Assembly (NCBI GenBank): GCA_963811105.1
Contig: CAWEPZ010000011.1
Span: 256,001 to 320,000 of the forward strand
DNA: 64,000 nucleotides
Reading direction: 5' to 3'
Source of the DNA: Candidatus Bathyarchaeota archaeon
Lineage (GTDB): Archaea; Thermoproteota; Bathyarchaeia; Bathyarchaeales; Bathycorpusculaceae
Position numbers and translations under genes: made by a program. Below, in pieces: positions 1 to 64,000 of this stretch. Each line of letters begins with the position of its first letter. Within the stretch, counting starts at the first letter, position 1. The notes beneath the pieces were generated by a model. That model was not told the origin of the DNA and ran no database searches. It was given only the letters and a program-made list of their open reading frames with translations.

Positions 1-553
1 ATCGGTCGGTTTCTTCGAGTTTCGTGCTAACGTCAAAAATCGGTTTATCTAGTTTTTCGCCTGGCTTTGGGCAGTGGTCTAAGCCCAAATCCTTGAAGGT
101 GATTTTGCCTTGTTCAAGCCGTTTAAAAACTGACGAGCCTTTTGGCAAGCCGTTGCGGTAGATGATTTCAAGCGGGACCAAGCAGTTTTTCAACTCAGGA
201 GTATAGATCTTGTAGTCATGTTCGATTTCGCCGTTGACTACCCTTGTCTTTGGCTTGTAAACATTGACTATATCAACTTCCATGATGCTTGATGGTTGTT
301 TTAACTTATCAAACTTGACAGCTTTGCCGTCGGTACCAACCAAACCATGATAATGAGTCTTAACGCCTTTTCGCTGTAGCTGTTCAAAGCAGTAAGCGCC
401 CATAAGGCATAATGCAGCACCTTTGCCGTCTATGTGGTCGGGCATTTCACCCCAATCAAAAACGCTATAGCGGTTAGAAAAGAGAAATCTTCCAATACCC
501 ATAGCTTCTTTGGTTGGATTTTTGATTACTTCGAGATCTTTAACGCTGCCCAT
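1..553 (-). CDS. purC: Phosphoribosylaminoimidazolesuccinocarboxamide synthase, archaeal type (runs off the window start)
   Basis: Manual translation from ATG at 553: MGSVKDLEV...F.FSNRYSVFDWGEMPDHIDGKGAALCLMGAYCFE; adjacent to purE. Confidence 0.9.
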   Translation of the reverse strand, partial: MGSVKDLEVIKNPTKEAMGIGRFLFSNRYSVFDWGEMPDHIDGKGAALCLMGAYCFEQLQRKGVKTHYHGLVGTDGKAVKFDKLKQPSSIMEVDIVNVYKPKTRVVNGEIEHDYKIYTPELKNCLVPLEIIYRNGLPKGSSVFKRLEQGKITFKDLGLDHCPKPGEKLDKPIFDVSTKLEETDR

Positions 554-695
554 GCTTTTTCTCTCAGCTTATCTTTGATTCTATCAGAATATTCTATTTT
601 AGCTTATATCAGTTTACTAGAAATATCTGATAAGATAGTCGCAGCTGCATTTAACTAAGAAATTAAGTTGTTTACCTTTGTGTACAGAGAACAGC

Positions 696-1181
696 TTAAG
701 TTAGTTTCTTTACTGATTCGTTGGCTCTTTCTAGCTCTTTCCTCTTGGAATCCTGATAATTCTTAACTTTCTCTGCCAAAGCATTGTCCTCCAAGGCAAA
801 GATTTTAGCTCCGGCAATTGCGGCTCCTTCAGACGATATAGTTACAACCGAACCTATGCCGCTTGGCACTCGTAGCGATGAGAGAATGTCTGCGCCGCTG
901 AAGGTTTCGGAGTATGGGGGGCATGCAATCACAGGTTTAGATGAGTTTGCATCAACAAAAGCACTCAGTGCATTTGAGCGTCCAGCCACAGTGATGTAAA
1001 CTACTTTTTCAGCTTCAAATTCTTTTATTATTTCCAACACTTTGTCCGGGGTTTTGTGTGCTGAGGCTACTCTGAACTCGTAGTTTACGCCTAAAAGCTT
1101 AAGGTACTTTGCAATTTCCCTGGAGAAATCCAGGTCCCGCTCTGAACCCATCACAATAACTGCCATTACAGACATAACCAA
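696..1181 (-). CDS. purE: AIR carboxylase / N5-CAIR mutase PurE (true start may be a few codons downstream)
   Basis: IVMGSERD, VASAHKTP, AGRSNAL and PVIACPP motifs. Confidence 0.92.
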   Translation of the reverse strand: MVMSVMAVIVMGSERDLDFSREIAKYLKLLGVNYEFRVASAHKTPDKVLEIIKEFEAEKVVYITVAGRSNALSAFVDANSSKPVIACPPYSETFSGADILSSLRVPSGIGSVVTISSEGAAIAGAKIFALEDNALAEKVKNYQDSKRKELERANESVKKLT

Positions 1182-1301
1182 TTCCTTCTAAATGCTTAAG
1201 AAAAACAAGCTAATTAATTAAGCTGTCCAATCAGTTGTTACCCAGTAACAGTCACATTAATTTATTATTCAATTTATGAGTTATGTGCTTGTATTCCCGA
1301 G

Positions 1302-1787
1302 ATGAACTTTATGTCGGAACAGAGCATACATCGACCCAAAGAATTAGAATTGCTTAAACAGCTTATTGGAGAATGGAACGTAGGTATAGCTATGAAAATA
1401 TCAGACGACAAAATCATCTCTGGATGTGGAGAAATGACTGCAACAGAAATTCCTCAGGTAGGCAGTATAAACTCTGAAATCAACACACACTTAGAAGGCT
1501 ATGATGATTATTATGAGAATGACTTGTGGAGTATTGACCAACCCACTGGAAAAGTGCACCTATTCGGAATGACTTCAGAAGGTGACACCCACGACCATAT
1601 CGGCAACTGGAAAGATGACAAAACCCTTGAATTACACTGGAGAGGAACCTTCGATGACCAAGAATTGGAAGAGAGGATAGTCGCAAAATGGTTAAGTAAA
1701 GATCAGATTGAAGTCAAAGAAATCAATTATTCCAAAGGCGTAGTTATCTTGACTATTGACTACGTTTTCAAAAGAAAAGAAACCTAA
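1302..1787 (+). CDS. Hypothetical beta-barrel protein (DUF1579/lipocalin-like)
   Basis: ELELLKQLIGEW N-terminal motif, beta-strand-rich, 161 aa. Confidence 0.45.
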   Translation: MNFMSEQSIHRPKELELLKQLIGEWNVGIAMKISDDKIISGCGEMTATEIPQVGSINSEINTHLEGYDDYYENDLWSIDQPTGKVHLFGMTSEGDTHDHIGNWKDDKTLELHWRGTFDDQELEERIVAKWLSKDQIEVKEINYSKGVVILTIDYVFKRKET

Positions 1788-2269
1788 CCGAGCAATTTAG
1801 TCAACATTTTTGTTAATCGTGTTGCTGCTTCTCCTACTTCAACGGTTAAACCTTCGCCAAACTCCATGCTCTTAGGCTCAACCAACAGCAAACCAATTTT
1901 TGCAGCAGTTGCCTGCTTAACGTATTCACAGAAAATCCGCAAAGGCAACAAATGTGTCGTGATAGCTGAATAGCATTCAGTTTTTTCAAAATCAAACAGG
2001 CTGGCTTCCCCAGGATTCAAACCTAAAAAAGCGGCATCAATCAATAAAACATGCGTTGGTTGAAACTCCTCAATATCTAAAAGATAGCTTTCTGGAACTG
2101 TCTCTGCTTCAAGCAAAAGAACGATTGGCGGTAGTTTGCCTTTTAGTTGCTCTACGATTTTTAATCCTACGTAGTCGTCTGTTCGGATGGGATTTCCGAT
2201 TCCGGCTATGACGACCTTCTTTAAATCAACAAACCAGTTTCTGAGTTCTGTTTCTATTCCATCAATCAT
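1784..2269 (-). CDS. hycI: [NiFe]-hydrogenase maturation endopeptidase (HycI-like)
   Basis: VVIAGIGNPIRTDDYVG, ETVPE, LLIDAA and TTHLLPL motifs; downstream of hydrogenase genes. Confidence 0.88.
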   Translation of the reverse strand: MIDGIETELRNWFVDLKKVVIAGIGNPIRTDDYVGLKIVEQLKGKLPPIVLLLEAETVPESYLLDIEEFQPTHVLLIDAAFLGLNPGEASLFDFEKTECYSAITTHLLPLRIFCEYVKQATAAKIGLLLVEPKSMEFGEGLTVEVGEAATRLTKMLTKLLG

Positions 2270-2333
2270 CGAAGCACCAATTAAAAAGAAATAAGCTGTG
2301 AAACTAGAAAAAGATTACCCACAAAATATACGG

Positions 2334-2693
2334 CTATTTTGTTTTCTTGGCTAGCTGCGGAGGCTTACGTCTTGCGTCCCAAGCATGATGCAATCCTAAA
2401 CCTGGATGATGAAGAAGCATTCTTGGGCCTGAGTAGCGCATGACTTTTTTGACTTTTTCTTTCATGTCTGGGCGATAACAGTGAACAATGCATTTGCCAC
2501 AGGTGCTTTTTTTATCTTGAAACGGACATTTATCGAGTCGCATAAACGCGTATTCCTTGAATTGGGTGCATTCTGGGCATAGTTCGTCGTGGGTTTCGTG
2601 GTGTCCTTTGCAGTAGATTTCAACCATGTAACCTATTGTTTTTTTCTCGCGTTTCATTCTTTTATGTTCTGGGTTAGGTTGTTGCGGTTGCAC
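2334..2693 (-). CDS. YgbA / 'nitrous oxide-stimulated promoter' family Cys-rich protein
   Basis: REKKTI..MVEIYC..HH...LCPEC...RLDKCP....K.TC..C.VHCY....MRYSGPRM pattern. Confidence 0.85.
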   Translation of the reverse strand: MQPQQPNPEHKRMKREKKTIGYMVEIYCKGHHETHDELCPECTQFKEYAFMRLDKCPFQDKKSTCGKCIVHCYRPDMKEKVKKVMRYSGPRMLLHHPGLGLHHAWDARRKPPQLAKKTK

Positions 2694-2829
2694 GTAAATC
2701 AGAGGTCCATTGACGAATAAGTGTCGTCGTATTCACTTAAGGGTTTACTCTAGAACGTTCAGGTTTTTCAGAATATTGGGTACTTATGAAAAATATCTAA
2801 AAATATGCCCTAAAGAAAAATGGGTTAAA

Positions 2830-4284
2830 TTAACGAGATACGGAGCTGATTCGTTGTTTTTGGGCGTTGAAGACTTCAACTGTTAGTGGCATTTTTCCGA
2901 TTGCAGCGTGTGTTGCGCATCCGAAGCACGGATCATAAGCCCTGAAAGCCATTTCAACCATGTTGAGTATACCTTGGTCAACTTTGCCGCTGTGGATTAA
3001 GCCTTTAGCTGCATCGCGTATGCTCATGCAGATTGCAGGATAATTGTTTGTCGTCGCTACAATTAGGTTTACATCTTTGACGAGTGCGTCTTTGTCCAAG
3101 GTATAGTGGTGGATGAGCGTGCCTCTAGCTGCTTCAACGATGCCAACGCCTTCGCCTGGTTCGCCTGGTGTGTTGCGTATGTTTGTGCTGGTAATTTCTG
3201 GATCTTTTATCAGCTCCATTGTTCTTTCGGTTGCGTAAAGTAGCTCGATGAGCCTTGCCCAGTGGAAAGCGAGTGTGCTATGGACTGGTTTTCCGCCCAG
3301 GGTCTTGTACATAACTTCGTATTCTGCTTGTGCAAGAGGTGTTGCCATGCCGTCTGAAGCGTTTAATCGTCCAAGTGGACCAACACGGTACACGCCGCTG
3401 TCTTTGCCTGGGATTTGCCCTTTCCAGCCGATTGCTTTGAGGTATGGGAATTTGCTGTACGTCCATTCTTCAACGTGTTCACCGATGTGTTTGAGGTAAT
3501 CTTTTGATTCGAATTTGAGGAATTCTTTGCCTGATGGGTCAACGACTCGAATTTTGCCGTCGTAAAAATTAACTTTGTTGTTTTGGTCAACGGTGCCCAT
3601 ATAATAGGTTGGCATTGTGTAGGCCTGGCTTCTGATTAGGTCAACGTATTTGGTGTTGCCAAGTACGATATCATGGAAAATCTTGAGGGTGAATTGGGCG
3701 AAATCTACGCATGAAGTAGCCATTGTTTCAATTTCTTGCCTTTTTTCTTCCGACAGTGATTTGGAGATTCCGCCGGGTATTCCGCAGACAGGGTGGGTCG
3801 CTTTTCCACCTAAGATTTCAGTTATTTTTTGACCGTATGCTCTGTGCTTTATAACTTCAGCTGCAATTGGCATTCCTACTTTCTCGATAACTCCGAGAAT
3901 GTTGCGTTTTTCTGGTGGTGCGTCAGGTCCAACAATAAAGTCTGGTCCGCCAAGATAGTAGAAGTGTAGTATATGGTCGTAGATGAAGTAGGCGCTGTAC
4001 ATTAGTTCTCTGAGTTTCTTTGCCGCCGAAGGTGGGTCAACGTTGAATGCTGCATCTAGGGCTTTTGTGGCTGCGAAGTGGTGTGCGACGGGGCAGACAC
4101 CGCAGATTCTGGTTGTGAGTTGCGGCATTAGTTCTGCTCTTCGGCCAATACAGAATTTCTCGAATCCTCTCAGTTCTGGAATTTTGAGATACGCATTTTC
4201 TACTTCGCCCAGATCGTTGAGGAATATAGACACGTTTCCGTGTCCTTCAAGGCGTGTGATTGGATCGATAACTATTTCTTTCAT
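2830..4284 (-). CDS. mvhA: Group 3c-type [NiFe]-hydrogenase large subunit MvhA
   Basis: IDPITRLEGH, L1 RICGVC, L2 RAYDPCFGCATH plus C-terminal extension; follows mvhG. Confidence 0.88.
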   Translation of the reverse strand: MKEIVIDPITRLEGHGNVSIFLNDLGEVENAYLKIPELRGFEKFCIGRRAELMPQLTTRICGVCPVAHHFAATKALDAAFNVDPPSAAKKLRELMYSAYFIYDHILHFYYLGGPDFIVGPDAPPEKRNILGVIEKVGMPIAAEVIKHRAYGQKITEILGGKATHPVCGIPGGISKSLSEEKRQEIETMATSCVDFAQFTLKIFHDIVLGNTKYVDLIRSQAYTMPTYYMGTVDQNNKVNFYDGKIRVVDPSGKEFLKFESKDYLKHIGEHVEEWTYSKFPYLKAIGWKGQIPGKDSGVYRVGPLGRLNASDGMATPLAQAEYEVMYKTLGGKPVHSTLAFHWARLIELLYATERTMELIKDPEITSTNIRNTPGEPGEGVGIVEAARGTLIHHYTLDKDALVKDVNLIVATTNNYPAICMSIRDAAKGLIHSGKVDQGILNMVEMAFRAYDPCFGCATHAAIGKMPLTVEVFNAQKQRISSVSR

Positions 4285-5270
4285 TTCTTAATCACCTTTC
4301 GTTTTAAAATTGAAGCTGGTAAACCATACATATAGAACGTGCCGACCGGGTCTTTGACCTGGCTTAATAATTCTTCAGTCTCTTTCTCGGTATATTTGGC
4401 TTTCCCTGGTTCTCCATCGTAACCCAATATTGAAGCCAAAGCAGAGACTATTGCTGCACCTTGGTCAGGCACGTTTGGAGCCGGTCCCCCGCAACCTGTG
4501 CATGGCATGTCAACGTTTAAGCATTGAGCACCACAACCGCTTCTGGTCGCAAGTCCCAAGCAGAGGATTCCTTGTTCGAGAAGGCATTTTTCTGGTTCAG
4601 GAGCTTTTTCGTAGACTCTATAGATTTTGCCAATTTTCTTGTTTTCACGTTTTCTTGGACATTCGTCACATACTGCTTTGAGCGGCGCGAGAACTGAACC
4701 TTTTGGCGGTAACTTATTGCTTGCTATCGAATCTACTGCGGCAGCGATTAGTTTGACTGGGGGTGGGCAACCTGGGAGGTAATAGTCTACATCAACTGTT
4801 TGGGCTAAGGTTTTTACTGTATCGTAGAACTCTGGGATTTTCAATGTGCCTTCTTTCACCTGGGTCTGGGTCTTAGGAGTAACTCCTTGAGGATTGACAT
4901 TTGATTTGTCTTTTATGTAAACTTGATCAAAAATCTCTTGCTTATTGTTTAAGTTAGCTAATCCAGGTACGCTTCCTTGATGAGCACATGAACCGAAAGC
5001 AACAAGAGTTTTAGACTTTTCCCTAAGTACCTTAGCCATGTGTTCTTGTTCAGAGTTGCGTATTGAACCGTTGAAGAAAGTGATATCTATTGATTTGTCA
5101 GGCATGTTATCGACATCTTTGTATTTGATGTCAATAGCTACTGGCCAAAAAACAATGTCGGCTAATTGGACCACGTCAAGGATTTTTTCGTTTAAGTCTA
5201 AAACGGCTATTTCGCAACCGCCGCAACTTGCAGCCCAGTAAAAGGCTATTTTTAACTTGTTTTTACTCAT
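4281..5270 (-). CDS. mvhG: F420-non-reducing hydrogenase Fe-S subunit MvhG
   Basis: WAASCGGCE, FGSCA, LPGCPP, VCDECPR, CLLEQG..CLG..TRSGC...C...PCTGCGG; ATGA overlaps with hdrB and mvhA. Confidence 0.88.
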   Translation of the reverse strand: MSKNKLKIAFYWAASCGGCEIAVLDLNEKILDVVQLADIVFWPVAIDIKYKDVDNMPDKSIDITFFNGSIRNSEQEHMAKVLREKSKTLVAFGSCAHQGSVPGLANLNNKQEIFDQVYIKDKSNVNPQGVTPKTQTQVKEGTLKIPEFYDTVKTLAQTVDVDYYLPGCPPPVKLIAAAVDSIASNKLPPKGSVLAPLKAVCDECPRKRENKKIGKIYRVYEKAPEPEKCLLEQGILCLGLATRSGCGAQCLNVDMPCTGCGGPAPNVPDQGAAIVSALASILGYDGEPGKAKYTEKETEELLSQVKDPVGTFYMYGLPASILKRKVIKK

Positions 5271-6172
5271 TGTTTGTTTGCTCCTTCGGTTACTTGTTTT
5301 ATTATTTTTGATGCATTCACTCGGAGTTCGTTGAAGGCTAGTTCTTCCGCGGTTAGACCCATTGCTAAACCGAGCAACTGTGGGTAATGGAGAATTGGAA
5401 TGCCATAAGCTTCATTAAACGCTTTCTCTATGCGCAACTCGTTTGTATCATACATTATGTGGCAAAACGGACAAATGGTGATTAATGCTTGTGCATCAAC
5501 CATTTTCACATGGTTTAATTTGTCCCTTGCGAGTTGCAACGCAATTTTGTCGCTGACGCCAACGCTAGGTGCCCCACAGCATTCTGTTTCATCAATGTAA
5601 TCCAAGCACGTGGCTCCCGTGGCTTCTATGAGCATTTTAAGAGTCTGCGGGTCTTCTGGGTCGTCAAAACCAATATATTCTTTGGGCCTCAGAATGTGGC
5701 ATCCATTGTGCTCTGCGACCTTAAGCATAGTAAGGGGTTTGACAATTGAGGCTTTGATTTTTTCTATACCAACGTCTTCTTTAAGCAGTTGCAAAAGATG
5801 TTTTGTCTCAAGGGTTCCTTTGAATTCTAATCCCACTTCTTTGAGGTGACCATTAATTTGCTCTTTCAGCACTTTGTCCTCTTTTAGAGTCTTGTTAACT
5901 TTTTTTAACGTGCCAGCGCAGCCTGGACAAAGTGTGAGAATGTTTAAGCCCGTTTGCTCTGCCAACGCCAGGTTTTTTGCTGCCAAAATGAGCATGGTTT
6001 CATGGCTTACTGGATCTAAAGGTAATCCGCAGCAGTTGAATTCTGGCATTTCAACCAGTTCAACTCCGAGTTTGGCGAGAACTTTGCGAGCAGAAATCTC
6101 GTAAGCTGAAACTCGATATGGGATAGCGCATCCGAGAAATAGGAGGAATTTATTGCCCACTTGGTTTATCAC
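5267..6172 (-). CDS. hdrB: Heterodisulfide reductase subunit B
   Basis: Two CCG domains (FLGC...NCCG...CPGC; HNGCH...ECCG...CPFCH); HYPQLLGLAMG. Confidence 0.92.
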   Translation of the reverse strand: MINQVGNKFLLFLGCAIPYRVSAYEISARKVLAKLGVELVEMPEFNCCGLPLDPVSHETMLILAAKNLALAEQTGLNILTLCPGCAGTLKKVNKTLKEDKVLKEQINGHLKEVGLEFKGTLETKHLLQLLKEDVGIEKIKASIVKPLTMLKVAEHNGCHILRPKEYIGFDDPEDPQTLKMLIEATGATCLDYIDETECCGAPSVGVSDKIALQLARDKLNHVKMVDAQALITICPFCHIMYDTNELRIEKAFNEAYGIPILHYPQLLGLAMGLTAEELAFNELRVNASKIIKQVTEGANKQ

Positions 6173-6707
6173 CTGTTGGTTTCTGGACTCTTTCGACGAA
6201 TTTTACGCCTTTTAGCACTTTTTTAACATTCTCAGCATTGCCTTTTGCTAATGGCGGCAACCCTTGAGACTCACGTTTTTTAACTCTTAAGTCGGGAATC
6301 TTGTAGGCGTAGCCTGTTTCAAGCAAGCTTGCTGCTTGGTCTTTGAAAACTTGAGGTATGCAGCCGTTTTCTACTGCTAAATTGCGGAAAACTCGGATCA
6401 CGTTTGCCACTTCGACGTCTTGTGGGCAGCGATCAGTGCATGTGAAGCAGGCTGCGCATAACCATAATGTGTCGCTTTTAAGAACTCGATCTTTTAGCCC
6501 CAGTTGAGCCATGTGAATTAGAGTTCTTGGCCTGTAACTGTCGCTGTATCTTGCTACTGGGCAGTCTGAGGTGCATGTTCCACACTGGAAACACTTCAAA
6601 ATTTTTTCGCTTCCGTGCATCTTAATCAGTTCGTACTTGAATTTGGGGTCAAGTTCGGAAGCTTTTATGGGCTCTTTGCCTGAGTTTGTTAATGGTGTCT
6701 CAGTCAT
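6150..6707 (-). CDS. hdrC: Heterodisulfide reductase subunit C
   Basis: CFQCGTCTSDCP and LWLCAACFTCTDRCPQ. Confidence 0.92.
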   Translation of the reverse strand: MTETPLTNSGKEPIKASELDPKFKYELIKMHGSEKILKCFQCGTCTSDCPVARYSDSYRPRTLIHMAQLGLKDRVLKSDTLWLCAACFTCTDRCPQDVEVANVIRVFRNLAVENGCIPQVFKDQAASLLETGYAYKIPDLRVKKRESQGLPPLAKGNAENVKKVLKGVKFVERVQKPTGDKPSGQ

Positions 6708-6933
6708 GTGGATTCACTCTGACTGGTTTTAGGTAGCACCCTAAGTGCTTATTTACCATCAATTCCCAACTCAATCATTTAAATGTTCAGTAAAACCTTG
6801 GTCGAATTTTCCATGACGTCAGGTTTGTTAGAATAATCTTATGCAGGGCAATTCTAAGAGGAAGTTTGTTAAAGAATAGTGATTGCTCTTAAGATTCAAC
6901 CGAAAATAACAAGAGGAAAAATAAGATGGCTGC

Positions 6934-8379
6934 TTATCTGATTTTGCGGTCTAATAATTTGCCTTCAGCATCAACTAGTTTGATGTCGAGTGGCATTTGG
7001 CCGATTGCGTGTGTTGCGCAGCTCAAGCAAGGATCAAACGCGCGGATTACTGCTTCCACTCGATTTAGCATACCTTCTTGGAGCGTTTTGGCTTTGACGT
7101 ATTTTTTGGCTACTTGTGTGATTGCCATGTTGTAGGCGATGTTGTTGTGTTCTGTCGCGATAACCATGTTGTTGTATGTGATTAGTCCTTGTGGGTCAAC
7201 TTTGTAATGGTGGATGAGAGTGCCTCTTGGTGCTTCAGCGAAACCGACTCCTTCATAATTGTTTACCATAGCTTTGGATGTGACGTGTTCGGAGAGGATT
7301 TCGGGGTCGTCGAGCAGTTCCTTTGCAGTTTCAACGCAGAATAGCAACTCGATTAAGCGCGCGTAGTGGTAATGGAATGTGCTTTGGACTACTCCGTTTT
7401 TGCCCATTTTCTTAAATTCCATCATTTCTTCGTTTGCAAGCGGCGTATCACAATGAGACGCTACATTAAGTCTTGCTAGAGGTCCAACCCGGTAGGCGCC
7501 TTCTGGATAACCCACAGCTTTGAAGTAAGGGAACTTCATCCATGTCCATGGCTCAACCGCTTCACCGATGAACTCCTGATACATTATTGGGTCAACGCAT
7601 TGTGCGACCACGGTGCCGTTCTTGTCCATTATGGTGAGTCTGCCATCGTATTGTTCGAGCCCACCGTCAGGGCTCACTAAACCCATGTAGTAACTAGGGA
7701 AGTTACCGAAGTTTTCAACTTCGTCGCCAAATTGACTAAGCATGCCCTTGAATAATGCAAGAGTTTTGGCTGCAATTTGCTGAGCTTCAGGCAAATTAGC
7801 TCTAAGGTAATCTGCTCGTTCCTGCGTAAGTGGCCATTTAGCGCCGCCGGGCACTATCCAGTCAGCTGAGTGGATTCGTTTGCCAGCAATTTTCTCGATG
7901 AGTTCTTGACCGAACTTTCGCAGTCTGATTCCTTGGCGTGCTAGTTCCGGGTCTTTCTCTATTATGCCAAAGACATTTCTTACTGCTGGATCTGAATCCA
8001 TTCCTAAGATTAGATCAGGTGAGGATAGATGGTAGAAGTTTAAGGCGTGAGATTGAATTAGCTGTCCCATGTGCATCAAACGGCGTAGTTTTATTGCGGT
8101 TTTTGGCGGGCTTACTCCGACGATTGCGTCGCATGCTTTGGCTGAAGCTAGTAGGTGGCTTACTGGGCAGATGCCGCATGCTCTTGAGGTTATTGCGGGC
8201 ATTTCATAGAATGGTCTGCCTTCGGTGAATTTCTCGAAGCCTCGAAAGTCAGTTACTTGGAACCGTGCGTCTTTTACTGTGTCATCATTGTTAAGAAATA
8301 TTGTTACTTGAGCGTGCCCTTCAATTCTTGTTATTGGAGCAATCACAATTTGTTTGGGGTTTTTTTGTTCTTTAACCAT
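6934..8379 (-). CDS. hoxH: Group 3d-type (Hox) [NiFe]-hydrogenase large subunit
   Basis: [46 protein letters not shown]2 [16 protein letters not shown]. Confidence 0.88.
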
Positions 8380-8914
8380 ATTTTGATCTACCCTCCATTT
8401 TTGGTGTTCTACCAGCTAACAGCTCGGTTAACACGTAGTTAATCAAGTCTGCTGATGGTGGACACCCAGGAATGTAGAAGTCAACTTTAACTGCTTCATG
8501 AAGCGGACGAGCCTTAACAAGCAACTTAGGCACTTGATCAGGTTTTTGCGGATTCAAATCATAATTGTTAAGATAAGCTCTCTCAACGATTAACTGATCA
8601 CTATGTCGCCAAGCGTTTCTTAATGCGGTAACGTTTCCCGTTACAGCACAATCACCAAGTGAAATCAAAACCTTACTTTTTGCTCTTGCATTCTTTAGCA
8701 TAGCTAACTGTTCTTCATTAGCAATAGCACCTTCGATCAAAGTTACGTCAACATTTTCGGGGAATTCTTTAATGTCAGCAATTGGGCTGAAAACTATCTG
8801 GATTTTTTGAGCCAAATCAATAAGTCGTTCATCTTGGTCCAAGAATGACATATGGCAACCTGAACATCCACTAAGCCAAATAGTTGCGACCCTAACTTTT
8901 GCCGGTGAAGTCAT
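8372..8914 (-). CDS. hoxY: Hox hydrogenase small subunit
   Basis: VATIWLSGCSGCHMSFLD, GDCAVTGNV, IPGCPPSAD; short single-cluster form, 180 aa. Confidence 0.9.
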   Translation of the reverse strand: MTSPAKVRVATIWLSGCSGCHMSFLDQDERLIDLAQKIQIVFSPIADIKEFPENVDVTLIEGAIANEEQLAMLKNARAKSKVLISLGDCAVTGNVTALRNAWRHSDQLIVERAYLNNYDLNPQKPDQVPKLLVKARPLHEAVKVDFYIPGCPPSADLINYVLTELLAGRTPKMEGRSKYG

Positions 8915-9618
8915 TTGTGATTCCTCCTTGCCAAGATAAACTCAGCAATATCTTTGCGCTTGGTATGTGCTATAGGCTCTGCTTCAATGTAAATGGCTCC
9001 AACAGGGCAAACTTTGGCGCATTTGCGACATGAAGTGCAAGAGCAAGAATTAGCCCAATGCTCATCAAGATCCATTATTACCTGAGCATCTTTTCCTCGT
9101 AGTTTCAAATCAAGCGTGTGAACACCTTCAATTTGGTCACAGACACGTATGCACCTAGTGCATAGAATGCATCTGTTGCGATCAATTACGAGAAAGTCAT
9201 GAGTGGAATCAATTTCATCACGACTCCAGTTTCGCTCAAACATTACATGGTCAACGCCAAGCTGGTTTGCCATGGCTTGCAGTTCGCAGTGATCGTCAGC
9301 GACGCAGACTGAGCATATATGAGTTCTCTCGGCTAGAAGCATTTGCACAACCATCTTGCGATAGTCTTTAAGCCTATCTGAATTAGTAGAAACTTCCATT
9401 CCTGTTCCTACCGGAGTTATGCAAGCTGGAAACAGCTTGGGTGAGCCACTGATTTCGATGAGGCAAAGACGGCAACCGCCGTAGGGGGTTAAGCCTTCTA
9501 GGTTGCAGAGTGTAGGTATAATGATGCCGTTGTCTTTTGCTGCTTTGAGTATCATTGTGCCTTCTGGAACCGAAACTTCGATGCCGTCTATTTTTAGTTT
9601 AACAGTTGAAGCGCTCAT
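8911..9618 (-). CDS. hoxU: Diaphorase Fe-S subunit HoxU (NuoG N-terminus-like)
   Basis: IPTLC, GGCRLC, HICSVC...C, RCILCTRCIRVC, CTSCRKCAKVCP; start moved to MSASTVK (ATG at 9618). Confidence 0.88.
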   Translation of the reverse strand: MSASTVKLKIDGIEVSVPEGTMILKAAKDNGIIIPTLCNLEGLTPYGGCRLCLIEISGSPKLFPACITPVGTGMEVSTNSDRLKDYRKMVVQMLLAERTHICSVCVADDHCELQAMANQLGVDHVMFERNWSRDEIDSTHDFLVIDRNRCILCTRCIRVCDQIEGVHTLDLKLRGKDAQVIMDLDEHWANSCSCTSCRKCAKVCPVGAIYIEAEPIAHTKRKDIAEFILARRNHK

Positions 9619-9620
9619 TT

Positions 9621-11285
9621 TTATTCTTCCTCCTTCTGCTTCTTGAAGCATTTGCCTGCTTCGCATTTCTTTTCGACTATATGAGTAAGGTATTCGTCTT
9701 TGAAGTATCGAAGTGTAGTTATAACTGGGTTAGGAGCTGTTTGACCAAGACCGCAAAGGCTTGCATCGCGTATGAATACACCTGATTTTTCGAGAGTGGC
9801 AATATCTTCTATTTTTCCATCGCCAGTAGTAATTTTATCATATATGTCTTTAATCCGGGCTAAGCCTGCTCTGCATGGAGTACATTTGCCGCACGATTCA
9901 TCTACGCAGAATTCAGTAAAGAACCGTGCAGTGTCAACCATGCAGGAATCCTCATCAAGAACTACTATTCCGCCTGAACCCATGATTGCTCCGACCTTTG
10001 TTAATGAGTCGTAGTCAATTGGAGATTCAAGCAATGTTTGAGGTAAGCAACCGCCTGATGGACCGCCGACCAAAACAGCTTTGAATTTTTTGCCGTTCGG
10101 TACTCCACCCCCGATTTCAAACACTACCTCTCTTAAGGTTATTCCCATCGGTACTTCGATGAGTCCTGGATTGTTAACTTGGCCTGTTAATGAAAAGCAT
10201 TTGGTTCCTGTGCATCTTGATGTCCCCATCTTTGAGAACCATAAGCCGCCGTTCTGAATGATTAGAGGGATGTTGGCTAAGGTTTCAACGTTCTGTATGA
10301 GGGTTGGTTGTTGCCATAAACCAGAATTCGCGGGATATGGCGGACGAGGACGAGGCATTGCTCTGCGACCTTCGACCGAGGCTAGGATAGCTGTTTCTTC
10401 TCCCGCGACAAATGCACCAGCGCCAAATCGTAGTTCAAGGTCAAATTTGAACGTCCCCATTTCCAGAATGTTTTCGCCAAGCAAAGACATTGATTTTGCT
10501 TGAGCAATGGCTTTTTGTAAAGTTTGAATAGCCAAAGGATACTCTGACCTGATATAGATATAGCCTTTTTCTGCCCCAATCGCGTAGGCAGCGATAAGCA
10601 TACCTTCAATGATCGCATGCGGATCAGCCTCAGCAAGAGTTCGGTTCGCGAAAACACCCGGGTCTCCTTCATCTAAATTCGCGACAATATATTTGGGAGT
10701 ATTATGTGCCCTAGATACAAGAGTCCACTTTTGTCCTGTTGGAAAACCAGCTCCTCCTCGACCTCTGAGACCGCTGGTCCTAATTTCGTAAATTATTCCT
10801 TGCGGAGTCATGGTTGCAAGGCATTTCGCTAAGGCAGAGTAGCCTCCCGCTGATATATAATCTTGAATTCTTGAGGGGTCAATTTTTCCAGCATTTCGCA
10901 GAACAAGCCTATGTTGCTTTGTGAAGTAAGCTTCGTTCTTGTACAGCATGTCTTTAACTGGTAAACCAAGAACTATGTGGTCACGGACTATTTCTCTTAC
11001 TTTTTCTGGGGTTACGCTTTGATAGAGGTAATCTCCTGGTTCTATCAGCACTGCGGGACCAACGGAGCATGTGCCGATACAGCCTGTTCGTGCGACTTTG
11101 CATTCGTTATCTACGCCAAATTCTTTTACAGCATCTTCAAATGCTTTTAGTACTTTAAATGCTCCAAATGGAACACATCCGCTTGAACAGCAAACGTTAA
11201 TTCGGTATTTGTAACCTCTCTGAAAATCAACTTCTTGTTCAGCTATTCTTTGAAGATCATCAAGCTTCAACTTTGACTCCTCCAA
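9621..11285 (-). CDS. hoxF: Diaphorase flavoprotein HoxF (NuoF-like, NAD/FMN-binding)
   Basis: N-terminal thioredoxin-like [2Fe-2S] domain, SGLRGRGGAGFPTG, DEGDPG, GAFVAGEETA, ESCGKCTPCRAG, SLCGLGQTAPNP. Confidence 0.9.
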   Translation of the reverse strand: MEESKLKLDDLQRIAEQEVDFQRGYKYRINVCCSSGCVPFGAFKVLKAFEDAVKEFGVDNECKVARTGCIGTCSVGPAVLIEPGDYLYQSVTPEKVREIVRDHIVLGLPVKDMLYKNEAYFTKQHRLVLRNAGKIDPSRIQDYISAGGYSALAKCLATMTPQGIIYEIRTSGLRGRGGAGFPTGQKWTLVSRAHNTPKYIVANLDEGDPGVFANRTLAEADPHAIIEGMLIAAYAIGAEKGYIYIRSEYPLAIQTLQKAIAQAKSMSLLGENILEMGTFKFDLELRFGAGAFVAGEETAILASVEGRRAMPRPRPPYPANSGLWQQPTLIQNVETLANIPLIIQNGGLWFSKMGTSRCTGTKCFSLTGQVNNPGLIEVPMGITLREVVFEIGGGVPNGKKFKAVLVGGPSGGCLPQTLLESPIDYDSLTKVGAIMGSGGIVVLDEDSCMVDTARFFTEFCVDESCGKCTPCRAGLARIKDIYDKITTGDGKIEDIATLEKSGVFIRDASLCGLGQTAPNPVITTLRYFKDEYLTHIVEKKCEAGKCFKKQKEEE

Positions 11286-11748
11286 GCGCTTGTTTTATTT
11301 TTTCTATTACCATTTCCTTCGTTGCTTTGCCAATTACTTCGTCGTCGACAACAATGTTTGGTGCCATAGCGCATGCACCGATACAGCGTGTGAGAAGAAG
11401 AGAAAGTTTCCCATCAGCAGTTGATCCTCCACGTTTAACATTAAATTCTTGTTCAACAGCTTCCATGATTTCTTCAACACCCTTCACGTAACAGGCAGTT
11501 CCTAAGCAACCAGTCACTATATGTTCACCTGGTTTTCTAAGCTTGAAAAAGCTGTAGAAAGTGGTAACCCCGAAAACGTGACTTGGAGGAATGTTTAGAG
11601 AACCCGCAACATCCATCAATAGATCTTTATCTAAATATCCGTAGATTTCTTGGGCGCGATGGAGAATTTCTAAAAGAGCACTTTCTTGATAATTATACTC
11701 TTTCAAAACTTTTTCGAGCAAAACACGTCTTTTATCATTCTCAGTCAA
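11260..11748 (-). CDS. hoxE: HoxE (NuoE-like [2Fe-2S] subunit)
   Basis: FGVTTFYSFF, CLGTACYVKG, RCIGAC. Confidence 0.9.
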   Translation of the reverse strand: MTENDKRRVLLEKVLKEYNYQESALLEILHRAQEIYGYLDKDLLMDVAGSLNIPPSHVFGVTTFYSFFKLRKPGEHIVTGCLGTACYVKGVEEIMEAVEQEFNVKRGGSTADGKLSLLLTRCIGACAMAPNIVVDDEVIGKATKEMVIEKIKQALGGVKVEA

Positions 11749-11857
11749 CGTTTGATCCTCCTTTTAAATCGTGGGGAATCATTATAGTTCGAAGGCAGTA
11801 CAGATATTTCTAGTATAAAAGTATAGAGGGTCGTTTCTAAAAGAATAAAGTAAGAAA

Positions 11858-11879
11858 CCTATAAAAAAGGTATTATAGG
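11858..11879. promoter_or_regulatory. Palindromic candidate operator upstream of the hox operon
   Basis: CCTATAA-N8-TTATAGG about 40 bp upstream of a minus-strand TTTTATA box (11814-11820). Confidence 0.35.
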
Positions 11880-12061
11880 CAATTAACCCATAATTTGATG
11901 GGGATTGAATAAAGTAGGTAATTGCTTTTTCCTTTTGGCTTTTAGACCAAGAAATTGCCTCGTTTGCGCTCTTTTGGCAAAAAAATCATTTACGTTAAGC
12001 AAACAAAGATAAGCAGAAGAATGCGAACAGCATCAAAGAAAGTTTTACCTATTGTAAAGAG

Positions 12062-14884
12062 TTAAGCAGAAGATGCATCTGACTGATCTTGAATATTACC
12101 CTTGCTTTTGTCTGATACTTCCGCAACTTGTTGCCCTTGATTTGCTATTTTCTCGGAAATAATCGTTGTTGTTTGACATTGTACGTTCATGTCCTCGTTT
12201 TTTAGGTCTAAAACGCCTTTCGCATTTCCATCACTTAGGTATTCAAGTCTGAAACCCATCTTTTTCATAAGGTTTAAAGCTCGATAATTGTCTGGCAGCA
12301 TTATTGCATAGACGTCTTCAATGCCTTTTTCCTTAGCAATGTCAAGCACGTGATCGACCATTTTTGTGCCTAAACCTAAACCTTGCCAGTAATCTGTCAC
12401 TATAAAGGACATTTCACCGCTTTTTCCATCAGGCTCGATATTTACTCGGGCGACGCCTAAGATTTTTCTTTTGCCATTTTCGTTTAATTCAGCTACTATT
12501 GCTATTTCTCGGTCATAATCAATGTTGCAATAGCGTACACGAACTTCGTGTGGCGTGTCTTTTAGTACCTGGAAAAATCGATAGCGAATCGATTCCTCAG
12601 AGAAGCTTTGGAACATTCCCAGCCACAAGGGTTCGTCTTCTGGTTTGATAGGGCGCAACACCACTTCTTGACTGTTTCTCAGCGACCAAGTTAACTCATA
12701 TTTCTTTGGGTAGGGACTGATAACCAAATGCTCATGAGGTTCATATTTCTTGCAAATGGCGTCTTTATTAATCACTATTCTGGCATCAAGAATGCAGGCG
12801 TCTTTCTCATTTATCAGCAATGGATTAATGTCAATTTCTTTTACCTGTGGAAAATCAATCAGAAACTGAGAGAAAAGAAGCAATGTTTCATCGAGGCGTT
12901 TAAGGTCTACAGGAGGTGCATTTCGGTATCCCTTCAGAAGTTGGTAAACTTTTGTTTCTTCCATCATGCGGTGGATAAGTGTCGTGTTTAGCGGCGGCAA
13001 CCCAATGGCATAATCTTTGAAAAGTTCAACCCCAACACCACCCATGCCAAATAGAATCACTGGACCAAAAACTGGATCGGTTTTTCCACCGATTATAAGT
13101 TCATACCCTTTTTTCTCCACCATTGGCTGTACGGTAACTCCGAGTATTTGCGCATTCGGATTGTAAGCGGTTGCTTTTTGAATAATCATTTCAAAAGCTT
13201 TGCGAACCTCGTTTGCAGAATTCACATTTAATATGACCCCGCCAGCATCGCTTTTATGAACAATCTGCGGAGAAAGAATCTTTAAAACTACAGGGTACCC
13301 CATTTCTTGTGCTAAAGAAACTGCCTCATCAGTTCTAGTGGCAACAGCGGTTTTGACGACTGGAAAATTATAGTATTTTAAGATTTTTTTGGCTTCATTT
13401 TCACTTAATAATTCGCGATTTTCAGCGGCGGCGTTTCTTATTATCGATAGTATTGGGCGTTTAGGTGGTGAAGAGTCCAGTGGTAGTTCTTCAGGAGTCT
13501 GATAGAGAAGATCGAGATTGACTTGGTAATTGTACATATACATGTATGTTTTGATTCCTTGTTCAGGCGTGGAATAAGTCGGGATGTTGTTTGCGTTAAA
13601 TATCTTGTTTGCTTCTTGCACCGCATCAAAGCCCATGAAAGATGTAAGAATAGTTTTGTTCTGATATGATTTGCCTCGAACAAGTTCAGCTATAGCTTTA
13701 GCGATTTCAACTGGCTCAGAGCCTGCTTGGTGAGTTAGAATAATGAGTATCCCGTCAATTCCGTTATCATTAAGGCAGGATTCAACCGCTGCTTTATACC
13801 GGTCTGCCTTAGCGTCTCCAAGAACGTCTATAGGGTTTCCATGGCTCCAAAAAGCAGGTAAAACACCGTTAAGGGAACTCAAGGTTTTCTCGTTAAGTTT
13901 AGCCAGTTTGCCGCCTTGAGCAATCAAAGCGTCGGTAGCCATTACTCCTGGCCCGCCGGCGTTGGTTATTATTGCAAGTTTTGACCCTTTGGGTAATGGT
14001 TGAGTTCCTAACACTTCAGCTGCGTTGAATAAGTCAGCTATTTCCTGGACTCTAACTATTCCCGCTCGTTTGAATGCTGCATCGTAAATATCATCCTCGC
14101 CTGAAAGTGACCCCGTGTGGGAAGCGGCGGCTTTTGCACTTTCAGCGAATTTTCCTGATTTCACGACAATTATGGGTTTGGTTCTTGCAAAGTGTCTTGC
14201 TGCGCTCATGAATTTTCTTGCGTCAGTTATTCCTTCCACGTACATGAGAATGCTTTTGGTCTTTGGGTCAGAACCGAAGTAATCTATTAAGTCGCCAAAG
14301 TCAACATCAATCATAGACCCAACCGAAACAAAATTGCTAAAGCCAATGTTTTCGTGGATTGCCCAGTCAAGGATAGCTGAACCTAAAGCGCCGCTTTGAG
14401 ATAGGAAAGCGATGTTGCCTGGTTTGGGCATTTTATCCAAGAAGGTTGCGTTAAGATTTAGGCGGGGACGAATTATGCCTATGCAGTTTGGCCCGATAAC
14501 GCGAATATTATATTTTTTTGCGACTTCAAGAATTCTCTGTTCTAAAGCTTTTCCTTCAGAACCTGTTTCCTTGAAGCCTGCAGAAACAACAATTACTCCT
14601 TTTACATCTGCTCGTCCACATTCTTCTATTACATCGGGAACTGTTTTTGCGGGAGTCGCTATTATGGCTAAATCAACGGGATCTGGAATCTGATCAACCG
14701 TTTTGTAGGTCTTAACGCCTAAAATCTCTGGCTTGCGGATGTTCACGAAGTATACTTTGCCAGCATAACCCAGTTTGGTAAAATTTTTGACGATGGCGTA
14801 ACCGACTGATCCTTCAGCGTCGCTGGCTCCGATGATGGCTATATTTTTGGGGTTGAAGATCTTTTCAAGATTTAAGGTGCCCAT
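12062..14884 (-). CDS. ADP-forming acyl-CoA synthetase (alpha+beta) fused to a C-terminal GNAT acetyltransferase (Pat/YfiQ-like architecture)
   Basis: CoA-binding GPNC and SQSGA, phospho-His motif ASHTGSL, ATP-grasp HKSDAGGV, GNAT LRPI.PED...QGLGLG; start MGTLNLEK. Confidence 0.9.
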   Translation of the reverse strand: MGTLNLEKIFNPKNIAIIGASDAEGSVGYAIVKNFTKLGYAGKVYFVNIRKPEILGVKTYKTVDQIPDPVDLAIIATPAKTVPDVIEECGRADVKGVIVVSAGFKETGSEGKALEQRILEVAKKYNIRVIGPNCIGIIRPRLNLNATFLDKMPKPGNIAFLSQSGALGSAILDWAIHENIGFSNFVSVGSMIDVDFGDLIDYFGSDPKTKSILMYVEGITDARKFMSAARHFARTKPIIVVKSGKFAESAKAAASHTGSLSGEDDIYDAAFKRAGIVRVQEIADLFNAAEVLGTQPLPKGSKLAIITNAGGPGVMATDALIAQGGKLAKLNEKTLSSLNGVLPAFWSHGNPIDVLGDAKADRYKAAVESCLNDNGIDGILIILTHQAGSEPVEIAKAIAELVRGKSYQNKTILTSFMGFDAVQEANKIFNANNIPTYSTPEQGIKTYMYMYNYQVNLDLLYQTPEELPLDSSPPKRPILSIIRNAAAENRELLSENEAKKILKYYNFPVVKTAVATRTDEAVSLAQEMGYPVVLKILSPQIVHKSDAGGVILNVNSANEVRKAFEMIIQKATAYNPNAQILGVTVQPMVEKKGYELIIGGKTDPVFGPVILFGMGGVGVELFKDYAIGLPPLNTTLIHRMMEETKVYQLLKGYRNAPPVDLKRLDETLLLFSQFLIDFPQVKEIDINPLLINEKDACILDARIVINKDAICKKYEPHEHLVISPYPKKYELTWSLRNSQEVVLRPIKPEDEPLWLGMFQSFSEESIRYRFFQVLKDTPHEVRVRYCNIDYDREIAIVAELNENGKRKILGVARVNIEPDGKSGEMSFIVTDYWQGLGLGTKMVDHVLDIAKEKGIEDVYAIMLPDNYRALNLMKKMGFRLEYLSDGNAKGVLDLKNEDMNVQCQTTTIISEKIANQGQQVAEVSDKSKGNIQDQSDASSA

Positions 14885-15029
14885 TGATTTAACCTTCTGC
14901 GTATGTCGCAACAGCATAAACTAAAAAAGCTTACTGATTCAAAATTTTGATTTGTAATATCAGCGATATAGAAAAAGTGAAAACTAATCTTTAAAGATAT
15001 ACTTGGGCATAATAGCTTGGAAGCTTTGT

Positions 15030-15485
15030 TTACTGGAAATCCTTCTTGATTTCTTCAAGCGAAAGAACAGCTACGCCATTGGCGGTAAACATTTGCTCTG
15101 CTTTCTCGATATTGCTTGCCCGCAGTATCAAAGCTACTTGCCCATCGATGTGCACGGCTGAAGAATAAGCGTACTCTATGTTTATGCCACCGTCACCTAA
15201 GATTTTGGTTATTTTTGATAGCCTATTTTGTGGAGATACAAAAATTGCGGTTACCTCTGTGTTCTTTTTGGATTTGGCAAGGTTAAAGTCGGCTTCTTCC
15301 AATAATTGAGCCGCTTTCTCCGGTTGTTCGGTAATCAATCTTACTAAGCCAAATTCGCCTGCATCTGCGATTGATAGCGCAAAAACTTTTTGTTTGTTGT
15401 TATCAAGTAGGGACATAACTTCGAAAAGAGAGCCAGGTCGATTGTCAAGAAAAACGCTTACTTGAGTTATAGGCAACTTTGACAC
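15030..15485 (-). CDS. Tandem ACT-domain protein (commonly linked to paaK/ior)
   Basis: QVSVFLDNRPGSL, ALSIADAGEFGLVRLI, GINIEYAYS. Confidence 0.88.
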   Translation of the reverse strand: MSKLPITQVSVFLDNRPGSLFEVMSLLDNNKQKVFALSIADAGEFGLVRLITEQPEKAAQLLEEADFNLAKSKKNTEVTAIFVSPQNRLSKITKILGDGGINIEYAYSSAVHIDGQVALILRASNIEKAEQMFTANGVAVLSLEEIKKDFQ

Positions 15486-15644
15486 CTATATTTAAATGGC
15501 TTTAAAAGATATTTAACTTTAACCACTCAAACCAGGATATCGAAAAGAGTGAATATTACAAAAAACGCAAGTTCAATTTTTTGTTTAATATAAACTTTAA
15601 ATCATACTTGGGTCATCTTTTTTATTTAAACTAGCTGGCCGCGT

Positions 15645-16454
15645 ATGTTTAAAAAACGCTTCTTAACGCTTATTGTCTTAACTCTCACAGCTTTAGCCCT
15701 CACAGTTTATAACTCAAATTTACCCGCTGCTCAAGCCCAAACATCCAACTCAACTCTGCTAACAATATCAGGACAAGTGAAAAATCCTCTGAACCTAATC
15801 CTTGTCGACATTGAAGCTATGCCCCAAACAACTGAATACGCTGCATTAATCTGTGTAGATGCGCCAACTACACCCTTGCAACAAGGCTATTGGACGGGCG
15901 TGAAACTTTCCTACGTACTCCAACAAGCCGGCTTGTCTTCAGACGCGATCAAAGTTGCATTCTTCGCACCTGATGGTTTCAATACAGATTTGCCAGTCAG
16001 TACTGCAATGCAAGACAATTCCATTGTGGTGGCTTATCAAAAAGACAACTCATCTTTAGGAGGAACATTGCAACTGGTTGTTCCAGGAAGATGGGGCTAT
16101 AAATGGATAAGCGCCCTCACCCAAATCCAACTTGTAAACTATGACTTCTTAGGCACCTATGAAAGCAGCGGGTACCCAGATGACGGGACATCTCTTCCAC
16201 AGGGATCGATCCAATTCCAACGACCGACACCAAATACTTCATCGTTTCCAACTGCTACTTCAACGACGGCTCCAACTCAATCATCAAAACCATCTGCATC
16301 ATCTACTCAAACTTTAACGCCACCCGCTTCCAACATCAAGCCTCAACAAACATCGACATTTCTCGTCTTCATCGCTACGGTTTCCATAATAATTGTAATT
16401 TCAGCTGTAGCTGCTGCGGTAATTTTGATGAAACGAAAGAAAACAAAGACCTGA
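15645..16454 (+). CDS. Surface-anchored molybdopterin-dependent oxidoreductase (sulfite oxidase/MsrP-like Moco domain)
   Basis: Signal peptide, LICV (Mo-ligand Cys), WTGVKL, LVVPGRWGYKWI, S/T/P linker, C-terminal TM helix plus KRKK. Confidence 0.8.
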   Translation: MFKKRFLTLIVLTLTALALTVYNSNLPAAQAQTSNSTLLTISGQVKNPLNLILVDIEAMPQTTEYAALICVDAPTTPLQQGYWTGVKLSYVLQQAGLSSDAIKVAFFAPDGFNTDLPVSTAMQDNSIVVAYQKDNSSLGGTLQLVVPGRWGYKWISALTQIQLVNYDFLGTYESSGYPDDGTSLPQGSIQFQRPTPNTSSFPTATSTTAPTQSSKPSASSTQTLTPPASNIKPQQTSTFLVFIATVSIIIVISAVAAAVILMKRKKTKT

Positions 16455-16551
16455 GTCAAGAAGGAACACAGGCTTGTATGATATCGCAATGATAAAGCGT
16501 GTGATTGAAACCGCTTCAACCGGTTTTTTTCGTTAGCTTTTGTTTTTATAG

Positions 16552-17685
16552 TTACTTGGAGTTAGGTGTGAGTTCAGGTTTTTTCTTATATTTCTTTATT
16601 GTCCATACAATAGCGTAAATTGTCACTATCATCAATATCACCGCTGACAACGCTATAAAGAGTGCCACGGTGCCAAACTCCGATGTAGTTTTACCTAAGG
16701 CGTCTGATATTACGGAAACTGTCCCTGAGTCACTATTGGCGACAAAAATCTTGCCTTTTTCAGAATCATAGGCTATCCCTGAGGGAAATGCACCTACAGT
16801 TACGTTCGCTATTACGGTATTATTGCTATCAGAAATAACAGAGACAGTTCCAGGGTATTGATTAGTTACGAAGATTAATCCCTTGGCAGAATCATAGGCT
16901 ACACTTTCGGGAGAGCTTCCTACATTTATGTTCGCAATTACAGTATTGTTGCTGTCCGATATGACTGAGACTGTATTGGATCCATAATTGGCTACGAAGA
17001 TTTCTCCCTGCCCTGAATCAAAAGCTACCCCAACTGGGCCTATTCCTACCGTTACGTTAGCAATTACAGTATTATTGGTATCCGATACAATGGATACCGT
17101 GTTGGAACCATCGTTTGTTACGAAGATTTCGCCTTTCTCTGAATCATAAGCTAAGCCAAGTGGGTTGATGCCCACTGTTACGTTCGCAATCAGAGTTTTA
17201 GTGCTATCTGATATTACCGAAACAGTTTGGAAGCCGGCGTTAGCCACGAATATCTCACCTTTTCCCGAATCGTAGGCTAAGTTGATTGGATCTGCAAAAG
17301 GATATTCTCCTACGGTTATGTTCGCAACTACGGTATTGGTGGTATCCGAAATGACGGATACAGTGCCTGAGTTGCCATTGGCTACAAAGATCTCGCCTTG
17401 GCCAGAATCGTAGGCGACTCCGTGAAGATTAACAGAAGGATACTCGCCTACTGTTACGTTTGCAATCACGGTATTGCTACTGTCCGAAATTACGGAGACT
17501 GTACCTGATTTAGTGTTAGTTACGAAGACTTCGCCCTTGCCGGAATCGTAAGCTACGCCTTCAGGAGAACTCCCCACTGTTATCGTATTAACTACTCCAG
17601 CAGTGTATATCGCGTTAGCTACTTGTGGGGCAACAATAATTGTGAACAGAATTATGACGGAAAAGATTTTCTTTAGATTTTTCAC
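16552..17685 (-). CDS. YVTN/YncE-type beta-propeller surface protein with C-terminal membrane anchor
   Basis: About 7 repeats of VG..P.G.AYDS.KGEIFV.N..S.TVSVISD..N.VIANVT; signal peptide; SEFG plus TM helix and basic tail. Confidence 0.88.
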   Translation of the reverse strand: MKNLKKIFSVIILFTIIVAPQVANAIYTAGVVNTITVGSSPEGVAYDSGKGEVFVTNTKSGTVSVISDSSNTVIANVTVGEYPSVNLHGVAYDSGQGEIFVANGNSGTVSVISDTTNTVVANITVGEYPFADPINLAYDSGKGEIFVANAGFQTVSVISDSTKTLIANVTVGINPLGLAYDSEKGEIFVTNDGSNTVSIVSDTNNTVIANVTVGIGPVGVAFDSGQGEIFVANYGSNTVSVISDSNNTVIANINVGSSPESVAYDSAKGLIFVTNQYPGTVSVISDSNNTVIANVTVGAFPSGIAYDSEKGKIFVANSDSGTVSVISDALGKTTSEFGTVALFIALSAVILMIVTIYAIVWTIKKYKKKPELTPNSK

Positions 17686-17855
17686 ACAATTTAGTGGATT
17701 TTTGTTTCTTATAATTATTTTGATGAGGTTTTAAGTGCTTGAACAAACTTGAAACGTTAAATTTGAGTTAACGTCGTTTGCTGGGAAAAGAAAGTGTTTT
17801 TACCAACATTTATATTTGAACCTCGATTAATCCTTGCTATTCGGAGATAGCTAAT

Positions 17856-18593
17856 TTGCTAAAGTGCACTGAAGTCTCAAAGCAGTTTGGAGGACTTCAA
17901 GCATTAAAAAAAGTTGATTTCACAATAAACGAAAATGAGATAGCTGGGCTTGTGGGACCCAATGGCTCAGGCAAATCTACCTTGCTTAACCTTATTAGTG
18001 GGGTTTACAAGCCTGACTCGGGGCAAATAATTTTTCTAAACGAAGACATCAGTAAACTTCCATCGTACAAGATTTGTGCTAAGGGCATAACGAAAACGGC
18101 TCAAACGGTTCAATCATTTCCAGAAATGACAACTACCGAAAACGTTCTTACAAGCGTTCTTTTTAATGAAAAAAAGTTCACGAACAAAGTTGATGCAAAA
18201 TCGAGGGCGCAGGAGCTTCTAGGTTTTGTTGGATTAAGCAAAGAAAAGTTTGATTTACCAGTCAAAAAACTAAATGTTGTTGAGTTGAGGCGTATACAGT
18301 TGGCGAAAGCGTTGGCGACTAATCCTAAGCTGCTTCTTCTAGATGAGTTACTTACGGGTTTAACGCCTAAAGAATGCGATGAAGCCATTGAACTAATAAG
18401 ATTAATCAATAAACAAGGGGTAACTGTGCTCATCGTCGAACATGTGATGCGTGTGATCATGGGATTATGTGACCATGTAGTTGTGTTGCATCATGGCGAG
18501 AAAATCTGTGAAGGATCCCCTAAACAGGTTGTTAATGATGAGAACGTCGTGAAGGTTTACTTGGGCAAAAGAGCTGCAATGTGTGAGGAGTAA
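17856..18593 (+). CDS. livG: Branched-chain amino acid ABC transporter ATPase
   Basis: FGGLQAL, GPNGSGKST, LLLLDE, VEHVM. Confidence 0.88.
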   Translation: MLKCTEVSKQFGGLQALKKVDFTINENEIAGLVGPNGSGKSTLLNLISGVYKPDSGQIIFLNEDISKLPSYKICAKGITKTAQTVQSFPEMTTTENVLTSVLFNEKKFTNKVDAKSRAQELLGFVGLSKEKFDLPVKKLNVVELRRIQLAKALATNPKLLLLDELLTGLTPKECDEAIELIRLINKQGVTVLIVEHVMRVIMGLCDHVVVLHHGEKICEGSPKQVVNDENVVKVYLGKRAAMCEE

Positions 18594-18595
18594 AA

Positions 18596-19300
18596 GTGTT
18601 AGAAATCCAAAATTTAGCAGCTGCTTATGATATGGTGCAAATTCTTTATGACGTTAGTTTTAAAGTGGAAGAGAAAGAAATAGTCAGCATAATTGGGCCT
18701 AACGGCGCGGGAAAAACTACCTTAGCTAAAACAATAATGGGTTTTATGCATCCCAAAAACGGAACAATCACGTTTAAAGGCGAAAACATAAGCAAGTTGC
18801 CTACATACGATATAGTCAAAAAGGGTTTAACAATGATTCCTGAGGGCAGGGAAATCTTTCCCCGCATGACCGTCGATCAGAACCTGCTTTTGGGCGCTTA
18901 CACAATAAAAGAAAAAGAGAAGATTCAAGAAACTCGTGAGAAGGTTCTCCAGATTTTTCCCGTGCTTAGAAAGAAGGAGAAATCTTTAGCTCAGACACTC
19001 AGCGGTGGCGAGCAGCAGATGCTTGTTATTTGTCGAAGTTTAATGTCTAATCCTCAAATGTTAATTTTAGATGAGCCTTCATTGGGACTTGCACCCATTA
19101 TTGTGGAGAAAGTGTTGGATACTATTCGCACAATCAATGATGAAGGCGTAACTGTTTTGCTTGTTGAACAGAACATACGCGATTCGTTAAATGTTGCTGA
19201 TAGAGGTTACGTTTTGGAAGAAGGCCGAATTATTTTAGAAGGAAAGAGTAGGGAACTTTTATCTAATAGTCATATAAAAGAAGTGTATCTAGGCCTTTGA
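18596..19300 (+). CDS. livF: Branched-chain amino acid ABC transporter ATPase
   Basis: GPNGAGKTT, PEGREIF, LSGGEQQML, DEPSLGLAP. Confidence 0.9.
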   Translation: MLEIQNLAAAYDMVQILYDVSFKVEEKEIVSIIGPNGAGKTTLAKTIMGFMHPKNGTITFKGENISKLPTYDIVKKGLTMIPEGREIFPRMTVDQNLLLGAYTIKEKEKIQETREKVLQIFPVLRKKEKSLAQTLSGGEQQMLVICRSLMSNPQMLILDEPSLGLAPIIVEKVLDTIRTINDEGVTVLLVEQNIRDSLNVADRGYVLEEGRIILEGKSRELLSNSHIKEVYLGL

Positions 19301-19319
19301 AAACAGAGAGGAAAAAGCG

Positions 19320-20636
19320 ATGAACCGCAAATACTGGAATGAAAAAACCGAAACCATGCCCGCTGAAGAAACAAAGAAGCATCAACTAAGAAAATTGCAG
19401 TTGCAGGTCAAACATTGCTATCTCAACAGCACTTTTTACAGGAAAAAATTTGACGGCATCGGATTAAAGCCTCAAGATATAGAGTCACTTGATGACCTCA
19501 AAAAAATTCCTTTCACAGTTAAAGCTGATCTAAGAGATAATTACCCATTCGGCATGGTTGCAGTTAAGTCGGATGAAATATGCGAGATTCATGCTTCAAG
19601 CGGCACTACGGGAAACCCGATAGTTGGTGCTTATACAAGAAGCGACTTAGACGTTTGGCAGGAATTGATGGCTCGATCCATCTACACCACAGGCGGAAGA
19701 CAGCAAGATGTTATCCACATAGCCTACGGCTATGGCTTATTCACGGGCGGCATGGGCTTCCATTATGGCGCTCAAAAACTTGGAGCCAAAATTATTCCTG
19801 CAAGCGGCGGGATGACCCAGCGTCAAATAAAACTAATGAGAGACTTGGACGCCACAATACTTGCCTGCACGCCAAGCTTCGCAGTTTACCTTGCTGAAAC
19901 AATGGTTCAAGAAGGTATAGACCCAAGCAAAGATCTCAAACTGAAGTCTGGAATGTTTGGCGCAGAGCCTTGGTCAGACAAAATTAGAGAAAGAATCGAG
20001 AAAGACCTAAACATTGAAGCGTTTGATGTTTATGGGTTAACTGAGCTTTGCGGTCCAGGTGTTTCCATTGAATGCAATGAGCATAAGGGATTACATATTG
20101 CTGAAGATCACTTTATTGTGGAAACAATTAATCCTGACACTTCTGAAGTATTGCCTCCTGGAGAAGAAGGCGAATTAGTTTTCACAACTTTAACTAAAAC
20201 AGGGTTGCCTTTGCTTAGGTATCGGACAAGAGATATTTCTAAACTTGAATTTGAAAAATGCGGATGCGGGCGCACTCACGCCAGAATGATGCGGGTTCAC
20301 GGCAGATCAGATGACATGTTGATTATTCGTGGAGTAAACATATTCCCCTCGCAAATAGAGTATGCGGTTATGTGCTTCTCAGAACTGGCAGCTCAATACC
20401 TTATAGTTGTCGACAGACCTGGAGCTTTGGACACATTTGTTGTTAAAGTTGAATTATGTGATAAAGCTTTCACCGATCCAAAGTTAGATCAGAATTCACT
20501 GAAGAATGATATTCAAAAGAGAATACACATTGTAACGGGTATAACGGCAGATGTTGAAATTGTTAAGCCCGGTGAGCTTCCGAGAACGGAAGGAAAAGCA
20601 AAAAGAGTTCTGGACTTGCGCAAAGGCAAAATGTAA
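19320..20636 (+). CDS. paaK: Phenylacetate-CoA ligase family protein
   Basis: HASSGTTG, YGYGLFTGG, GAEPWS, YGLTELCGPGV, RYRTRD, GRSDDMLIIRGVNIFPSQIE. Confidence 0.92.
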   Translation: MNRKYWNEKTETMPAEETKKHQLRKLQLQVKHCYLNSTFYRKKFDGIGLKPQDIESLDDLKKIPFTVKADLRDNYPFGMVAVKSDEICEIHASSGTTGNPIVGAYTRSDLDVWQELMARSIYTTGGRQQDVIHIAYGYGLFTGGMGFHYGAQKLGAKIIPASGGMTQRQIKLMRDLDATILACTPSFAVYLAETMVQEGIDPSKDLKLKSGMFGAEPWSDKIRERIEKDLNIEAFDVYGLTELCGPGVSIECNEHKGLHIAEDHFIVETINPDTSEVLPPGEEGELVFTTLTKTGLPLLRYRTRDISKLEFEKCGCGRTHARMMRVHGRSDDMLIIRGVNIFPSQIEYAVMCFSELAAQYLIVVDRPGALDTFVVKVELCDKAFTDPKLDQNSLKNDIQKRIHIVTGITADVEIVKPGELPRTEGKAKRVLDLRKGKM

Positions 20637-20647
20637 AGGATCTTTAT

Positions 20648-22840
20648 ATGACCTCTAAGATTGGGGTAGACAAGCCTGGCAGATTTGCCTTGCTTAACGG
20701 TGATGAAGCAGTTGCACGAGGCGCAGTGGAATCAAGTGTTAAAGTTGCAGCTTCGTATCCCGGAACGCCTGCTACTGAAATTTTGGAAACCATAGCTGAA
20801 GTATCGAAAGAATTTGATATTTACGCTGAATGGAGCATAAATGAGATTGTGGCCGCGGAAGTTGCTGCAGGCGCTTCAATGACGGGCGTGAGATCCATTG
20901 TTTCTATGAAACATGTTGGTTTAAACGTTGCCGCAGACGCTGCAATGACGTTGGCTTATACTGGTGTTGAAGGAGGAATGGTAATTGCGGTCTGTGATGA
21001 TCCAGCATTGCATAGCAGCCAAAACGAGCAAGATACCAGGTATTTTGCAGTTCACTCGAAACTGCCATTGCTTGACGCTGGAAACCCGCAAGAAGCTCTC
21101 GACATGTCGCGTGAAGCCTTTGAACTGAGCGAAAAACTGCATTTGCCAGTGATCTTGCGGTTAACAACTAGGGTTGCACATGGAAAATCAAAAGTTAAAC
21201 TTGGCAATATACAGAAAATCAATCGGAAATCTGAGTTTGACAAGAAAGGTTCGAAATGGGTGATGGTGCCCTCAAACGCGATTAGACAACACAGAGTTTT
21301 GGAGGGCAGATTGGCGGAAGCAAAAAAGCTTGCTAATTTTTCCAAGTTTAACTTCGTTGAGGACAACGGTTGCGAAATAGGCATTGTTGGAAGTGGGGTT
21401 GGATATTATTATGCGCGCTCGATCTTGGATGCAAAAAAGTTTTCGTGGCTAAAGTTAGGTTTTGTTTACCCATTTCCAGATGAAACAGTTAAAAAATTTG
21501 CTTCTAAAGTGAAGAAGTTAATTGTAATTGAAGAGCTTCGACCTTACATGGAGGAAAACATCCAGCGCCTAAATCTTCAAGTCTTGGGAAAAATTGATCT
21601 TGGGTTACAGGAAATTGGTGAATTCACACCTGATAATGTTCGCCAAGCATTTGCAAATATGGGATTAGCCGAGAAAGCGGAAGCGCCAGAGCCACTGGAT
21701 TTGCCTCTTCGTCCGCCAGCACTTTGCCCAGCTTGTCCCCACAGAGCATTTTATTATGCGTTAAATATGGTTAACCAGTACGTTAACTGTGATAACGAGA
21801 AATGCGTTGGCTGCGACATATGCGAGTATGCTTGCTCTTTTGAAAAAGAAAGAGTCTTCAACCCTCTTAAATCCAGGATTCGCTCGGTTAGGATTGGACA
21901 AACCTTCAACACAGCGGTAACGTGTAAAGGCTGTATAGATGTTCCTTGCATGGTAGCTTGTCCAGAAAAAGCTCTGATGCGGTCAAGTGAAACTGGCGCC
22001 ATAATGGTTGATGAAGAAAAATGTAACGGTTGTGGATGGTGTATTGAAGCCTGCGAGTATGGTGCTGTAACGATGCAACCTGACAAACGCAAAGTTATCA
22101 TTTGCGACACTTGTGGCGGAGACCCAAAATGCATCCCGCTTTGCCCTGAGAGCGCCTTGAGCTTGACTGGAAAATCAAATGATAAAATCGTCACTGGCGA
22201 CATTGGCTGCTATACGCTAGGTGTGTTACCTCCTGTAAATGCTGTTCAGACATGCCTTTGTATGGGGGCTGGAATCTCTCAAGCTGCAGGCATGATTCAT
22301 GCAGGAATCAAAGAAAAAGTATTTGCGGTTATTGGCGATTCAACGTTTTTCCATGCAGGAATGCCTGGACTTATGAATATTGCTTACAACAAATCGAACG
22401 TCTGCGTTATCATAATGGATAATAGCACTGTCGCTATGACTGGGCATCAGCCAACGCCGAGCTCAGGAAAAACTGCTATGGGTGCGGATGCTAAGATATT
22501 GAGAATTCAAGATGTTGCTAAAGGTCTTGGAATAGACAAAGTCGAAATCGTTGACCCCTATGACATTAAAGCAACAACCAGGGCATTGAGAGAAATTCTT
22601 GATTATAATGGTCCATCAGTTATTATCTCTCAGAAGCCCTGTCCACTGTTGATTGAGAGAGGTAAAGCGAGAGAAGTTTTGGAGAAATGTAATGGATGCG
22701 GGGTCTGCGTTAAAGCCTTTGGTTGCCCAGCAATCAGTCTTTCAAATGAACGGGCCGAGATAGATGCCACTTTGTGCTATGGATGTGGCGTATGTGAAAC
22801 CGTGTGTCCCTTTGAAGCTATAAGGAGAAAAGAAAAATGA
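20648..22840 (+). CDS. iorA: Indolepyruvate:ferredoxin oxidoreductase alpha subunit with an internal 4x[4Fe-4S] insertion
   Basis: GDEAVARGA, YPGTP, MKHVGLNVAAD, SSQNEQD, CPACPH...GDIGCY, GDSTFFHAG, AMTGHQP, C-terminal ferredoxin. Confidence 0.92.
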   Translation: MTSKIGVDKPGRFALLNGDEAVARGAVESSVKVAASYPGTPATEILETIAEVSKEFDIYAEWSINEIVAAEVAAGASMTGVRSIVSMKHVGLNVAADAAMTLAYTGVEGGMVIAVCDDPALHSSQNEQDTRYFAVHSKLPLLDAGNPQEALDMSREAFELSEKLHLPVILRLTTRVAHGKSKVKLGNIQKINRKSEFDKKGSKWVMVPSNAIRQHRVLEGRLAEAKKLANFSKFNFVEDNGCEIGIVGSGVGYYYARSILDAKKFSWLKLGFVYPFPDETVKKFASKVKKLIVIEELRPYMEENIQRLNLQVLGKIDLGLQEIGEFTPDNVRQAFANMGLAEKAEAPEPLDLPLRPPALCPACPHRAFYYALNMVNQYVNCDNEKCVGCDICEYACSFEKERVFNPLKSRIRSVRIGQTFNTAVTCKGCIDVPCMVACPEKALMRSSETGAIMVDEEKCNGCGWCIEACEYGAVTMQPDKRKVIICDTCGGDPKCIPLCPESALSLTGKSNDKIVTGDIGCYTLGVLPPVNAVQTCLCMGAGISQAAGMIHAGIKEKVFAVIGDSTFFHAGMPGLMNIAYNKSNVCVIIMDNSTVAMTGHQPTPSSGKTAMGADAKILRIQDVAKGLGIDKVEIVDPYDIKATTRALREILDYNGPSVIISQKPCPLLIERGKAREVLEKCNGCGVCVKAFGCPAISLSNERAEIDATLCYGCGVCETVCPFEAIRRKEK

Positions 22841-23424
22841 AACTTGACGTAGTTTTCAGCGGCGTCGGCGGCCAAGGCGTTGTAGTTTTAAGTGATATTT
22901 ATTGCGAAGCTGCCATGTTGGATGGTCTTGATGTTGCGAAGGCGGAGATTCATGGCATGGCGCAGCGTGGAGGGTCGATTGTTGCATATGCCAGAATTGG
23001 CGATAAGGTTGAGTCTCCATTAATTGAAACAGGAAAAGCAGATGTGCTTGTAGGCTTTGAAATTCTTGAAACTGCAAGAGCCCTTCCAATGTTAAAGAAA
23101 AAGGGTAACGTTATTGTTAACATGAAGTACATTCCCCCAAGCTGTAGTTTTTCAGGAGTTAAACCCAAAAAAACAGCAGAATTGCTTCAGATTCTAAAGT
23201 CCAAAGGCGATGTTCATGAGGTAGATGGCATGGGCATTGCTGAAAAACTTGGGAACCTCTTGGTTGTTAATACTATTCTTCTTGGAGCCTTATCTGCCCT
23301 TCCTGAAATTCCAGTAAAAGTGGAGTCTTTTCAGCAGGCGATTGCCGGCAGGCTTAAAGAAAAATATGTAAATTTGAATCTGAAAGCTTTCCAGTTAGGC
23401 AGAGAAAGCGTGTTAATCAGTTAA
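22837..23424 (+). CDS. iorB: Indolepyruvate:ferredoxin oxidoreductase beta subunit
   Basis: GVGGQG, EIHGMAQRGGS, NTILLGAL. Confidence 0.92.
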   Translation: MKLDVVFSGVGGQGVVVLSDIYCEAAMLDGLDVAKAEIHGMAQRGGSIVAYARIGDKVESPLIETGKADVLVGFEILETARALPMLKKKGNVIVNMKYIPPSCSFSGVKPKKTAELLQILKSKGDVHEVDGMGIAEKLGNLLVVNTILLGALSALPEIPVKVESFQQAIAGRLKEKYVNLNLKAFQLGRESVLIS

Positions 23425-23477
23425 TTTTATTAGCAATTACGTTTGATATAGCAAAGAAAAACTGAGAGGATGTATAC

Positions 23478-24863
23478 TTGAATAAGAAAATACTCGCTTT
23501 AGTCGTCGTTGTAATTATTGCAGTTGCAGCAGTTGCAGCTATAGAATTATCTACAAAACCAGCACCATCAGCTGAAGCCCGAAATATCAAGATTGGCTTA
23601 GTTGCTCCACTGTCTACCTCAATTGGACAAGACATGCTAAAAGCATCGCAAATGGCAGTTAACGAGATCAATGATGGAGGCGGAATCTCTGTTTCTGATT
23701 GGAATACCAAAGTCAACATAAGTTTAGTTACTGTTGATACTGGAACCGATACAGTTCCAGCCGATGCCGTAACAGCAGTAACAAAAGCAGTTCAACAAGA
23801 CCAAGTAGATATGCTAATCGGCGGTTATGGAAGTGCAGCAACTCTCGCTGACGAAGTCGTAGCTATCAACAACAAGGTACCTTTCATAATCACTGGAGCG
23901 TCAAACCAGCTTGTCACGAGACGAGGACCACAGGGCAACTATGGCGGCTTTGGAACAGATGGCACCTACAGTATCACTGATGCGGCGGGAATAGAGGGAA
24001 TGACTTACATGTTCCACTATTGCACAACAACCTACGATTACGCTAAGACAGTTGTTGAGTTTTTAAACCAAGAAATGAAGCCTATGGTAGCTGCAGACAG
24101 AAACCTCAGTCTTGCGTTATATTACCGCGATGATTCCTTCGGGAATGCAGTTGAACAAGCCGCTAAGTATTGGATTCAGAACGAAAACCTGCCAATTAAT
24201 ATCGTAGCAGACAGAAAACACCCAACTTCTTCAAACAGTTTCCAAACTGACCTAACAGTAATCAAAGGTGACCATCCAGACGCAGTTTTTGTCGCAGACA
24301 ATCCAGACATAACACCACAAGTGATCCAACAAGGATGGAATGATGTAGGACTAAAGACCGTTTACATTGCAGTTGAAAACAATCAAGACCCAGTATTCTA
24401 CAATCTATTAGGAAGTGTTGGTGACGGGCAACTTTTGGAGTCAAAGATGGACCCATTCCAAGTACCTTCTTATCTGCCGGCAGTACAAACATATTCTCAA
24501 AAATTCAACCAAACTTACAATGTAGCGCCAGGAATGATGGGAGTTGACACATATGACGCATTTTACATAGCTAAGAACGCAATTCAAAATGCTGGAACCG
24601 TTGATAAAGCAGCTGTACGGCAAGCAATAGAAAACACCAAAATGGACCAAAGACTCATAATGACTGCTACCGGCAAAATTCAATTCAGCACAGGCGTTAA
24701 CTATCATGAAATTGGCCCAGTTACATTCATGGAGCAACTCAAATGGAATGCTGAAACCAATAAGCTTGAATCGCAAATTATTTGGCCAGCGACTGAACCA
24801 GCCGTAAGCAATTTCAAACAAGCAGACTTCAGATTGCCAACAGGCTACCAACCTGGAAGCTAA
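23478..24863 (+). CDS. ABC transporter substrate-binding protein (LivK/type 1 periplasmic-binding fold), N-terminally anchored
   Basis: IKIGLVAPLS, IGGYGS, DDSFG, YDAFY; located within the liv operon. Confidence 0.85.
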   Translation: MNKKILALVVVVIIAVAAVAAIELSTKPAPSAEARNIKIGLVAPLSTSIGQDMLKASQMAVNEINDGGGISVSDWNTKVNISLVTVDTGTDTVPADAVTAVTKAVQQDQVDMLIGGYGSAATLADEVVAINNKVPFIITGASNQLVTRRGPQGNYGGFGTDGTYSITDAAGIEGMTYMFHYCTTTYDYAKTVVEFLNQEMKPMVAADRNLSLALYYRDDSFGNAVEQAAKYWIQNENLPINIVADRKHPTSSNSFQTDLTVIKGDHPDAVFVADNPDITPQVIQQGWNDVGLKTVYIAVENNQDPVFYNLLGSVGDGQLLESKMDPFQVPSYLPAVQTYSQKFNQTYNVAPGMMGVDTYDAFYIAKNAIQNAGTVDKAAVRQAIENTKMDQRLIMTATGKIQFSTGVNYHEIGPVTFMEQLKWNAETNKLESQIIWPATEPAVSNFKQADFRLPTGYQPGS

Positions 24864-24990
24864 ACCAAGCTCCCTTCCAAAATTTTTTTTTCTTCTTTAT
24901 TTTTCTAAAATTAAAAAACATTTTAAATAGCTATGTGAGGAATAAGAAAACTAATAGTTCACAATTAATGACCGAGGGAATAACTGTATC

Positions 24991-25869
24991 ATGGATATTA
25001 CTGCGGGAACAATAGTCTTAACACTAATTTGGGGCGTTGCAATCGGTTGCATTTACATGTTACTTGCTTCTGGATTAAACATTATTTTTGGCGTCATGAA
25101 ACTTGTCAATTTTGCTCATGGACAGTTTCTTATGATAGGTGCGTATCTTACTTGGACCGTTTCGGTTGCTGCAGGCCTAAACGCTTATCTGGCAATTCTT
25201 GTCTCGATGGCAATAGTAGCTGGGATAGGCATACTTATTGAACGATTAACTTTTCGAAGGGTCTTGGGAACTGATAAGCTCAATGAGATTTTTGTTAGCC
25301 TCGGCTTGATTTACATTTTTGAAAATGCTGCCCTACTTATTTGGGGTGACCAGTCTCAACAGATTAAAAGCCCCTTTTACGGTATGAGTTTGAATCTGCC
25401 AAGCATATCTATAACATATGATAGAATTATAGCTGTTTTCGTAGTGGTTGCTGTTCTAGTAGGTTTCGGTTTACTGCTTTATAAAACAAAAATTGGCTTA
25501 GCAATGCGGGCTACCAGCCAAATCAACAGAACAGCTATGCTTATGGGAATAAACGTGGAAAGAATCTATTTGGTTACTTTCGGTTTAGGATCGGCTTTAG
25601 CTGCAACAGCGGGTGGATTATATGGAATCATTTTCTCTTTTAACTCGCAAACAGGAGCAATGCCAACAATCATAGCCTTCGCGATAATCATTCTTGGTGG
25701 GTTAGGAAGCATACGGGGTGCTATTGTTGGCGGATTGCTTTATGGTATCACAGAACAGATGGCGACATTGTTTCTGGGGGGAATTTGGTCAAGTGCGGTT
25801 GCTTTTGCCTTGCTGATAATTGTCCTTATAATTCGGCCGAACGGAATATTCGGTGAAAAAGGAGAATAA
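24991..25869 (+). CDS. livH: Branched-chain amino acid ABC permease
   Basis: GLNIIFGVMKLVNFAHG, GLAMRA, ILGGLGS, RPNGIFG. Confidence 0.9.
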   Translation: MDITAGTIVLTLIWGVAIGCIYMLLASGLNIIFGVMKLVNFAHGQFLMIGAYLTWTVSVAAGLNAYLAILVSMAIVAGIGILIERLTFRRVLGTDKLNEIFVSLGLIYIFENAALLIWGDQSQQIKSPFYGMSLNLPSISITYDRIIAVFVVVAVLVGFGLLLYKTKIGLAMRATSQINRTAMLMGINVERIYLVTFGLGSALAATAGGLYGIIFSFNSQTGAMPTIIAFAIIILGGLGSIRGAIVGGLLYGITEQMATLFLGGIWSSAVAFALLIIVLIIRPNGIFGEKGE

Positions 25870-26965
25870 CATGCCAATATTAAAGCAGCTCTCTATTTTC
25901 ATGCGTTCAAGAAGCTTCCAATTTTTAATTGCAAGTTTCGTGGTTCTAGCACTTATTCCATTATTCATAACTGACAAGTTCTTCCTGTTCGTTTTTACAT
26001 TGATATTTATCTTTGCAATCTATGCTGCAAGCTGGAATTTTCTGGCTAATTCAGGGCAAGGTTCACTCGGACATGCGGCTTTCTTAGGAATCGGCGGGTT
26101 CTCATCAGCAATTATTGGCGGCAGAATCTCCAATGCCATAATTGGAACCTTCGGTGCTAATGCCATGCAGCCCGGGATTCTGTCTTTGCTAATTCAACTT
26201 TCAGTTCTTCTTATCGGAGGTTTGATTTCTGCCGGAATCGGCTTGTTGATTGGTTTGGCTTGTGTACGGTTGAAGGCTTGGTATTTGGCCATGGTTACTT
26301 TCGGGTTTTCAGTGATAGCTTTTACCTTGTCCAGCCAGTTTAATTCCTTCACTAATGGAATAGATGGTTTTCAAACTGCGATACTTGTGACCGGGGGTTA
26401 CCCTTTTTACATTTTGGTTGTTTCTTTTGCTGCGGTTTCCATTGCGGTTATGTATTTGATTATGAAGTCTCGCATGGGGTTGGCTTTTCGGGCAATACAT
26501 GGCAATGAAGCTGAGGCCCGCATGATTGGGGTTAATACGGTCAAGTATAAGTTGATAGCTTTTGTTATTAGCACATTCTTTGCTGGTATCGCAGGAGGAT
26601 TATACTCTTATTTCTTTCAGTTTATCGATAATTCAGTTTTCTCGCCTGCTAACTCGTTTTTGCCGCTGATTATGACTGTTATCGGTGGCTTGGGCACTGT
26701 AAGCGGACCCATCATAGGTGCCTTTTTCCTTACGTCAGTAGGGCAAATCCTAGGCACGCAGAGTGTTACTCACGCCTTGAGCACAACACTTGGACCGCTC
26801 TTCCCAAAAGTTGGTTACGTTGGCCCTCCAATAACATATCTAATTATCGGTGTAATTCTATTAATTATTGTTATTTTCTCGCCTAAAGGGTTAACGTCGC
26901 TGTTCCGCAAATTCATCAATTACATAGTAACGGAAGATAAACCTAAAGGAACCAAGACCAAATGA
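25853..26965 (+). CDS. livM: Branched-chain amino acid ABC permease
   Basis: GQGSLGHAAF, YLAMVT, GLAFRAI, IGGLG. Confidence 0.88.
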   Translation: MKKENNMPILKQLSIFMRSRSFQFLIASFVVLALIPLFITDKFFLFVFTLIFIFAIYAASWNFLANSGQGSLGHAAFLGIGGFSSAIIGGRISNAIIGTFGANAMQPGILSLLIQLSVLLIGGLISAGIGLLIGLACVRLKAWYLAMVTFGFSVIAFTLSSQFNSFTNGIDGFQTAILVTGGYPFYILVVSFAAVSIAVMYLIMKSRMGLAFRAIHGNEAEARMIGVNTVKYKLIAFVISTFFAGIAGGLYSYFFQFIDNSVFSPANSFLPLIMTVIGGLGTVSGPIIGAFFLTSVGQILGTQSVTHALSTTLGPLFPKVGYVGPPITYLIIGVILLIIVIFSPKGLTSLFRKFINYIVTEDKPKGTKTK

Positions 26966-27324
26966 AGGGAACAGATTATTTCGCTGAAGCCTTAGGAATC
27001 CAAGTATTAGAAATCAAAGACGGCTACGCGAAAGTAACTATGAAAGTGGAAAAAAACCATACTAACGCACTGGACTTCACACACGGCGGTGTCATTTTCT
27101 CGCTGGCAGACTACGCTTTTGCGCAAGCATGTAATTATGGCGACAATGTTGCCGTAGCAGTTCAAGTTAGCATAAACTTTCTCAGGCCCTCGGTTGAAGG
27201 TGACCTGTTGACGGCAGAAGCGGTTAGGGTTTCTGACGGAAAAACAATGGGTTTGTATCAAGTAATGGTTAAGAAAGAGGAAAAAATCATTGCTTCCTTC
27301 TCAGGATTAGCATTTAAAAAGTAG
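26962..27324 (+). CDS. paaI: PaaI-family hotdog thioesterase
   Basis: HTNALDFTHGGVIFSLADYAFA..CN. Confidence 0.88.
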   Translation: MKGTDYFAEALGIQVLEIKDGYAKVTMKVEKNHTNALDFTHGGVIFSLADYAFAQACNYGDNVAVAVQVSINFLRPSVEGDLLTAEAVRVSDGKTMGLYQVMVKKEEKIIASFSGLAFKK

Positions 27325-27412
27325 TTTCTCAACCAAGCACTAAATAGATATAACAAAAAAAGAAGTAGAACCAACAATATTTTTATGTGGGCTCCAACCC
27401 TAGAGTCACAAT

Positions 27413-27488
27413 GCTGGGGTGGCCGAATGGTTCAGGCGACAGCCTGCAGAGCTGTTATATATGGGTTCAATTCCCATCCCCAGCTCCA
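27413..27488 (+). tRNA. tRNA-Cys(GCA), intronless, CCA encoded
   Basis: Acceptor GCTGGGG/CCCCAGC, U73 discriminator plus CCA, anticodon arm ACAGC-CTGCAGA-GCTGT, T-arm ATGGG-TTCAATT-CCCAT; TTTTTATG box at 27380-27387. Confidence 0.95.
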
Positions 27489-27773
27489 ATCACTGGCCAT
27501 GGATGTTTAGGGTTCGGTTCCCTATCATACTACTGTACTTAATTCTGCAGCAAGTTTAAACTGCATGTTACTCAGGGTTTAGCAATCGCCTAGAGTGCGT
27601 AGATCCAAATCAAAAGACAATTAGCAATAGATTCATTTCCAAAAAACCAGTCACAGTAAAATAGATTAGTAAAAGAAAAAGGAGATTTTTTGACTTATCT
27701 TGCTTTGTTCTGCACACGCGGTCCAATTAGGATTCAAAGCCAATCTACAAATTCCTTCATATTCTTAGTCTGA

Positions 27774-27793
27774 ATATGCACATCCCCAGATCT
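27774..27793 (+). repeat. Degenerate copy of the tRNA-Cys 3' end (att-like relic 1)
   Basis: ATATG-ca-CATCCCCAGATCT vs tRNA ATATG...CATCCCCAGCTCC. Confidence 0.5.
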
Positions 27794-27916
27794 GGTGATC
27801 TCAGTTACCAGGCCCTCTCCACTGAGCATTGTCTAGGAAATACTAATTAACAGACTTCATATAGGCGTTACCTTGTCAAGAAAACAGAAAAAAGAAGAAT
27901 TTTTTGCTATTATAGT

Positions 27917-28129
27917 TTATTTTTTTGCCAATGCCGCCGCTGCTACGATTGCAATTATTGCTCCAAGTGCGACTATTATCCAATATAGGTAGGTAGGAGT
28001 CCAATTAGAGGTAAGGCTCCAATTAGGGATGACATAGCACCAAAGCAACGAGACGAGTACTATCAAGATTCCCAATATAAGTTCTGCCACTGCAAAAGCT
28101 TTAGACGCCGCCATTCTTTCTTTCTCCAA
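27917..28129 (-). CDS. Small two-TM membrane protein
   Basis: Two hydrophobic helices, 70 aa, C-terminal KK. Confidence 0.6.
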   Translation of the reverse strand: MEKERMAASKAFAVAELILGILIVLVSLLWCYVIPNWSLTSNWTPTYLYWIIVALGAIIAIVAAAALAKK

Positions 28130-28900
28130 AAAAATATTATGAAAATCATCTTTTAAATTTTGCTATGCTAAGGCTGGGCTTCACTGAAAGTTACAACAAA
28201 CCCTCATAGCAAACCACCCTGACATCGGTGTCGCCCTCTTCCCAATCGTAGCCGACAATGCTGGGTTTAACTTCGGGTGAACTATCATCAATGATCGAGC
28301 CAGCTTTCCCACTTATGATTTGATTAAAAACCCTCAGTTGTTGCTTCACTATGTAACCACAATATCTTATATTTTGTATTAAGTAAACTCTATCCAGATA
28401 GCAATGTTCCGAGTTAGGCAGGTTGGCGGCTAATAGAAGATAAGGGTTTTTCTCTCCTTCCTCTCAAGCAATCTTTTTTCCTTATCTCTGTTAGCAAAAG
28501 GCTGACCTGCTTAACCCCACTTTTAGCCCTTCAAGTACACGATTAAGTAGATTTGTTCAGGCTTGAAAATAAAAAAAGAAAAAGAAGGCTAAACCTCAAT
28601 GCAGATTCTGTTCAAAACATCGGCTATTACAACTTTGGGTTGGAGCTATGTAGAATTATGTAGCCGTCGCATCCGCGTTTTGCATCTCGGTACTGTTCTG
28701 CCATTGTTGGTTCCTGTCCTAGAATTAAGCCTATGTTGTTGCCTAAGATCGGTCGTGTGCGTCATCAGAATTTCTGTTAGCGCGAGTCGGTTACTATTTG
28801 TACCGTCGGATAGCCAGGTAAAGTGAAGTTGCCGCCTGTTGCGCCAAGGTTTGCGATGGCCACTTCTGCCGATCTCGTTACTTCACCAATCATGTGAGAT

Positions 28901-28921
28901 TTCAATTCCATCCCCAGATCT
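28901..28921 (+). repeat. Degenerate copy of the tRNA-Cys 3' end (att-like relic 2)
   Basis: TTCAATTCC-ATCCCCAGATC vs tRNA TTCAATTCCCATCCCCAGCTC (one deletion, one substitution). Confidence 0.7.
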
Positions 28922-29734
28922 TTGAACGGATCCTAAACTTTTTAGGTATTTTTTGTCACTTTCTAATCAGAACGCCATACCGTAGCAAGAGTCTAAAAAG
29001 GGTAGAACTTATCCTTCTTTATTCACTTGCTATGTTTTCTAATCTTTCCAGAGGCACTCAGATCCTTTTATTTCGGTTTCTTGAAGTTCAACGTTTCCGT
29101 CTTTAACTACTATGGCATTAATTTTGCCGAAAAACTCTGTAAAGCTAATCACTCTGCTTTCGGTCATACTTATCCTCTATCAATTCTATTTTTTGCCTCA
29201 TTGAGATTTAATTCTTGCTAACATGCAGATATATATGTAAATATAAAAAGATAAGTCAGCATTTTTTTGTGTTAACAAACGATGTTTCTTAATTGAAATG
29301 GATCGAAAGTTAACTAAAAAACTGTTATAGATGGATTTAAATCAGGATTTTCACATAACGAGAACGGTGAGAATATGTTGTGCCTGCACTTGCAGAATAG
29401 AATTTTACAGCTAATTCTATAGAGCTTCAACAGATTTTCGCAGTATCTGCAACAATTCCTTTTGTCCTTTTTGCTAACCTTGCATTAGTTGTTTATCTTA
29501 AAAGCTATAATGTCAGTCATCTATTTCCTCTGAAACCAAAACAAAAAAGGTAGCTTTGAGGGAGACGTCTCCAACCAATATGATTTCAACTCTCAACTTT
29601 TTCCTCAATTTAGCCATATTTAGCGAAAATATGTTTAATTTGGTGACCTCATATTTGTTGGATTGCTACTATAGAAAAAGTCTACTTCTTTGGAGCAGGT
29701 AAATTGAGAAGCTTGGAAACTGCAGGGATCAGGT

Positions 29735-30082
29735 TTAGCATGGTTTGCATATTGCTTTCTTGTCCACCATTTCTACCATTTTCACAAGTCTTTTCTCGTC
29801 AATACTTTCTAAAGTAGGGATCTTTATGTGTCTCATTGTTTTGCCGCTTCCTTCAAACATACTTATCTCATCTTTGCTCAATCCAGTTACTGCAAAACCG
29901 ACATGAACACAACTCTTCAATGCTGAAAAATAGAATTTACCTGACGCAAACGTTACGACTCCCCAAGCCATTTTTTCTTCACAGTTTGGAAGCGTTTCCT
30001 GGAAGATTTTTCTTACTCGTTGCAGAATTTCTTTCTGAGGGGATTTTTGTTTTTCTACATAGGCATCCGCTTTTCTGTCCAT
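29735..30082 (-). CDS. DUF1801 (YdhG-like) protein
   Basis: AYVEKQ..PQKEIL..VR, EKMAWGV..F, HVGF, EGSGKTMRHIKI. Confidence 0.8.
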   Translation of the reverse strand: MDRKADAYVEKQKSPQKEILQRVRKIFQETLPNCEEKMAWGVVTFASGKFYFSALKSCVHVGFAVTGLSKDEISMFEGSGKTMRHIKIPTLESIDEKRLVKMVEMVDKKAICKPC

Positions 30083-30301
30083 TAAATTTCACTCCATAGA
30101 CTTGGTGATCTAACATAAGCAAACCTTTTTCTAATTAACACAAGATGTCTCCATCAATGCGTCGTTCAATACAGTTTCCTGCTTGGTTTGCCGGAGGGTG
30201 GAAGTCAAACCCAACTTAAGACGTTGCATAGTTAGTTCTATTATTGTATGTTACCTTTTCTAAAATAAAGAAGATATAGTAGTTTCAATCTAAAGTCTTC
30301 T

Positions 30302-31129
30302 ATGCAACTACTCTTCAAAGAAGCCATCCAAACCTGTTTTAACCCGTCAGAAGACGGATTAAGGAAGCTAATAGCATGGGTTGAAAACTCAAATTCAGTA
30401 AGAAACCCATCAAACCCAAACTTGGAAGCTTACCCAAACCAATGCGACAAAACTGAAGAATTAATCACATTTTACACTTTTGCACCTTTAGTGCTAAGCT
30501 TAAACAAGGTAGGTTTAGTCAACAGAATCCTGTCATTAGCCAAAGTAAGTGCATACGAAGAAAATGTCGTTGATGTTGCATTGGAAAGGCAATACAACCC
30601 ACCGAAAGGATACCTAAAATGGATAAAAGAAGACGCGAAAAACCATCCTATAAAATACATCAGGGAACAAGCGAATGAACATAAGCCAAATCAACGATTG
30701 GAGCCAAATACACAAATTGACGCTTTCATAGAAACTGACAAGTTGCTAATTTTCTTTGAAATCAAGTTCACCTCAGACATCGCTTGCGACACTGCCTTTA
30801 ACCCTTGCAGAAATCAGTTGGCAAGAATCATAGATGTCGGATTAGAAGTCAATGAACACAATGGCAAAGAAGTGCTTGTTATTCTATCGTCTCCACGTAG
30901 ATTTTTCGAGAAGAAATGCAGACTCTACTACTACAAGGTCAATGAATACATTGACCCAAAGAAGATAAAGGAAGACATAGAATGGAGAAGTTTTTCAACT
31001 ATTAGAGATAATGTCGTAGCGGTAAGGTGGATTGCTCTGGAAGACCTCATAAACGCACTCTACAAAAACTTTGAACATAAGGACAAAAAAGAAGCGTTAG
31101 TATTCTTCAAAGAGAGAAACTTAATTTGA
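30302..31129 (+). CDS. Putative PD-(D/E)xK restriction-endonuclease-fold protein
   Basis: EPNTQIDAFI...LIFFEIKFTSD...RNQLARIID resembles the D...ExK core plus Q helix. Confidence 0.6.
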   Translation: MQLLFKEAIQTCFNPSEDGLRKLIAWVENSNSVRNPSNPNLEAYPNQCDKTEELITFYTFAPLVLSLNKVGLVNRILSLAKVSAYEENVVDVALERQYNPPKGYLKWIKEDAKNHPIKYIREQANEHKPNQRLEPNTQIDAFIETDKLLIFFEIKFTSDIACDTAFNPCRNQLARIIDVGLEVNEHNGKEVLVILSSPRRFFEKKCRLYYYKVNEYIDPKKIKEDIEWRSFSTIRDNVVAVRWIALEDLINALYKNFEHKDKKEALVFFKERNLI

Positions 31130-31160
31130 AAAAAAGGAAATGATGAAGATTTCTGCAATT

Positions 31161-31181
31161 TATATGGGTTCAATTCCGATC
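31161..31181 (+). repeat. Copy of the tRNA-Cys T-arm region (att-like relic 3)
   Basis: TATATGGGTTCAATTCC is identical to 27458-27474 (17 bp); 20/21 match when extended. Confidence 0.75.
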
Positions 31182-31414
31182 TAACTGTCAATTAGCGTAA
31201 AGGCTCGACCTAAATCCAAAGCTATTTGCATTAAATCTTAATCTTTTTCCCCACATCTCACTAACTACTACTATCTACTTCGCTTACTACTACTCTCTCT
31301 CCTTTAGCACACACATGTCAAACAGACAAACACACAAACAAACAGACAGACAAAAATGAATAGAACAAGTCTTAAATCTGCAAGCACACAGAAAATAGGC
31401 AGGGTTATACGAAA

Positions 31415-32482
31415 ATGCCTTGGTTGATTGCAGATGGTATAAAGTACATTCCCTGGGTTGCAACTGATGAAGCAACATTTGAAGACTACTTTAAACAATA
31501 TTTTGAGAAGATCTTTGGAGAAAAATCAGTTTTATTTGAGAGGAAGAAACTGACATCGTTAGCTGGAGTATCTTCTATCCCTGATGGGTTTGTTGTGAGT
31601 TTTGAAACAAGAAGCTGGTTTATAGTTGAAGTAGAATTAGCTAGACACGACCCTAAAATCTATATTACTACTCAAATCAACGACTTTATGGCCTATATTC
31701 GTAACAAGAACAATAGGAATCTACTCATTGATGATTTCAATAAATTAATAAAAGATGACAAAATACTTTTAGCAAAAGTTAGAAATTGGCTGGGAGAAAC
31801 TGAGAATCACGAATTCTTATCAAAGGTTGTTCTTCGGGACCCAAAAATTGTCATAGTCATTGATGTTAAAACTGATCGACTAAATGAAGCCACGTGTATG
31901 TTTAAGCCATTGATTGTTGAGTTCAAGATTTTTGAGCGAGAAGGTATCGGGATTAAGGTTCATGCTGTTGAATTTGAGCCCTTGTTGGAACAAATTTCCG
32001 ATGGTGAATCAATTTTATCTACCGCTGGGGCAAGTCCGCCATACGAAGCTACACAGGTAAGAGGACAGCGTTATCTTAGTTTCTATCAGGAACTAGCAGG
32101 CAGATTGAAGGAAAAAGTGCCTTCAGCTGTCGCAGAACCAAGACCACTTTGCTATTGCAAGATTCAAAGTGCAATGGGAGGGGTTCATTTTGAATGGCTC
32201 TTCGGGGGGAATCCTAGATCAAGACTTGGCGTTGAATTGCATTTTGCGAGCGCACGCGCCGCTAACCTGAAATTAATTAGAGAATTTGAAAAATACAAAG
32301 AAGAAATAGAGAAAGTAACAGGAGAAAAAGTGATCTTCCAAGAAAACTGGAAATCACTTTCTTCACGACTGTACCTTGAAAAGAAAGATGGAACCATGAG
32401 TGAAGAGTTGAAGATATGGGCTGTAGAAAAGATGGCTTTGCTTTACAGTCTCGTTCAGCCCAAACTTGAAGCTTTGAAATAA
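31415..32482 (+). CDS. Putative nuclease: N-terminal PD-(D/E)xK/EndoNucS-like domain plus C-terminal DUF4268-like domain
   Basis: E..FE, IPDGF...FIVEVEL..H; C-terminal YLSFYQEL...HFEW...LGVELHF...KEEIE...W...SRLY...WAVEKM. Confidence 0.6.
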   Translation: MPWLIADGIKYIPWVATDEATFEDYFKQYFEKIFGEKSVLFERKKLTSLAGVSSIPDGFVVSFETRSWFIVEVELARHDPKIYITTQINDFMAYIRNKNNRNLLIDDFNKLIKDDKILLAKVRNWLGETENHEFLSKVVLRDPKIVIVIDVKTDRLNEATCMFKPLIVEFKIFEREGIGIKVHAVEFEPLLEQISDGESILSTAGASPPYEATQVRGQRYLSFYQELAGRLKEKVPSAVAEPRPLCYCKIQSAMGGVHFEWLFGGNPRSRLGVELHFASARAANLKLIREFEKYKEEIEKVTGEKVIFQENWKSLSSRLYLEKKDGTMSEELKIWAVEKMALLYSLVQPKLEALK

Positions 32483-33150
32483 TGGTAATCGAGTGCTATT
32501 AACCAAGTTATTTTTGGATTGGGTGGGTTGGATTAAATTTTGATCTTTCTCTCTCACTCTCTCGAACTCAAACGCATATGACTATGTCTACTCTCACCCA
32601 CGCACCCGCGTGCCTATTGTCTGTCTCCACATCCGTTAGTCTGCCTGCCTGTCACTCTGTCTTTTAGTCTGTTTCTCTGCCAGCATCACAGAAAGAAAAA
32701 ATTTTTCAACGTTAAAGAGAGCCTTTGAATAACTCAAACCCCAAATCCCAAATTAACTTGAAAACGCTATTTTAATTCGCCTATTCTTGTTTCATTTCTT
32801 GCCTTTCTGTAAGCATCAATCAGAAACTTTGCAAGTCTATGCTGATCCTCGTCAGAACCTATGCAGGCATAGTTAAGGAAGTTAAGGACTTTTTCTTCTG
32901 AGTCATTGCTTTAGATACTAACATAGGTAGAACATGCTTTCTCCAGCTGTGATAAAGCCGCATTGACTTGGACGAGTCTCAAAAAAACTGTTTTGCAATT
33001 TTCAGAATTATATCTTTATTCTCTTCAAGTGAATTTTCAAGTTGACTAAATATTTTCGATTCCAACATATTTTATCTAATCTACTGAACGCTCAATGAAC
33101 CATTTTTCTGAAGAAAGCTTAAGCTTTTCCATCCCTGCAATTTTCTTATC

Positions 33151-33390
33151 TTAATACTTCATTAACTCGCCAGATTGTGCAAAAGAAATCAATGATACTT
33201 TGTCGATTAGAACCGTCTCAGGATTACCTCTTATTTCTTCCGGAATTGATTTTTCGTACTCTCTTAACGAATTACTAATTGAGACAAATTCAGCATCCGC
33301 AATCTCTAAAAGACTAGCGAGAATTTGACCGTCGATGCCTTTGGCTTTGCCATGCCCATCAACTAAGCAGTCCATGTCGCCAAAATTCAA
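33151..33390 (-). pseudogene. Fragment of an unidentified, apparently frameshifted gene
   Basis: Protein-like ORF with coding-like but interrupted sequence on both sides (about 32770-33780). Confidence 0.3.
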
Positions 33391-33790
33391 ACCCCGTCTG
33401 CTTCTACTCCCTTAATAATAGTGGTTCGGCTGTTGCCCTTGCCTTCCCACAGATTTTCATCAATTGCCATTCGTTTTCAACTCTCTCAAGAATTCGCACA
33501 TTAAAAACTTTGAAAATCAATGTTCTCAAACTGGATCTACAATTTATCTCTGTCTGACTATGTCCCGACTCAACCATGGATTTAACATTTACCTTTCTTC
33601 GTCATGCATTTCATGAGGGCAAAGCAGTATGATGATAGTAGCTCTTGGCTTTTTACTGAGGAAATGCAAATCTGAAGGTTGACTCAGAGCGTTAGCCGCA
33701 TGTATGGTAAAACTCTCTGAAGTGGACCTTCCAAGTTTGACTCCCCAACGGTCATCCGATCAAATAGCTTTGTCATTTTTCCACTGAACT

Positions 33791-34027
33791 CTATGTTAGA
33801 GAGCAAATCATCAAGTGATCTTTAACATGATCTATTCTTAGTTTATGGCTCGTTATATAATCTTCCAATTGATTGGAGCATGATCCACTAGTTAAAGTTT
33901 CATCAGCTATAACTATGTAGCCGCCTGTTGCAGTATTCCAAATACCCCACTCAAAAAATCCTTTGAATATTTTTGGATGACCTTTTGGGAACTTCTTGGA
34001 GAATTCTATTGCTTCAGAGAAGATCAT
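33791..34027 (-). CDS. Hypothetical protein
   Basis: ATG-started 78-aa ORF co-oriented with the wHTH gene. Confidence 0.5.
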   Translation of the reverse strand: MIFSEAIEFSKKFPKGHPKIFKGFFEWGIWNTATGGYIVIADETLTSGSCSNQLEDYITSHKLRIDHVKDHLMICSLT

Positions 34028-34107
34028 TGGTATTGCTCCTTAACACGTAAAAAAACTACTATTTTAGAAGAGAAAGCTGGAAAACAGTACGACTATGAGT
34101 TTCTATA

Positions 34108-34389
34108 TCAAATTGTTTTCGGGGACTGTTCATTAACCTCGCGAGCATCTGTAAATACATTGAAAAACTTCAGCACAGCAACTCCTCGTTCGGTGACTAA
34201 AGAAATTACATTATCTTCGGGAATGATTCTTTCTTCAGCAAAGCCTTCTTTGATTAAGAAACCCAAGTATTCATGAAGCACATCGCAATCGACATTGGCC
34301 TTACACATTAAATGTGTCAGCTTTAACGGGCCTTCGTTTGCTAGAACCTTTAGTATATCTACGTACATTTCAAGTCTGCTGTGTTCCAT
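34108..34389 (-). CDS. Winged-helix transcription regulator (HTH_45/COG3432-like)
   Basis: SRLEMYVDILKVL...PLKLTHLMCKAN...YL.FLI..G....VTERG. Confidence 0.8.
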   Translation of the reverse strand: MEHSRLEMYVDILKVLANEGPLKLTHLMCKANVDCDVLHEYLGFLIKEGFAEERIIPEDNVISLVTERGVAVLKFFNVFTDAREVNEQSPKTI

Positions 34390-34928
34390 AGTAGTCTCTT
34401 AATATTCCGTAAGAATACTTATAAACTTTTGCATTTTCACCATTGCTTAATTCAAGCAATTCTTCCTTTTATTGACAAAAATACAATTTTTAACATAAAA
34501 TGAATTAAATTGCATGTAATTGAAGGTAATTGTTGTATACCAACAGACATAGAGAAACACTAAAGTTACCATAATTGTAGCTTTTTGTAACCTGGTTAAA
34601 ACATGTTTCTATTTTAAGCTTCTTACTCACCTGTACTGTGAAACTGAAGATGTTGAGCATATTCAAGCTCACGATTTTTAATTCAATAGCCATCTGTCTT
34701 AAATTCGCAAAAACTAAGATTCGGCGTCGCAATCAAATTATTAAAAATGTAAGTGGCGTTTGTTACATTCAGTTCGGACTTTTTTGTTGAATTTGGTTGT
34801 CTTCACAACCTAGAATTTGTGAATTAAAGGCGAAATTTTTTTAAACAGTAATTAGAAAGAATTGTTCTCTTAGGCTAATCGTCGATGATAACTAACGCTT
34901 ATATATTAAGATTTACTCAATTAATTGG

Positions 34929-35717
34929 GTGATTCTCTTGGATTATTTGTCACCGCTAAGATCCGAACTTAAGCTTAAAATTTTGTTAAGCCTCTTAAAT
35001 GGGGATAGAAAAATAGCTGAGCTCAAGTCTGATGTTGAGTCCAGAGATACAACTATTCTTCATATTCTTGAAGAATTTGGTGATCTTAATCTGACGACCA
35101 AGACCCAAGGAATCTACAAACTGACATCACTTGGCATTATTGAGGCAAAAGTTTTTAAGGAATACATTTCAACTGCCGAAGTTATTGAAAAGTTTAAGGA
35201 TTTTTGGTTGAGTCATAATGTGAATGATATACCACCGCATTTTCTTCAAAATATGGGAGCATTAAAAGATTCGCAATTAGTTCGGACTGAAGCATCAGAA
35301 CTGGGCATCGTTCACAAAACATTCATAGAAAATCTAAAAATGGCCAAAAGGATTAGAGGAATTTCTCCTATATTCCATCCCGACTTCATATCATTATTTG
35401 AACAATTACTCAATCAAGGATGTATAATTGAGCTAATAGTCAATAGTGATGTTTTCAACAAGATTGCGGGTTTTGTCGATCTGGAGTCGGCAAAGAAATA
35501 CTTGATAGAAAACAAGTTAAAGATTTTTCTAAAAGACGATTTGAAAATCGCTCTTGCTTTGACTGAACACAGTTTTTCACTTGGCCTTTTTGCTTCGTCC
35601 GGAATGTACGATGATAGTATGGACTTGTTGTCAGAGAGCGCCGAAGCAATCGAATGGGGCGAACAATTTTTCGAAGAAGTTGCTAAAGGCAGCACAAGAA
35701 TTGGGCTAGATTTGTAA
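34929..35717 (+). CDS. wHTH plus DUF1724 (FilR1-like) transcription regulator
   Basis: SELKLKILLSL, YKLTSLG, FW..H....IP, GISPIFHP, SLGLF...G.YD, AIEWGEQFF. Confidence 0.8.
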   Translation: MILLDYLSPLRSELKLKILLSLLNGDRKIAELKSDVESRDTTILHILEEFGDLNLTTKTQGIYKLTSLGIIEAKVFKEYISTAEVIEKFKDFWLSHNVNDIPPHFLQNMGALKDSQLVRTEASELGIVHKTFIENLKMAKRIRGISPIFHPDFISLFEQLLNQGCIIELIVNSDVFNKIAGFVDLESAKKYLIENKLKIFLKDDLKIALALTEHSFSLGLFASSGMYDDSMDLLSESAEAIEWGEQFFEEVAKGSTRIGLDL

Positions 35718-35897
35718 TCTAAACAACCATACTTACTTACAACCTTGCTTACTTTTTTGAAATTGAATTTTTCTTAGTGTTTTTGGGATTTTCCTGTTGT
35801 TATTGATAACGAGAAAGCACCAATTTTTTAGTATGAATTAGTAATTCATAAGTTTCATTACTTCTCCCGATCCGTATTTGTCAGGAGAGAAGCCTGA

Positions 35898-36812
35898 GTG
35901 AAAGATCAAAACTTTCACATTGAATCCATAAAAATCCAGAATTTGAATCCCGGAAATCTTATTTCAAAAGAAACATATTTCCCAATATTCAAAGTTCTAA
36001 GGTTCATAACTTCTTCTTCGCTACTCTTAGCTTCAAATGGTGTGATGGTTGTTGTCTTTGCGTTCTTTTTGTACAGCTTCCAAATTGTGCCTGGTTTACT
36101 TTTGGCATCGTTTCTTGTTACGTTCGCTGTCTATGGTTTGAACAAGGTAACGGATAAAGCTGAAGATTCAATTAATCGACCTGAAACTTTGCCAAAGGCT
36201 TCAGGTTTTTTTTTGGCTCTCTCGATAGCCTCGATGCTAATTGGTTTCTTTATAGGTATATTCGAAGGAATCTTGGCTTTTCTTGTTCTTTTTGCTCCTG
36301 TGATAATTGGTGTAATTTACAGTGTAAGAATTTCGAAATCAATTCCTCGGCTTAAAGAGATTGTAGGTGTAAAAAGTCTAGTAGTTGCAGTAAGTTGGGC
36401 TTTAACTGGCTGCCTTTTACCTGATTCAATTGGTGCTGCGAAACTCCAAGTAAGCATTATTGTTTTTATCTATATTTTTATTCGCGTGTTCGTTGGCACG
36501 ATCCTTTGCGATGTCTTGGATAAGAAAGGAGATTTGGCTTCCGGAGTAGAAACAATCCCCATAAGACTGGGAAGAAGCAAAACCAAAAAACTCTTGCTAC
36601 TCATAAACAGCTTTGAAGTTCTTTTGTTGATCTATTGCGTAGCAACTGGAATACTAATTCAATTCGTACCGGCGTTATTATTTGGAGTCTTATATGGATA
36701 CTTTGCTATTTGGTTTTTCTTCAAAAACAGCAACAAGAGAGTTACTGCGGGATTAATATTAGATACTGAATGGTTTCCCATGGTGATTATCGTTTGCTTA
36801 CTAATCAGATAA
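35898..36812 (+). CDS. UbiA-family prenyltransferase
   Basis: NKVTDKAEDSINRP and DVLDKKGD...GVETIP Asp-rich motifs; multi-TM. Confidence 0.85.
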   Translation: MKDQNFHIESIKIQNLNPGNLISKETYFPIFKVLRFITSSSLLLASNGVMVVVFAFFLYSFQIVPGLLLASFLVTFAVYGLNKVTDKAEDSINRPETLPKASGFFLALSIASMLIGFFIGIFEGILAFLVLFAPVIIGVIYSVRISKSIPRLKEIVGVKSLVVAVSWALTGCLLPDSIGAAKLQVSIIVFIYIFIRVFVGTILCDVLDKKGDLASGVETIPIRLGRSKTKKLLLLINSFEVLLLIYCVATGILIQFVPALLFGVLYGYFAIWFFFKNSNKRVTAGLILDTEWFPMVIIVCLLIR

Positions 36813-37047
36813 CGGATTCAATCATTCACTGCAATTTCCCTTAGAATCGCTGTCATTTCGCTTAACAAAGAGAATGAACTACATTAAATTGTTTTAAAAA
36901 AGAGCCAAATCTATCTCAGAAATGAATGGATTTGACGTCAAGTACCTTTGTTCGCGACAACACTTGCGTTTATCTTCAGGGCTCTCCCTGTCTAGCGCCT
37001 TCTCCTCTTTGAGTGCCAGATTTAATTCGACTCACCTTTTTGGTTCC

Positions 37048-37238
37048 TTATCCTTCAGATTGGTTTGCTCTACTAAAAACCTACGCGATTAGGGCATCTC
37101 GAAGACTTCGATTTCCTCTGACCGTTCAAGATCTTTCGAATTCTATGCATAAATCGCTACATGAATGTCTATCGCATTGCCCATAGTCTCTATATCAGGC
37201 ACAAATACTATTTCCGCTCCGCACTCACATTTAATTAT
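37048..37238 (-). pseudogene. Degraded paralogue of the CxC...H small protein at 54463
   Basis: IIKCECGAEIVFVPDIETMGNAIDIHVAIYA*, then a frameshift to LRDALIA*VF; compare IKCYCGTKIRVVPNIKVMSKAIEDHV...ICDDLIAQMF. Confidence 0.65.
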
Positions 37239-37742
37239 GTCCCGCTGTTGATTGGAACGACGCCGTATACTGTACGGGCATAAAAGCTTCCGACCTTTTG
37301 GAAAAACGAAGAATAACTATGGAAAAAATAAGTGAGAAATGCACCATTGACTTTCTTCAACTTATTTTGATTTTCTCAACATATTTTAACTCTTCTTGAC
37401 TTTTTTGACTAAACCTGCAATCAAACACAACCGAAGAACAACCCAAAACACAAAGAAAAAAATTTTTACCAAAAACCCGTCAACAAGGTTAAAACAGCAA
37501 AATTAATTCACCCCCATGGTGAAATGAGAAATCTAGCACCACAGCATCACCAACAAAAAACAAATAGAAAGAACGAAGGAGATTGAATCTATAGAATCAA
37601 TATCAGAGCTACTAACTCCACAACAACTGCTACAGTCAGGATTCTGTTTAATCGCTCTATTCTTTTAACCGTTTGTTCAAGATGGCTATCCATTTCTTTA
37701 CCGCCTCCATTAAGCTATCTTTCTTCTCTTGCCTAGTATAGT

Positions 37743-38006
37743 CTACAGAAAATATATCACCAATAGTGCGACAACGATGGCAGCTCCAAGACCAGCTGCC
37801 GCATAACCTAACTGTTCAGATCGCCTCAACGCTTTTTCTAAACGCGCAGACATATCGTTGCTGCTGACGGTGCTAGGCCAAACAGAGGCAGAGTTCATTG
37901 TTGTTTGGGAGTTTAACATGGCTCCGCAGTTCCCACAGCTAACTGCCCCCTTTATAGCCATTGCATGGCATTGTGGACAAGTTGACATTTCAATTCTTCT
38001 CTCCAT
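37743..38006 (-). CDS. Zinc-ribbon membrane protein
   Basis: CPQC...CGNCG plus C-terminal TM helix. Confidence 0.7.
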   Translation of the reverse strand: MERRIEMSTCPQCHAMAIKGAVSCGNCGAMLNSQTTMNSASVWPSTVSSNDMSARLEKALRRSEQLGYAAAGLGAAIVVALLVIYFL

Positions 38007-38191
38007 AATATGCAGAGAACGAACAGAAATTATCTATAAAAACTTTCTACCATCAAACAAACCTCTCCAATTTCCATTTAGGCGACCGAAAAACCTCCAT
38101 GCTATAGTTTTTGAGTTTTACACAAAGGATAAATCGTTAATCAAACAAGTCCTCAACCATTAGATCCGCTGCAATCATATGGAGAAAACCA

Positions 38192-39142
38192 ATGAAGCTA
38201 CTGCTAACCAAAAAAACGGCAATCACCCTAGTTATCATCCTAGCAGTTCTGCTGAACCTGAGTATTCTTCTGATAGCTTATCCTGAAACGTTTAAACCCC
38301 AATCGGCCACACTTGCACGAGATTTCTCAGCATACTACACTGGAGAATGGCGATTATTCCACAATCCAACCAAAATTTACTCCGACGCCGTTCAGGCGGG
38401 CGATTATCAGATTCTTCCAACGCCACAGCCATTCAAGTACACGCCATCTTTTCTGATACTTTTTGCACCTTTCCTAACACTAAACTATCAGAACGCGCTA
38501 AACTCCTTCGACATAATACAATTTCTCTCAATGATACCATTAGCCTTCTTTGTCTACAAACTTGTCAAAGACAAGAACCTCTTTCTCGCCGTCACAGTGG
38601 CAATTATTATTATAGTTGACCCAATACTTTACGCACCTTCAATAGGCTACAGTACCACTCAATTTCTCCACACTCGCATGTTAAGCTTGCATTACCAGAC
38701 ATTGTCACCAAGCTACTACTGCGGATACGTTTTAGCAAATGCCCACATCCTACAAACAACTATTCTAGTAGGCGCCCTCTATTTTGGATTCGCCAAAAAA
38801 CCATGGCTCTCAGCACTATTTTTCGCCTTTGGAGTGTTCGACCCACGAAGCGCACTTTTCGCATTGCCTTTGCTTCTGTGGTACAATCGGCACACGATCT
38901 GGAAATTCATTGCGGGTTCAGCAGGGTTTCTTGCAGCAACTAATCTCCCATTCTTCTTTTATTATGGGATAGGCTTTACTTTTTTGCAGACAGAAACTCA
39001 TGTCTCAGTTGTCTCACAAATGTATCTGTACGATTGGATTCCGCTTTATGCAATCGCCGCAATAGCTATCGCGGAAATAGTAACGGGGTTGTTGAATCGT
39101 AACATTCGTTTTAATTTTTCGAGGCTTAAATTGAGAAATTAA
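38192..39142 (+). CDS. GT-C fold membrane glycosyltransferase (GT87/DUF2029-like)
   Basis: N-terminal TM, RDFSAYY, PFKYTPSFLILFAPF, multi-TM. Confidence 0.7.
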   Translation: MKLLLTKKTAITLVIILAVLLNLSILLIAYPETFKPQSATLARDFSAYYTGEWRLFHNPTKIYSDAVQAGDYQILPTPQPFKYTPSFLILFAPFLTLNYQNALNSFDIIQFLSMIPLAFFVYKLVKDKNLFLAVTVAIIIIVDPILYAPSIGYSTTQFLHTRMLSLHYQTLSPSYYCGYVLANAHILQTTILVGALYFGFAKKPWLSALFFAFGVFDPRSALFALPLLLWYNRHTIWKFIAGSAGFLAATNLPFFFYYGIGFTFLQTETHVSVVSQMYLYDWIPLYAIAAIAIAEIVTGLLNRNIRFNFSRLKLRN

Positions 39143-39379
39143 GAAAATTAATAGTTTGAGTCATCGAGGTTGCAGATAACTACGATTGTAGACAAAATAC
39201 CGATAAGCAAGTAAAATGGTTATATTCTAATATTAGAATGTATTTAATGGTTGGTTTTGTGAAAGTCGCTATCAATAAAACATCATCACTAACGATCGTT
39301 TCAAAACTGTTTCACGAGTTCACGACTGTTTCAGCCAACTATCATATCAATCGAATATCATAATATCAACAAATGCGAA

Positions 39380-39830
39380 ATGAACGAAAAACTGGAAAAT
39401 AATAACAATCGTTGGCATTGCGGTGGTTTTAGCTGCATTGTTAACCACAACAGTATTCGCCCTGGGGATGATGGGAGGCCCATACGGCGGCTATGGCGGA
39501 ATGATGGGAGGAGGCTACGGATCCGGCTATGGATACAACAGCCCACTATACACAACAGGACCTATCGCTAAACACCTTCAACGCAATATTACCAGGCTGT
39601 TTACCCCTTCATGTTTGGAGGCGGAATGATGGGCAGATTAGGAAATGGCTACGGCTTTGGCGGAATGATGCGAAGTTACGGATACACGCACCCTACACAT
39701 ACAACGGAACGCCATTAGGCGTTAACACCGCAACAACAATAGCCAAAAACTAAGTAGCATCAATCGGCAATTCCGACTTGGCCGTTAAGCAAATTGAAGA
39801 ATACTCCGCAAACTTCTATGTACAAGTTAG
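39380..39830 (+). pseudogene. Frameshifted, truncated Gly/Met/Tyr-rich exported protein
   Basis: Fragments in three frames: signal peptide, GMMGGPYGGYGGMMGG, GGMMG.., TTIAKN*VASIGNSDLAVKQIEEYSANFYVQV. Confidence 0.6.
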
Positions 39831-39903
39831 TTTTGTCCCAATGCCGAATTTTACTATAAATTTGAAATTCATGTTCTTAGCTAACAATAAGACTGGTGCC
39901 TCA

Positions 39904-40019
39904 AAACCAACCACTTAACAGTACACAACTAAGTATAGTCATATTGCTAACGAGGGAAAAGAAACCAACCACTTAACAGTGCACAACTAAGTATAGTCAT
40001 ATTGCTAATGAAGGACAAG
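39904..40019 (+). repeat. Tandem duplication, 2 x 58 bp
   Basis: 39904-39961 and 39962-40019 match at 54/58 positions. Confidence 0.9.
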
Positions 40020-40230
40020 AAAATCATTTTGCAACAGCATTGCTTTTCATTTGAAATATTTGTTATTGAATACTATAATCATCTAATGCATATTGTTCTA
40101 TAATAATTATTATTTAATTCATAATCTTTATAAGCCCGATCACCAGGATGATGCTCGGAGAAGAACCGTGCTAACGCCAGAAATATTAGAGCGTGTTAAT
40201 AGAAGTGCGCTTCAAAAAAAAAGACAATGT

Positions 40231-40536
40231 ATGAGAAGATCTAAACTGGAAACGTATATAGATATTCTGAAGGTCCTGGTTCACTGGGGTCCCTTAAAGC
40301 TAACACACGTCATGTACAAAGCTAACCTTAACTGCAGCGTGCTGGAGGAGTACCTTGACCTATTGATTAAGCAGGGATTAGTTGAGATGAAAATCATTAG
40401 TAAAGAAAGAAAAATATACGCGATCACCCAACGCGGCATTACAGTTCTCAAGCAATTCAGAGAACTCACAGAAGTACTTCCCATAATCGAAGAAACAGGA
40501 AACGAAGCAAAATACCGAAAACCCTATCTGTTCTAA
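40231..40536 (+). CDS. Winged-helix transcription regulator (HTH_45/COG3432-like)
   Basis: MRRSKLETYIDILKVL...PLKLTHVMYKANLN...YAITQRG; start at ATG 40231. Confidence 0.85.
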   Translation: MRRSKLETYIDILKVLVHWGPLKLTHVMYKANLNCSVLEEYLDLLIKQGLVEMKIISKERKIYAITQRGITVLKQFRELTEVLPIIEETGNEAKYRKPYLF

Positions 40537-40734
40537 AATGCGAAGATGGACCTTCTTGAAAACAAGAAAGAAAATGGATTCATCGATGGAAATTATCAGC
40601 CACGGGTTTTCCTGCGCCGTAGAATTAGCTAGAGAACTAGCACTGCGGGTTTTACACGTTGAGAACAACCCTTCATCGCGGGAGATTCCAAAGTTAATAG
40701 CAACGATAATAGGCAAGCAAATTGAGTTGGAAAA

Positions 40735-41709
40735 ATGAGCATAACCCAAATAGGCATAACCAAAGAACCAGCAAAAACCCATAATCGCTTAGTTGACAAG
40801 TGTCCTGAATGTTCAAGCAATAATCTCGTTCACGACTACGACACAGGCGAATCCATCTGCGGAGACTGCGGCCTTGTCTTATACGAGCAAATGCTAGACA
40901 AAGGCCCAGAATGGCGCGCTTTCACCCAAGAAGAGCACACATCAAAAAGCCGCGTCGGCATGCCAACATCCTACTCAATTCACGACAAAGGATTATCCAC
41001 AACCATCAGCCAAGTCGACAGAGACGCCTTCGGAAGAAAACTACCCCTATCCACAAGACTACAAATGTGGCGCCTAAGAAAATGGCAAATACGAAGCCGA
41101 GTACACTCATCCAGCGACCGAAACCTCGCACAAGCCATGGCAGAACTTGAACGCTTATCCAGCAAAGTAAACATTTCCCCACCAATAAAAGAAAAAGCCG
41201 CAGTAATATACCGCAAAGCATTAGACAAAGCCCTAGTCCGCGGAAGATCAATCAACTCCATCGCCGCCGCAGCACTATACGCTGCTTGCCGCAAAAGCGG
41301 ATCACCCAGAAGCCTTCGCGAAATCGCCAACGCAAGCCTAGTAGATAAAAAAGACGTTGCAAGATGCTATCGAATGCTGCTGCAAGAACTCAATTTTCAA
41401 ATGCCAATCTCTGACCCGCTAACGTATGTTTCAAAAATTGCAGAAAAAACAGCAACTTCAGGCAAAACACAGGGCGCTGCAATCGCAATACTAAGAGAGA
41501 CAAAACGTAAACGAGTTGGAGCAGGAAAAGACCCAATGGGCATGGCAGCAGCCGCACTCTACATAGCTTGTCTACAGAACAACGAAAAAATAACACAAAG
41601 AGACCTCGCAGACGCAGCCGGAGTCACAGAAGTCACAGTAAGAAACAGATACAAAGCACTAAAGAAACAGTTAAACCTTGAAATATCCGAGCAAAAAGTT
41701 TGTTTTTAG
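40735..41709 (+). CDS. tfb: Transcription initiation factor IIB
   Basis: CPEC...CGDCG zinc ribbon, GPEWRAF, two cyclin repeats, GKDPMG, TQRDLADAAGVTEVTVRNRYK. Confidence 0.95.
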   Translation: MSITQIGITKEPAKTHNRLVDKCPECSSNNLVHDYDTGESICGDCGLVLYEQMLDKGPEWRAFTQEEHTSKSRVGMPTSYSIHDKGLSTTISQVDRDAFGRKLPLSTRLQMWRLRKWQIRSRVHSSSDRNLAQAMAELERLSSKVNISPPIKEKAAVIYRKALDKALVRGRSINSIAAAALYAACRKSGSPRSLREIANASLVDKKDVARCYRMLLQELNFQMPISDPLTYVSKIAEKTATSGKTQGAAIAILRETKRKRVGAGKDPMGMAAAALYIACLQNNEKITQRDLADAAGVTEVTVRNRYKALKKQLNLEISEQKVCF

Positions 41710-43169
41710 TTTCATTTTTCTATGTTTCTTCAGGCTTTTCAGTAGAAACAGCTCTTAAGTATTCGCCCCTCTGTGGCGTTGGGACAAAAGTCTTCTGGTC
41801 TAATTCTTCAGAAACTGATGAATTAAGCGGTATGTGACATGGGAGATATACCTTTTGAAATCTAGAATCGTGCGATAAAGCACTATGAAAAGATTATAGC
41901 TAGCATAGTGCAAAGCGTTCTCCATGAAACTCATGGCTAGAAGCCGCAGTCGCGGCAGCGATTGTCACGATTGCTTTGTGGAAGAAAAATAAGAGCTAAT
42001 TACTTTTATTTTGTAAATTTCTTTTTTATGAATGCCCTTAGAACCTTATTCTATAGAGTAACTATACCAAACTAAAGAATTCATGAAAAACTTTCCCCTC
42101 AAAATAGAAGGCCCCAAACGCTGCTTTCTTCTTCATATTGCTTAACTGAAATTTCTTAATATAGAATGGGGGAATAGGAACCCCAACACTTAGAGCAAGG
42201 GCAAGCCGCCATTTTCATGATGAACATTATATGCGGTTTGCAATAAACGATTTACTCGGCAAAGCTCAGGATAGATTTTTTTGTATTCTTCCGATGAATA
42301 GTAAGCTATTTCACTCGGGTAAGCTTTTGCTTGACGAGTTATGTATCTTAATGCTTCGTTTATGTTTTTGAATTCCATGATTTTCATCTCATTAATCCAA
42401 GGATGCGAACTTTCTTCTCGTGTTACACTTTGATTTTGAGTTCTGTTCTGATGTTGTATACTACAACTGCGATTGAAGCAAAGATTACAGCTATTGAAGC
42501 CAAATCCAATATTCCAAACATATTTTCACCATTTTAATTATTACTTAGTTAATTGCCCAGTTAAATATAAATGCAGTTGTGAATTGTTCATAATTTTTCA
42601 TATAACATTGACACGCGTCTAAAAAGACAGAAAATTTTTCATGAATTAGCATTTAAGCAATTTTCAGAGATACAACTGAGAACTATTTTGAACATATCCA
42701 CGTTAGAAGAAAAAACTGTTTAGGGTTTATTTTCACGGTATTATTTTTAGCTTAGAAAAATAGCGAGCAAAAGAGGGATGTATTCCCTCTTAGCTGGGAG
42801 GAAAACATCCTCCGTTTTTAGTTAGGAGCTCTCCTTTCTCCTCAAAAAAACAAGTCACTTCAACGCATAAAAGGCATATTTCGATTTCAAGAATATATTT
42901 ATAGACTTCGCTCAAAGGTAAGTTGACAACAAGGACTCAATGTTAAACTGTTCACTACGATTGGTCTAAAAACCAAAAATGCTTCCCCTCCTCTTGTAAA
43001 TGATATTCTTCTTAAGCTTAGCTTCCCAATAGTTTTAGTTATGCCCTATGATTTTTCTTTTGACATTTCCAAGGCTTCGTAACGCTTTTTTCATAGAACT
43101 CGCCAGTATTGCCAACCAAATGGGCATGCAAAAGGTTTTTTCAAAAACCTTGAAGGTACTAATCAAGGA

Positions 43170-43604
43170 ATAGAAAAAAACAAACCCCAACAATCCCAAA
43201 AGACCGCGTAAAAGTAAAAGTTATAGCCGGCAAAGTGGATCAAACAGAGGGGCGCGTTAGAGACATAGCAATTGATATATAGTATTTTGACATCGAGTTA
43301 GCGGCTGGCAAAGCATTCGATCACTGTACACCAAAGACTCACACAATGTTTGCTTATGCCATTTAAGGGATCAATACAAACTGGAGGCAAAACCATTATG
43401 TATTGTCGGTGAGCAGTTTTTGGCGAAGGTGATTCTCTTAAGATAGATTCGGCAAAAGGCAGGCGTTTCCTATTTGTGTCTGGTGAATCGTTGAAAGAGC
43501 CCGTGGCTTGGAGAGGACCAATTGTAATGAATACTCAATAAGAACTAAACTTAGCTTTTGAAGAGCTTGACATGGGTACATTTATTAAAGCAGTAATAGT
43601 TTGA
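43170..43604 (+). pseudogene. Pirin-family gene remnant (C-terminal half, several stops and frameshifts)
   Basis: VKVIAGKV..., FGEGDSL, RFLFVSGESLKEPVAWRGPIVMNTQ*EL..AFEEL..GTFIK. Confidence 0.8.
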
Positions 43605-43625
43605 AAAAAATGAGGTGAAAGATTA

Positions 43626-43955
43626 ATGAGCAAAGCCAAAAGAAACGAATCAAAAACCCCAAGAAAAAGCATTTTTGACGAAAGGATAAAGAACAATGAC
43701 AAAGCAGTTGTCCTATTTTACGCGACCTGGTGCCCATTTTCCCAGAGGTTCTTGCCTATCTTTGAAGAATACTCTAAAAAAAATCCGAAAGAATGCCTTC
43801 GCGTTATTGTGGATGAAGAACCCGATGTCTGCGAAGAATACAACATAGAATATTATCCAACGGTGATAATGTTCAAAAAAGGAAAGGTGCACAAGCGCTT
43901 AGACTCCAAACCAGGGATCGGCTTAAACGAAAAACAATTAAAGGATCTTTACTGA
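43626..43955 (+). CDS. Thioredoxin-fold protein with a monothiol WCPFS motif
   Basis: VVLFYATWCPFS...YNIEYYPTVIMFKKG. Confidence 0.8.
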   Translation: MSKAKRNESKTPRKSIFDERIKNNDKAVVLFYATWCPFSQRFLPIFEEYSKKNPKECLRVIVDEEPDVCEEYNIEYYPTVIMFKKGKVHKRLDSKPGIGLNEKQLKDLY

Positions 43956-44029
43956 AAAACGGTGAGACCCCGAAGTCTTGATAAATCCAGAGGAATGGAC
44001 AGAAAATAACCAAGATAGGACGCCTGAAC

Positions 44030-44833
44030 ATGACAAGAAATACCGAAATTATGCCCGTTATATTCGTTGGACACGGTTCACCAATGAACATAATTTTGAA
44101 CAATGACTACACTAATAGTTTGAAACAAGCAGCCAAAGAAATCCCTAAACCCCGTGCAATACTAGTAATCTCCGCTCACTGGCTCACAGACGGAACATAT
44201 GTCACATGCGTCAGCAAACCTAAAACTATCTATGATTTCTATGGTTTCCCAGACGAACTATACCAAATTTCCTACCCCAGTCCAGGCTCACCTAAAGATG
44301 CAGAATTAACAATTAATGTTGTTAAGTCAACCGAAGTAAAATGTGGCGATTGGGGATTAGACCATGCCGCTTGGGCTGTCCTAAAACACATGTTTCCAAA
44401 TGCAGACATTCCAGTTTTTGAGATGAGTCTAGATTATTCTCCCTACAACAATTGGAACCCAAAACCTATAGAACATCATTATCGATTAGCCTCAGAGCTT
44501 GCCCCTCTTAGAGAAAGAGGAGTACTTATTATCGGCAGCGGCAACATCGTTCACAATTTAAGCCTAATTGATTTTGATATAGATGCCCAACCTTTTGAGT
44601 GGGCTGTTCAATTTGACGAAAAAGTTAAACAATGCCTAGTTTCAAGGGATCATAAAAGCCTCATAAATTATTCTACCATTGGCAAAGAAGCAGTCTATGC
44701 AGTGCCAACCCAAGATCATTACCTGCCCATGATTTACGCAATTGGGCTTCAGAAAAAAGAGGATAGACTGAAATTTATTCATGAGGGATTTCAGTTCGGA
44801 TCAGTTTCAATGAGGGCCTTTCAAATCGGATAG
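44030..44833 (+). CDS. ygiD: 4,5-DOPA extradiol dioxygenase family (LigB-like, YgiD)
   Basis: FVGHGSPMN, ISAHW, TIYDFYGFP, WGLDH, GSGNIVHNL, PTQDHYLP. Confidence 0.88.
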   Translation: MTRNTEIMPVIFVGHGSPMNIILNNDYTNSLKQAAKEIPKPRAILVISAHWLTDGTYVTCVSKPKTIYDFYGFPDELYQISYPSPGSPKDAELTINVVKSTEVKCGDWGLDHAAWAVLKHMFPNADIPVFEMSLDYSPYNNWNPKPIEHHYRLASELAPLRERGVLIIGSGNIVHNLSLIDFDIDAQPFEWAVQFDEKVKQCLVSRDHKSLINYSTIGKEAVYAVPTQDHYLPMIYAIGLQKKEDRLKFIHEGFQFGSVSMRAFQIG

Positions 44834-45006
44834 CAAACAACTAACCAAGTTAATAGAAAAAATGAATTATGTCAAAAAAAAAGAACGAATAACTATAAAA
44901 GGGCGACTAAAACGAAACTTGATGGTGAAATACGAAAAAGCAATTTTATGGTTCTTAATAATAGAATATAGTACCCAAATCCCAAAAAACCATCACAATG
45001 CAGAAA

Positions 45007-46233
45007 TTAGGTTGCCTTTTCTTCAGGCATTTTGATTTTTCTGAAATAGACCCAGAAGAGCCCTATAGATGTAGCATAGAGAAGGCTTGCCAAAAAGAAG
45101 GGAAGAGATAGCAACCCCATTGACATTAGGAAGGCGCCGATAAATGTGCTCAGTGCACTCGGGAGTCGCCAAAGGCCAGCGTTAACCCCTGAAGCCATTC
45201 CACGTTCATCCTCATCGACTAACCCCATAATCAGAGATTGAGACAATGGACTTGCCATGTTCATTAGAAAAGCTCGTACGCAATAAACCGAACTCGCAAT
45301 AATGTAGCTGGCAAATAGAGGAGTTGCGAACATGAAGATAGTAGATGCGGCTTGAGTGACAACAATAGCCTTCACTAGACCAAACTTCTTCGCAATCGGG
45401 GGACCAGTGAGAGTTGCAACTCCAATAGCAATGCTTACCAAGCCTAGTATGGGACCACTGACAACGTCGGGAATGCCATATTGTAGCCTCAGCCAAGCGG
45501 TCATTAGAGGTACCACCATGCCTGCACCAAACGCGATTATTGCGCTGGTTAGGACGTATTTTGCCAATATGCTTCTTGACCGTTTATGAGAAGCTCTCGC
45601 TTCCTCATCGATTTCTAATTTCTTTTGTTTTTTGCTTCTGTCAGATTCCTTGACCTTTAGCAAGATAACTGTTGAAGCAAGACTAAAAGCAGCTAACATC
45701 ACGTAAAGCAAGCCATGGCTTACTTTATTAGTAAAGCCTAATAATTGAAAAATCACTATGGCAGGAATTGCTAAACTTCCAATGCCATAGGCCATACTAC
45801 TTGCAAATCCGTAAAGTGAAAAAACGCTGTTTCTTTTCTCATGGACCGCATGCTCGGCAAGCAATGCACCGCTGGATGCAGAGAATGCTGACTCAGAAAT
45901 GCCCTCGAAAACTGCAGCAACTATCAGTGCTACTGGATTTGTGGTGAAGGCGAAAACGGTGATTATTATACCTGCCATTACATTGCCTAAAATGAGCGTT
46001 TTCTTTCTGCCGTACTTATCAGCGGCCACTCCTAAGGGTATGCTTGATGCGAAAGTTGATATGCCCATCGTGGTTATAACGATCCCCATGAAACTGTAAG
46101 ATAATCCTTGAACAGAGGTTAGGAAATAAGATATGTCCGTGTAGAACATCCCATATGCAATTGACGGCAAAATAGCTTGGATAATCAAGAGTTTTGCCTC
46201 CTTAGGCAAGCCTTGGTAACTGCTGAACATCAT
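45007..46233 (-). CDS. MFS transporter
   Basis: G..ADKYGRK motif A, about 12 TM helices. Confidence 0.88.
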   Translation of the reverse strand: MMFSSYQGLPKEAKLLIIQAILPSIAYGMFYTDISYFLTSVQGLSYSFMGIVITTMGISTFASSIPLGVAADKYGRKKTLILGNVMAGIIITVFAFTTNPVALIVAAVFEGISESAFSASSGALLAEHAVHEKRNSVFSLYGFASSMAYGIGSLAIPAIVIFQLLGFTNKVSHGLLYVMLAAFSLASTVILLKVKESDRSKKQKKLEIDEEARASHKRSRSILAKYVLTSAIIAFGAGMVVPLMTAWLRLQYGIPDVVSGPILGLVSIAIGVATLTGPPIAKKFGLVKAIVVTQAASTIFMFATPLFASYIIASSVYCVRAFLMNMASPLSQSLIMGLVDEDERGMASGVNAGLWRLPSALSTFIGAFLMSMGLLSLPFFLASLLYATSIGLFWVYFRKIKMPEEKAT

Positions 46234-46398
46234 ATTTCACCGGAATGATCTTTCTTAGTTAGTTTCCATTTTTCCGCTCGATTCTTAATTTTAATCAATA
46301 GCGAAGTTCGAAGATTAATCAGTTCTATTTTCTTACTTAATATTTTTAAGAATAGCGATTGAACTCAAACACCTGAATGATTTGACTTAAAAAAAACT

Positions 46399-48261
46399 AT
46401 ATGTCCATAAATAACATACAAACTGAAAACAAAGAGCTCTTCTCAATTTTTTATGCCCAACTGTAGTCTTAGCTATTGATGAAGACAGCCAAAGACTACA
46501 GCGGGGCAAAATCACTATACTTCAAACCAGAATTAAAGCTGTGCCCAAACTGCAACAAGCCACTCAAAAGAAGCCACATTGCATGGAGCAAACACATCAT
46601 CACCCTCAACGGCACCTTCCACGTAACCAGCATAGCCTACAAATGCAGCAACACCCTATGCCCACAACCTCAAGCTGCCTACCACTCCAAAGAAGCAGAA
46701 ATGCTTAGCATCAAACACTACCAATTCAGCATAGACGTAATCGCCAAGATAGGACACCTAAGATACAAAGAACACCAAACAATCCGCCAGATCAAGCACA
46801 CACTCAAGAAAAACTTCAAACTAACTATCAGCCGATCAGAAGTAGACCTGCTTCACCAAGCACACTTAGCGCTCACAACTGCAAATAGACAACAAGACAC
46901 CACATTCCTTGATAAAATCAAAGCCAACGGCGGAATCATCTTATCCTTAGACGGCGTCCAACCTGAGAAAGGCAATGAAACCCTCTGGATACTCAAAGAC
47001 ACCAAAACAGGCGAAACGCTCATAGCAAGAAACTTGGCATCAGCCGACCAACACAGCATAGCCCAGCTCATAAAAGAAATCAAAGCCCTAAACATCCCAG
47101 TGAATGGAGTGATAAGCGATGGGCAAAGAAGCATCCGACTCGCCATCGCTCAGGAGCTCCCAGATGTTCCTCACCAGCTGTGCCACTTCCATTTCTTGCG
47201 CAACATAGCCAGACCTATCTCAGGGATGGACCGGGCGTTGAAAGTGGACTTGAAAAAGAAAGTCAGACACATAAAGCCAATTGAGAGAAAAGCCGCTCTT
47301 GAAGGCAGCCGCAAATCAAACGTAATTCTTCAATATTGCCAAACCATCAGGTACGCGCTACAAGAAGACGGTGACTATCCACTCAAGCCAGGAGGCTTGA
47401 AACTTTATCGCAGACTCAGAAAGATTAGACAGTCAATACAGCGAAGCGATAAGGTTTGGCCAAACAGTGATCTCGAGAAGCTTTTTAATGTGCTGAGCAT
47501 TCTGGAAGCGGTGAAAACGCAGTATCGATGCACAAATCGCCTGTACAAGCTCGTCTTCAGAGCCAACAGGATCCTTAGTCAGGATGAAACAGCTGATAAA
47601 GTTGAAGCAGATATGCTTGCGTATTTTGATGAGTTAATAGATCTATTTGCGCGTTCTAAGATGAGAGTTGAAAGAGCAGCATTCGAGAACATACTAAGGT
47701 ATGCGGCAGGTTACTGGGCAGGTTTGTTTCATTATTATGACCGCAGAGATATTCCGAGGACAAACAACGAGTTAGAAGTGTACATTCGTTCTTTGAAGAC
47801 ATCTTATCGTAAGACAACTGGAAGATCAAGCTGCCAAGATTACATCATACGTTATGGTGCATATGTGTGCTTGTTAGATTCATTGGTTTCTCAGGAGCAT
47901 ATACTGTTTGGTCTGCGGCGTGTGAGTTATAGATTGTTTCGTAGATGCTTTGCTGAGATCAGGAGCTTTAGAGGTAGGCTTAGCTTTAAGCGTGCTTTGT
48001 CGGAAGACTTGAACGGTTTCCTTTGTGAGCTTGAGCTTGATTGGGCTAAGATTATTGTTTGACCCTGCGAAGAGAAATCTGTAAATATTGTATGTTACTG
48101 GTAAAGCCCTTTCATGCTCTTGACGTTTTTTTCTGAAGATAGTTTTGACAGTTTGTTCAAAAAGCTTGAAGGATTTTCTTTGCGTAAATTCAATAGGAAA
48201 GTAGTTTTTCTAAAACCTAATCTTTCAGAGCCAGGACAATGTATGCTGGTTATGGACATAT
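46399..48261 (+). mobile_element. Insertion sequence with imperfect terminal inverted repeats
   Basis: Left ATATGTCCATAAATAACATACA (46399-46420) vs reverse complement of 48240-48261 ATATGTCCATAACCAGCATACA (19/22); the outer TA or ATAT may be the target duplication. Confidence 0.85.
46476..48062 (+). CDS. DDE transposase (MULE/IS256-like fold with N-terminal Zn finger; family uncertain)
   Basis: CPNC...C...C, LSLDGVQP, VISDG, HQLCHFH (CxxH), RTNNELE. Confidence 0.85.
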   Translation: MMKTAKDYSGAKSLYFKPELKLCPNCNKPLKRSHIAWSKHIITLNGTFHVTSIAYKCSNTLCPQPQAAYHSKEAEMLSIKHYQFSIDVIAKIGHLRYKEHQTIRQIKHTLKKNFKLTISRSEVDLLHQAHLALTTANRQQDTTFLDKIKANGGIILSLDGVQPEKGNETLWILKDTKTGETLIARNLASADQHSIAQLIKEIKALNIPVNGVISDGQRSIRLAIAQELPDVPHQLCHFHFLRNIARPISGMDRALKVDLKKKVRHIKPIERKAALEGSRKSNVILQYCQTIRYALQEDGDYPLKPGGLKLYRRLRKIRQSIQRSDKVWPNSDLEKLFNVLSILEAVKTQYRCTNRLYKLVFRANRILSQDETADKVEADMLAYFDELIDLFARSKMRVERAAFENILRYAAGYWAGLFHYYDRRDIPRTNNELEVYIRSLKTSYRKTTGRSSCQDYIIRYGAYVCLLDSLVSQEHILFGLRRVSYRLFRRCFAEIRSFRGRLSFKRALSEDLNGFLCELELDWAKIIV

Positions 48262-48385
48262 GGAAAAAAAAGAGTTTAGGAATGAACTCTTACTTTGGTG
48301 GAATATGAACTAAGCATTGAACTTAGTTGCGATCGGTAAACTGTGGTTTCAATCTTATTCGTGCGTTTAGTCGAGGTCGACTTTT

Positions 48386-49753
48386 TTAGTACAGTAAGTC
48401 AAACCTTCTTCCTACATAGAGAATTTGAACGTTAAGATTTCTTGAGTATCGTTTCTTCAAAGTTGTAACCAAAATTGCCAAGGTCAAAAGAATAGCCAGG
48501 CTAATTACTAAAACGATAATGGCGTTCAGGGTGCTCTTTTTACCTTGAGCAGGCGAGCTTTCCATTTCAATCGCCCGATAGATTCCCCAGTTTTCAGGAA
48601 AAGTGTAAGTTCTCACTATTTGCCCTTTCGGATTGACTTCAATCAAAACTGCCCCATCGCTATGGGTTAGGTTATTCCAGAAAATTGCGTGGGTCTGAGA
48701 CCCAAATGTTCCGAGCCGATCGCCGTTAGGCAGGCGGTCTACTTCGCCCCAGTACGGCGTCCAAAACTCTTTCGGTGCAGTCCAACTCCAACTTACAAAC
48801 GCTGTTTTGCTTGTTTCATTAACTGTAAGCTCAATTAATCTACTGCTTGTGTTTAGAGGATTAGTCTGGTTGTGGAAATCGTTATCAAACATTTCAAAAA
48901 CGTCTGGTTCAACCTCCTTGAGCGCGTGACTGTGATACCACAAGCTATTCACTGCTTGACCTTGTGGGTTTAAAAGTGTGAAATCTCCATGTTCGCCGCA
49001 GCTCCAAATTAGTTCTCCGCTCGTTTTGTTGATTTTGCAGAAAGTGTTCAAGTCGCGAATGTTCAGATAGATTACATTCTGTTTGTAGTTCCACTGGAGA
49101 CTGTTGGTATGTGTTAAGTCTGGAAGCCAATGTCCATTGTAAAACCATGTATCATTGAATGGACAAGCCATGTCAGCATCAAAATGGGGATAGGTGTCCC
49201 AACTCCACATAATCAATCCGCTAGCGTTGTATTCAACGATTTTATCGAAGAGAACCTTAGTCCCATTTATGTCCCTTTCGTAAGAAACAATTGTGAGGAA
49301 GGTACCTGTGTCCGGATTATATTCAATATCGTGGTGGCCTCCGAAGTCCGGTAAATCTATGGTCTGATTAGTTTTCAAATTCCAAAGATGCGTCCCTATC
49401 CAAGCTCCAGGCTCGCCTTGAAACAAAAGCTCATCCTGCGACACCTTCTTTACTGCCCAATAAGAAGCATCATTAGTCTGCCGAAGATCAATCAATTCAC
49501 CATCAGTTTTCATAACGACCAAGTAGCTGCGGTCTGATGATAGCTTGTTTTCACTAAAATTGTCAAATAAACCAAAAGCCAATGTGCCCTCCCAAGCTGC
49601 ACCATTAGTTTGAATTTGGCAGGGTACTACAAAACCTTTAGACAGAGAAGTTGAACCCGCAAATGCAAAAAAATCAGGATTTACCAAGCAAACTACAAGA
49701 AGCGCAGCAAAAAGAAAGACTTTTGTGCCGAATCCCTTCAATACAGAATCCAA
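48386..49753 (-). CDS. Aryl-sulfate sulfotransferase (ASST) family, membrane-anchored
   Basis: HHDI, W.W, DLTHTNSL, HSH, FDN, RLPNG, YRA; N-terminal signal and C-terminal TM. Confidence 0.8.
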   Translation of the reverse strand: MDSVLKGFGTKVFLFAALLVVCLVNPDFFAFAGSTSLSKGFVVPCQIQTNGAAWEGTLAFGLFDNFSENKLSSDRSYLVVMKTDGELIDLRQTNDASYWAVKKVSQDELLFQGEPGAWIGTHLWNLKTNQTIDLPDFGGHHDIEYNPDTGTFLTIVSYERDINGTKVLFDKIVEYNASGLIMWSWDTYPHFDADMACPFNDTWFYNGHWLPDLTHTNSLQWNYKQNVIYLNIRDLNTFCKINKTSGELIWSCGEHGDFTLLNPQGQAVNSLWYHSHALKEVEPDVFEMFDNDFHNQTNPLNTSSRLIELTVNETSKTAFVSWSWTAPKEFWTPYWGEVDRLPNGDRLGTFGSQTHAIFWNNLTHSDGAVLIEVNPKGQIVRTYTFPENWGIYRAIEMESSPAQGKKSTLNAIIVLVISLAILLTLAILVTTLKKRYSRNLNVQILYVGRRFDLLY

Positions 49754-49807
49754 CTGATACTCAAATTACGCATTTACTTTTGCAGCTATACAGAGTTCAT
49801 TTGCGTT

Positions 49808-50386
49808 TCAAGGATTTACTATCACGGTTCCCCATAATCCTAAAGCAACATGACCGGGAACTTGACAAATGTAAAAGTAGCTACCAGCAGAACCCGCCTT
49901 AAACGTTACTTGACCACTTGATTGCTCATTTATTGGTGGAGTAACTGCCCCCCAAAGTACATTTGCCGATGATGACTTTGTGCTCACTATGGCCCAATTA
50001 TGCTGCATGGCCCCAACATTGTAGACAGTCATTGTATAGGTTTGACCAGTAGTAAGGGTGACAGTGGGTCCTGGATTAGAAGTTAGACTGGTAGAAGTAT
50101 TGCCAAAACCGTATGCCGTCGTTGTGATTTCGCCTTCATACAAAGTAAGGGGGGTACCTAAACCAGCAGGAGGAGATAACGTTGTTTCATAATAATAGAA
50201 TGAACCAAGAATAATCGCCGCAACTATAATCGCTACTAAGGCATATAATAGCCTTCTAGACTTTTTATGTACAATTTCTTTACTTGTTTTTTCCAAGTTT
50301 AACACCTTCTTAATAATTGGCTTGCTTGCGATAAATCGACAGTAAGAGGAGCTTGGATTTAACTTTCTGTTGTTGGCATGACACAA
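49808..50386 (-). CDS. Membrane-anchored cupredoxin (type 1 blue copper protein); true start probably downstream
   Basis: PGPT, MQHNW, YFYICQVPGHVALGLWG. Confidence 0.82.
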   Translation of the reverse strand: MCHANNRKLNPSSSYCRFIASKPIIKKVLNLEKTSKEIVHKKSRRLLYALVAIIVAAIILGSFYYYETTLSPPAGLGTPLTLYEGEITTTAYGFGNTSTSLTSNPGPTVTLTTGQTYTMTVYNVGAMQHNWAIVSTKSSSANVLWGAVTPPINEQSSGQVTFKAGSAGSYFYICQVPGHVALGLWGTVIVNP

Positions 50387-50545
50387 TCACGAATTGAAAT
50401 CTGCTTGCATTTATTGAGCTGCATTTGCAGATAGTTTTAAGGAAAAATGTGTCAAACCATTTTCTAAAGAGTGAAATTCAAACCCTAAATACAGCCGCGA
50501 CTTATCATTCATTAAACTTTAAAAACAATAAAAGATAGTAATCTT

Positions 50546-51409
50546 ATGGCAAAAATTTCAGCTGAAAACAGAACTTCTCATTTCATTACATTACCTTCGC
50601 ATACTTATCCTATTTCGGATTCTGTAGCACTAAGAATACATTCAGATACGAAGCCCCAAAACATGAAAATTGCCAACTTGCAAAAAGGCATTGTTCTTTT
50701 GTACAAAGGTGTTGAGGTCGTTGGAGAAGGAACAGGGTTTGGAGTCCCCATCATAAAGTATTTTGACGAAACAATTTTCTCAAGTTCCTCATTTCTAGAA
50801 GTTCATAAGCATGAAAATAACGTCATTGTTCAAAAAGAGTTTTTAATGGATATAATATCTCGAGACAAATTCAGGAATCTCAAACTTGAAAATGCGAAGG
50901 TACGTAAGAAAATAGATTTTATTTCTTTGCTATATCAGAAGCATAGACATCTCGCCCAAGTCATTCTTTTAACTAAAGGTTTACTTTTCAAGTTTGGAGT
51001 TGAATCAGCTTTTGTTAGAACAGCATCAAAAGGCAAAGTGATTGTCACTTATACCATAGATCGAAACCGAATTCTAGTGAAACTTAGTTTCAATCAACTT
51101 GATCAGAATAATCTCCGAAAAATCTTTGTTTTAAACGAACAAGGAGCACATTTTTTCAGAAAATACTCAGATTCAGAAGGACTAAAGCTAAATGATGAAG
51201 AAATCGGGGCTTGGGCAGGTGTCACGGCAAAATCAGCGAAAATAGCAGACACACAAGACAGAATTGGATTCAGGCTAAAGAATATAGAAGGAACCGTATT
51301 GAGGCGAGGAAGGGAAGCTGTGAAAGGATCGCTAGATTGGATTGGTTTAGATTACGAACTTAACTCCATTGATGAACAGTTTGAGTATGAAATTGAAGTT
51401 TTTGGGTGA
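50546..51409 (+). CDS. Hypothetical protein coupled to the radical SAM gene
   Basis: 287-aa ORF with EGTGFGVP and RRGRE...W.GL motifs; abuts the radical SAM gene in frame. Confidence 0.65.
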   Translation: MAKISAENRTSHFITLPSHTYPISDSVALRIHSDTKPQNMKIANLQKGIVLLYKGVEVVGEGTGFGVPIIKYFDETIFSSSSFLEVHKHENNVIVQKEFLMDIISRDKFRNLKLENAKVRKKIDFISLLYQKHRHLAQVILLTKGLLFKFGVESAFVRTASKGKVIVTYTIDRNRILVKLSFNQLDQNNLRKIFVLNEQGAHFFRKYSDSEGLKLNDEEIGAWAGVTAKSAKIADTQDRIGFRLKNIEGTVLRRGREAVKGSLDWIGLDYELNSIDEQFEYEIEVFG

Positions 51410-51415
51410 CTTAAG

Positions 51416-52780
51416 ATTAAGACTGTAACATTAGTTTATCCATACTTCCGTCCTCACGCTGACACGTCCATATTTAGATTTCCACCGCTCGGATTGGGAT
51501 ATATAGCGGCATATTTAAAACAGAATGAAATCTCTGTTGAAATTGTAGACTGCACATTCCTCAGCCAGAAACAGGCTCTAGAAAAAATTATCGAGTCAAA
51601 GCCAAGGATAATTGGAATTCAGTCGATGTATTCAATGAGAAGAAAATCACTGGAACTAGCCCAAATACTTAGGGGCCATTGTGAATTACTGGTTGCAGGA
51701 GGAGCGCTTCCCACCATACAACCTGGGGCTTTTCTAAACGATTTTGATATCGCTGTTATAGGGGAGGGAGAACAAACTATGCTCGAACTCGTTAAGAAGT
51801 TCGAAAATGATGACGATTTGTCTCAGATAAAAGGAATAGCGTATAGAGACAAAGTCACACATGAAGTCAAACAAACGTCTCCTCGAAGTTTAATTGATGA
51901 CTTAGACAAATTGCCTTCTCCTTCAAGGGATTTGTTTGACAACACTTTTTACAAAGATTATTACTCCGGAAAGTTTGGATATAAAACCACAGCAATCATG
52001 ACCTCAAGAGGATGCCCCTTTACCTGTGATTTCTGCAGCCGACCAATCTTTGGTAACGAATTCAGATCAAGGTCTGCCTCAAAAATAGTCGATGAGATAG
52101 AAGAAGTCATTTCTTTAGGCTATAATAGAATATGGTTTGCTGATGATTGTTTTACTTTGAATCGTAACCGACTCATTGAAGTTTGCGACCAGATCATAAA
52201 TCGCAGATTGAAAATTGGCTGGGAATGCCTTTCTAGGGTTGACACGTTGGACTCTGAAACGGCTCACAAAATGAAACAAGCTGGATGCATAAGAATGTTT
52301 TTTGGAATCGAGTCAGGAAACGATTCAATTCTGAAAATCATGAAAAAACAGATAACAACAAAGCAAGCGTACAATGCTATTCAAATATGTAAAGAGATAG
52401 ATATCAAATCAGGAGCGTTCTTTATTTTGGGATACCCTGGAGAAAACGCCAAAACTATTTTAGATACTGTGAAATTCGCGTCACACCTCCCCTTGGATTA
52501 TCTTTCGTTCACTTTGCCTTACCCTATTCCAGGAACACCTTTATTCGAAAGACTAAATGACAAACTGGTTTCAGATGAATGGGAAGAACCTAAGAATATT
52601 CAGATGATAAAGCATAAACTTCTATTTGATTCACAAGTAAGTGAGCTTAAGATGAAGTTCGCTGTCATTAAAGGAATGCTTCAGTTTTACACTCGAAAAT
52701 ACGTAGGCGAAGAAGGCTACAAATACATAGGCAGACCAATCGAAGCCCTGACAGACATAATTTATTACAAAATGAACTAA
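51416..52780 (+). CDS. Cobalamin-binding (class B) radical SAM protein; probable ATT start
   Basis: LVYP...PPLGLGYIAAYL B12-binding start, SRGCPFTCDFC, FADDCF, GIESG, PIPGT. Confidence 0.88.
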   Translation: MKTVTLVYPYFRPHADTSIFRFPPLGLGYIAAYLKQNEISVEIVDCTFLSQKQALEKIIESKPRIIGIQSMYSMRRKSLELAQILRGHCELLVAGGALPTIQPGAFLNDFDIAVIGEGEQTMLELVKKFENDDDLSQIKGIAYRDKVTHEVKQTSPRSLIDDLDKLPSPSRDLFDNTFYKDYYSGKFGYKTTAIMTSRGCPFTCDFCSRPIFGNEFRSRSASKIVDEIEEVISLGYNRIWFADDCFTLNRNRLIEVCDQIINRRLKIGWECLSRVDTLDSETAHKMKQAGCIRMFFGIESGNDSILKIMKKQITTKQAYNAIQICKEIDIKSGAFFILGYPGENAKTILDTVKFASHLPLDYLSFTLPYPIPGTPLFERLNDKLVSDEWEEPKNIQMIKHKLLFDSQVSELKMKFAVIKGMLQFYTRKYVGEEGYKYIGRPIEALTDIIYYKMN

Positions 52781-52976
52781 TTAAACTTCCAGAATCCACA
52801 TCTGCTAAACTAATTCTGTTAAGGATTCAATCCAATACCGAGCTTTTGTGCATCATGAAATTACAAGCTATCTGACGATCTATTACGATAGATAATACTC
52901 CAACATATTCTTAAATGCAAAAATCTTTTTTTACAATGCAAAAGATTATAAACGTACATAGCGTACCACTCCAACT

Positions 52977-53096
52977 ATGTCCTATGATACTTTCAAATGT
53001 CCAAATTGCAACGCAAGATTTGCCGATCCTAAACAACTTCAAGAACACAGCGTGAAAATACATAAAGGGCAAGCAAGAAGCAGAGCGATATCTTAG
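52977..53096 (+). CDS. 39-aa C2H2 zinc-finger microprotein (not in the ORF track)
   Basis: MSYDTFKCPNCNARFADPKQLQEHSVKIHKGQARSRAIS; TTATAAA box at 52946-52952, about 25 bp upstream. Confidence 0.75.
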   Translation: MSYDTFKCPNCNARFADPKQLQEHSVKIHKGQARSRAIS

Positions 53097-53400
53097 CTTT
53101 AATTACTATAAATTATTATGTAAATAGAATTATTCCACATTCAAGAGTTAAGTTTACTTAGCAGAATTATTTATCCAATATTAACACAAACAACCAAGAA
53201 TATGCTTCTTATTAACCCGACTAACCAGATATGTACACTGTTTTTCCAATAATTTCCGATTAAACCCGATGATGCGCGATAATTTGCCATAATTCTATAT
53301 GTAGTCAGCAAACACATCAAACTCTAAATTATAAAGCAATCCAAAACATGAAAAACAAAACGGCACGACAAGAATATGGTGGCTTGACAGTCTTCATTTT

Positions 53401-53450
53401 TTTCACTTAATATCACTTTTCTTCACTTTGCTTCACTTTCTATCACTCAA
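53401..53450 (+). repeat. Five tandem 10-bp units with a TCACT core
   Basis: tttcacttaa|tatcactttt|cttcactttg|cttcactttc|tatcactcaa. Confidence 0.7.
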
Positions 53451-53643
53451 CAAGCAAAAGAGTCAAACCCCAAAAAAACAACCCGAAGAACAAAGAAAAA
53501 ATTACCGATTAATTCGAAAGCAATGTCTCGATACTGCAAAGTTAGCTCTCTTGCAAACTATAAACTATTGCAATTATTGATCGATATTAGAAAGGAAATC
53601 TATCGAATCCGCAAAGCCTAATCATCTAATGCAATGAGTTAAA

Positions 53644-54339
53644 TTGGCGATAGGCTTTTACGCCCAAGTGTCCGTAATAAGACACATGACACCTGCTAGG
53701 AAAGTGCATTCAACAAAGAGGCACAAGATAACTCGAAAATGGATAATGGCCGTTTCTATACCTCTTCTGGTTGCAATGATATTGACGATCACATACGTTT
53801 GGAACCCTGCAAATTCACCAGTCTCTAACGCTCCAAACGAGCCAGCTGGACTGAAGATACTCGCAGACCATTACACGGGAATAATGAGAAGCTTGAACTC
53901 AAGCCAAACCAAAACCGAAATGGAAGCCCAGCTCGACCCAAACTACAATCAAACCGACCTATTTGTCTGGGAGCAAAACAAGATGACGTTTGCTCAAGAC
54001 CCAATGGGCTGGTATGAAAATCCAATACAAATTCTAAACAGCGGCAAAGGAATTTGCGTACAATGGAGTATAGTCTATGTATCCGCTTGCCTCGCACTTG
54101 GCTACCAGAGCAGGCTCGTCGCAGCGGTCAATACAGCAAGTTGGAACTACATTCATGTATGGGCAGAAGATTACTACAACGGCACCTGGATTCACGTAGA
54201 TCCATCTGACAAAGTCTGGAATAACCCATCAAGATATCAAAGCTGGAACTGGGGTAAAATCGGATCAGAAGTCAGAATCTTCGCATTTGATGACGGAAAA
54301 TTTCAGGAAGTAACATCCAACTACAGCTTTCACGGATAA
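53644..54339 (+). CDS. Membrane-anchored transglutaminase-like protein
   Basis: TM helix, catalytic triad GICVQWS / HVWAE / WIHVDP. Confidence 0.82.
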   Translation: MAIGFYAQVSVIRHMTPARKVHSTKRHKITRKWIMAVSIPLLVAMILTITYVWNPANSPVSNAPNEPAGLKILADHYTGIMRSLNSSQTKTEMEAQLDPNYNQTDLFVWEQNKMTFAQDPMGWYENPIQILNSGKGICVQWSIVYVSACLALGYQSRLVAAVNTASWNYIHVWAEDYYNGTWIHVDPSDKVWNNPSRYQSWNWGKIGSEVRIFAFDDGKFQEVTSNYSFHG

Positions 54340-54462
54340 TCTTCTTTTCGTTAACGTATTGTTTAAATCTCAATAATATTGAAAATAAAGAAACCAGTTA
54401 GATTCCGAAATAACCCTTATAAAAACTCCAGATAACTCCGATGCACAAAGGAAGGCGAATTA

Positions 54463-54693
54463 ATGTCAAGTTATTTTATAAAGAAAGACTTTGCCATCTA
54501 CGAATACTCCGCAATAAAATGTTATTGTGGCACCAAAATTAGGGTAGTACCCAACATTAAAGTCATGAGCAAAGCAATAGAAGATCACGTCGAAAAACAC
54601 AGACAAAAAATAAAAAACCAGAAAGCTGCGGAAACTGAAGCGAACCGCATATGTGACGACCTAATTGCACAAATGTTCGAAGCAAGCAGGTAA
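54463..54693 (+). CDS. Small CxC...H hypothetical protein
   Basis: IKCYCG...AIEDHVEKH; degraded paralogue at about 37.1 kb. Confidence 0.65.
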   Translation: MSSYFIKKDFAIYEYSAIKCYCGTKIRVVPNIKVMSKAIEDHVEKHRQKIKNQKAAETEANRICDDLIAQMFEASR

Positions 54694-55091
54694 AGCAAAG
54701 TCTCCTATCAGGCACCCGGTTACTTAATAAGTATTAACGCTTAGGTTTTGCAAGTAACAGAAGCGGGAAGGACAGCTCTTAACTACAGAGTATTCCCCTA
54801 GCAAACAGTGTCCCTTATGAGAAAATTTATATTGCTTGCGGGCTTTTCTCACGATGAACACCCAAATTGAAGATTTATTTCTCTCTGTTTCTCTGAACTC
54901 CTTAGTTCAGGACACACAGCTGAGACACTCAAGCGTATACCGAACTTATTGTGCACCATTTTCAAGTTGGCGTACCCGCATATACCGCAGTTAGAGTTAT
55001 TCTTTATTACGCTTAGAAAGATACTTTCAAGAACGGTGCCATGGGAGAAATTTTTTGTGCAAAATTTTCGCTCCATAAAACTTTCTAAACC

Positions 55092-55134
55092 TAAAACTAA
55101 CTAATATCTTAAGAGTGAATATTAGTTAGTTTTA
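55092..55134. promoter_or_regulatory. Perfect 16-bp inverted repeat with an 11-bp spacer
   Basis: TAAAACTAACTAATAT-cttaagagtga-ATATTAGTTAGTTTTA; function unknown. Confidence 0.6.
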
Positions 55135-55314
55135 AAAAACATGTTGTAGTAACGATATTACAACAACAAAAAGTAAACCCAAATAGCTTACCACTACGTT
55201 GCCGAGTGCAAAAATAATTTACTGAAATATTTGTTCGACTCGCTTTGTTCAAAAGACAAAAGTATGTTCAAACGTTAATAGTTTTTATATATCTTAACAG
55301 GTCAAGAAATATAT

Positions 55315-55860
55315 ATGCCAAAAATGATTAAAGCACTTATTCTCACCGCAGATAATTTTGAGGACATGGAGTTGTTCTTTCCTTATTTCCGCCTTCTTGA
55401 AGAAGGCTTAGAAGTCGATATAGCTGCGCCTAAGAAAGGACACATAAAAGGAGAACACGGCTACGAGCTGGAAATTCGGAAGACATTTGACGATGTCAAA
55501 CCGGAAGATTATGATCTGTTATTAATTCCAGGCGGATCGCCGTATGGAGCCCCATCAGTTGTTAGAAAGGATGCTAAAGCTCAAGCTATTGCAAAGCTGT
55601 TTTTCAAGTCCAATAAACCCGTTTCCTCTATTTGCCACGGTCCTTGGCTATTAGCTTCTGCAGACGTTGTGAAAGGAAGACATTTGACTGGTTTCTGGCA
55701 TGATGGTGTTCCAGAGGATATAAAGAAAGCAGGTGGCATTTACGAGGACAAAGAAGTAGTTGTTGATGGTAACCTTGTCACTTCACGCTATCCCGGGGAT
55801 TTGCCTGCCTTTATGCGAGAAACAATGCGAATGGTAAATAGGATAAAAAATAGTATATGA
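55315..55860 (+). CDS. pfpI: PfpI/DJ-1 family protein
   Basis: FEDMEL..P, YDLLLIPGG, SICHGPW, VVDGNLVTSR.PGDLPAF. Confidence 0.88.
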   Translation: MPKMIKALILTADNFEDMELFFPYFRLLEEGLEVDIAAPKKGHIKGEHGYELEIRKTFDDVKPEDYDLLLIPGGSPYGAPSVVRKDAKAQAIAKLFFKSNKPVSSICHGPWLLASADVVKGRHLTGFWHDGVPEDIKKAGGIYEDKEVVVDGNLVTSRYPGDLPAFMRETMRMVNRIKNSI

Positions 55861-55921
55861 AAATAACCCGATTACATTTAGCCGAAAAATCATGACAGTA
55901 TACTTACAATACAGATATAAG

Positions 55922-56350
55922 TTATGCTGGGTAGAAAACTCCAGTCATATAGATGTAGTACAAATCGGCAGGATGCCAGGCCTGCACAAGGCTCCCAATG
56001 GCAAAGAAACTGTAGCCATTTCCTGCAGTTACAGGAACTACTGCTTGTACAGACATAGGCCAATAAGTTGTTGTTTCATCTCCGATTGGTCCAGCAAATG
56101 TGTAAGAAAGGTTGGGATAAGCATTACTTGTCGTCCCAAGACCTAAACCTGCAATCGTGGAATCTCCACTCAGATCAGCCATAGCATTAACACTGAGTAC
56201 AACATAACCATTTGATGGCGCGGTTAAGGTCACGTTGGCAACAGTTTTGTAATCTGTGGATAGACTAATAAAACTATGAGCATAAGTGTCGTTATACATA
56301 ACTACGACGCCTGATGATCCAGTTGGTCCTGCTGGTCCTCGCGGTCTCAC
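55922..56350 (-). pseudogene. C-terminal fragment of a collagen-like surface or fibre protein
   Basis: Begins in Gly-X-Y triplets (RGPAGPTGSSG) followed by a beta-rich head; no signal peptide or longer collagen tract. Confidence 0.5.
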
Positions 56351-56729
56351 TGTTCCAGACTCTAAGAAGTACTGTTTTTTCCCATCTTTTTCTATGTTCT
56401 TTCAAAGCAAAGTTAGATTATTTTTATAGTTTAAAGTTTTTTGTGTTTTGTGGAGGCCTCTAGTTGCCTAGGGCTGGCTCTAAGCGCTACGGTGCAGCCC
56501 AGTTACTAGAGGAGTCCGTCTGTGAGTGTGGGTGTGAGTGTGAGTGTGTGGAGACGTTTTGCTGCCAAAGACGCCGCGACGTCACGCTTGATTTGTCTTT
56601 AGGGGAGAGGCCTTTGGGCAGTGTTGTTTCTGGGGTTCCGGTGTCTTGCAGTTGTCAGGTGGGCTGCAGCAAGGGCATCTTTTGTCTCTTGAAGGCTAAG
56701 CGTATTACTACGGGCAGGAGAGTGAGACG

Positions 56730-56966
56730 TTGAAGCAGATCTGTCTCTATGTTCCCAGGTTCTACATCGAGCTTCTTGATGAGGCAGTTGATTTGGGGTT
56801 TTATCCGAATAGAGCTGAGGCGATTCGGCTGGCCATCCGAGGGTTACTCTCTTCGCATGGCAAGTTTAGTGTGCATACGGATTATGAGCCGCCTGAAAAA
56901 ACTGTGTTGTTAGCGGTTGAGAAGCAGCTGGATGATATTGATGAGCGGAGGGCGGCTTTGTGGTGA
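56730..56966 (+). CDS. Ribbon-helix-helix (CopG/Arc/MetJ-like) regulator
   Basis: ICLYVP..YIELLDEAV..G.YPNRAEAIRLAIR.LL. Confidence 0.85.
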   Translation: MKQICLYVPRFYIELLDEAVDLGFYPNRAEAIRLAIRGLLSSHGKFSVHTDYEPPEKTVLLAVEKQLDDIDERRAALW

Positions 56967-57121
56967 ATCATCCTAAACGAAAGCTGGCTCCCGAGTGGGA
57001 GATTCATCTAAGCGAAAACTGTACAGTGACGCCGATGCAAATGGGCAGGACTCGCAGTGAGAAGTGCAGGCAAAGGCGACTTGAGGAAGAGGAGAATAAA
57101 AAAATACGGGAGGCTTCGTGA
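56963..57121 (+). CDS. Small hypothetical protein (52 aa, not in the ORF track)
   Basis: GTGA overlaps at both ends: MNHPKRKLAPEWEIH...KKIREAS. Confidence 0.45.
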   Translation: MNHPKRKLAPEWEIHLSENCTVTPMQMGRTRSEKCRQRRLEEEENKKIREAS

Positions 57122-57316
57122 GGTTGTTTTTTGGGAAGAGCTATCGGCGTTTCTATGGTGCCCTTTCGCGCTTCGGTGTATATACTGAGTATGAAGGGTC
57201 TGGTAATTCCCTGCAGGAAATCCAGAATAGAAGTCTCTATTTCAATGTTGATTGGGAAAATCTAAAGTTGACTATTTCTTGGCGGTTCTTGCGTTGGTTT
57301 TCTAGGAGGTCCAAAA

Positions 57317-57862
57317 GTGAAGCTTGAAGAGGCTTCGTTTTTAGCTGACGGGGTCCGCTGCGCTCTTAAGCCGTTTTGTGATCGTGTTGAAGTTGCTGGG
57401 TCCATTAGGCGCAAGAAAGCTGAGGTCGGCGACATCGACATTGTTGCCATGCCTAAGCCGTTAGCGTTGCCTGCTCCTTTACTCTTCGGCAGCGTAGTCC
57501 ACACTGAATCTTCGGTTTGGAAAGATCTTATTCCAGCTGCTCTCAAGAAACACGGTTTACGGCTTGAGGCCTCTGGCCAAGAGCTGCTTCGCGCTACTTT
57601 TCTATGTGACAGATTCCAAGTTGATATTTACCGGGCGCGTCCGGAGACCTGGGGCGTGATCCTGCTTGTCCGTACTGGCAGCAAGGACCATAATGTGAAA
57701 CTCTGCACTTTAGCGCGGTCTAAGGGCCTAAAACTTAGCGCCTCTGAGGGCGTAGTTACCCTAGGCGGCTTTGGCCAGGTTATCGCTTCTAGATCTGAAG
57801 AGGAGATTTTCTCAGCGTTAGGCATTAGTTACGTTGAACCGAATTGTAGGGAGGTTTTTTGA
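57317..57862 (+). CDS. Minimal family X DNA polymerase (palm and thumb only)
   Basis: AGSIRR...VGDIDIV, QVDIY, TGSKDHN..L...A..KGLKLS..G, SEEEIF.ALG..YVEP..RE. Confidence 0.85.
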   Translation: MKLEEASFLADGVRCALKPFCDRVEVAGSIRRKKAEVGDIDIVAMPKPLALPAPLLFGSVVHTESSVWKDLIPAALKKHGLRLEASGQELLRATFLCDRFQVDIYRARPETWGVILLVRTGSKDHNVKLCTLARSKGLKLSASEGVVTLGGFGQVIASRSEEEIFSALGISYVEPNCREVF

Positions 57863-58171
57863 ATGTGGGCATGTTTGAATGATGAAGGAAGAAAGGTTTG
57901 GGGCGATGTATTCCCAGACGGCAAAATTCCCGTGACCTCAATGGTTTTCCAAGAAACCAAGTTAGGACCTGGAAGTAAACGTGAGTGCGCTGTTTTAATT
58001 GTTTGGAGTGCGCTTTCGAAGGAAAAAAAAGATGCTATCTTAGCCAAAATTAGTGAGAGATTTGGGGCGCCCAAGGACCAAATTCTCAAGGATATTTTGA
58101 GGATTGGGCTGCCGCTGCGAGAATCTCTAACAACTGGAGTTATTGCTGCAGAGCTCAGGTGGTTCATCTGA
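57863..58171 (+). CDS. Hypothetical protein (element-borne)
   Basis: ATG immediately after the PolX stop. Confidence 0.6.
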   Translation: MWACLNDEGRKVWGDVFPDGKIPVTSMVFQETKLGPGSKRECAVLIVWSALSKEKKDAILAKISERFGAPKDQILKDILRIGLPLRESLTTGVIAAELRWFI

Positions 58172-58485
58172 TGGCTGAACTTGAGGAGTTTACGCTTCCC
58201 AAGTACGGCACCCTGGAATCGTCACGGCTCAGAAGCAAGAAGGCCTACGACCTAGTAAATTTAGTCAGCATAAAGTTTGGGGCATCAATAACCTGGAACA
58301 ATGCGAGCCGATTCAACACAATTAACCGAGTCCTCAAGCCTTCAATATTCTTCAGGTTTCATGGAAACAAATTCATGCCGTACCTAGAATTTCTCAGCGA
58401 TGACCTAGGGGTCCTGCGAGAAATCAAGGAAAGTTTTCCTGCCAATTTTGTTGGCGACGTCGAGATCAAGGGAGGCTTATTGTAG
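58159..58485 (+). CDS. Hypothetical protein (element-borne)
   Basis: Translationally coupled ORF. Confidence 0.5.
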   Translation: MVHLMAELEEFTLPKYGTLESSRLRSKKAYDLVNLVSIKFGASITWNNASRFNTINRVLKPSIFFRFHGNKFMPYLEFLSDDLGVLREIKESFPANFVGDVEIKGGLL

Positions 58486-58756
58486 AATGCCTAAATGGAC
58501 GCCTCCTTTCTTGGCTGACCGCGAGAAAGCAGTTGATCTCGGTAAATTTGCTAGCTGCAGTATTCGCCCTGAGGAGTCTTTGCCGCTGAACGCTTGTGAG
58601 TTTGCCGGTGCACTCCTCGAGTACACGCTGGGCGCTCGCAGCTGTTTCGCTGCCGATGGAACCTTCTGTCCCAAATCCAGTTTCGCCGATCCTTCCGTTT
58701 ATTGTTCATGCCCTACCCGGCTTGAAAAACTAAAAAATAGAAACGATCCGCCTTAA
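58448..58756 (+). CDS. Cys-rich hypothetical protein (likely start MPKW)
   Basis: Co-oriented ORF with several Cys, including C.CP. Confidence 0.45.
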   Translation: MLATSRSREAYCRMPKWTPPFLADREKAVDLGKFASCSIRPEESLPLNACEFAGALLEYTLGARSCFAADGTFCPKSSFADPSVYCSCPTRLEKLKNRNDPP

Positions 58757-58771
58757 CGGAGTTTATTTTTT

Positions 58772-59788
58772 TTGGCCGCCTCATCTGATAACTCCACAAA
58801 CACCTCTAGCAACACCAGTTTAAACAGTTTAGTTTCAAGCCGGAGCTGGAGCATTGAGAACCGAGTGTTCCATGTAATCGATGCTGCAGAAATTGAGCTG
58901 CGTCCTGCCGAGATTGCCCGTAAACTCCATGCTCCCAAGAAGCCAACGCGCGGCCAATACACAACTGTGCGAGGAGTTATCAGAAAACTCTTAGAAAAAG
59001 GCTTGATTCTGCAACCGTACCTTGGAAGTTACTGCAACAAAATCACATACGGGGTGCGGTTTAATCCGTTGGCAGTGCACAATATTTCTTTGCGGTCCTT
59101 TGTGTGTCAAGACATTAAGTCCTGGGAGAAAGACGAGTTTGTTGGTGGCGTGAAGATTCATGTCTGTTTTGGTGCTGAGCGGAGAAAGATTTCTGGCTAC
59201 ATTGCTTGTGACGTTGGTGGGATGAGTCATGATGCTTGTCTGTTGGCTTTGAATCGTTGGTTTGATATTACCCAGGATCATCTAGGTTGGCAACTTAATG
59301 ACTTGCAGATCCTAACTTTTGAGTGTAACAAAGATTACCATGGAATACGCGTTGATGGCCTGCAATGTATAACTAGGACAGATCTTTTCGGGATGATTGA
59401 GCGAGTCTATCAGAAAGAGGAGAACCTAGTTCGCAAAGAACAGAAAACTGTAGTCCCGATGAGTATTAACAAGTTTGAGGAAGCCATCGCCAAAGGCTTT
59501 AATGATTCAGCGAATTCTCAGGCAAATTTCGAGATAAGACGGGAAGTTAAAGGAAACTCTGATGCCTTAAAGTTCACCAATTCCCGGCTGCTGGGAATGG
59601 AGCGCTTACTCGAGGCTCTCTACAAGCATAAGGTTGCGGATATTGACAAGGTGAAGTGTTTGGAGGGTGAGGTAGCATTGCTGAGAACAGACGTAAACCT
59701 CATGACTTCTACTCTGCGAGAAATCTTCGCGCTGGACAATAACGGCCAAAAAGCGCCTAAGATTGGAGGCAACGATTATGTCAAGTAG
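58772..59788 (+). CDS. wHTH-fused candidate Rep_trans-like rolling-circle replication initiator
   Basis: N-terminal wHTH (LRPAEIARKL...VRGVIRKLLEKGLI); motif order ILTFECNKD...ERVYQKE...VRKE; C-terminal coiled coil. Confidence 0.5.
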   Translation: MAASSDNSTNTSSNTSLNSLVSSRSWSIENRVFHVIDAAEIELRPAEIARKLHAPKKPTRGQYTTVRGVIRKLLEKGLILQPYLGSYCNKITYGVRFNPLAVHNISLRSFVCQDIKSWEKDEFVGGVKIHVCFGAERRKISGYIACDVGGMSHDACLLALNRWFDITQDHLGWQLNDLQILTFECNKDYHGIRVDGLQCITRTDLFGMIERVYQKEENLVRKEQKTVVPMSINKFEEAIAKGFNDSANSQANFEIRREVKGNSDALKFTNSRLLGMERLLEALYKHKVADIDKVKCLEGEVALLRTDVNLMTSTLREIFALDNNGQKAPKIGGNDYVK

Positions 59789-60110
59789 ACGGCACCTGCT
59801 TAAGGGGCGCATTAATTTTCATGAGCGCGGCACCGGTGAGCAAGTCTACGATATTCTAAGTGCGCTGCGCAAGGCTCCTTTGCTGTCCACTCACATTATG
59901 TACCAGGCAAACTTGAACAGCACACTCCTGAAGGATCTTTTGGTTTACATGAGAAACGAGGGGTACATCGAGTATTTGACGGACTACCGGATCCGCTTAA
60001 CAGCGAAGGGCTACAAAACTCTCAGAGTTGTCACTCCCTTTTTTCTTGTCATCACTCGCATCCGTGACATAAGGCGAGAGGTAAGGCGCAGACAAAGGGA
60101 GGCTTCCTAA
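59778..60110 (+). CDS. Winged-helix regulator (HTH_45/COG3432-like)
   Basis: YDILSAL...THIMYQANLN...LL..M...GYI.....RLTAKG. Confidence 0.75.
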   Translation: MSSRRHLLKGRINFHERGTGEQVYDILSALRKAPLLSTHIMYQANLNSTLLKDLLVYMRNEGYIEYLTDYRIRLTAKGYKTLRVVTPFFLVITRIRDIRREVRRRQREAS

Positions 60111-60252
60111 TTGAGTAATTTTGGTGTTTCGGATAAAAAATGCTGTTTAAATGGCTTTTTTGGGGTAGTACGTACCTATGGGAAAAGTCCATGCTTTTTG
60201 GCATCGAGTTTTCTTATGCTGCCTAAGGTAGATTGGCAGACCCCAATTTTAC

Positions 60253-60831
60253 TTGACGTTAATGGAGGAGAATTCCTTGACTGAACAAAATAGACAGGAT
60301 CTAAGTCAAGAGGTTGTTCAAACACTCAAAAACAAGGCTGAAAAATCCAAAAAGAAGCGCAGCCAATCCCAAAAGGTCGGCACTAACAAATATGATCAAC
60401 AACTCATCAAACGTTGCCTAGTAGGCATTGAAGACATCAAGACTGAGCTGCGTTGGGCACGGGTTGAAAGGGAAAGAACTAGCGAGTCAAAATATTCTCC
60501 AGAAAGAATTGAGTACCATTCTAAGATGGATGATGTAGACAAAGAGATTGTTCAGAGGCTTTTTGAGGTTGGTGTAAACGGAGCGTTGCCTAAGGATGTG
60601 GCTGCCGAGGTTAACAAGCGTAATGGCTACAACTTGGAATATTACGAAGTTAGCCGCAGGCTAGTTCGGTTGAATAAGAAAATGCATTTTGAGACTGGCA
60701 AAACTCTGTTTGAGAAACATGGGCATCGATGGGCAATGAATAGGCTTGGTTTTGAGAGTTACGGCGCCGGCGATGTCGAGGCCCTGTCGAATGTTGACAG
60801 TTTAGTTTTCAATAACAGAGGGGAAGGATGA
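60253..60831 (+). CDS. Hypothetical protein with a probable C-terminal wHTH
   Basis: DDVDKEIVQRL...GALPKDVAAEV...VSRRLVRLN...LFEKHGHRW. Confidence 0.55.
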   Translation: MTLMEENSLTEQNRQDLSQEVVQTLKNKAEKSKKKRSQSQKVGTNKYDQQLIKRCLVGIEDIKTELRWARVERERTSESKYSPERIEYHSKMDDVDKEIVQRLFEVGVNGALPKDVAAEVNKRNGYNLEYYEVSRRLVRLNKKMHFETGKTLFEKHGHRWAMNRLGFESYGAGDVEALSNVDSLVFNNRGEG

Positions 60832-61118
60832 AGAAAACGAAAAAAACGAGGATTCTGACGGTTAATCTTGATTGGCTAGAGTTATTTGAGAAGCCAACTT
60901 CAGCTCATGAATTGTTTAAACATAGTTCTTACAGTTCCTACGCTGGAGCTCATAAACAAGTTCGCAGCCTTGAGCGTTTGGGGCTTATAGCTTTGACGGA
61001 TTCTGCGCTCAACTGTAAAGGTACTATTAAGAAGCTTTTTGTTTTAACTGATAAGGGGCGTTCGTTCCTTAGGCTTATTCCACCTGAAGCTTTGATTCAG
61101 GGTGAGGAGGACCCTTAG
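60828..61118 (+). CDS. Winged-helix protein (ArsR/PadR-like)
   Basis: PTSAHEL...AHKQVRSLERLGLI...FVLTDKGR. Confidence 0.65.
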   Translation: MKKTKKTRILTVNLDWLELFEKPTSAHELFKHSSYSSYAGAHKQVRSLERLGLIALTDSALNCKGTIKKLFVLTDKGRSFLRLIPPEALIQGEEDP

Positions 61119-61120
61119 TT

Positions 61121-61315
61121 TTGGTGAATTGTGCTTGTGGTTTGACTGCTCGTGAACGGGAGATTTTGCGGCTAGCGGCTTTGGGTTTGACTGATTATAA
61201 GATTGCTCGTAAACTAAGAGTTGAGGCGCCCAACGTTACTCGTTCCCGGTTGAATGCAATTAAGAAGATTGAGAGGGCCAAGGCGGACTTGGCGTTTTTC
61301 GACGGTTTGGGCTAG
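61121..61315 (+). CDS. LuxR-type HTH protein
   Basis: LTAREREILRLAALGLTDYKIARKL.V...V. Confidence 0.8.
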   Translation: MVNCACGLTAREREILRLAALGLTDYKIARKLRVEAPNVTRSRLNAIKKIERAKADLAFFDGLG

Positions 61316-61825
61316 GAGGTATCGAAGGTTAATCTGATTAGTAAAACAAAGAAACCTTGACTAATCACTTCGAGCTTAGTTGAAGATGTTTGACGAATAA
61401 ACTTTTAAGGTAAAATCAAACTAACAGTTGTTTGGCTATTATTAAAAGAATTAAGGTGTTGGCAACTGTTTTATCAGTATTTCTTCTTGCAGGTAGCTCA
61501 CTAATTTTTGCGGATGCTAACTTCACTTCTCCAACTTATCTGCCAGTTTCGTTTTCAAGACCCATGGTTTCAGGGCACAAACACTCCATGTTTCGCTTGT
61601 TCCTCCAAATCTCTCAACCAGCACCTGATTACTCCTCTTTGCAGTTCCTATTTGGAACTGAGGTTGCAGTAACCACAACTGACGGTATGATTGACGGCAA
61701 CTGGCTCCTAGATACATTTGAGGCTTCAAGAGATAACCCGTACCCTAACTGGGACTGCACTATCATGCTGATAAAAAGGAGCAAAAACATAGTTTATGGC
61801 TAAGTGGGGAAATCAAATAGTCAAC

Positions 61826-62230
61826 ACTGGGAGTCATTTGGCGTCTTGGGCGGGTTTGGCGCCATCGGTTTATCAGTCTGCGGGCGTGTTTGTTACGGGT
61901 CATATTACGAAGAAGGGTTCTAAGTGGCTTAGGCATGTTATGGTTGAAGTGGCTCATGTTGCCGTGAGGGTTAGGAGTTCGCGGTTGCGGGCGTTTTATT
62001 TGAGGAAGAAGGCTAGGAAGGGTGAGAAGATTGCTGTTGTGGCTGTTGCTAGGAAGATGTTGACGGTTATTTGGCATTTGCTGAAGGAAGGTGAGATGTA
62101 TGTTGATGACGTGTTTGGGAAGAAGGTCAAAGGAGTGAAGGTTGCGTATTGTGGGCATGTTTCTTTAGATGAGATGGCTAGGATTTTGCGTGAGGCTGGA
62201 TTCATGGTGTTGGGTGGTTCGGACGGCTGA
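61826..62230 (+). mobile_element. IS110-family transposase, C-terminal fragment only
   Basis: HLASWAGLAPSVYQSAG, GHITKKGSKWLR, AVVAVARKML..IWHLL; RuvC domain absent. Confidence 0.85.
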
Positions 62231-62286
62231 AGAAGAAAAGACTTTTCATTGCAAAAAAAAAATAAAATAATTCTTTATTTCTTCCG

Positions 62287-64000
62287 CTAGCACGTTCCAT
62301 ACCAAACGAAAATGCTTGTATCAGAATACATTAGTATCGATTGCCCATTGTAATACTGGTTGTAGTTTTCATCGATAATTGCGACTAGACTCTCATCATA
62401 CCAATAGTACGGGTTATAGGTAGGGTCATCCACCGTAACCGTGTGGTAGCCTGGCGTCACATGAATAAGCATTGTCGCTGTTCCAGCCCAATTGCCATCA
62501 ACATAAACATTAGGAGTTAATGTGTTGTAAGAGTAGCCGTCGATTGCCTCCACATATAGTATGCAGGTAGTAACTTCAGAATAGCAAGCCGTCAACGTAC
62601 CACCGGTCCAAAGCGGAATATTAGCTGGATCCCTACACCATTGATCACCACTATATTCGAAGTATTCAAATTGATAACCGCTGATAGAAGGCACACTTAC
62701 GGTATACTCTTGTTGCGTCTGTATGTTGAAACAATTAAAATAATAACTGCCCGTTCCGACTTGTTCGCTGTTTATGGTGAATTCAGGAGATAGCTGATTG
62801 TTACTGTTATCTAAATCTACAGCGTTTAGATTAACGTATGGCTGGTAAAGCTCTATAAGGCTGTCGCCAAAAACCTGCATGCTATTCTTGGTATCAATCT
62901 CATGTCCTGGAAAACCCTGAGGATACCAGCCTGGATTATTGAAAGGGTACTGCATCGACTGATCTCCAGGCCACCACAAGTTATAACCCTGGCAGAGTAT
63001 GCTCGACGTGTAAGTTGTGCTGAAGATTGATATTGACGCCTGATTCAATGAATCACGGATGTCATACCCATTCACAAGCGCGTTGTAGTAGAAGTCTTGT
63101 ATGAAATTTTTCATTGACGGAGTCCACTGCTCTTCAAAGGTCTGTGTGTCGTTGCCTATCCAGGGTGAAAATCCATAGAAACTTATGAAGCACTGTCCAC
63201 TACTATCTGGAGAATTATATCCATCAGTGTTGCTTACGCCGTTGTGCATCCAAGCGTCACAAATGGGAGTTATGCCAACAAGACCGCTACTGGTTTCCGC
63301 CTGACAGCAGACCCATAGAAGTTCAAAGGTGTACTTATTATTCGTAACTGACTGATTGATGTAAGAGGCAGTTATGTAATTACCCGTATTGTCAACATAA
63401 CCATTACCATAGCCAATCATGTGTCCGTATTGAAATACTGTACAATGGTCGTAAGTTGCCGCGTCAGAAGAAGCATTACCCCCTACGTTTGCGACGGTAG
63501 TGTCACCCTCAACATTATTGAACGTCGTGTAATCGGAGGCTGCAAAATCGTTGTCTAATTGCCCCTGCACCCAATATGCTGCATCCTTTTCCTCTTGTGT
63601 CTGAGGAGGCGACCCGTTTCCGCCATCCAGTGAACCATAGATTCTGGCTGAGCTATTAGGAAACACTGAATCTGCCTTGACTGCGGATATTGCAGCGCTT
63701 AAAATGATAACACTGCAGAGCAATAATCCCCATAGCATGGGGTTGAATAGTTTTTTTCCTCCTGCAAGTTTCGAGATTCTTTTTTTGCTAACAAACAAAG
63801 CCCCTACACACAGAATCGCTACAATCACAATGGGCGCTGTTAACATCATTGAGCTCTGACTCGCGTCTGTGGCAACACCCGGAATCACTGTTTGACTTGC
63901 CGTTGGCTGAGTAGCTTTTGCAATTCCACTGTCGGCAGTCATTAACTCTGTTGAGCCGACTTGGCCAGTGTCAGCCCACACCGTTACCGCTATTCCTGAC
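62287..64000 (-). CDS. Large secreted or membrane-associated protein (5' part outside the window)
   Basis: Two TM segments, then a Tyr/Asn/Gly-rich extracellular region with a PEGA-like VYVDG...TPGYHTVTV domain. Confidence 0.65.
   Translation of the reverse strand, partial: SGIAVTVWADTGQVGSTELMTADSGIAKATQPTASQTVIPGVATDASQSSMMLTAPIVIVAILCVGALFVSKKRISKLAGGKKLFNPMLWGLLLCSVIILSAAISAVKADSVFPNSSARIYGSLDGGNGSPPQTQEEKDAAYWVQGQLDNDFAASDYTTFNNVEGDTTVANVGGNASSDAATYDHCTVFQYGHMIGYGNGYVDNTGNYITASYINQSVTNNKYTFELLWVCCQAETSSGLVGITPICDAWMHNGVSNTDGYNSPDSSGQCFISFYGFSPWIGNDTQTFEEQWTPSMKNFIQDFYYNALVNGYDIRDSLNQASISIFSTTYTSSILCQGYNLWWPGDQSMQYPFNNPGWYPQGFPGHEIDTKNSMQVFGDSLIELYQPYVNLNAVDLDNSNNQLSPEFTINSEQVGTGSYYFNCFNIQTQQEYTVSVPSISGYQFEYFEYSGDQWCRDPANIPLWTGGTLTACYSEVTTCILYVEAIDGYSYNTLTPNVYVDGNWAGTATMLIHVTPGYHTVTVDDPTYNPYYWYDESLVAIIDENYNQYYNGQSILMYSDTSIFVWYGTC

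Follow-up and report, generated by a model that had tools for sequence, protein, structure and literature searches.

Gene content and extent of the module

We analysed a stretch of 64,000 nucleotides from a Candidatus Bathyarchaeota archaeon (contig CAWEPZ010000011.1, hereafter the window). The run of 13 genes that the initial annotation had read in it, with a ribbon-helix-helix (RHH) protein, a 181-aa family-X DNA polymerase (PolX) and a 338-aa winged-helix (wHTH) protein, proved to be real and corresponds to a GC-rich island (56464-61315; Table 1). Several of the smaller genes remained without a Pfam match (o1 and o11) or without one above the cut-off (o6, o7 and o8). Relatives of o11 were recovered by tblastn in 19 of the 51 loci of other genomes, at a median position about 1.1 kb downstream of the gene for the 338-aa protein (hereafter the Rep-like gene) and on the same strand. 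The transposase fragment past the right end covers only positions 28-86 of the Transposase_20 profile and positions 243-348 of the 356 of phrog_2199.

Table 1. Features of the module and its surroundings (C2, C3, C4, C10, C11 and C15, copies in the same genome)
Feature	Coordinates	Strand	Basis and remarks
Probable remnant of a head-tailed Bathyarchaeia provirus: early module (regulation/replication)	56455..61585	+	Intra-genome similarity; without morphogenesis genes
o1, 89-aa Cys-rich ORF, left end of the element	56464..56733	+	52-80% aa identity in C2, C3, C4, C10, C15
o2, probable RHH regulator	56730..56966	+	RHH_8 E 1.6e-3, RHH_1 E 0.018, both below cut-off; kept in C2, C3, C4
o3, small ORF	56960-57121	+	Kept in C3, C4
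o4, small ORF	57118-57327	+	Matches the window itself only
Minimal PolX, palm and thumb only, 181 aa	57317..57862	+	Pfam thumb E 2e-15
o6, o7, o8, three ORFs of ~100 aa	57863..58756	+	Kept in C3, C4; partly in C2, C10, C15 and the C11 end
Rep_trans-like candidate initiator, 338 aa	58772..59788	+	AlphaFold2 model, fold searches, residue conservation
Nucleotide-level conserved element, codons 8-24 of the Rep-like gene	58793..58843	.	Collapse of synonymous diversity
Palindrome CAGTTTAAACAG	58816-58827		Followed by a repeated AACAGTT half-site
Second stretch of low synonymous diversity, codons 86-99	59027..59068	.	Local means 0.26-0.32 vs 0.70
o10, winged-helix regulator	59763..60110	+	HTH_45 E 1.1e-10
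o11, 192-aa conserved partner 3' of the Rep-like gene	60253..60831	+	tblastn
o12 (weak wHTH) and o13 (LuxR/GerE-type HTH)	60828..61315	+	HTH_45 E 0.028 (o12); GerE E 2.1e-7 (o13)
8-bp inverted pair AACAGTTG / CAACTGTT	61423..61470	.	Same half-site as in the 5' element of the Rep-like gene
IS110-family transposase, C-terminal fragment, past the right end	61796..62230	+	Transposase_20 E 1.3e-13

The 181-aa protein is a genuine minimal PolX, as it starts at the palm, lacking the 8-kDa, fingers and PHP domains, and the 120 relatives listed have similar lengths (122-203 aa). Its thumb match in Pfam scored 56.8 bits (cut-off 25), and it aligned to Thermus PolX (TthPolX) within residues 172-315 (segments 172-203 and 226-315). 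Residues G28, S29, D39, D41 and D103 were invariant in 34 out of 34 aligned sequences, leaving the GS motif and the catalytic Asp triad intact. We counted at least 202 stand-alone relatives in metagenomes. Only 2 of the 51 loci of other genomes, and none of the five IMG/VR contigs, had a PolX gene at a distance of 10 kb or less from the Rep-like gene; the pairing of the two genes, initially taken for a feature of the system, is lineage-specific. The polymerase may act in gap filling or repair.

The same genome carries the island, entire or partial, in six further places, and the similarity to these copies ends at about 56458-56541 on the left and 61506-61585 on the right. The copies within each genome are diverged and some of them broken, while most ORFs of the window copy are intact; across genomes, the element is distributed patchily even inside the genus. 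The sister copies C3 and C4 run on into portal (split into two ORFs), DUF2213 and capsid genes, and in the more complete sister copies, as in related contigs of IMG/VR, the module is followed by terminase, portal and HK97-type capsid genes. None of these three was found in the window copy with Pfam or PHROGs. As they are present in C3/C4 and relatives, the window copy is a remnant: of a head-tailed provirus that has since decayed, it retains only the early module. The element had been described as mobile and probably truncated, and the copies, the patchy presence and the restriction of virion genes to fuller copies bear this out; it had also been described as a virus- or plasmid-like module of a rolling-circle element, and in place of a plasmid-like element we find the early module of a provirus with terminase, portal and HK97 capsid genes. 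Several loci of different genomes share their flanks (tRNA-Asn, radical SAM gene and POR operon, or large sensor kinases), because the insertion adjoins tRNA-Asn. Finally, each of the sequencing runs listed contained 12% or less of the sampled words, and none was an RNA run.

The Rep-like protein and the DNA element in its gene

The Rep-like protein comprises a wHTH domain (residues 25-94), a core of about 145 aa (residues 98-243) and a long C-terminal helix (residues 243-325), and belongs to a family without a Pfam model that comprises 335 or more cluster representatives. An AlphaFold2 model with a mean pLDDT of 86 replaced an earlier one from a shallow alignment (pLDDT 60). In this predicted structure two pseudo-symmetric modules, connected as in TATA-binding protein (TBP), make up the crescent beta-sheet of the core, which supports an assignment to the Rep_trans fold class; the number of strands, 4+4 and not 5+5, speaks against it. 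The initial annotation had made its reading depend on this fold, and Foldseek returned Rep_trans initiators (RepDE, 4CWC, and inovirus Reps) alongside TBPs. The matches to TBP, a non-enzyme, were at least as good as those to RepDE; TBPs were the top matches in both Foldseek and VIA-align. RepDE was not among the 50 matches listed in either VIA-align search, an absence that is no evidence for a different fold; in the wide search the winged helix dominated the matches. Three copies of the module hold a different core in the same slot, between the same wHTH and tail.

No Pfam model detected the core, Rep_trans (PF02486) and DUF7845 (PF25227) being among those tried, and Rep_trans was not among the best 25 of the 70 families listed for 72 relatives. 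At E<=10, neither the PF02486 nor the PF25227 HMM matched anything in the whole genome (a Haloferax control was detected with the latter), and 0 of 7 core-only segments matched any relevant family. The hhalign comparison with a 10-sequence Rep_trans alignment gave a probability of 0.3%. Profile searches of PDB sequences returned wHTH and coiled-coil matches only, PHROGs gave no match, the best ESM Atlas score was 0.76 with nothing usable, and tblastn against 50,697 phage records found no match. A literature search, supplements aside, found no paper on this family, nor one that attributes a Rep_trans-like protein to tailed viruses of archaea.

We counted residue conservation over 72 aligned relatives. 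Y213, R221, E223 and T/S201 were present in all 72, R/K211 and K/R215 in 71 each, D188 in 70 and E184 in 65. On strand 1, H103 (56 H, 15 Q) and N104 (59 N, 5 D) stand in place of Asp. We compared these positions with RepD (R186, Y188, K190, T173, R209, E211), using strand assignments from the available part of PMC4797284. At the level of motif and secondary structure, the Tyr of R-x-Y-x-K, the Thr on the preceding strand and the R-x-E on the next one all have counterparts, while E184/D188 and E223 fit two of the three carboxylate ligands, the third position being H/Q-N. The comparison supports the view that the most conserved residues (Y213, R221, E223, D188, T201, K215, E184) mirror, one strand after another, the motifs of the Rep_trans active site. 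The motifs read initially therefore hold in their mapping onto catalytic strands and in the invariant Tyr, but they come with no significant sequence similarity to Rep_trans. The protein probably nicks DNA.

At the nucleotide level, we found an element in codons 8-24 of the Rep-like gene in which normalised synonymous entropy drops to 0.17 (mean of the gene, 0.70), a value reached by none of 2000 permutations. All 58 loci examined had its core, GT[TG]NNAAC, and in 55 of these the centre was self-complementary; the symmetry of the palindrome is maintained through codon choice. This newly found element could serve as an origin or as a binding site, and the Rep-like protein may be what binds there. 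In the second stretch, rare codons are fixed (e.g. CGG). The half-site occurs four times in 56000-62000 against 0.84 expected, a weak excess. An origin hairpin in the 5' element was rejected: alifold found none, and 148 of 200 shuffles folded equally well. Nor is the motif unique in the genome, where its degenerate form has 69 matches compared with 30-43 in shuffles.

Proposed initiation of replication and alternative readings

We consider it probable that the 56.46-61.6 kb region is the early-gene module of a Caudoviricetes-type virus, which integrated into a Bathyarchaeia chromosome and was later stripped of the genes for packaging and virion, and that its initiator is a new, miniature TBP-fold/Rep_trans-like protein. 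The module would combine repressor-like small proteins (RHH, wHTH and LuxR-HTH) with an accessory minimal PolX and the replication initiator. The N-terminal winged helix would bind the two-fold symmetric site that its own gene contains at the 5' end, perhaps as a dimer held by the long C-terminal helix. The eight-stranded sheet would present Tyr213, flanked by R211 and K215, together with T201 and the carboxylates E184/D188 and E223, and H103/N104 would occupy the place of the third metal ligand of Rep_trans. Nicking of one strand would then provide a 3'-OH for host polymerases, and the ensuing rolling-circle (sigma) synthesis would supply the terminase with concatemers. More tentatively, these proteins may form a third, minimal family of TBP-fold/Rep_trans-like tyrosine nickases, the first to be attributed to tailed viruses of archaea, which starts rolling-circle replication within its own first ~25 codons. 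With the start site embedded there, the disordered N-terminal peptide would owe its sequence to the DNA site rather than to a function of the protein.

We think it unlikely that the 338-aa protein is instead a non-catalytic viral regulator of wHTH plus TBP-like architecture, with the 5' palindrome as its autoregulatory operator and replication started by another, unrecognised protein. The rank of TBPs among the fold matches, the duplex-type palindrome without hairpin and the abundance of regulator genes in the module would suit such a role, as would the exchanged cores, which resemble cassette swapping of the immunity type. However, three invariant or nearly invariant carboxylates (E184, D188, E223) and an invariant Tyr amid basic residues on adjacent strands are unexpected for mere DNA binding, the residue set matches the catalytic set of Rep_trans, and no replication protein besides the Rep-like one is evident in the complete viral relative.

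A Rep_trans-like transesterase serving integration/excision or transfer (relaxase-like), and not vegetative replication, appears improbable. Rep_trans does include conjugative-transposon relaxases, according to the available part of PMC4797284. The elements carry genes for terminase, portal, capsid and tail, and none for conjugation. The Rep-like gene often lies 0.2-0.6 kb from a tRNA at the provirus edge, and no PF00589 tyrosine integrase was found in five out of five IMG/VR contigs, one of them rated complete; but insertion targeted at a tRNA is typically the work of a tyrosine or serine recombinase, a divergent archaeal integrase could escape PF00589, and the complete relative encodes a resolvase-type HTH protein and a 394-aa protein without Pfam match. 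Very improbable, despite the shared flanks (explained by insertion beside tRNA-Asn) and the mostly intact ORFs, is a non-viral cluster of paralogous host genes: the block is patchily present, physically continuous with virion genes, deviant in GC and repeated in diverged, partly broken copies.

Little is known about the replication of tailed viruses from uncultured archaea such as Bathyarchaeia; the available part of one survey describes PolB/MCM-type modules in one family (PMC10848311). Under the initiator reading, a large family outside Pfam would gain a testable biochemical function, and the archaeal Rep_trans-like branch (Rep-Arvir, 2026) would come to include Duplodnaviria and a different architecture. 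Together, the small core and the candidate site of ~50 nt would make a simple system for nicking assays, possibly for vectors, and the codon-level palindrome would exemplify a cis-element shaping coding sequence.

Comparison with known systems

Rep_trans (RepC/RepD of pT181/pC221, RepSTK1, RstA of CTXphi) shares with the Rep-like protein the crescent TBP-like sheet, the arrangement of Tyr, Thr and R-x-E described above, an acidic x-x-D strand that begins the second half, a separate DNA-binding domain and a dimeric state, which for the Rep-like protein we infer. Homology is undetectable in the sequence of the latter, whose core is smaller (~145 aa in 4+4 strands against ~200 aa in 5+5), whose DNA binding is by an N-terminal wHTH and not a C-terminal helical domain, which adds the long C-terminal helix and which has H/Q-N where Rep_trans has Asp as third metal ligand. 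Its replicon is a tailed archaeal virus of ~30-40 kb, and its candidate site is a palindrome without hairpin, whereas the known origins of Rep_trans and RepSNJ2 use hairpins.

The Rep-Arvir proteins, such as RepSNJ2 of pleolipovirus SNJ2, are initiators of archaeal mobile elements (PMC13107129). They resemble the Rep-like protein in their TBP-like fold with kinship to Rep_trans at the structure level only, their wHTH and invariant Tyr, and the gene position at the provirus edge; their essential Glu residues may have counterparts in it. Differences are the failure of the PF25227 HMM to match and the domain order: Rep-Arvir has an N-terminal catalytic domain of ~300 aa, a central wHTH and a KHYYM motif (PMC13107129), while in the Rep-like protein the wHTH comes first, followed by the small core with a canonical-looking R-[IVL]-Y-[QN]-K. 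The terms 'tailed', 'Caudoviricetes' and 'Bathyarchae' did not occur in PMC13107129; its Tables S4-S6 might include Thermoproteota homologues.

TBP itself is only 6-15% identical to the Rep-like protein and has no catalytic Tyr, carboxylate set, wHTH or coiled coil. Initiators that start rolling-circle replication by a nick at an origin inside their own gene occur in phages P2 and phiX174 (gpA), P2 being a tailed dsDNA phage similar in size to the viruses of the Rep-like gene; gpA is an HUH protein, unrelated in fold and chemistry. For the minimal PolX, the small PolX genes of large phages (e.g. Yersinia phage YerA41; 25-32% identity in tblastn) and the 174-aa Pol X of African swine fever virus are likewise virus-encoded, of palm and thumb only and of similar length, while the 181-aa protein resides on an archaeal provirus and has its own family of relatives.

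Gene content and viral origin of the module

A tightly coupled run of short genes fills the module, as the initial annotation had described: 13 same-strand ORFs, most of them overlapping by a few bases, lie where GC rises from 0.36–0.40 (50–56 kb) to 0.46–0.48 (56–60 kb). The 181-aa PolX was borne out by Pfam (thumb, E 2e-15; palm, E 9e-4), and the RHH and HTH-type proteins were recovered in part: an HTH_45 protein (E 1e-10) and a GerE-type HTH (E 2e-7) matched, but the RHH and one further wHTH scored under the Pfam cut-offs. The 142-aa ORF adjoining the island on the left combines a collagen-like GPxG N-terminus with a beta-rich C-terminus, and it has no Pfam match and no second copy within the source genome (G000; 3.49 Mb, 15 contigs), in which the window is C11:256001-320000.

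Positions of the features discussed (window coordinates unless a contig, C, or compared locus, L, is named)
Feature	Position	Strand	Basis
142-aa ORF	55922-56350	-	
Module of 13 ORFs	56464-61315		
PolX	57317-57862	+	Pfam
338-aa Rep-like protein	58772-59788	+	
o11	60253-60831	+	
Inverted half-site pair	61423-61470		
IS110 transposase, C-terminal fragment	61796-62230		Pfam/PHROG matches
Near-complete module copy	C3, 37.3-42.4 kb		similarity within G000
Near-complete module copy	C4, 6.4-11.2 kb		similarity within G000
Broken Rep-like gene	C11:956.6 kb		
tRNA at provirus left end	L009:11298-11374		
tRNA at provirus left end	L012:11037-11115		
tRNA at provirus left end	L013:9140-9217		
Slot-replacing protein	C2 (L013:10514-11356)		
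Slot-replacing protein	C10, ~9.3-10.2 kb		
Slot-replacing protein	C11, ~1496.2-1497.1 kb		
Second-type mini-PolX	G000:C2:648501-648986	-	
Second-type mini-PolX	G000:C11:805995-806480	-	
Mini-PolX pseudogene	C1:54163-54348		
TIR-domain protein	L018:4809-5933	-	TIR_2 E 4e-20
TBP gene (example)	L068:8239-8850		PF00352 E 2e-37

The whole module recurs within G000, with partial copies on C15, C10, C2 and the end of C11 (65–92% nucleotide identity) in addition to the near-complete ones. Other copies contain broken genes, namely PolX on C4 and C12, o11 on C3 and one Rep-like gene on C11. The C3 and C4 copies are followed downstream by a portal gene divided between two ORFs and by genes for a DUF2213 protein, a minor capsid protein and an HK97/linocin-like capsid; module ORFs aside, the flank scan covered 21 of the 27 ORFs on C4, 23 of the 34 on C3 and 10 of the 17 on C15.

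The 338-aa protein is also encoded on five IMG/VR contigs. Large terminase and portal genes lie downstream on three of the four contigs scanned (L020, a near twin of L019, was left out), and L021 additionally has cement and capsid proteins; its parent contig, rated 100% complete, carries tail tube, head-tail connector and HK97-gp10-like proteins in its other half. Species-representative genomes yielded 52 loci with a Rep-like gene, 49 labelled Bathyarchaeota, Bathyarchaeia or Bathycorpusculum, one Crenarchaeota and two bacterial (MAG loci L064 and L072; Alphaproteobacteria and delta proteobacterium), the latter two probably through binning errors. Checked in other archaea and IMG/VR, as had been proposed, the block runs on into virion genes in part of the relatives, a terminase or portal being present in 18 of the 38 loci having at least 9 kb of downstream sequence. 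The family has a patchy distribution: it turned up in 14 of 201 genomes sampled across the class and in 4 of 11 further genomes from the genus.

A tRNA gene (Asn-GTT, Arg-TCG or Arg-TCT) adjoins three of the six G000 copies, and the provirus left end also lies at a tRNA in loci L034, L035, L046, L048 and L069. Elsewhere a tRNA occurs at most 3.7 kb upstream in 13 of the 52 loci, tRNA-Asn(GTT) in five. The chromosomal flank is recurrent, because the same radical-SAM/POR operon often lies beyond tRNA-Asn(GTT), and this is a recurrent insertion site in several Bathyarchaeota genomes.

Since copies and relatives run into virion genes, part of the loci adjoin a tRNA and presence is patchy, the window holds a provirus remnant, an early module without morphogenesis genes that stops before the IS110 fragment. 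The element had been called probably truncated and virus- or plasmid-like; the viral and truncated parts stand, the morphogenesis genes having been lost (C3, C4 and IMG/VR relatives have terminase, portal or capsid genes), and the plasmid-like part does not. Five related viral contigs (loci L017-L021 and L081), one rated 100% complete, gave no match to the tyrosine integrase family PF00589; the recombinase of that genome could be a 309-aa protein with a resolvase-type HTH or a 394-aa protein without a Pfam match. One related provirus encodes a HEAT-repeat TIR-domain protein upstream of the early module, possibly as defence or counter-defence cargo. A canonical TBP gene (cluster cl32), which may be viral or part of the host flank, follows the Rep-like gene at a distance of about 1.3 kb in five loci.

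PolX as an accessory gene

The proposed pairing of PolX with the Rep-like protein was not conserved. Within G000 the two are neighbours in the window and on C3, C4 (frameshifted) and C15, and in other genomes in 2 of 51 loci (or 2 of 43, counting those that have 3 kb or more of upstream sequence) and on none of the five IMG/VR contigs. PolX is an accessory of this lineage and not a partner of the initiator. It aligns to the palm and thumb only of Thermus PolX, and its family numbers at least 202 stand-alone proteins (122–203 aa among the 120 listed), in which the GS motif and three catalytic Asp are invariant (34 of 34 aligned). It may plausibly act in gap filling or repair. Similar small genes occur in a few large bacteriophages (25–32% identity). 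G000 also has a second stand-alone type (~190 aa, 33% identical to that of the window) and a mini-PolX pseudogene; the second type sits in a two-gene cassette of ~940 bp whose surroundings encode PQQ beta-propeller surface proteins and AsnC regulators, with no virus genes seen nearby.

A conserved element inside the Rep-like gene

Residues 5–20 of the 338-aa protein are predicted to be disordered, yet are conserved. From 61 codon-aligned genes, 38 sequences below 90% identity were kept; across them normalised synonymous entropy averaged 0.70 and fell to 0.17 at codons 11–20, staying low throughout codons 8–24 (reached in 0 of 2000 permutations); a second dip (0.26–0.32) covers codons 86–99. 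Among neighbouring families, six of nine being compared, four had no 5' dip (first-15-codon means 0.66–0.76), and the method picked up the known ABC-ATPase/GNAT gene overlap. The o11-like genes (cluster cl4) have their own 5' dip (0.36 over the first 15 codons, with a minimum of 0.31; permutation p 0.002), which hints at a second embedded cis-element.

The motif GT[TG]NNAAC was present in the element at all 58 loci. The two bases at its centre are TA (26), GC (19) or AT (10), which makes the element self-complementary in 55 of the 58 loci and, counted by distinct variant, in 17 of 19. The encoded residue varies (Leu, Cys, Tyr) while the symmetry-keeping codon is chosen (TGC 19 against TGT 2, TAT 10 against TAC 1, TTA 26 against TTG 0), although the loci are akin to one another and these counts overstate independence. 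In a genome-wide search of G000 the degenerate motif was not rare. The element's half-site also forms an inverted pair beyond the module, which is weak evidence. A hairpin was rejected, no such single-strand folding being found. The element is read as a putative site at which a dimeric protein, most simply the initiator itself, would bind duplex DNA, and it may form part of the origin. Known examples of an origin inside the initiator gene are pT181 repC, phiX174 gene A and P2 gene A.

The Rep-like protein and known initiators

A word-indexed search found 197 relatives of the 338-aa protein, and an exhaustive profile search 335 cluster representatives (E<=1e-3); the relatives have no Pfam domain except the N-terminal HTH. 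A first model from a shallow alignment was poor (pLDDT 60), and a 72-sequence alignment reaching ~20% identity gave pLDDT 86, with a wHTH (25–94), four strands, helix, four strands and helix (98–243) and then a helix of ~80 residues. Y213, the tyrosine of the motif singled out initially, is conserved in 72 of 72 sequences, as are R221 and E223, followed by D188 (70), T201 (69, plus 3 Ser), K215 (66, plus 5 Arg), E184 (65), G196 (64), R193 (60) and R211 (55, plus 16 Lys); the tyrosine strand reads [RK]-[IVL]-Y-[QN]-K.

We compared these with Rep_trans through pC221 RepD, four close relatives and five divergent plasmid Reps (RepD numbering, which is RepDE numbering minus three). Invariant there are A141, D143, T173, Y175, G177, S181, Y188, N189, K190, E193, R209, E211 and L214, and nearly so R137, D139 and R186. 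In the model, the conserved residues of the 338-aa family occupy the four successive strands of the second half-sheet, following the Rep_trans order; strand 1 has H/Q103-N104 in place of Asp46. The suggested motif order holds as residue order across those strands but not in sequence statistics: Pfam, genome HMM searches, hhalign and core segments show no relationship to Rep_trans or Rep-Arvir, the best single hhalign local alignment to Rep_trans (ERVYQKE/IRIYNKK) having a probability of 0.3%. The protein would therefore work in the manner of Rep_trans or Rep-Arvir but is not classifiable as a member of either family; it is a candidate nicking enzyme, presumably dimeric.

Three module copies carry a different protein in the initiator slot (C2 ORF, 280 aa; open frames, 314–334 aa). 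It has the N-terminal wHTH and the last ~46 residues in common with the 338-aa protein, around an unrelated core (hhalign probability 0.9%, no Pfam match), which looks like cassette swapping of the catalytic or specificity core.

No description of the 338-aa family turned up in literature searches. The nearest described system is Rep-Arvir (DUF7845), reported in 2026 to be Rep_trans-like by structure only, with Tyr and two Glu essential (PMC13107129); a term search of the paper returned no mention of tailed viruses or Bathyarchaeia. The 338-aa family differs from Rep-Arvir in sequence, size, domain order, tyrosine motif and host replicon.
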